Position numbers and translations under genes: made by a program. The notes beneath the pieces are model-generated. The model searched no databases and was not told the DNA's origin. It saw nothing but the letters and a program-made list of their open reading frames with translations. From Vermamoeba vermiformis (lineage: Eukaryota), in the NCBI GenBank assembly GCA_045837725.1, contig JBEWZL010000171.1, forward strand, positions 1 through 39,395: a DNA stretch of 39,395 bases, in the 5' to 3' direction. Positions within the stretch are counted from its first letter, which is position 1. Each line of letters starts with the position of its first letter. Below are positions 1 through 39,395 of the stretch, one piece after another.

Positions 1-385
1 TATTTATGTGTATAGTGAATTGTATATTTTATTTACAGAATAAATACAAACTACTACATTTTATGTAATAGAGTTAAGTATCGTACAAGATTACAATTTT
101 ACAATGCAAAATATTTCAAATCTAAATTGTTTGAATTTTCTTTGGTGCTCGCTTACAACTTCAATTTAACCTAAAGTAATGCAATAATTATTAGAATTAT
201 TCGGACACAATAATTGTTAACATGCATGTAAATCTTGTTCACTACTGGAATCCGATGTCACTTTTTGCTGAAAAAACCTAATAGTTATATGATTAGCAAG
301 TAAAATTAACATTTATTTGCTTGTTGTTGTTTACATATTTAATTATACAAGTAAAATGTCCATTTTGGTTCACGATAAAATTTAT

Positions 386-407
386 ATTTTCTGTCGCGAC
401 AGAAAAT
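386..407. repeat. Perfect 22-bp palindrome ATTTTCTGTCGCGACAGAAAAT
   Basis: The sequence equals its own reverse complement and has a GC core inside an otherwise very AT-rich stretch. Confidence 0.9.
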
Positions 408-469
408 GTCAAATCAATCACTTGCGTACTATAAATAAATAACATTTAAAGTAGAACTAATAAGTCAAT

Positions 470-2045
470 CATGGTCTTATATATCAATAATTCGTATCAT
501 TTCTTCTTTATTGGAAAAGTGAAGTGCAATCCAGGATCTGGTCAGTCGAATGTACGTTCACATAGTGTCCCCACTACGGTAAGCTAATTTGTTGATATCA
601 AAATCAGATTATTGTTGCACGGGTATTGGCAAGCTTTGTTTCAATCTCTCGATACATTCTGGTGCGCTTTGTCAGACTCTATAATCTGCTACGCACAATA
701 ATCTCTCAGATATAACTGTCTCTCAGCGATAAAAATTCTCAAGGAGATCTCATTTGAGATCACTCATGAGATGTGAAATCTCTTGGAGGAATCGGGCCCC
801 AACTATGATAGTGTTGTTAAATAAACGAGATGTAATTCTGTCTAGACAGTTAATGTCAAGTAGACTGTCCATGGAGCCTGCAACTGGCTTAAAATGATTT
901 TTATCTTCTTTTGAATTATAGGCTGGCAGATAAGTTCCCACAACTAGCCAAAACAAATTGATATCTGAACTGAGCATGGCAGAGTGACCAGAGCCAGTTG
1001 CACACAAGAGTTGATAGATGTTGTCAACATCACCTGTTCTTGTGCGTCGACTGAAGACCTGCACTCCAAGTGTTAAGCAGAACCTCAACATTAACAGTAC
1101 TTACTTGACATTCATCAATGCCAAATACAACTGTTCTTTTGCTATGAAGTCCATCTTCAGGAAAAGGCAAAACACTGTCTGGGAGTTCTTCTTGGTCAAT
1201 AAGACCGTTGAACAGATGAAGATATTCGGTGTAGATTATGTGAGGCACTCCTTCATTTGAGTCTAGCCACTCTTTTGTTATTTTGATCTGTTGGCCTTGA
1301 TGAACAATTGTCTTGTTTTTGAATCGTGCTTCGATGTTGGTTCTAATGAAGTTTGCAAGTACTAGGGAGAATTGGCTCATTAAGGTCTTGAAACAATTTT
1401 GAAACTTACTGCTGTATGCATTCCAACACTGTGCCTGTGTAAAGAATGATTCGCTGTCTGTACACTGTGTCGACTAAGGAGTTGATGAATTGCCGTCGTG
1501 TTTTCTTTGCAGCACTTGTCAAGTCATCAGGAGTAAGAGTTGCGTCAGTCACAACAGCTCCCTTGTCATTCAAAAACGAGTGCAGCACTGATTCGTTATT
1601 CAGTGCCTGACAAATCCATTCCACCAGCAGACGAGTCTTGCCGCTTCCTTTTCCCATAATTTGCATTGCGTACTTTGGTTTTGTCGAAGCCATGTTGTCA
1701 TACGCGGCGTTCAAAAGTTGCAGTAAAATTGTTTCGCGGTTTAGAAACGCAGCGGGGATATATTTGTCATCTCGAGCGAGGTACCACCTTCCTGAGTTGA
1801 CCGTAATATTGCCAAAATTGTCGGGCAACGGAAGCTTGATGCTTTTTCCATTGATGTTCACCAAGAACGCGTTTTTTGATAGCACGTGGGAAGATTTGGG
1901 TCCTTGGACAGCTCGTTTGGGTCTAATATTTTGTTTAGTCACGGAGCTGGGCGTTAGCTCAGTTTTGAGTTCACGTGTTAGCTTTGGAGCGTAGTTTTTT
2001 CGAGCTTTTTGCACAGGCGTTTTTGGTGACTTGGCTGTAGCGTAG
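470..2045 (-). pseudogene. Degraded P-loop NTPase gene (Crinkler/CR-NTPase-like), with multiple frameshifts and stops
   Basis: Walker A (MGKGSGKT) is in ORF 1406-2014, Walker B (VVFGIDECQ) in ORF 1030-1380 and a sensor-like LFWLVVGT in ORF 750-1091. The motifs are in the right order but in different frames, with no normal-sized intron joining them. There are in-frame stops below 750. Confidence 0.6.
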
Positions 2046-2318
2046 CTATAAAGGCCTAAATCAATCTTCGGTCAGAGGTGTACGTTAAATTAAGCGAAAT
2101 AATTTACAAGGTGCTATACCGCGATAATCGCTTGTTGTTTTGTTGTGGAAAAATGCAAACGAAATTAAATATTTCTTGTCTCACGAATTAGCATTTTATA
2201 TTATGCAGGAAGTATTGGAATAATTATAATAATTATTTTTCGTATTTTTAATTACCGTAAATGTTGCGAGACGCAGCAGGACGTAAATCTAACTTTGTGG
2301 ATTTGGGTACCCGAAGAC

Positions 2319-2332
2319 CGTTGACGTCAACG
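2319..2332. promoter_or_regulatory. 14-bp palindrome CGTTGACGTCAACG containing the CRE/ATF-type core TGACGTCA, in a divergent intergenic region
   Basis: Seen directly, ~155 bp upstream of the F-box ATG at 2487. Function is inferred only. Confidence 0.3.
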
Positions 2333-2486
2333 ATACGCTTCAGCCGCCTTGCACTTTGAAAAGTTGTTGCAAGCATTGATCGGTCTCATGGTCTGCTTTA
2401 GGTGAAAAAAATTAAAATTGAACCGCTCGTGTTTCATTATTTTTTAAGTTCAGCCAATTTTATTACAACAAAGCGTTGAGCTAATA

Positions 2487-3865
2487 ATGTCTTTATTGGA
2501 TTTGCCATTCGAATTGCTATTAACGTTGGTCGATTGGCTCAACGAAGCCGACATCTGTCAGTTTGGCGGCATCTCAAAAGCTTGTCATCACATGGCGCAT
2601 TCATCGGTTATTTGGAAGCCCAGATTTATGCAGCGATGGGCTCGTGCAGTTCCAGCCGATTTGAAGGACGAATTTGCGAGTGAAACGGGTCCCATCCGAA
2701 ATGAAAAATTATGGCGCGAGCAATATATTAAGAAATATTTATTTATAAAGCCATTTGAAGAATATTTTCAATCAGGAATTAGAGATTTACAATCAGCATT
2801 AAAAGAACCTGTAACCGGAAACGGATTTAAATGGATTTCGGTAGATACTCCTCAAAACGAAATGTAAGACTTAAAAATAATAATTTTTTAAATAGTTTTA
2901 ACAGAGTGATTGAAATTCAGAAGTTGCGTGTCGCTGTAAAATAGATCTGATTTCTGTTTTCGCTTTTTTGCACAGTACAATTGTAACTAGTCTAATTTGA
3001 CCATGTATTTATTATAAATACTCACTATATTATATTGACGATGTTTTAATTGTTCCAGATTTCAAGGCTTGCAAATTCAAAAACGCGTACCGTTCGACGC
3101 GCACAAAAGGATCTCAATGCGTATTTCAAAAGTGATGAAAATACCATTTGACGACCTGGTATGTATTGCACTATAAATAATGGTGCTTAACAGCCACTAA
3201 TTATAATTACAGCGGCAAATAGTTCCGGATCCAGTCAAGCGAGAAGAATGGGATGAAGTTTATATTGTTGGTAGGCTCTAATTAGACGCTTAGTTTATAT
3301 ATTAATATTAATTATATTTAAGGCAAGCAAATCTACGAGTTGGACGATTTTCATGACGTTGTTTACTTGATCTTCGAAGGCGCCAGTTTTATTTTGAGCA
3401 GGGCGCATATTTTAAATGTCGAAAAAGGACTCCGCCGATATTCAATGACTGAACAATCTATTCCGAGCAGTTTGATCTCCGAAAAGGATTTAACTGAAGT
3501 TCTCGAGTTACTGGAGGCGAGCGATTTCGGTAATTTGCTTAAAAAATCGATAAAAAGGCAATAATACTCATATTTACCTTTTATAGATGGTATTGAACTT
3601 AATGTAAGCGGAGGATGGGAATTAGAAGAGCTAGATCCGACCACTACAAAAGTAGGCAAAAAAATTTATTTACGTATGAGCGGGTACTAATAGGGCTATG
3701 TAGGTGAGTTATATCGTTAGATTGCTACCAGAGACAGAATTCACCGCTGATTTGATGTTTGATGCGCTGTGCCTTCAAAGAGCTCGCTGTTTACTCGCGA
3801 TCGACGAGCGAATCCACCACTACAAGAAGTTACACGAAGAAGAAATGCAACAATATGTCAATTAA
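2487..3865 (+). CDS. F-box protein 1 (N-terminal F-box, unknown C-terminal domain), about 8 exons
   Basis: F-box motif LLDLPFELLLTLVDWL..DICQFGGISKACHHM..SSVIWK. GT-AG splicing keeps the frame open to ...EEEMQQYVN* at 3865. The small exons near 2905-3004 are uncertain. Confidence 0.75.
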
Positions 3866-4261
3866 GCAGAACATATAATCGTACTCTATCGTTATACGGG
3901 GAAGTCCTCTTGCCACGACGCCACATTTAATGTTGGATCTGCAAGTTCAAATGATCAGACTCGACAGTCCAACCAACTGTGGCCCTCAATATGATATTTA
4001 TCTGAATTTTATTCGCAATTTTGGCAAATGGAACGATCGTTATGTCGGTTCATTGCTTCGGTTTGCAATAAGTGACGCGTGTCATTGGAACGTCCGGCTG
4101 TAATCCAATAAAAATATTTCCGTAAGACTTGGCGATGCAATATGGCGTAATTATGAATTGATATGATTAAGGTATAGTGCAAAAATATTGTGCGCCTTTT
4201 TTTCAAGAGGCAAGTTTAAAAACTCTTGCAAGCGTCGTTAGATCAGCACAACAGCCCCTTA

Positions 4262-6592
4262 ATGGACCTCTTTCCGAAGGTAAATGAATAGCAATAATAA
4301 ATAATATTATTAAGCGATTGTATTACAGCATAGCGAGCTACAACGGGCTGTAAAGCGGGGTAAGTGTGATAAACAATCCGATAAACGTCATTCAACTAAT
4401 TTATAATTACTACGATTAATCTTAAATATATTTAGGAGATGCAAATATAGTTAAAGTGTTACTTGACGAATTAACTGAGTGGGCCAAAAATTTAAATCTG
4501 GATCGGTCGTTGCTTTATGTCGACTACATTGCACGTGCCATCGATTACAAAAATATTGGCATATTGTTAATAATACTAAGAACCATCAAGCTACAGTTGA
4601 ATAATAATTGCGGGGCACATCTGTTTTTTACGCCTTCGGATCTCAGTTACAACTTTGTTGAGCGTGTAAGTTTACTTTTAGCTTCTTAAAGGCATATAAT
4701 AATTTATTAGGCATTATCAAGCGAAAATTGGGATTGTGCGAAGCTATTGGTGTATTTTAGTCAGAATTTCAAGCAAAAGAACATTTTAGCGACTTTGGAT
4801 CGACTTTTAAACGCACCAAAAGTCGATATAACGCCATCAAACGAAGACTGGTATAAATATCTAGGTTAGATTGTAAAAATAGGAATTCTATTTGCCATTC
4901 TAACCCATTTTCTCGAGCAGATGCGATGGTTCAAAAACGAAAAAAATCCAACGTGGATTTATCGACTCCTCTAGACAGGTACACATTGAGAGAATGGAGG
5001 CAAAGAGTTTTTGTTGCAGAAATATTCAGACTATATATCAAAGCGTATCAACAAGGCATTTTAACGTTCAAACTGATGCAATGCAAACTTCAATCAGCCT
5101 ACGCATTCCTTTACAAAATAGAAAATGAATCAAACGAGTATTTGGATCCAAAACATAATCGAGTCTATTATGGACTTCCAAAAAAGGAAGTGAATAAGAT
5201 AAAATGCGTGGGACCGATCGGTGACACGTGTTTTCCGATCGATGCGCTACCATCAGATCTGCTCAACTTGCTGCTCAAAGAATTGATGCCACGCGATATA
5301 ATAGCATTGTGCTTCGTTAGCAAAGGCACTCTGAAGGCATTGGATCATATGGACGGTCATTACCATATTTGGAAGTCGTTGTATTCGAGTCAAAAGTATC
5401 ACGTTTTCGACGAGGAAAATTCGCAAAAAATCGATTGGAGAAGACTTGTCGTCAAAGAGGATAGGTATGTATACTAAAATAATCTATGCGTATATAAATT
5501 TTTAATATCGCTCATTTAGGATACGTTCTAATTGGTCGAAAGGAAAATATGAAGTAAATTATTTGACAGGTGTAAACCGTCAAGCGAATATTTTTCTTTC
5601 AAACGAAGATTGGATGCTGTTTAAACCAGACGCCACGACCAAGGCTAACAATATGATGCTATGGAACTGCGAGGAACTGCGGATGTGGTCAATTTATTCA
5701 GGAGTGCCCAACGCAAAGAGTGCAGTGTTTGTCGATGAAGGAGCATATAACAAACCACCTATAATATCTGTTAGTATTGGTCTTCCGGACCAGATAGTGA
5801 TGTTGAAAGATCAAGAACAAATTTCGATGCAGATCCGACTTCCACCAACAAGCGCTAACGGCCTGGAGGATATATTCTGTTGTGCCAATAATAAGATATA
5901 TAGCCGTAAGTAGCGTTGCAACGAATTACGAACTTATTCAGTCACTTTGGCCGAATTAAAAATTCGCAGAATTCTTATCAAGACAACGTTAAATTCTAAT
6001 CGTACTATTGATCGTTATAGAGTATGGATACATGGATATCGAGTCTGAAGTATTCGTAGACGTACTTAAGACTTTGAACTTACTGAAGATAAAAAACAAT
6101 ATGTTCAACGAACAGATCATGTACGGTCTAGATGAAAACCAGGTTTGGCTGTTAATGGACAATAGAGACAATATGAATGTTGTTCAACGGATAGAAGTGG
6201 ATGGCGATGTAACATTTGTGGACGAACACCTCTTCTTGTGCAACCTAACGGATGTGCGACGATCTCCAAAAATCACGTTATATGACATTAGAATGCCAGA
6301 TTATAATACATTCATTGCCGAAGTTTCACATGTAATTTATATATCCATAATATTATATTCTAATATGAGCTAATTGTTGGATCAGACCAGCCACGAACCA
6401 AAACCATTAAACTTGAGTATCAAGAACTATCGCTTGGCTCTTGAGCATAACATGAACGTTGGCATATATAGATCAAATACACTCGAAATGGAAGGCAAAT
6501 GGCTTTACGAAGAGGGTTTGGATGCTATCAATGGCCGCTACGCGATCGCATCTGCTGACGGAAGAACTGCAGCACTCGATTTTGCGTTTTAA
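4262..6592 (+). CDS. F-box protein 2: N-terminal ankyrin-like repeats, internal F-box, beta-rich (propeller-like) C-terminus
   Basis: The spliced start MDLFPK|HSELQRAVKRG|DANIVKVLLD is ankyrin-like, as is ALSSENWDCAKLLV. Intron 4865-4920 joins in frame to ORF 4926, which carries the F-box IDALPSDLLNLLLKELMPRDIIALCFVSK...IWK. It ends ...RTAALDFAF*. Confidence 0.75.
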
Positions 6593-6646
6593 TAATTATT
6601 TGTTACATAAAATTCAGTTCGTTAATTACTTATATTGTTATGATAA

Positions 6647-9600
6647 TTATTTGTTGTCTAGATTCAAAAAGAACGCAAAAGACTTGTTGCTCTTGTCGAC
6701 CAATTCGTTCAATTCCGTGCAAGTGGTATCAAATTGATTGCTTTTCAATGCCTCCTCGATCAATGCACCATATTTAGCTTGTCTCATTAAGGCCTTTAGA
6801 TGGCGCGACTTATCTTCGTCCGATTCGTTGTGCAGATCCAATTGGAGTTTGATCTGGTTAAATTTTTCTATGGCCTTATTAACCAAGCAACATGACAGCA
6901 AAATGATCAATTTGTTCAATAATTTGATCATGTAATTGTCCGTAGATTTCTTTCTAAGTTCCAGACACATCGTTCGCGTTTCTGTTATAAAAGACTCAAT
7001 AAGGTAAAATCAAATAATACCACTTCAATAAAATTAATATTATTAATATCATACCTTCCAATGAATACTTTCGGTCTTGCTCGACCTTTGTTCGGAAGCA
7101 CTACAAAAAATTAAAAACATTAGTTTGCAAGTAAATTTCATCAAATAATTTCATACGTTAGTGAAACGGATGCCAAATCTTGCGGCGATAATCACATATG
7201 TTTTTAAAGCTATTTCACCGTCGCCGAAAGCCTCGATCCAAGCAGCAAATCCGTAAAGGGTAGTTTGCACTCTGCTCAATGTCTTATAAGCTAATGAGGG
7301 TCTAGTTACGATCAATGTGTCGATTAATATGGGGACCTAGTGAAAGCAGTATTTTTTAGAAGAATTCGTTAAAAGTTAGAGTTGACGGCGTACGCGATCC
7401 GTTGGCCAACTGCCCAATTCTCTGAATATGCTTGCCAGAATACTTGGGGTAACTTTGGAGTTCATCATTACCGAAGCGAATAGCTAATATATAAGAACGT
7501 AAGTGATTCATTAAAGTATATTTTGAGGTGCCTTACATTCTCGGTGAGGCTCTGAACGCCCTCCAAAAATATATCTGACTTCAATACTCCTCTCTCCTCA
7601 CAGTCAAGGGATAGCGCTTGTAGATATCTGCTTGCCATTCTGATGCTATATTCTTCGCTCGCAACGGGAACGAAATTCTCCGAAAAGAATTCTCCGATCG
7701 GCTTGTAGCACGAATCTGTACTCCTCAATTTGGTAAAAAAGCTTGCTATTCCTGTGCAAGCATGCATAGTCTCGTACAGATATGGATCAAATTTTCGCTT
7801 CATCTGTTTGGCCAGTTTAATCAAGACCACTATTCCAGGAACAAAAATCGCAACGTTATCGTGGACTTCCTGTGCTATGATTAGATGTATCCAATTAATT
7901 ATGTGACGTACTTGTTGTAGACTGCCCCAATCTACGGCTTCGTCTGTATTTTGGTTTAACGGAATCAGATCCTTGTTCGCTTGAAAGCTTCTGACTTGAA
8001 GAACTCTTTCTATTACTTCTTGATCAGTCTTGGAACGATTTCTGACTGCATTTTCGAGCAATAGAATATTTTCTTGACTATATTCGTGCTTGTTGTCGTT
8101 GTCAAGCGTATCCAATAAAGATGCTTCGGATCCATAACTTATCATTTCGTCCGAAAACATGCTTAGTATCCCCTCTATAAAATTCCCCCACATAGTCAAA
8201 TTCTCATCTTTGTCACAAGGAAAGACTTGGTTGACCATCGGGAAATAATTGAATATGAGATCTGCGGTGTTGAAATCTAAATGCATCACAGCATTCAAAA
8301 TCTCCTTGAATTCTGTAGACAACTCTTCTCCATTTTGAGGCTCAACTGAAGAAGTGTTAAATCAATAATATTTGCGAGATCTTGCAAGGTCTTACTGAGC
8401 GTCAGATATTTGTGAACGAGTGTTTGAGGGGCAAATTTGTCGTCTTTTTTCTTGACAATGTTCCAATATCCTCGATTCAGTAATATCGTTTTGTAAAGTG
8501 GCACGTACTAATTGAAATAATCGTATAAAAGAAGTTAATTACGAACTCTAAAATTTGTTATTTGTACGTACTTTATCCATTCTACCTCCAAAAGCCATTC
8601 GCAGCTTCCTTAAACTGTTGTTGCTAACGAAATACAAATCATCAGCGTTTTCCAATTGCTTGATTCTGTTCAACCAATCCAACTGCTTGTCATCGATCAC
8701 GTGACTCGTATCCTTTGAGATTGCGTAGCATATGTATTCTGGTACGACGCCCATATCAGTCTCGCGTTGTATGGCCAATTCAACTATTGTTCGAGTTTGT
8801 TCCGCCGTTAATTTGTGATCTTTTTTGACTAAATTCCAAAGCAATTCAAAACTCCGTTGAACGACATTTTGCTCTGTTGATTTCATGCCTTCAATTAACA
8901 AGCTAAATAAAGAAATTAGATACGATGGCATGCTAATAATTGAGACTGGGCGTCGCAAATGTTACGTGTTCGAGGTTCAAAAACTGGTTTGGTGGATCCA
9001 CCTTACTTTACAGATCGGTGAATGTAATCTGGAATCATTGGGAATCCAGTCACAAGCAGAGCACTGAGCGCATTTTCCCGTACAGAAGCCGTTGAATTAC
9101 TGTTGTAAAACATTTCCGAAGCCAAGGCGTACACTACGTCGTGGAAATCTGAAAACAAATTATAAATACACGCTGTTAAAATTCATTCTTGAACGCAAAA
9201 TTTACGTACCTAAGTATCCTTTTTCGTTTTGTTTCCTATTCTGTCTGAGTGAAAGATATTAAGGACTAGATCCGTCGGACTGTTTGTGGGACACTTACTT
9301 TTCGAAAGCTAAAGGAAACAACGTACGCATGACCACGATAGCTTCGGGATCATCTTGGCCTTCATTGATCATATGTGCAATGACTTCTTTGAGCACTTGT
9401 TGTACACGCGGATTGAAATCGTGAATGGAATAACAGAACACGTGCAGAAGCGAAAATGCGCTTTTCTTAGCGTTATCATCTCCCTTTTCTGAGGTTGACT
9501 TGCCTAGCCTCCAAAAGGCCTCTAGCATTCTGTCATAGAAATATCAAGTCAGTCGTAAGACCATTTCAGAAGATGATCCGCTGGAAGTGTTAATCATGGA

Positions 9601-10406
9601 TACCTGTGTTCATAATTGATATGATACTTATCGATTCTTCATATGATAGTCATACCTTACTGGAGAGTCAACGACAAAAACGTGCATCCACGAGTCAACT
9701 TTGCTTGTTAACTGGTACCAAAGCTTTTTGTTGGGATTAGTCAGGACCATTTCAATAAGATCCAGTAACAAATAAATCGCGATATTCATTTCTCTGTCAT
9801 ATCCGGTTTCTCCTGGTGGTAAGACTTCTGTCAAAAACTCCGCCAAGTTAAATGTATGCAGATCCAGTTCGACGGATTCGTTAAGAGGTTCTTCGACACC
9901 CACGTTGTTTGTTATCCATTCTATCTTCTCTCTATTGCTAGATTAACTTAATTGCTGCTAGCTCTCTAATTTATACCTGATTATGTAGTATCGCGGCCAA
10001 TCAATTTTAGTCCGCCCGTTGGAACCTGAAAGCGGTGCGTTAGATAATTGAGCATTAAAAAATATACATATTTACCAGTAACGGTAGGGAAAAAGTAGCG
10101 GTTCTTGTCGTAGTTCAACACGCCAGTCGTGTTTGCTGAAGCTTCAATTTTGTTCGGCGCAATGTCGTCGCCCCATTTTTTCAAACTACGCAATTTCCAG
10201 AATATTGGCTGCTTAATGATATTTCTCCATGAAGAGCAAACTAATTGAATTTGACCTGATATTCAATTGATTAATTTTCGAATAAAATCTTAATTAATTA
10301 TATTCACCCAAAAATAATAATGGTAGTACATACTATAATTATCATCGAGGTGCAATAAAATATTTTGCCATAAATCAAGAGAGATCTTAGGTGTTGCGTC
10401 CCCCAT
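6647..10406 (-). CDS. F-box protein 3: N-terminal F-box plus long helical (ARM/HEAT-like) region, multi-exon
   Basis: ATG at 10406 gives MGDATPKISLDLWQNILLHLDD, which splices to QIQLVCSSWRNIIKQPIFWK (F-box). The downstream ORFs 9981, 9628, 9295, 8548, 8295, 7468 and 6647 are leucine-rich and helical, and the junctions I checked join by GT-AG introns. Confidence 0.65.
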
Positions 10407-10564
10407 CCGCAGTCAAATCAATTTGCGAATCTGTGCTTCTCCTATAGTGTGTACATGCAACGAAAGAAGAAGTTGGCTGACTGACGGGACGTGAACAACC
10501 CTGGAACAAATCACACATTTAATAGCTAATTATTTTATTTCACAAATCCTCGTCAAAGTATCTC

Positions 10565-13500
10565 CTATTTTTGTTTTATCCTATCAGCAATGAATTGATC
10601 AATTTTGTTCTTCAATTCAACGTCACTTTGCAACATATCCACAGTCAAGTGCGAACGATTGAACGGGTCATTTTGATCGGACAACAAGTGACGCGTTATA
10701 GTCTTGCGGTCCACGGTGACCTTGCTCGAAGGAAGAATAACCGGATCTCGCATCAAAGTTGACATGATCGGATCTATTCAAAAGGGTTAGATTGACTTGT
10801 ATAGGCATGTGAATAACGTACCAAGGAACTCGTTGGGAATGTCGCCCAATTGATCTTCAATGAAACTCTCGCGCTGAGCTTGTTGTTGGACTTGATCGAT
10901 GAAGTGTTGGAACTTGGCGACAACGTCCTATTAAGAGGTTAGTTAGATTATTATTATATTAATTATATTATTATTATTATATCAATAGGTGAATAAGGCA
11001 CTCTAATGTTCGTGAGACTGTCTTACCTCGCCGACCAATCGTTCGCGTTGAAGAATCATGGTCGTTTTCATGAAGACCTCGTGATTGTACGAACGAGCAT
11101 CGCTGGCAACTGCCGCGGCGAATTGCTCTTGCGTTGAAAAGTGCAAATAGATGGCAACGATTTTACGCAGCAACCATTTAGGATCAAAGTTGTACTTCTC
11201 AGGGTTTCTGACTTTGAGTTCAGCGCATTTAGGACCGACCAATTGGACCAAGAAGTAGTTCAACAACGAGGCCACACGTTCGGGCTACAATCGAAGGCAT
11301 ATTAGTTCGCGTCATTTTGACAAGTGTTTTGGACTTACCAAGTCAGTGTTATTGAAGAAGTACGAGGCACAATCACGAGCCAAGTAGTGGAACATGCGCA
11401 TGGTCTCGTGAGCCAGCAACAAATACGTTCGAACGATGCGCTCTGAACGCAAGTGCTCTTGTTCCAACTCTGCTCGTTCGTTCTAGCCACGAGTCTTAGC
11501 AAGGTAACTAAGATGCGGATTAAGGTACTTACGACATTGTAGCGCGTGACCCAGTCTGGCGAGCTCATCTCCAGTTGGGTGCTGCGGATCTTGGCAAGCT
11601 TGGCCAGTGACTCGTCCAATAAATAGATCGAGTCGTTAATTAACATATTTACAAATCCTAAGAAGCTTTGCGTGTTTTGAGCCTCTCTTTTGAATGCCTC
11701 GCGATGCATCGGGAATTTCCACAAATACTTCATCACCAGCGAGATCGAGTATCTCACGTTGAATTTGTCGTAGAATTGTGTGCTCGCTAATTAATAATTA
11801 TTACGTGCCATGTGAAGTAGCGTTGTAAATATACGTACCACCCGTGTGCTCGACTTCGACGTAAAATTGCATCAGTGCAGGGGTCAAGTATCTTTGGGCA
11901 AGAGGATTGCGTTCGAAAATATTGTATCGCAAAACTTTGCCGAAATTCTTGGGCGTGAGACCGACCATGACATCGACTAACTTGGCACGCATGTACGGAT
12001 TCTTGACGTAGGGAGGACTGCTCATGAAGACGGTGATAAATGTCATCATGTCATCGAGTGGCACGTTCTCCATAAAGTCAGGGATGAACCTACAAACCTG
12101 TTAAATCTCCGAATAGACGCAAAGTATTGCCGTTGGTACGTACTGATTGGCAAACTGGAAGAACTCGGCAATATCTTCTACGAAGTGCTCGGGCAACATA
12201 GCGAAGGGCAATGGCGGCGGGGACGGCAAGGGCAACTTGAGTTCGTTCAAGGCATTATCGTGCTGAAAAGTATTAGATTTACGAAAAAACAATGAAAATA
12301 GTGTTACTTACAATGCCTGCAGCGTTCTTAACGAGCCAAATAGCCAACAAGTTGTAAAAACGAACGGTGTTGGCGATGAGTGCTTGATCAACCAAATGAG
12401 CTTGGAAACACAGCTTGTATTGCGCAATCTTTTCTAGTTTTGATGAAATTTCGAGAAGAGCTGCTTCGTTCTCTTGGGCTTGCGGAGACTAAAAGATACA
12501 TAAGTAACTGTTGTAATTATATATAAAACGTCAACGTACCATGATCCATTGCGGTCGGCTCTCGGTCAAGTTTTTAAAAGCTTGTCTGTGCTCGTTCAAT
12601 TTTCTGACTTGGTTTTCGTATCTTGGCAATGCACGCAACATTCCAAAGTGCAAACTTCGAACGCCAAAGTAGAAACACTCCGTGATGAAATTGATCGGGT
12701 TCTCAACGTCCGTCATTTGGTTTTGAAGCTCGGCAAGTCTCCTCTTGGTGCCCTCTTTAGTCTCTTCTAAATTTAGTGCCAAGCGAGTTTCATCGTTGAT
12801 TGTCAAACGCTTGGTCTTAGTAAAGTAATCAATATCAATGGTGGCGAGTTTAGGTCCGTAAGGGTCCATAAATGGCTCGGCCAAGTTAAGCAGCACAGCG
12901 GACACATTCAACATGAATCCATCGCTCGCAATCACTAACGTATCCATTTGCATCTTGCCGCGCTCTTTGTTTCGCTCCACAACAGCGGCAAACCAGTCCA
13001 ACATGCGTTCGCGGCCTTCTTTGCTGGACTTCAAAATAGCCATCACGATTTCATAAGCACCGCGCTACAACAACAACGTTAATATATCTGCACTTTTCTT
13101 ATTTGTTTTAGCGTACCTGTGCTGAGTGCAATCGAGTGCGAATGTCGACAAGAGTGGCTTGTTCGGCACTTTGACTCTTGGTCGATTCAGGTGGGAAATA
13201 TTTAGCCCCAATAGTTGGCTAACATGCCACGTTAGACTGTTGTACAAAAGAGTGCAAATGAATAAACTTACTGAATCGGGGAATGAACTAGGTCTGAAGA
13301 AACTTCCTAAAATGGAATTGACTTCCATTTCTTTGCCGGTCTTCCTTCGCATAGGAATCCAGTTGTCAAGTGACACGAGCTAAAAATAACCTTTAGTAAT
13401 GTCTCACAATACAGGGCACAACAAAAGCACTTACCACTTGAACGAGTGTCTTGTTCTTAATTAACAACGCAAAGGCCTAATAAAAGAAATTAGGCACAGT

Positions 13501-15027
13501 TACCTTCATGTTATATTGACTACTTACTCTATAATAAGGCAAAAAGTTCTCCAACAAGTTGGAAGCACGCAACAAAGTAGAAACTTCTTCAAAGATTGGC
13601 TCGAACATTTGTTTCAGCTCATCAAAGCTGAATCGCTCGGCCAAGTAATTCAGTAAATCAACACTGACGCTGGTGCCGTTGATGTCTGACACCAACATTG
13701 CCACGAATTCTTTAACAACACGTTCACTGAACCACGAAAATTAATGCAAGTTCACTGCTATTAAATAATGAAGTCACTTACGTGGTCCATTGTCCAAAAT
13801 TGTCGGGTAATTGAATCAACAATCCAATGTATGAGCCAATTAACTTGCCCATGAAATCCAAAAACTCCAATTTTTTCGGATCCGTCTAAAGAAAGAATCA
13901 ACAACCGATCCACATTAACAAGAATAGAGCTAACTTACAGCAATTGAATTTCGTCGCTTTTCGTCACAGACAGTGTTGAATGATCGGATCAAGTACTGCA
14001 AAACTGACATTTTGTTGGGCAACTCGTCCATGGTCAAAATAGTCATCAAGATCTGATCCACAATTTCGCGAGGCTGTGCGTCGATAGATCGATCGTCGTA
14101 GTGCATAGACTTGGCCAATGACTCCAAGTAAATGAGTGCTTTGTTTGGCGTCGGTGACAGTGACACTGTCAATATTTGACGCACGGCACTAGGTGCCCAG
14201 TCTTGGAAATTGACTGGTGCTCTACGTTGCATGGATTAGTATGAATTAACAATAGCCGTCGACACCCTTTTATGTGGGTAATAGCCAAAACCATTCTGAT
14301 AATTTTGACGAAAAGAATTAGCAATTAATTCTTACCTTGGAGGCGATGTTCCGAGGTTTGAGTTTGACGGCGGTGTGGTTCCAGGGGCTGGAGTTCGCTG
14401 CATAGAGTTAGTGCCCGATGGTGTGCTCGGAGAGAAGCCAAGAGGAGATTGTGGAGTCAACGGCCATTGGCCAGGCGAGTTCTTGGGCTCCACATCCATC
14501 GCGTCTCGTCTGCCTCCAATACTAATTGGGGCACTACGAGTATTACTTGGGGTTAAATTCTGCGGATGCGTTAAGAGCTGCGGAGTGTTGCTAGTAGGTG
14601 TTGTAGGGCTGTTTGGATTGTTAGCCTGAGCGAACGGATTTGACGGTGCAGCCGAAGGAGATGAAGCTAATAACGACGCAGCCAGAGCATTCGATGGCTT
14701 AGTGGGAGTTACGACCGTGGTAGTTGTCGTGGATGGTAATTGAATTGTAGGTGGTGATGACGAAATTGTCGTAGGAGATGTAGTCATGGTATTGAATCTG
14801 CCTAAACGACGTCTGCGCAATTCTTCTGCGTCAGGTGTAACTGGTGCCTCGACTTGTGGAGTCGGTTGTGGTGTTTGTTCGGGCGCAGTTGGCGTGGATT
14901 CGCCTTGGTCGATCTTCATAGGCTCAGCGGGCTTGTCTTGCGAATCATTATCCGTCTCCATTTTATCATTTTTCTGATCATCGTTGTCGTCATTTTTGTC
15001 GCGAGGACGAAGAGTGATGCTCGCCAT
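10565..15027 (-). CDS. UFD2: Ubiquitin conjugation factor E4 (Ufd2 core + C-terminal U-box)
   Basis: Family motifs include [59 protein letters not shown] and [21 protein letters not shown]. The U-box reads [50 protein letters not shown]. The N-terminus is long and S/P/T-rich as in UBE4B. Confidence 0.97.
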
Positions 15028-15618
15028 CTGAATTTGCAATTCGAAAATAATTAGTAAACTATTTTGAAAAATTCCAATGACGAGTAATAGTAAGCATATT
15101 AATAAAATTCATTATTACTAATTATAAATAAGCCAAGAAATAATAATTTGGAATATTCTTTTCGAAAACAAGAATAATTTACTGAATTTACCTTTGTTAA
15201 TACGAAACCACAATATTAAATAGATGAGAATATGGTGGTTGTCCAAATCTTTCAATGTTCTGAAAGGGTTGGTTATGGTTTCCGTTCAATTTGCATAAAA
15301 AAGTCTTGTGACGGGGTAAATTCAAATTTCATTCAGTTTGCACGAGATCTACTGGAGTTCCATTCCATGTGCTTGTCGATCTAAGTAAGTGTACCAATCA
15401 TTGACGGTAGCAATCAAGATAGTATCGCCATGTATTCCAAGTCTGGTAAGTCGCGAAGGTAGATCAGGCTGATAAAAACAATGACGCAGGGATTGCCAAT
15501 GAAAATAAGTTATTTAATTACATGGTGTTCGAAGCTAGTCACATATTCTACGCCGCGCTAGTCTCCAAACGATTAAAAAGTTCGCAAAAAGTTTTCTTTG
15601 GATCCGCAACTTTTCGTC

Positions 15619-17143
15619 TTAAGAGGAAGAGACAGACGAGCCAGAGCTAGACTCAGACTCCTTCTTTTCTTCAGTAGACTCTGAGGACGAAGACGAAGCA
15701 GAAGATGAGCGAGATCGGCCAGAGACGGAGCTGCTGGCAGAGTGTTCTTTAGCGTCCTTAACAGCGGGTGTGACAACGGCAGCAGGGACGGCAGGCTTAG
15801 CGGGAGCAGGAGACTCGGAAGTAGAGCTCGAGTCAGAGCTAGCACTCGATGAAGAGGACTTGCTGGACTCTTTCTTCTCTTTAGGAACAACGGCAGCACC
15901 GGTCATCAAGTTCTCCTTGTCACCTTCTTTAGTAACGACGTGAGGCTTGTCTACTGACTTGCGAGGAGCAGGATCTGAGTACCATATCGTTAGTATTACG
16001 ATATTATTGGGTATGACGTTACAAGAAAATTATTATAACCGAAAGTACTCGATCCGTCGATTATTCGTCAAAATTGCTGAATTAGGCAAATTATAATATC
16101 GTAATAAGATAATGTGACCTTCTTTTGGCACACACAATCCATCGCAAAGCTTCGAAAAATTAACGTACCTGAAGGAGGTTGTTGATCAGCAGCGCGCAAG
16201 GGTTGCATTTCCATCTTTCTCTCGCTCTTAGCAGCCTCTCTGTTCTTGCGTTTCTGTCTGTTCTTCTTGTTCTTAGAAGCGACGACGCTAATAACAATGA
16301 TGAAAACCAAGATAACGAATCCGATAATGACGAAAGTTGCGATCATGTAAGGACCGACAACAGGGACTTCGCAAACGCCTTCAGAATTGCAAGTGAATGC
16401 ATTGCTTCTGAACAACATGAGGCAGTCTGAGAAATAAATTGTTAATTAATTTGCTGTGCAATTTCCACTGCATTGCATCCCGCGTAAAAATAAGTTATTA
16501 CGACTATTGTTACGGCTCACGAGCGATCGGTATTGATATTATATAATATTAGATAACTTATGAGCTTAATTGTACAACTTTAGACCACGTCATTTTGTCA
16601 AATCCGCTCCGTCAAAAGAAATTGATTTCAATAAAGTCAGAAAATATCATTATTCGCCGGACTTTCTCGGATAATCTTGTACTATGTGTATTATGCAAAT
16701 TTATATTTAAAATTATTAATGGTGGTACCGTGATTCTTACCAAAATCTGAGGCGCATCCTCCGCAGTGTCCGTCAGAATAGCAGAAAGGAGAAGCACCAG
16801 CAGTACGGTTATAGCATTCACCAGTAACGTTGGCGCATTCATAGCAGCCAACGAGGTCGCCAGTATTCAAACAGATGGGTCGGTTTGGATCGAAATCGCA
16901 CTGAGTTCCCTCCGTGCAAGCGACGCAAGCGCCGCTAGTGGTGTCGCAAACTGGAGTAGCGTAGTAACGGGCATCACAGGCAGAGGCACTTCCGTTAGTG
17001 CAAGCAGAGCAAACGCCACCAATACAAAGAGGCAGATTTGGGTTTGTACAATCAGAAAGTTGGTTGGCTTCTGTGCAAGTTTGAGCAATAGCTTGTCCAC
17101 ATAAGAGAACAAGCACTGCAGAAATATAAATAATAGTTTTCAT
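15619..17143 (-). CDS. Type I membrane protein: signal peptide, Cys-rich tandem repeats, one TM helix, Lys/Ser-rich cytosolic tail
   Basis: Signal MKTIIYISAVLVLLCGQAIA is followed by about 4 repeats of the form C..C....P.C....C..C. The TM segment YMIATFVIIGFVILVFIIVISVVA is followed by SKNKKNRQKRK. The last exon is a poly-Ser tail ending at 15619. Confidence 0.8.
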
Positions 17144-17675
17144 GACTCGATCTGAATCTTGTTATTTACGCCTGGGTGAATATGTCCCCAGAGCCTACGA
17201 TATCAATTCTAAATAATATATATATACAAAGAATGCACGACGGTGTGTTGTCGCGTGTTCAAAATGTTTTGGATAAATGGCTTGTGTGCGCTCCGTAATA
17301 ATTTATACTTACGGAGAATCATTGTTACCATTGCGCCGGCGGTAAATTCATTGTTCCTTCAGGTTTCGCCGAGAGTGATATCATTGAATCTAACTGTTTC
17401 GAGAAGTTACGTTACGACGATAAGGTGGTGTTTGAGGATATCCTGGGAATTCCGAGCTTCCGTCAAAACGCCGGCTAGCAGAACGGAGCACAAGCACATC
17501 CGTCCTCCATCAATTGCACAGGGCACAAATATTTTTAAAACGATTTTTTCTTTATTCTTCCGTGATATAATAGGGCCACAAGACCGGCCTTGTAACGGTC
17601 ACCTGCAATTTGATTTTTTTTTCATTTTATTTAAATTTATTCTAATCAACACCAACACGCACGAGCCTGATACAA

Positions 17676-19968
17676 ATGACCAGCGCTAGGTTAGTGGATG
17701 ACGTTCTGTGGGACATTTTTGATTATGTGACGGATGACGAGACAATCCAAAATCTTTCTTATTGTTCAAAGGTAATACAATTACTAATTACAATTTATAA
17801 TATTAAATTAGCTATTATGGTCCTAGCATATGCGGTGACTATAAATTAAATATTTTGAATTCTGAAATTTAGTTTTGACGCTGTAAAATCAAGGATTATT
17901 TAGAGAAGGTGCAAGCGTACTTCCGTGGTAGATATTTAGCGACCTCGCGCAAATGCACCGCGTGCGACAAACTCGTGAAGCTCGATCAGATAAACACCAG
18001 CTGCGACTTCCACGCAGGACCGTCGAAAAAGTACGTATTAACCGTTAAGATTCGAATTTAAAATTGACTTATTATAGTTGGATGTCTTTTTATGACGACC
18101 CATCGGATGGTTGGCGTTTCACGGGTTACTCCGCCTTTACTTGTTGTGGAAGCTCAAATGGTAAGACCTGCTTATAACATCCCGATTCTGCACTAACAAA
18201 GAAGACAGCGGGGTGCACTCACAACTCATCGCATACATTTGATAAAGCAAAGTGCAAGAACTGTGGCACGTTGTTTTCGGTCGGAAACAAGAAGGGCAAA
18301 AACATCTGTCGCTACCATCCAGGCACAGGTATGTTACGAAAGTATTCGACGACAACAGCATCTAATACGGCCAATTGATCAGACACGTTCTACGGCGATC
18401 ACATGGCTGCCTACTCGTGCTGCAAGAACACGGACTTCAGATCGCCTGGCTGCACAGTCGTAGTACGTATTACGCCTATTCTTACGATGTTTCTAAGTCA
18501 CATGTAGGATGCACACGAGCCTGTTACTATGCCCGGTGTTATTGATCGCGTGGGTAGTATCTTTTGGTCAAGATCTGGTCGCAAGTGTGCCATGTCCTCA
18601 CAGGTCGGCACGTTGGTGTTCCAATACAATCCTTCGTTCAATCGCTGGACACACACGCACTTGCTGCAGAGCCGTCCTGGCGTGGGATTAGACAAGGCTT
18701 ATGGTCTGCTCGAGCACCCACTTCAAGAGGCCTTTTCTCCTAATGGCCTCTATCTGTTGGTCGAAAAGTCGGGTGGATTCCGTTCGTCCAATCACTACGT
18801 CTTCGATCTCGCCAACAAGAAGTATATTGGCCCGTTCTGCACTAGTGGCATTGCGCTCGGATGGACCTGGACGAGTGACAGCAAGTACGTGGTTATGCTC
18901 ATGAAGTACCAAGAAGATCACGGGCCGTTTGCTTTGCACACATTCGACGTGCAGAGTGGCGCAGAATTGCCAAAACGAACCTTCACGCCATCGACCAGCT
19001 CGTTCGATTCAAGTGTTCTTCGAGAGGCGTACTTCGTCCCTGCCCCAAGCGAGCCGAGTACAGTCAGCTGCCGTCATCCTGATCTGCAGGACTTTGCTGC
19101 GCGGTGGCTGGGACGTGACTCGTACGTGTTCTTCGAACCATACGGCGACAGATTCTTGATGGTGTCTTCGTGGGGTAACATGTCGCTCTATCAGTTCAAC
19201 GTCTCGGGCAAAAGCACTGTTGTGAAGCATTTGAAGTATAAGTCGAGCTTCATTCCCAAAGGTTGCTCACCGCCGATCAGAACACTTCAATGGAGCAAAG
19301 ATGGTATTCTAATATTTGCCGAGCGAAATCCTCGAGGTACGACAAGTCTTGACGCAAGCACTTCATTGATTAATTATATTATTTAAGGACGTGCATGTGA
19401 GCCGCAGTTCTATTTCGACATTTACACGGTGGGCAATGACTTGACGCATAAATGCGTGGCGCTGGACGCGAGTATCTGTCCGTCAGATAGTGGCGACGTG
19501 AGTTTGTTTAGATACGATCCTGATCGTAATATCTATTATTACGCACAAGCCAGCGTACTGCGGGTTTTGGATGCGAAAACGTGCACCGAGATCTGGAGCA
19601 CGCCACTTCCGCAAGGAATTCCGACATGGCATACCGAGGTGCAGTTTAATGTCAAGAGTAGAATACTGCAGAGCATATCTAACGGCATCATGTTGCGTGT
19701 TCCTGAGACTAGACCTGAACAGCCACTCGAAGAAGAATGTTTTTGGACCCAGTTCTTCAACAGCGCCAAGTGCTTTGTTGAAAAGTAAACGAATCGACCA
19801 ATGGTCATTTTTTTGTTAGCTAATAACATGGAGCGACTACTCGTGTGGATTAACAACCGCAGGAACTATTGAACCAAGATCTTCTCCTGGGTGGCAAAAG
19901 GACGTAAGTTTATAGCGAACGAATCATCTATTTCTTATCTTTACTAGCAGGTTTTCATCAAAGTTTAA
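17676..19968 (+). CDS. F-box protein 4: F-box, two CHORD-like Cys/His Zn modules, beta-propeller
   Basis: The F-box reads MTSARLVDDVLWDIFDYVTDDETIQNLSYCSK. The Zn modules are CTAC..N..CDFHAG...CC...GC....H and CKNC..N...CRYHPG...SCC...PGC....H. Propeller blades include FSPNGLYL, WTSDSKYV and WSKDGIL. The stop is either 19788 or, with two further short exons, 19968. Confidence 0.75.
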
Positions 19969-20412
19969 GCCGCTTTGTGCCCTGGTATCCAGGTACTTAA
20001 TCCTAAACTAAATGATTTTTTGTGTTCGAAATTGCCATTCGGTTAATAATATTCAAAATCGTTAAAGCTGCGATATTGTTACCATAAATCTATAATTTTA
20101 GAAAAAGGAATTGATATCGAAACCGGATCCAGTTAGGCACCGTGTTTTCTGCTGAAATTTCCTATTACTGTATTTTCTTGCGTCGAATTATTATTGAAGC
20201 CTGGTACCTTTGCTTAAATATCGCGGAGAACGCTGCTTGATATACCATTGCATTCCATTATTCCCCTACTAATTAGGGAGTTGCCGTCGAAGAAATACTG
20301 AGTAACTCCTCGTTATTTATTGCAAGTACTTTAATAGAGTACAACATTAGGAGGTTAATTTATCTCTCCAGTAAGGCTAGTAGTTTGTTAATGTTGTTTT
20401 GATCACAACAAA

Positions 20413-23400
20413 ATGACGAACAGATCTGCAGCCCTTTGCCTGCTTCTTAGCTTAGTTCTACCGAGTAAGTTAGACCTTCATTAATAAACTTAGTACCCCT
20501 ACTGACAATCTTTAGGTATACTTTGTTTAAATGAAGTGCTGAATCCGTTAATTTCTGCGGTCCAACCAGCACCTGCTTGTGCAGCTCGCACAGCCTCGGG
20601 CAACTGCAATATAGCTAACTATCCCGCTAATTATCCGTGTCCATGTTATGCCAGTGATGGTCCAGGTGGTGCCGTCACTGGTACTGGTAAACCCGCTCAA
20701 GCGAATCCGGATGTCAACCTGTTTGTTGACGAGCTCGTCGTTGGAGGCCTTGGAAACCCTGTGTCGGTGGCTTTCACCGATAATACGCGAAAGGCATTCA
20801 TAGGCAACAAGGACGGTCAGATCTACTGGTTCGACTTGCAAAGCAAGGAAAGACGTCTTTGGATCGACCTTTCAGACGAGGTTCAAAATGCAGGAAAGTA
20901 ATAAATAATCATTTAGTTACTTGATACTTATTTTCTGTTTAGGCGACAAAGGACTTATTGGATTAACTACGGCTCCAAACTTCGCTGCGAATCCATATGT
21001 TTTCGCTACTTACGTTGTGGATCCGATCTATGGTCCACCTGATGAACCTCCTACTCAGCCAACTTATCAAAGGTTGATAAGACTAACAGGTACTTAAATA
21101 GCTACCATGCTTTCTTAGCATTGCTAAGGAACTTAATTCAATAGACAACAACGGCGCTACTAACATCAATACGCGAATAATTTTGATGGGAAATACCGCT
21201 GCTGACTCAATTCCTTTGTGCTCATCGACGCACATGATTGGTCAAGTTAGATTCGGTAGAGACGGATCTCTTATTGTCTCGGCAGGTGACGGAGGTCGCT
21301 GGGAATTTCCAGGTAAGAATAAATGACCTCCTTAAATAGCACTTCTAATGTTCGAATTACTGTCGTAGATTTCGGTCAAAATAACTTTGCCGATGATCAC
21401 CTTTGCGAAGATCTATTTGGTGCTCGTAACGACATTGGAAACTTTAGATCTCAGGCTCGCTGGACAGGTATAACCATACTAATAATAATTGAATGTCATC
21501 TAATTGTTCTTGCTTAGGTGCCGGCAAAATTTTAAGGATCGATCCGAACACTGGCCAAGCTATTTGCCCTGGAGTAGGAAATTACGCAGTAATGAATCCA
21601 TTCTGCACTGGCAATCCCAATGACTGGCAGTCGAAGATTTGGGCTGAGGGCGTGCGCAATCCTTGGCGATTGAATATTCGCCCTTTGCTTCCTGGCGAAC
21701 AAGATGACGGCGGTCCAGGCACAATTTATTTCAGCGAAGTCGGAGACAGTAAGTCAGTTATCATTACAGTAAAGTATACTTAAATCGATTTTAGATGGAT
21801 TTGAAGAAGTCAATGTCGTTAAAAGTGGCGGTCAAAACTATGGTTGGCCGTGCTGGGAAGGCCCGTTACCTCAAGCACTGATCAAGGGCTATCCACTCGC
21901 TGATGACCCCAATTCAAATCCTAATCGCGTCGACCCCAAGTTGAACTGTCACTACGTCTATCAAAACATACAAACGACAACGCCGTTCTTTACGTACTCC
22001 CGTTGGGGTCCTGGAACAGGTGCCTACGGCGAAATGCACTATTTAGGCCAAGGATTTCTCGGAAATGCCGCAGCAGGCGTTGTGCACTACACAGGCCAGC
22101 TCTATCCTCCGCAGTATCGCTACTCAGTCTGGATCGCTGACTTTGCTCAACGATGGATTAAAGTGATCGAAAAGACCCCACAAGATACTTACGTCTCCAT
22201 TAAGAACTTCTACGACTTTGCCAACCCAATCTTGTCCATCGAAACTGAACCGATCGACGGCAACATCGTCTACTTGAATTTTGCTGCTGGTGAACTTCAT
22301 ATGATTAAATACGCACCGAACAATGTGCCGCCAGCAATGAAGGTAAGATTTAAAGTTAAAACGTAAAATGATATTAATATTATCGTAGATTACGGCTAGT
22401 CGAACTGCTGGAGCAACTCCTTTAACGGTGCAATTCTCGTGCGATGGTTCCGTAGACCGCGACAATGATCGAATGGAGATCTGGTGGGACTTTGGCGATG
22501 GCACTAAAAGCTACTACCCCAATCCGATAAAGACGTACAATAATCCCGGTGTCTACACTGTCACTTTGTACGGCCGTGCAACTGGTGCAGTTGGTACAGC
22601 GACGATGGTAATTAATGCCAATAATAGCCCGCCCAGCCCTCGCATCACGGCACCTGTAGCAGTGAACGACATTTACATGTTCGATTACAAAGAGACGTTA
22701 AATTTCAAGGCGGCTATTACTGGAGGCACGGCGCCATACACGTACAAATGGGTCGTCAATCTCGTTCACTTGAATCGTAAGTCACGTGACTAACCGAATC
22801 ATTTTTTTCTAATTGCCTTATTTAGACATCCACCCTGACCAATTCATCTCGAACGATCCTTCACCAACAGTATCTGTCGCGGCTATTGGAGGTGACTCTC
22901 ACCCGATTGGTACACGGTAAGCATTCATCCGAATCGAATGCGCAGTTGCACTTTATTAAATGTGGCCTCTAGTGTCAATTTCTGGCTGGTTTTGACCGTG
23001 ACCGATGCAAATGGTCTGGTGGGCACGGACAACATCTTCTTAAGTCCCAACGACCCCCAGCCCAATGCGCCGCCAGTGCCTAGTATCACCGTGTCCGGCA
23101 CTAGTATTCGTGATGTTGGTCAACCTATTTCATTCAGCGCACAAAACACCAACGACCCGAACTTGGACTACGTATTGTACTCGTGGGACTTTGGCGATGG
23201 AATGAAGGCCTCGTGGGGCTTGATCGAGAACCCAGTGCTGACCACGCACACTTACTCCTCGCCCGGCACGTACACTGTCACTGTGATTGCTCGCGACAAC
23301 TTCGGTGCCACGGGAAGTACGTCTCAAATCTACTCCTCGGAGTTATCGGAGTTTTAGCTAATGTTTGTTCTTCAGCCGCCACCGCCAGTGTGACGATATC

Positions 23401-25797
23401 AGGCGTAGCAATTCCACCGCCCAACACGAACCCACCTCCACCTAACCCTAATCCACCTCCCCCAAACAATCCTCCGACCCCAACGCCTCCACCAGCTGAT
23501 GTGACCTTTGATTTGCCAGCTCGTGTTAATCTGAAAGACTTCCGCCACGGCGCCAACAACGTGGTGTATTATGACACCACGCCTGAAAACATTCCAAAAC
23601 AGTACCGCCCGAATGACGCAGTTGACATCGAAGTTTGCGACGATATTTCAGGCGACTATTCGATTGGTTATATTGAGCCTGGCGAGTGGATGACCTACAA
23701 CATCAACGCACAGACCGCTACGAGCTACGTCGTTCAAGTTCGATACGCCTATCCTGACAACATGCCCACCACGGCCACACGAACAGTGACGCTGTTCTTA
23801 GATGACAGCAAAACACCTCTTGCGACCTTGACTGTTCCATCGACTGGCGGATGGACACATTGGGTCACTAGCCCTGGTGTGACGTCGCTTAATATTCCTG
23901 CCGGCAAGCACGTGCTAAAAGTACAGTTTGAAAGTGGTTGGTGGCGCGTGAACTGGATTTCATTGGGCTCAACTTCGGGAAATCCACCACCTCCAACGAT
24001 CACCCCACCTCCTCCTACGACTTCGCAATTCATCACGAACTTGCCTGGCACATTGCAAGCCGAGGATTACATGCCCGGTGATCAGAATCAAGCCTACTAC
24101 GATACTACAAGCGAGAACTTAGGCGGCAGTAATTATCGTCCTGGCACATCAGTTGACATTCAGACCACTGGCTCAATCACGTTTTTGTCTTACCTCGAGC
24201 CCAGTAAGTCATGAAACATGATATCTTACTTGTTTGTAGTCTAATGTCTCGCAGGTGAGTGGCTGAAGTACTCCGTCAATGTTGGCTCAACAGCGTACTA
24301 CAACATTGCTGTTCGTTATGCGTATCCGCCAGGCACGTCAGTACAAGAAGACCGACAAATCAGATTGTTCTTGGACGACAGCAGCACACCACTGGCAACA
24401 CTGACAATGCCTCCGACGTACTCATGGGACTCGTGGGGTCTATCCACTGTCGTTCAAACCTCGTCCCCAATCAGCGCTGGCCGTCACACGATCACATTGC
24501 ATATCGATCACAGTTACTGGCGACTGGATTCGTTAGACTTTTCGGTCGTCGCTGGAGCTAACACAGTGACTGAGATCATGACTGACATTCAGCACTACAT
24601 ATTAGACGATGTATTCATTAAGAGCAACGCGCAGGACCGCACGTTCAATCAATACAGCAGTATGTTAGTATCGAACTATAACAACGAAGAGACTATTGGA
24701 TTGGTGAAAATCAACACAAACGGCATTGGCGATTACGTCGTGTCGACCAAGTTGACTTGGAAAGTGAGAGAGGTTAGAGGACCGGCGGAAATTTCAATTT
24801 TCAAGCTTGACAATACAAACTGGGACGAAGATTCAGCGACGTGGAATAAAATTAGACCGAGCATCAACGACTCCGCAGAGGTCTTGGCAACAGTTGTAAT
24901 CGATCAGCCAGGGCAATATGAATTTGACATCACGTCGTCAGTTCAAATCGCACAAGTGGAGTCGCAATCAACACTGTCATTTTATTTGAGAGCTGCGCCG
25001 AGTACATCAGACAATCGCGTCGTGTTTGCCACCAAAGAGTCACAAGCATCGATAATTCGTCCTGCCCTCGCCGTTGTCTCCGCCCCTAAGCCCGTGTCAA
25101 TCACAGCCAATGCAGCGTTCTACGTGCGTGAAGGCCCAGATAATTTGCCCGTCAGTGAGCACTCTGTTGTCGTAGAAAGTACGCAAGGTGCTCTTAGCGC
25201 AGCGCAGGTCACTTTCAACATCTTCAACTTGCGACCAGTGAGCACCTATCGACTGCGCATGTTTGGAGACTTTGTGGGTGTCGGCTGCATGACAATCAAG
25301 TGCTTGGCTGCCACGGTTGATGACGTCTTGACGTACAATCAGTGGACCAACACCACTGTGTTGAGGAACTATACTTACGATTATGAATTGTCCAACATCA
25401 CTGTAAGCACTCTTATACATGCAAGACTTTATGAACTAACTCACTTGCCTTTCAGATTTGCAATTCTCAGCCTAAGTGGTACGAATGGGACGTCTCTTAT
25501 CACGTGCGTGAACTGCTCGTCAAAGATGCGTTGAGCGCCACTTTCAAACTCGTGGCAGTTACAGAAGAATCCACGGGACATAGTTACCAAGCACCTAAAC
25601 GTGTAGTATTCCGCGGTGTTGCGCAAGACGGTTACGATCCTAAACTGGAACTTGATGTCGCTGAGACGAGCTACGTTCTTCGCGATGAATTTGATACGCA
25701 GACCTACAACTCGCTCAACTTGGACGACTTGCTTTCTTCGGCAAGTGTATTGCTTGGTAATGCATTATTAGCGCTGGTATTAGTATTATTTATGTAA
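20413..25797 (+). CDS. Secreted, probably GPI-anchored multidomain protein: glucose/sorbosone (PQQ-type sugar) dehydrogenase propeller + 2 PKD + 2 CBM6-like + DNRLRE/CBM96-like domains
   Basis: Signal MTNRSAALCLLLSLVLP. GSDH motifs are H.IGQVRFGRDGSLIVSAGDG, GKILRIDP, IWAEGVRNPWR and EEVNVV..GQNYGWPCWEG. Two WDFGDG PKD motifs, CBM6-like IGYIEPGEWMTYNI and YLEPSEWLKYSV, and DNRLRE-like WDEDSATWN...FATKES..RPAL are present, with Pro-rich linkers and a hydrophobic C-end SSASVLLGNALLALVLVLFM*. Confidence 0.9.
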
Positions 25798-25826
25798 ATA
25801 AAGCATTTCCATTTTGCTATCGTTTT

Positions 25827-27686
<1,860 letters not shown>

Positions 27687-27903
27687 AGTTGTGGTATTGC
27701 TCTGCTGGATAGTTCGAGTTTGCAATTTATACGAATAGTTTGCGAGTTGCGGAGCGGAAACGGAGAAATATTTTACCAAATTAGGCAAAAACCGGATGTC
27801 CGTATGCGGCATCCTCACCCTTCTAGATCACTGAGAATGTTTCCAAAATTAGAAATCTTCCAGAATAAACAACTTTACTCTAAACGCAAGCTGCTTTGAG
27901 AAG

Positions 27904-29683
27904 CTACCACATGAAACGAGCGACTTCGTTATTCGGCCAATAAAACGGCTTGTACAGATACAAGTAAAGTGTCACCACATTGATAGCGATGAAGACGAGG
28001 TAATTGAGCACCATGGCTGTCGTTCTGTTAATGTCAGTCGTGTGCAACATGAGCAGCTGAACGGGCACAATGTAATATCTGAACTCGAACAGCGGTGAGG
28101 GCACCAAGACTACGAAGCAACAAATGAAAAACATCAACTTCCAAACAGCAGATCTGACTCGCAAGGCATTCCATAACGTCCATAATGAGTAGTAATAGAC
28201 AGGAACCATCGCGTATTTGAAGTACGGGTCGTAAGCCATGAAGAATCTTCTCCAAATATAGAATGTGTAGTGACGATTATCGGCCAATAGATACGGATGC
28301 GCGTAGCTATTGACACGTCAGTCAAATCTTTGAAGACCGGAGTTAGTTTAATTTCTTACGTGAACTTGTGCACGGTCCAAAACATCACAGCCAACACAGC
28401 TGACGTTACAGCAAGTTGATTGACGGTCAAGTTGACGGTGTGTTTCTTAATGAATTCTTTCAACGCGCTGAAACGCAACGTAGTTGTAAATAAGAATAGT
28501 GTGGCGGTCACGAGGAAATAGTAAAATTGAGGCACGTGAAGGATTGCTGTGTGTGCTTCTTTGTCGCCTATAACGGTGTTAATATCACGCCGTGCTCAAT
28601 GTTTTCATTTCTTACCGACTGTAATTGACCCATTTTGCACGACAAATGCGACAAAACCAAGTATCACGAGAACGTAACCAAAGTACTTGAAGACCAAAGC
28701 GAACAAGTACTTGAGCACAAACGTGATGAATGATGTCAGTTCTGCTACTAAGTTATTGCTGGGCACGTCTTTTCTTCGTGCTAGATAATCGTGTTGCAAT
28801 ATGCTGATTGCAAGCATGAACACGACCCACACAATGTTTGTTTGCCTGAATAACACTGCACAGAACGAAAACTGCGTAGGAATTAGCGGTGGTACATTGT
28901 AATCGGCACTCTTACCAATGCACTAATGTTTTGTCGTCCTGACAATGCAAAGTAATAAGCAGCCAATACGAAGAAGGTAGATCCGCTGTCGGTGTAAAAC
29001 ATGAAGTGAAAAAAGTATGAAATGGGCAGCAAATACGACATGAGTGCCATTAACAACGCGTTGTTCTTCTTTGTAGATGTTTGGAATACGTTGCTCATGA
29101 AGCACAAGCGATAGAAAACTAAGCTTGAAAGTGCTGCGAAGACAATGTTGACGGATCTTGTCAACGATAACGTGCAACCATGCCACTTAAACAACGGTTA
29201 GCCCTTTTAGTACTAGATAAGCACAACTCACGTTAGCAGGGGCAGTGAATTTGGTTAATACTGCTTCATAAGCCAGTGTCGCCAAGTACCTAAGTCGCAG
29301 TGAATCAATGTCAGTATTAAAAATGCTGGAAATATGACTTACAATCCAGGAAAAGTAGTAATTTTAGGGTCCCAATGAGTATATCGTCCTTCGCAGTACG
29401 CTACTGTTTGAGGAAGATGAAAGATCTCATCCTGAGCAAGAGAAATTTTAAAAATCCGTAGAATATTATTATTGACTTAGTAATAGCACGACACGCAACA
29501 TTATTGCATCCAGCCTTTTTTTAGTAATTAATTACAAAATTTTGGTTTGAAATTTAATTAAATAACACCTTTCGAACCGTGCGCTTACCATGTACGGGAC
29601 ATTCACTATCGTATTAACTAGTTTCCATACGGGGTATGCAGATATTAATACTGTTAATATCAAAATGACCGCTCTGGTATCCA
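27904..29683 (-). CDS. ALG10: Dol-P-Glc:Glc2Man9GlcNAc2-PP-Dol alpha-1,2-glucosyltransferase (ALG10/DIE2)
   Basis: Motifs are [14 protein letters not shown]....[68 protein letters not shown] and the C-terminal RFMW*. Confidence 0.97.
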
Positions 29684-29788
29684 TATCATGCGCGCCAAAT
29701 TTTTAAACTCGAAGAGCGGTGTCTCTCTTGCGTTGAAGACCGTTTCAGGTTAAATTGGTAGCGTGGTCATTTGTCGACAAACAAAAAC

Positions 29789-29797
29789 AAAAAAAAA
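29789..29797 (-). terminator. T9 run, putative RNA polymerase III terminator of the tRNA-like gene
   Basis: Nine T's on the minus strand begin 12 nt after the discriminator base. Confidence 0.6.
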
Positions 29798-29808
29798 CGC
29801 AATGTGGA

Positions 29809-29881
29809 TACCTATGGCGGAAATCGAATCCGCGACCTTGGGAGTTACAGAACCACGCTCTACCAGCTGAGCTACATGGGT
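29809..29881 (-). tRNA. Atypical intronless tRNA-like gene, anticodon GTA (nominally Tyr); possibly pseudo-tRNA or repurposed RNA
   Basis: 73-nt cloverleaf: ACCCATG TA GCTC AGCTGGTA GAGC G TGGTT CT-GTA-AC TCCCA AGGTC GCGGA TTCGATT TCCGC CATAGGT A. The D and T arms are perfectly paired, with 1 mismatch in the acceptor stem and 2 in the anticodon stem. Confidence 0.75.
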
Positions 29882-29925
29882 ACCCAAAGTAGCAAATATT
29901 ATGAAGTAAAGTTTATGTACACTAA

Positions 29926-30417
29926 TTACATTGTATTCTGATCCAACTCTTTGTCTTCTCGTTCTTCATCGTTCCAGATGCGGTCGTCATCCGTTTGAAT
30001 AAAGGAAGGACTGAAAAAATGCTTAGTACGTAATTTAATTAATATGATATTAGGCGTACTCTTCTTGGCCTGGCGTATAATCAAGCGTAAATGATTCTTG
30101 TTTTGGTACAAAGGGTTGATCGGGTATTTCTGCCACTAACTCTTCGTCTGGATTTCGAGATTCTACGGGCAAAGTAATTTCCACTGGTGTATATTCAATA
30201 TCTTCGTCGATAATAATGGGTTGAGGGTGTGGTACCAGCTCAGGAACTGAATTTTCTAATTGTCTTGATCAACTCCCGTCCAAAAATTTTAAAAAAATGG
30301 CTTAAGCTTACCTTTGCTGTTTATTATGTCAGAATATTGTTTGCTGGAGTTGGAAGGAATTACAAAATTCTGGAATTTTTGTGGCAGTGGCGGATTGGAA
30401 AAAAAATTGGATGACAT
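29926..30417 (-). CDS. Small acidic, Pro-rich, probably disordered hypothetical protein (3 exons, ~130 aa)
   Basis: MSSNFFSNPPLPQK...NSK|ENSVPELVPHPQPIIIDEDIEY...PGQE|DPSFIQTDDDRIWNDEEREDKELDQNTM*. Two ~50-nt GT-AG introns preserve the frame. Confidence 0.6.
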
Positions 30418-30579
30418 TGAAGCTCGTGCTTAGTTAAACCTTCTTTTTCGCTAATATTTCTTCATTTATAATATTTAATGCGTGCACATTAATCACTTGT
30501 AGTGGTGCTGTCAATGCTAAGAGAATAAAAAGGTCACCGGATCTTTTTTGTTAAATATAACTATTTATTGGCGAGGCAA

Positions 30580-31918
30580 CTATTTCTTGGCTGTAGAAGT
30601 GTTGTTGTTGGATGGAGCAGTGTACGGTAACGTGTTGACCTTCCATTCGCCGGTCTTGGGATTATAGAACATCTCTAACAAACTCTTTTCGTCGTCTTCT
30701 TTGTCGACTTTGAAGCTCAGATCTACTACAGGCTCGTTGTAATGGCCCATGAAGTGCAGTCGAACACCAACAGAGTCTTTAATGCCCTTCAACTTGATTT
30801 CAAACGGCTCTTCTTTCACGTTCCTGAACTTGTCGCTGCTCTTCTGCTCTTTGTACTGCAATGCTCGAAAGATGGTTGCAGGCGTGTCATCAACGTCAAT
30901 TGCGCGCAAAGTGAGTGTCTTTGGCGTGCGATCAACGATAACGCGGCGCTGCAATAAGAATGTGGGAATTTCGAGCTCCAATTCCTTCATCAATAACTGC
31001 ATCACAACGTCGCACTTGGCGTGAATGACCATCTCTGCCATGTCGTCCAGATCCGTTCGTTGCAAATTGCAAATAACCAATTTCTTGCCAGCTTTAGCAA
31101 CCTTCTTGGGCATAGTGCAAGCAGGTCTCACGGTCAAGCTGCTGCCAAGCACGAGCATCAGATCTGTGAGCAAAGTGTGGTCATAAGCCTTCTGCAAGGG
31201 TTCCTGAGGCAAATTCTCGCCAAAATTGATGATGGTGTCGTGTAATTCGCCGTCGCAAACGACACATTTACGGCCAGTGCGGTGATCGTGCACACTGTAC
31301 GCGTAGTCGGCTGTGGCATCGTAGTCTCGCAAATATTCTTTGCCGCACTTGATGCATCGCTCCAAGTTTGAATTTCCGTGCAGTTCTGAGATCTACGTCG
31401 AACGGAATTAGATGGTTTTATTAATTAATTATGGTGGTCTCTGCGTACCTTGTTGGGCAAAATACCACTTCGACGGTGCAAGCCATCGCAATTTTGACTA
31501 ATTAAATACTTCAAATATCCTATTATTTAATAATTAAGTCAATAAAATGTGAATTTTAAATGTTGTTAACGCAGATTGAGTACCTTTGTTTTGTAACTCG
31601 ACCAAGCTCATATGGCAAACAGTCGGCATTGCTTTTAACGTCGATACAGAATTTTTAGGGCTCTTGCCTTGAGCTCCTAAGGTCCAAACTCCTTCAGGTC
31701 CACGGAAATCCGGAATTCCTAGCAGAAAAAATTATAAATTTAAATTAAAAAAAATTCTGCGTACCTGCTGAGGTGGAAATACCGGCTCCTGTGAATGCTG
31801 TAAAGTGATTGCTTTTTTTAATCCATCGTGCTAAGCGTTTGACTTTCTTTATCACTTCCTCCTCGGGATCGAAGATCTCTCGGACTCTCTCGGGGTCTTT
31901 ATGCGCAGTATCTGTCAT
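30580..31918 (-). CDS. NAD-dependent deacylase, class IV sirtuin (SIRT6/SIRT7-like)
   Basis: Motifs are [42 protein letters not shown], CIKC...CVVC (Zn ribbon), LHDTIINFGENLP, LGSSLTVRPA and ICNLQRT. Confidence 0.95.
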
Positions 31919-32108
31919 GATATGTTGTGTTTAGTTTGTGTTTGTTGATTGAACTGAATTCTCGACGAGAACAGCTTTAAATCGATTTTAGGCCTTTCAA
32001 ATAAAATCAAGACCTTCGATAGAAATCGTACCCAAATTTGATAAATCCTAAAATCATACGAACGCAATTAAGTGCAACAAAGGTACTTACTTTTCAAAAG
32101 AAGTAGGA

Positions 32109-34849
32109 TTAAAGACTGTTTCGGTCTGCAGTTCGGGTGCTAAACTCCTTTTGGTAGACCGCTTGATAAGCGCTGGTCACGAAATGTAGCTTTTGCTTTG
32201 ACTCGAAGCCCATAAGCACTGAGTTGTCATCTACAACAAGAGACTCGAGCAAAATAGCCATTGGCAAGAAATCGGCAGTTTCGTACATGTCGCTCTCGAT
32301 CTGCGGTTTGATCCGCAAGTTGACTGAGTTGATGAAAGACTCTGACACGAAGTCATCTTCCGTATTAGTAAATTCGAACTGCTCGGCTGCCGCGACCTGT
32401 CAACTTTAGTTAGGCGAACCATTCGGTGACAAACAAGACTTACTTGGCTAGGCAGGTAATGCACGAGATAAGAGAGCACATTTTGATCATTTTCACTCAT
32501 GTAGCCGCGCAATGCCTCGGAGGTGGGTCGAAAAACACCTTGTGCTATGTACTGGAACAACAGTCTATTGCCAGACGTGAGTATTGAGCTGTCAAGTTCA
32601 CGTGATAAGCGGTACTTACTGCTCGGGCAACACTTTGATGGCCAGTCTCAAAAACACCTCTTCGAAGGCTTGTGGTGAAGGAAATTGAAGCTCTTCAATA
32701 GCCACGTGCATTTGTTCGAAGCAATGGAACGCGTCGTGCTCCTTTTTCTTTGAGGCCAGGGCAGCATTGAGTGCTTGGAACAAACGAACGGAACTGATGG
32801 ACTGCTGCTCGCGATAGAACGATACTGTTTGCTGTTGCTGTCGATGTGTCAATGACGGTACAGCTGTCAATAGGGCAGCATGAAACGCCATGATGACACG
32901 TTGTCTGTTCCTGTCGTTGATTGGGTGGCCCACCAGTGCAGCATAGCTGTTCTCTTGCTTAACGTTAGTATTATTCTGCGGCTGGTTGCGGTGAAACATT
33001 TGCTTGAGTTGCTCGATAAACCCCTTCGGTTCCACGCTCGGTGATGAGTTGGTGGCGAGCGCAATGGCAACCAAGTTCGAACTAATGGCTGTTGTACTTG
33101 GAACAGATGTAATTAACGATTGACGAGAGCATTGTTCGATTTGCACGAGGTTGTTAGCGTTCAGCTGCGGCACGACCAAGTTGGTATTGCTAACATTACC
33201 TTGCAGCCAACTTCCTTTTGGTGAAGCTTTCGAATGGCCATTAATGCTCTGCTTCCTTCGTGTGCGCTTGACTTCCCTGTTCAGGGAGGTCTCACCCAAA
33301 GTGAAGCTTTCGCGCTCAGAGCCGATCACTGTTGGGAATGGCGTCGGTGGTAACTCGATGGCGCTGAGTGACATGGATCTGAAATGCTTTCGATGCTGCG
33401 CTGAAGGTGATTCAGCCAAGTGAGTCCTCCTCAGCCTCGGCGGTGGGTTTACAAACAATGTCTCGAGCGACAATCTCTTTCGTCTTTCGGTGTTCTAAAT
33501 TGAAAGTTAAAAAAACAATAACGCTGATTTGCCGTACCATTTGACTGTTGTACAAGGCAGGATTGATCGTAGAGTACTCTATTTCATCGAAGTAATAGCC
33601 AAGCGACTAAAACAAGATTAGTTCAGCTGCAAGTAAACTCGATCTCGCATCCGACTTACGTTGATCGTCTCTTTCTTGTTGAAGTTCTTCACGCCTGAAA
33701 TTGGAAGACTATCAAACACTTGGTATATTTGCCGCTCATTGGTGAAGTCTTTTTGAATGTGCGACACCGTGGAGACGAACAGATTGAAACTCATGCCAAT
33801 CAGAAATTCTTTCAACACTGCACTCGATATCAAATCGGGACTATCTTCGGCCAATCTCGTCAATAGCTGTCGTGTACGTTAGTTTAATAGAGCGTAAATA
33901 GTGGTGCCAGACATACTTGAGCGGCCATTTCAATCTGATTCATATGAATGATCAAGAAGTGCAGTGCCATTTTGAGCTGTTCGACGTTCGGATCATACTC
34001 GTTGTCGTGTGGCAATGGTCTAGCCACTAATGTTTCGACCAAGTTCTGATGAGACACGCACAGAGAATATGATTGCAAGGTAGTCAAGTCCATCACTATT
34101 CTGCCAGCACCGAAGACATCTAACGGAGTCAAAAGCGGATTGGTCGTTGGAAATTGAGGGGCCCAAATACCTGTTGTCGAACGAGTTAGTTTTGCTCCCG
34201 TGTAACCAACCCTACTTGCCATAAAATGTCATTGAAGGCAATGGGTGTGCGAAGTGCTCGGGACCGCAATCAATCAGCTGCAGGTACTTGTTCGGCAGAT
34301 AAATCACCAACATATTAACGGTCGAATCGAATAACACTTTCTCGTTCTCGTAAATATCCTCCACGGTGAACTCGAGAAATGAATTGGTGTGCATGAAATA
34401 AATCGACACTTCGAGCTTGTTATCTTGACGCCGTGGGTTGTGCACTTGACACAAGCACAAGACTGAGCCCTAATACAGCATTAAAGACTAACATAACGTA
34501 ATTGAATTCTGCATCACTTACAGAGGGTCGAATAGGTACCACGGTTAGAGAGTCAACAAATTTCTCGTCAATTATTGCTTCAGCAGAAATGTTAGTGTTA
34601 CTGTTATTATTGATTACTGCGACTACGTACTCAATTTTAACGGGATTGTGCGCGTGAACACGAGCTCTTTCCTCTTGCTTCGAAATCGGTAACTCGAGAA
34701 ATCATAAATGTTCTGCCACACATATTAGCCTCATCACAAATACGTTAATTGTTACCTTCTCGTCTCTTTTTGTAATGAGGTACAATCGTTGAGTATTAAT
34801 ATCCCATTGGTGCCATACGACTTTATCATCAATTTCAGCGATCATTTCC
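32109..34849 (-). CDS. GSAP: Gamma-secretase-activating protein / pigeon homologue, 5' part missing (interrupted by transposon)
   Basis: VWHQWDINTQRLY, LVIYLPNKYLQLIDC, and the C-terminal FEQMHVAIEELQFPSPQAFEEVFLRLAIKVLP..LFQYIAQGVF..T and FLPMAILL match my recollection of GSAP motifs. Host-like sequence stops at ~34850, where element sequence begins. Confidence 0.7.
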
Positions 34850-34861
34850 GAGTGCGAAAAA

Positions 34862-34895
34862 GTTGTATTAAATAAATTGAGAGGTATCTCATTTT
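34862..34895. repeat. Left terminal/subterminal repeat with internal hairpin (TGAGA-GGTA-TCTCA)
   Basis: By manual ungapped count it matches the reverse complement of 39362-39395 at 26/34. Positions 34871-34895 match 39359-39383 at 22/25 in direct orientation. Confidence 0.75.
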
Positions 34896-34909
34896 TTATT
34901 TGTTTGACT

Positions 34910-37247
34910 TCAATCGTCATATCGCTTGTTTGGTTTTTTGTTTCGCTTTGTTCTTCCATAGTCAGTTGTGTTTATATTTCGGTATTCACGTGCAATCCAC
35001 TCAGTACTTGTCACTGGCTGTATCAACACTGGGGCATCATAGTCATTTTCATCTAATTCATCTTCATCTGGATAAGTCTCTGGTATGACAGCATCAACAT
35101 CAGGGTGCACTGCCTCGTGCACCACTTTCACTGAGGTTGTGGACTGGTCATGGTGACGCTGCTGTGGTGGCAAGAACATCAATTCATAATTTGTTGTTGG
35201 GCTGTCAAACTCAATATCTAGTAGATCAATTGCAGTTGTGTCGTCTTCTGCAGGCTGATCGGCATTGAATAATTCTTCAAAGTATTGTTGCTGTTCCTCA
35301 GATAGTTTGTCGTAAGTTTTTCTGGTCGCTTCAATCACTTTGTCGTCAATTGGCTTTGGTTCAATCTTGATTGGTTTGTCCGCTGGAATATTGTGAAGGA
35401 TAACAATATCGTCACCATCTGCACCCCCTTTCCACTCCTCATCTGTTGCCGTGTAATTGCGCCAATGCATTACAACGCTTCCTTGTGCATTGACAGTGAA
35501 TCGAAAAACATGGGGCTTTGTGTGCCCAGTGAGCTTTGGTAGATATGGGGCAAGCCAGCCACGATAATCATAGATAGTTTTTACCAATCGCACTTCTGGC
35601 GGCGAATTGTAGCAACTCTTAATGTACTCTTTGACATCTTCATCGTCGCCCGTAAGGAGATTATGTGACTTGAGTCCAATAGCCACTGGCACGTTCTCTT
35701 GGTCAATGTCTGTATGAGTGTGTCCTTGAGGAAGGCAAATGAAATAGATGGTATTGGTAAACTTTTTGAGCAGCAAAACCGCAAAAAAGCCAAAAACGTA
35801 GGTATTTTTGTTCTCTCGCCAGCAGTTGTCGCTTTGAAATACCATTGTTGGTGGCAGAGCCTGACCATCTCTGATTTGCGAAACTATGTGAATGGCTAGT
35901 AGATTGATGCTGTAATTGCTGTCGTGACTATACTGTTGTGCAATTGAGACAAACAGAGTACGTCGCTTGGTGTTGTGGTTGATAAGTCCGGATATTTGCA
36001 ATCGCAAACGTGCAAGACGGAGCCAAGATTTTGGGAACTGAGACCAGGCAATGTGCGGAATCAAAATCCCTGAATAGCCATCCCATATCATTTGCCAAAT
36101 CAAAAAGCTAGCGATTAGCTTTCGGTTAGAATATGTCAGCCGTTCTAACTTTTGCAATGCGTTGTGCTTTGCCACTTGCTTTTGAACGTTGGTAACTTGA
36201 GTTTGGGACACTGCAGCAGCTTGTTGCAACTTCCTACGCAAGATTAGCTTCACTGTGAGTATGGAAGAAACTTACATTCTGAGCTCCACACATTCGTCAC
36301 ATTTGCCCAACCGCGTAGTCTTTGGGAATTTGATCCATGCGTACTGAGAAATTGTCGTATAGAAAGTACTCAGCGATGCTATGCGATGCGTTTCCTCAAA
36401 TTCTGAAGCATATTGAGCGTAAAGAAGCTTTTTGTTAAGCGCAATAGGGCAGTGCCATTGATCACTATCAGGTTGTTCATCGAAAAATATGGACATCAAG
36501 CTGAGCACAAAACTTTGCACCGACTGTAATTGAGCTGATGAATACAATCTGAGGGCATTACCATGTGGAATGACAGAGCAACTAGACTCTTGTTTGATTT
36601 GTTGTAGCAGAGGTGCAAGCTTGTTTGTACTGATTCCAAGCAGTTTGATGAAAGCGCGTTGACAGACTTCAAGACCGTCAAGCTTGTAACAAATCGTCGG
36701 AGGCTTGTCACTTCCTTGATCAACTTTCATCGCATTAAGGGAATCAAGTAGCCATCTTGACCTGCCATCGTGTCAGGCATTTAGCAGAAACATGAGGTAC
36801 GTACCTTTCGCGCTCAGATTTCTCAGAGTATGGCAGTCGTAAGCGTTCAATCTTCTGGACATTAAATTGCCTCATACACAGTTGTTTGCAGCACTTGTAT
36901 TGCAACAGCTTTTCATTGAAATTACATAGCTTAAGCTGCTTTCGTGATGGTGACGCGACGCGCAACTTTCGAGTCTCGGATTTGTAAGTGCGTTTTGGGG
37001 AGGGGTCATAGATTGAGGATACTCGTCTATTAATATCTATTATGTGTAAGCAATGCAGCTAATTGTAGAACGATACGTACCGTCAAAAATTTTATTGCTA
37101 TCAACCTCGTAAATCCACGACCGCCGATCATCGCTCGTGCTTGTTGTCTCATCTTCATCTACATATATTAATGAAATGCAGATAGATATAAATGCCCATA
37201 CCCTTATTGAAGACTTTTGTTGTGTCAAAATCGCAGATCCAGTCCAT
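34910..37247 (-). CDS. Spliced, apparently intact DDD-type transposase (Sola1/DUF7869-like), 5 exons, ~720 aa
   Basis: Motifs are CCKQLC, VCQRAFIKLLGIS, LGKCDEC...H, candidate catalytic WDG, FQSDNCWRENKN and LPQGHTHTDIDQ, and KPHVFRF. Four GT-AG introns join MDWICDF (37247) to the stop at 34910 with no frameshift. Confidence 0.85.
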
Positions 37248-38001
37248 TCGACAATTATTAAATTAATTATTGCGTTATCGGCACGTGACGGCTTCAGCAA
37301 TTTATCTACAATGATGGGTGTTATTGCACATATTATTACTGTTACTATTGTAATTATTCATAATACAATCACTCGATTAAATAGCCAAACACATCTGGTC
37401 GCTTGGATTTAAAAAAAAATTAACCAAACTGATTACCTTCAAAGTGAGATAGCTGCGACCCTATATAGTGCCTATTGTGGTGCTTATATCATGTTATATA
37501 TTGTAAATACGATAAAATTCGAGTTGGTTTTCTCAGGGTCTGAAACTCTGTTTTTAGTTTATTTTATTTTTGTTATTGAACACCACACATGTCGGCAGCC
37601 ACTCTGGACCCTGTTCTTATACGAATTTATCAAGGGGAGTCTATTGATAATATTACATTGCAAGTACGAGATATTGTCCCGCCATCCACTCCCGGATCGA
37701 AGCTCAAACATTATTGGTAAATATTATTAATTAACTACGAGATAATTATATCTATTGTTCTCATTCATAAATCAACCTTGTAAATAATATTTAATAATTA
37801 TTACTGGTAATTAATTTATTGCAACGTATGAAAATTAAATCTCCGTTATTGGCGGGTCGTTACGTAAATTACTTCACTACTTCGACACTTGATAATTTGC
37901 ATTTGTTTACTGCTTTCATTTATTATTTTAACTGATGATTCATAGTTTGTTATTATCTGACGCGCATGTGATGATACCGTGCATTTTGCACGAGTCGCTG
38001 A

Positions 38002-39335
38002 ATGACAAGATTGCAAATGGTGCAATCAAAACGGGATCAATACTACGTCTTTCGAAATGGAGCTGGCATAACCATAATGATCGGTACGCCCCTCAGCATC
38101 AATTTACATGATCTAACTACTTGCAATAGTCGTGTGCTCTCTGTCGTTGCATCGGGGCTTACCGTTACTGGGCACATGAAGCAGATCAATTTTAGTGCTG
38201 TGCGTGACATCTATGAAGCAGTGAATGATTTTGAAGGTGAGTGTTATCGATGCCACGCTGTTCTTATAAATTGCTAGATGACGGACTTGACATGCCCACA
38301 CCTACACACGCTACACAAGCCACTGAACGTGAAGCCGATGAAAGAACTCTGCGTAGGTGACCAACTGTACACAGCATAATTGTCTTGATTGCTGATCATA
38401 ATTTAGAATTGTGGATAGACAAAGGCATGAAGCTCATTGATGAAGGCATCGATCACAAATTTTACGACCACGATCAAGGACTGCAAATCAAGTACAAGAG
38501 TCGCTTATACGTTGAATTTGATGCTCTCATCTACAAAGAGGCGTTCCACGAGAAGGGCGATGATTGCTTTGCAAAGAAATACGGTGTGTGTACAATTGCC
38601 GCATGTTTAAAGGCAAAATCCACCTCAAAACCGTTAATCGCCCTGCATATCAACAGTGATGGTGAAGATCATTTTGCTTTGGTTCAACCAGGATCAGTAA
38701 CCAATAATGGGTATAAAAACAACGACGATGAGCCTATGCACATTGAACAATTGTGGAGAGAGCACGTGACCAACAACGGAACTACTGCACGCCCAAAGAA
38801 ACAAAGACCAGCCAGTGATGACTCGGAACTGCCATCAAAAAGCACTCGATCTCGTACACGCGAGGACTCTGATAGTGAAGATGACCGCGCCCGTAAGCGT
38901 CATAAATCAGACAACAATCTGTCGAATCAGGTCTCACCACAGCTCACCGAATTGCTTGCTGATGTTGCAAGCATTGGACAGAATATCTCTGCTTTATCAG
39001 CAACCATCAGTTCACAGCATGATAAAACATCTCGTCAGCTCGTACTCTTGAACAACACAACCAACGCAAAGCATACTGCCATCGAAGAACGATTGAAGTC
39101 TTTGTCTGACGAGATAAAGGCAGTCAATAGTTCAATCAAGACATTGGATGAAGTTGTGCAACGCATATTGTCGCACGTGAAAGCTGACGCGAAAGAGAAG
39201 GAAAAGGTTGTTGTCGTACAAGCACCAATACCTCAGATGCGCCAAGAGCCTCACTATGTTGTGCCACCAAACTACTACTCGGGAACACCCTCATACAATG
39301 GCCCATACAATAGTCCTTCATCACGTTTTTTCTAA
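38002..39335 (+). CDS. Transposon accessory protein of unknown function (3 exons, ~410 aa): beta-rich domain, NLS-like linker, coiled coil, Pro/Tyr tail
   Basis: Exons 38002-38236, 38278-38352 and 38407-39335 join in frame via GT-AG introns. RPKKQR and RARKRHK are basic patches, and LTELLADVASIGQNISALS...IEERLKSLSDEIKAVNSSIKTLDEVVQRI shows heptads. The start codon is uncertain. Confidence 0.75.
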
Positions 39336-39358
39336 GACGATTTGTCATAGCAAATTTC

Positions 39359-39395
39359 AATAAAACGAGAGATATCTCATTTTATCTAATTTAAC
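39359..39395. repeat. Right terminal/subterminal repeat with internal hairpin (ATAAAA-C-GAGA-GATA-TCTC-A-TTTTAT)
   Basis: Counterpart of 34862-34895. It runs to the last base of the window. Confidence 0.75.

Follow-up and report, generated by a model that had tools for sequence, protein, structure and literature searches.

A two-gene transposon at the end of the contig

The window analysed here is a 39,395-nucleotide contig of Vermamoeba vermiformis, and its right-hand end is occupied by a recently copied, autonomous DNA transposon of the cut-and-paste type, which belongs to a Sola1-like (DUF7869) lineage. The element measures 4,540 bp, from 34859 to 3 nt past the contig end, and carries a transposase gene and a second gene (hereafter the partner) arranged head-to-head. 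We regard this anatomy, comprising the ends and the two genes, as almost certain. Its features are given below, where all gene models for both genes are predictions from sequence and comparison.

32616..34858, − strand: 3' part of a GSAP-like host gene (PF14959 match)
34855..34858, + strand: predicted 4-bp target site duplication CGAA in the left flank; the right-hand copy falls beyond the contig end
34859..34882, + strand: left terminal inverted repeat, 24 bp; the sequence common to five full copies begins at 34859
34910..36233, − strand: transposase exon 5, carrying the DUF7869 catalytic core at 35450-36016
36276..36761, − strand: transposase exon 4, with a conserved CxxC (C273, C276) at its end
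36805..37036, − strand: transposase exon 3, with a CC-x3-C motif
37081..37158, − strand: transposase exon 2 (predicted)
37202..37247, − strand: transposase exon 1 with ATG (predicted)
37248..37588: spacer between the divergent ATGs, 341 bp, 32% GC
37589..37716, + strand: partner exon 1, first helix and strands of the RPA70 N-terminal OB domain; the next intron is 229 nt long and in phase 2
37946..38083, + strand: partner exon 2, core of the Rep-A_N domain, with phase-2 introns on both sides that coincide in position with introns 1 and 2 of host RPA1
38130..38236, + strand: partner exon 3, last OB strand and linker
38278..38352, + strand: partner exon 4, acidic linker; of all splice sites its donor is the least secure, and read-through would stop at 38359-38361
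38407..39335, + strand: partner exon 5, a ~120-aa middle domain, S/T/K/R-rich stretch, coiled-coil-like segment and P/Y-rich tail
39375..39395, − strand: right terminal inverted repeat, 3 nt missing at the contig end; complete at C36, C184 and C266

The imperfect 24-bp terminal inverted repeats match each other at 17 of 21 positions inside the window, and at 20 of 24 with a complete right end. A near-palindromic inner motif follows the left repeat, to about 34895, and a direct repeat termed D12 (34868-34895 and 39356-39383) represents the near-palindromic inner parts of the two repeats. Duplications of 4 bp were found on both sides at six sites besides the window copy, namely C36, C175, C214, C84 and two MITE sites. 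A pattern search for the right junction of the window copy yielded 16 matches compared with 19 in the control, and no match fell at a contig start or end. On the left, the element interrupts a coding exon of the GSAP-like gene, whose abutting frame, from its first codon onward, corresponds to mid-exon sequence of the C270 paralogue.

Five full copies are 100% identical, their left flanks differ in all five, and read depth suggests a copy number of about 7. The complete identity of the five copies may reflect one collapsed repeat placed in five contigs. Current activity of the element is plausible.

The transposase gene encodes 721 amino acids on the minus strand in five exons without an internal stop, separated by four GT-AG introns of 42-44 nt, with AATAAA 12 nt from the stop at 34910-34912. 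Its product matches the Pfam family DUF7869 (E 1.8e-47), and a transposase profile search of PDB sequences gave no match. Catalytic features in exon 5 include D332, D416, GHTH and D456/D458; these are retained among aligned relatives at D332 (104/109), D416 (151/151), H452 and H454 (both 151/151) and D458 (148/150). The partner gene, on the plus strand with its ATG at 37589, has five predicted exons encoding 458 amino acids and an AATAAA 26 nt from its stop. The spacer between the two genes is a likely bidirectional promoter. RNA runs X11 and X13 stem from a strain of about 90-95% similarity and left the element essentially uncovered.

These models agree with a preliminary description of the locus in giving the transposase five exons and no disabling lesion, and in placing a divergent second gene inside the element. 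That gene was however drawn with three exons instead of five and behind a spacer of ~750 bp instead of 341 bp. Its start had been put at about 38000 rather than at 37589, and the exons missed carry the RPA70 N-terminal OB domain. Related end motifs had been reported close to both stop codons; these motifs are real (D12, at 15 and about 31 nt from the stops), but they are inner parts of the inverted repeats, and the element actually terminates about 50 and 63 nt from the stops. The RPA70N domain, which is the main point of interest, had not been noticed.

To class the element, its transposase motifs DNC-x3-NKN, QGHT and an upstream LC-x2-F-x3-LGI were compared by eye with a single curated Sola1 transposase, the SrosS protein, and match it. 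No published link between DUF7869 and Sola1 was found in the literature. Sola3 and Kolobok elements are specific for TTAA targets and were rejected because TTAA occurs at 0 of 16 target sites as called. The scan at C214 also permitted TTAA with a shifted end, a shift that the C132 copy does not support. PIF/Harbinger elements have 3-bp duplications, a DDE_Tnp_4 transposase and a Myb/SANT partner, and were set aside since the element has 4-bp duplications and DUF7869 rather than DDE_Tnp_4. An RPA-carrying Helitron does not fit either, as RepHel is absent, inverted repeats and duplications are present, and the partner has no DNA-binding RPA OB domains. The Sola2 motifs DFAENY, SDG-x3-YKN and SHGK, as shown in part of the Sola2 alignment of PMC3627910, are absent from the transposase. 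Strict AWWT, a hallmark of Sola1 targets (PMC3845634) from which Sola1-1_Ec32 also departs (PMC12477816), occurs at 3 of 16 sites, and the relaxed form A-N-N-T at 7 of 16 (P 2e-4 versus base composition); we class the element as Sola1-like, not as a Sola1 member.

An RPA70 N-terminal domain in the partner

The partner consists of the N-terminal OB domain of RPA70, a middle domain, a basic motif and a coiled-coil-like tail, and Pfam searches of the element detect DUF7869 and Rep-A_N alone. Comparisons with Rep-A_N and host RPA1 were made with single exons, not whole spliced OB domains, and on this basis four of five partner exon-2 sequences and host RPA1 match Rep-A_N (best E 3e-9). Exon 2 of the window partner by itself scores E 8.7e-5 (22.9 bits, below the 26.7 cut-off), those at C175 and C214 lie above the cut-off, and that at C84 no longer scores. 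In searches of PDB sequences, the C175 exon retrieved RPA1 chains at E 0.15 and the exon-2 profile gave no match.

From its first codon, partner exon 2 can be aligned gap-free with exon 2 of host RPA1, and the OB domains are 14-31% identical. Both introns flanking exon 2, read from the DNA, are in phase 2 in all five partners and in host RPA1. These two common intron positions point to capture of the RPA1 5' end, and we consider it very probable that the OB domain of the partner was acquired in this way. Host RPA1 shows DNA-binding OB families, which were not found in the partner.

Human RPA70N is described in PMC10479964 as a protein-interaction domain with >20 partners, in which the basic groove positions R31, R41, R43 and R91 are important for binding. 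Alignment to host RPA1 suggests that this groove is partly lost in the partner OB domain. In human numbering, the residues we take to be equivalent to R31 and R41 are non-basic in all five partners; at the presumed R43 equivalent, three partners have Lys, and the window and C84 copies a non-basic residue. The last basic patch (R91) is presumably the only groove position kept. Given this apparent erosion, the original ligand set has probably been changed or lost in the partner.

The S/T/K/R-rich stretch of exon 5 holds a basic NLS-like motif, and a basic motif lies upstream of the coiled-coil-like part in 6/6 aligned partners. A search with exon 5 by itself returned no homologue from 915 candidates, a middle-domain profile had 2 matches among 8000 scored, and two Atlas searches gave no match. 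Two structure predictions for this domain had mean pLDDT values of 47 and 42, and a fold search with the first gave a best Z of 6.1, which is not meaningful. Proposals of a BAH/KOW-like middle domain, or of homology between it and the partners of the C11/C56/C292 families (probability 0.2%), found no support on comparison.

Relatives and selection on the partner

The same head-to-head pair occurs in three more families of this genome and in one metagenome contig (L098), the single locus from 124 metagenome stretches; viral contigs searched held no relative. A scan for ends plus duplications recovered the sister-family terminal inverted repeats with 21/24 (C175), 24/24 (C214) and 24/24 (C84) matches, scores reached by 0/1547, 0/1613 and 0/3048 local shuffles, respectively. 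Transposases with an RPA70N partner form one clade (UFBoot 100 with 52 taxa; support 1.0 with 156 taxa).

The earlier reading of a young, multicopy, bipartite element of Sola1/DUF7869-like type is borne out by the identical copies, own ends, duplications, depth and motifs. It was to be abandoned if copies lacked the second gene or if that gene belonged to the host outside the ends; the partner lies within the ends in 5/5 full copies, is kept in three families and the metagenome contig, and is nowhere else present as a host gene. The accompanying views that Sola elements are known only with one gene, and that the bipartite organization was not recognized as described, are not supported. Second genes are already published for Sola1-1_Ec32 of Ectocarpus (PMC12477816) and for dictyostelid Sola2-Fanzor1 (PMC3627910), so a bipartite Sola element is not new.

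Between the C175 and C214 partners, differences at codon positions 1/2/3 amount to 0.44/0.33/0.67 over 280 codons, compared with 0.20/0.08/0.57 in the transposase core. In the OB exon (0.38/0.23/0.47), and likewise in the middle domain (0.40/0.26/0.63), third positions differ most, a pattern of substitutions that shows purifying selection on the partner. The C214 partner carries a 1-nt frameshift, and the C132 copy has no partner. Elsewhere in the genome, DUF7869 families transpose with divergent partners of their own in which no OB exon was seen, indicating that DUF7869 transposition does not generally require the OB domain. An extra gene at C11/C152 was considered as USP-like, for which Pfam and PDB gave no support.

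Possible roles of the partner and known systems

Cut-and-paste transposons leave double-strand breaks and rely on host repair. To our knowledge, element-encoded proteins acting on the damage response have hardly been described for them. A second gene built on the RPA70N docking domain hints at tampering with host repair of breaks.

It is very likely that the ancestor of the clade took the 5' end of host RPA1 as DNA, introns included, that the captured N-terminal OB domain became fused to a fast-evolving accessory gene, and that the fusion was inherited along with the transposase and maintained by selection. The shared spacer would drive both genes, and the transposase would excise and reinsert the element. 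The partner would be a nuclear, self-associating adaptor whose RPA70N, severed from the RPA DNA-binding domains, would dock DNA-damage proteins of the host or a modified selection of these; this docking would steer or damp repair and checkpoint signalling at transposition breaks.

That the partner is useful to the element is likely. The whole account, a captured-RPA1 Sola1-like element with the partner as repair adaptor, is tentative and falls somewhat short of probable, and a role as damage-response adaptor or decoy is possible but doubtful. DUF7869 elements also carry putative TET/JBP-like oxygenase and chromodomain-like cargo besides RPA70N. It is a rather unlikely generalization that the clade uses RPA70N as a decoy or adaptor over the damage response and that protist DUF7869 elements are modular, swapping repair or chromatin cargo around the head-to-head layout.

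The partner might instead be a dedicated transposase cofactor, like the second protein of Harbinger, that binds the transposase or the ends and has turned the OB fold into a DNA binder or scaffold. A cofactor of this kind would suit the partner's strict linkage to the transposase and its divergence in step with it (identity correlation 0.87 across 10 non-independent pairs), a putative shared promoter, the apparently eroded groove and a divergent gene of similar outline in other DUF7869 families of the genome. We nevertheless judge it unlikely, as the partner evolves far faster (20-60% identity versus 55-83% for the transposase), partners of those other families lack detectable homology to it, and the described ~3 kb Sola1 elements have one gene (PMC3845634, PMC6875170).

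Less likely again is a partner that counters silencing or acts on chromatin so that the element stays expressed, in keeping with other DUF7869 cargo in the genome. Sister families have Tet_JBP-like oxygenases, at E 1e-5 to 0.03 and so under the Pfam cut-off, as well as an ORF resembling a chromodomain (E 0.012), Sola1-1_Ec32 has a DNA methyltransferase (PMC12477816), and fast evolution fits conflict with host silencing; however, domain and fold searches detected no chromatin-reader or enzyme domain in the RPA70N partner. A neutral RPA passenger from a Pack-MULE-type capture, in a decaying gene, would explain the low identity to host RPA1, the C214 and C132 lesions and the weak or absent Pfam score in the window and C84 copies, but is improbable because open frames and splice sites are kept where transposases differ by 17-45% and third codon positions differ most in both domains. 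An origin of the pair in misassembly, or in a host gene lying beside a transposase, is largely refuted: all five full copies reach contig ends and four internal sites are garbled, yet the C175, C214 and C84 elements lie inside contigs that show both of their ends as well as the duplications, the depth of Logan contigs is uniformly high over both genes (16-19, flank 1.5-2.7), the partner has no single-copy host locus, and the independent contig L098 has the same layout.

Returning to the partner as a putative repair adaptor, its RPA70N is of the same fold family as that of host RPA1 (G000:C6) and has two intron positions in common with it, but it is followed by no DNA-binding OB domains, has apparently lost part of the groove and is fused to unrelated domains. 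PIF/Harbinger two-protein elements are alike in having a transposase and a faster-evolving second gene between short inverted repeats, and unlike in the duplication length, transposase family and Myb/SANT partner noted above. With its compact size of 4.5 kb, an intact transposase, copies of recent origin and an RPA70N gene that can be separated from the transposase, the element makes the damage-response question directly testable. DUF7869 gains a concrete identity as a Sola1-like transposase core, and the gene capture is dated through the shared introns. RPA70N cargo on a cut-and-paste element was not found in our searches; two-gene Sola elements and RPA-carrying Helitrons were already known.

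Among Sola elements, Sola1 (SrosS of Salpingoeca, PMC6875170; Sola1_MR, PMC3845634) has similar terminal inverted repeats, 4-bp duplications and transposase motifs, and differs from the present element in the second gene and in the strict AWWT target, seen here at only 3/16 sites. Sola1-1_Ec32 shares the 4-bp duplication and an opposite-strand accessory gene but is 21.5 kb long, with 282-bp repeats and a cargo of ParB and DNA methyltransferase without RPA70N (PMC12477816). Sola2-Fanzor1 of Dictyostelium fasciculatum and Polysphondylium likewise has two genes, protist hosts, short imperfect repeats and 4-bp duplications, but has Sola2 motifs and a Fanzor nuclease as cargo (PMC3627910). RPA-carrying Helitrons, which also carry 2OG-Fe(II) and UCH domains, similarly keep a captured RPA gene as an accessory, but they are of the rolling-circle type, and their RPA is presented as a protein that binds single-stranded DNA (PMC11417382), whereas the present cut-and-paste element has the N-terminal protein-docking domain alone.

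Copies, ends and age of the element

The preliminary description of a young, two-gene, Sola1-like transposon at the right end of the window (contig C171 of the Vermamoeba vermiformis assembly) proved to be real. A DNA search of this 43-Mb eukaryote assembly with window positions 33500-39395 yields 18 matches, and the full stretch from 34859 onward is found at five places (contigs C171, C28, C80, C9 and C258) with 0 mismatches over 4,535-4,537 bases. The left flank differs in each of these full copies, and every one runs to its contig end. The relevant features of the window are as follows.

30580-31930, minus strand: Sir2-family gene, two introns of which are confirmed by RNA reads from a diverged strain
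32616-34858, minus strand: GSAP-like gene, with a diverged paralogue on contig C270 (L109)
34859 to 3 nt past the contig end: transposon, with its partner gene starting at 37589

Because the right terminus, 3 bases outside the window, is visible on contigs C36, C184 and C266, the element length can be set at 4,540 bp. Its inverted-repeat ends are imperfect, with matches at 20 of 24 positions (17 of 21 for the portion inside the window). The related end motifs noted previously are present, but they are the near-palindromic inner parts of these repeats. C36 and C28 have 1,524 bases of left flank in common and are therefore treated as one locus, which carries the 4-bp duplication CAAA. Only short, garbled pieces of the element occur on C36, C184, C266 and C6, and these may be badly assembled full copies.

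Read depth was taken from Logan contigs of run X1, possibly the source of the assembly, and is 16-19 for the element versus 1.5-2.7 for its flank. The two long contigs of the element carry no substitutions, although a small indel bubble is present near 36422-36429, and one additional left flank is seen. A fair estimate is about seven near-identical copies. The perfect copy identity in the assembly may be that of one collapsed repeat, although copies must be nearly identical to be collapsed at all. The window copy breaks a coding exon of the GSAP-like gene, which fits a recent insertion.

Transposase and partner gene

As previously described, the transposase has five exons and no disabling lesion, and its 721-aa frame is open throughout. 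Exon 5 matches the Pfam domain DUF7869, and residues D332, D416, H452, H454 and D458 together with a CxxC pair, all near-invariant among 153 relatives, are kept. There are 1,759 cluster representatives at E 0.001 or better, and the best named relatives beyond the close clade come from an amoebozoan transcriptome and amphioxus. The motifs agree with the Sola1 protein SrosS (PMC6875170) and disagree with the Sola2 alignment in part 1 of file S10 of PMC3627910. PMC3845634 names AWWT as a Sola1 hallmark. Among 16 target sites read from flanks, AWWT occurs at only 3 (A-N-N-T at 7), and we therefore call the element Sola1-like rather than filing it as a Sola1 member.

The partner gene had been described as three exons across a ~750-bp spacer. 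Instead, in silico splicing gives five exons encoding a predicted 458-aa protein, with 341 bp from ATG to ATG. The fourth donor is the weakest splice call, but the relative on contig C175 has an uninterrupted 488-aa product with the same domain order. A match to Rep-A_N, the OB domain at the N terminus of RPA70 (RPA70N), lies in exon 2. Downstream come an acidic linker and a ~120-aa domain to which no search or fold gave an assignment, then a basic motif, a segment resembling a coiled coil and a tail rich in P and Y. Searching the genome with two partner proteins returned matches inside elements only, save one coiled-coil-level match (E 0.07), which supports the earlier claim that the second gene belongs to the element.

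Related families and the origin of the OB domain

DUF7869 is matched by 32 of 34 candidates in the genome. Three further families have the same two-gene layout within their own ends, and their end scores were reached by no shuffle.

Further two-gene families (contig, size, duplication)
C175 (L036:3646-8297), 4,652 bp, AAGA
C214, 4,731 bp, AATT; partner frameshifted by 1 nt
C84, 4,594 bp, GTTC

The C175 element seemingly lies inside an open, lysine-rich coding stretch. Contig C132 holds a C214-type copy (98% identical) that is broken off in the spacer and is without a partner. The pair also occurs on metagenome contig L098, and partner P0160 and transposase P0002 are both recorded from a 13,519-bp contig, probably one and the same. 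Partner-linked transposases form a long-branched clade in midpoint-rooted trees (support 1.0 by FastTree with 156 domain sequences, for which 142 of the 153 proteins had sufficient length; UFBoot 100 by IQ-TREE with 52 sequences). P0001, P0003 and P0004, which have no readable gene context, also lie inside this clade. OB-exon identity tracks transposase identity (rho 0.87, 10 non-independent pairs), and in partner and transposase comparisons the third codon position is the most divergent of the three. An exon-2 profile, run on 6,698 frames from 24 loci, gave its own members as top matches and detected no OB exon in other DUF7869 families.

These other families carry different genes. Three-gene, 5.3-kb elements on contigs C56 (L089:1505-6786), C292 (L090:1508-6761) and C121 (L088) have inverted repeats and 4-bp duplications (ATCC, GTTA). 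Alongside the transposase they hold a divergent gene and one for a Tet_JBP-like 2OG-Fe(II) oxygenase, whose matches (E 1e-5 and 2e-4) fall below the cut-off. A 6.17-kb family comprises C11 (L082:2191-8360) and 12 related DUF7869 matches, among them C145, C163, C66, C69, C70, C112, C173, C186, C198, C234 and C239, with duplications TCAC, ACTA, GCAA and TGTG. Here the transposase is followed by a chromodomain-like ORF (E 0.012); the divergent gene has a tail rich in Q, and a Cys/His-rich tandem gene has no database match. A four-gene element of ~6.7 kb with approximate ends (C152, L078:924-7666; C301, L079) combines a transposase, a gene like the C11 tandem gene, a divergent gene and a Tet_JBP-like oxygenase. 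An integrase-like ORF, identified by eye, adjoins the C152 copy (L078:254-754, minus strand) and probably belongs to an LTR retrotransposon.

Of the nine places identified by a Rep-A_N search, seven are element copies; the other two are host RPA1 (C6) and a Rep-A_N-BTB gene (C260). In host RPA1, one phase-2 intron immediately precedes the LL-x-SD strand and another follows 141 bases on. Phase-2 introns at both places, read from DNA, are found in five of five partners; the first position is exact and the second agrees within a codon or two owing to a variable loop (middle exon 138 bases in the window partner, 144 in C175 and C214). In the C260 gene the first of these introns is missing. Because partners and host RPA1 have both introns in common, gene structure suggests that a 5' segment of an RPA1 gene was captured as DNA. 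OB identity to the present host RPA1 is 14-31%, and the capture would therefore have occurred long ago. The C260 gene (L092:4141-5603, minus strand) is a host gene and a second re-use of RPA70N in this genome.

Proposed mechanism and comparison with known systems

Because of its anatomy, the element would move by cut-and-paste transposition with a 4-bp stagger. A 261-bp MITE, present as two identical copies on contig C238 (L024:1501-1761 and L026:1501-1761; duplications CCCT and TTTT) and as a 90% relative on C173 (L023:68-292), has ends resembling the right repeat of the window element and is probably mobilised in trans.

We favour a role for the partner as an adaptor or decoy in the damage response. 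RPA70N is described in PMC10479964 as a docking domain, not a main DNA-binding one. In the partner, this protein-docking domain is cut from the DNA-binding domains and fused to a probable nuclear signal (the basic motif) and a probably oligomerising tail, which suggests this role. Against it, of the four key basic positions, two are missing from every partner and one more from two partners. Close rivals are that the partner acts as a transposase cofactor or as an anti-silencing factor.

We found no paper naming DUF7869 and, among listings and abstract starts, no description of RPA70N cargo in a cut-and-paste element; coverage of subscription papers and Repbase Reports was thin, and earlier descriptions are possible. 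The portions seen of PMC5751038, PMC3985635 and bioRxiv 2021.09.26.461848 add no structural detail. The two-gene organisation had been regarded as undescribed, but Sola elements with an accessory gene, as here, are already in print as Sola1-1_Ec32 and Sola2-Fanzor1 (PMC12477816 and PMC3627910, respectively). Helitrons carry RPA as cargo (PMC11417382). It appears, then, that the two-gene plan was already known and that the conserved RPA70N cargo is new.
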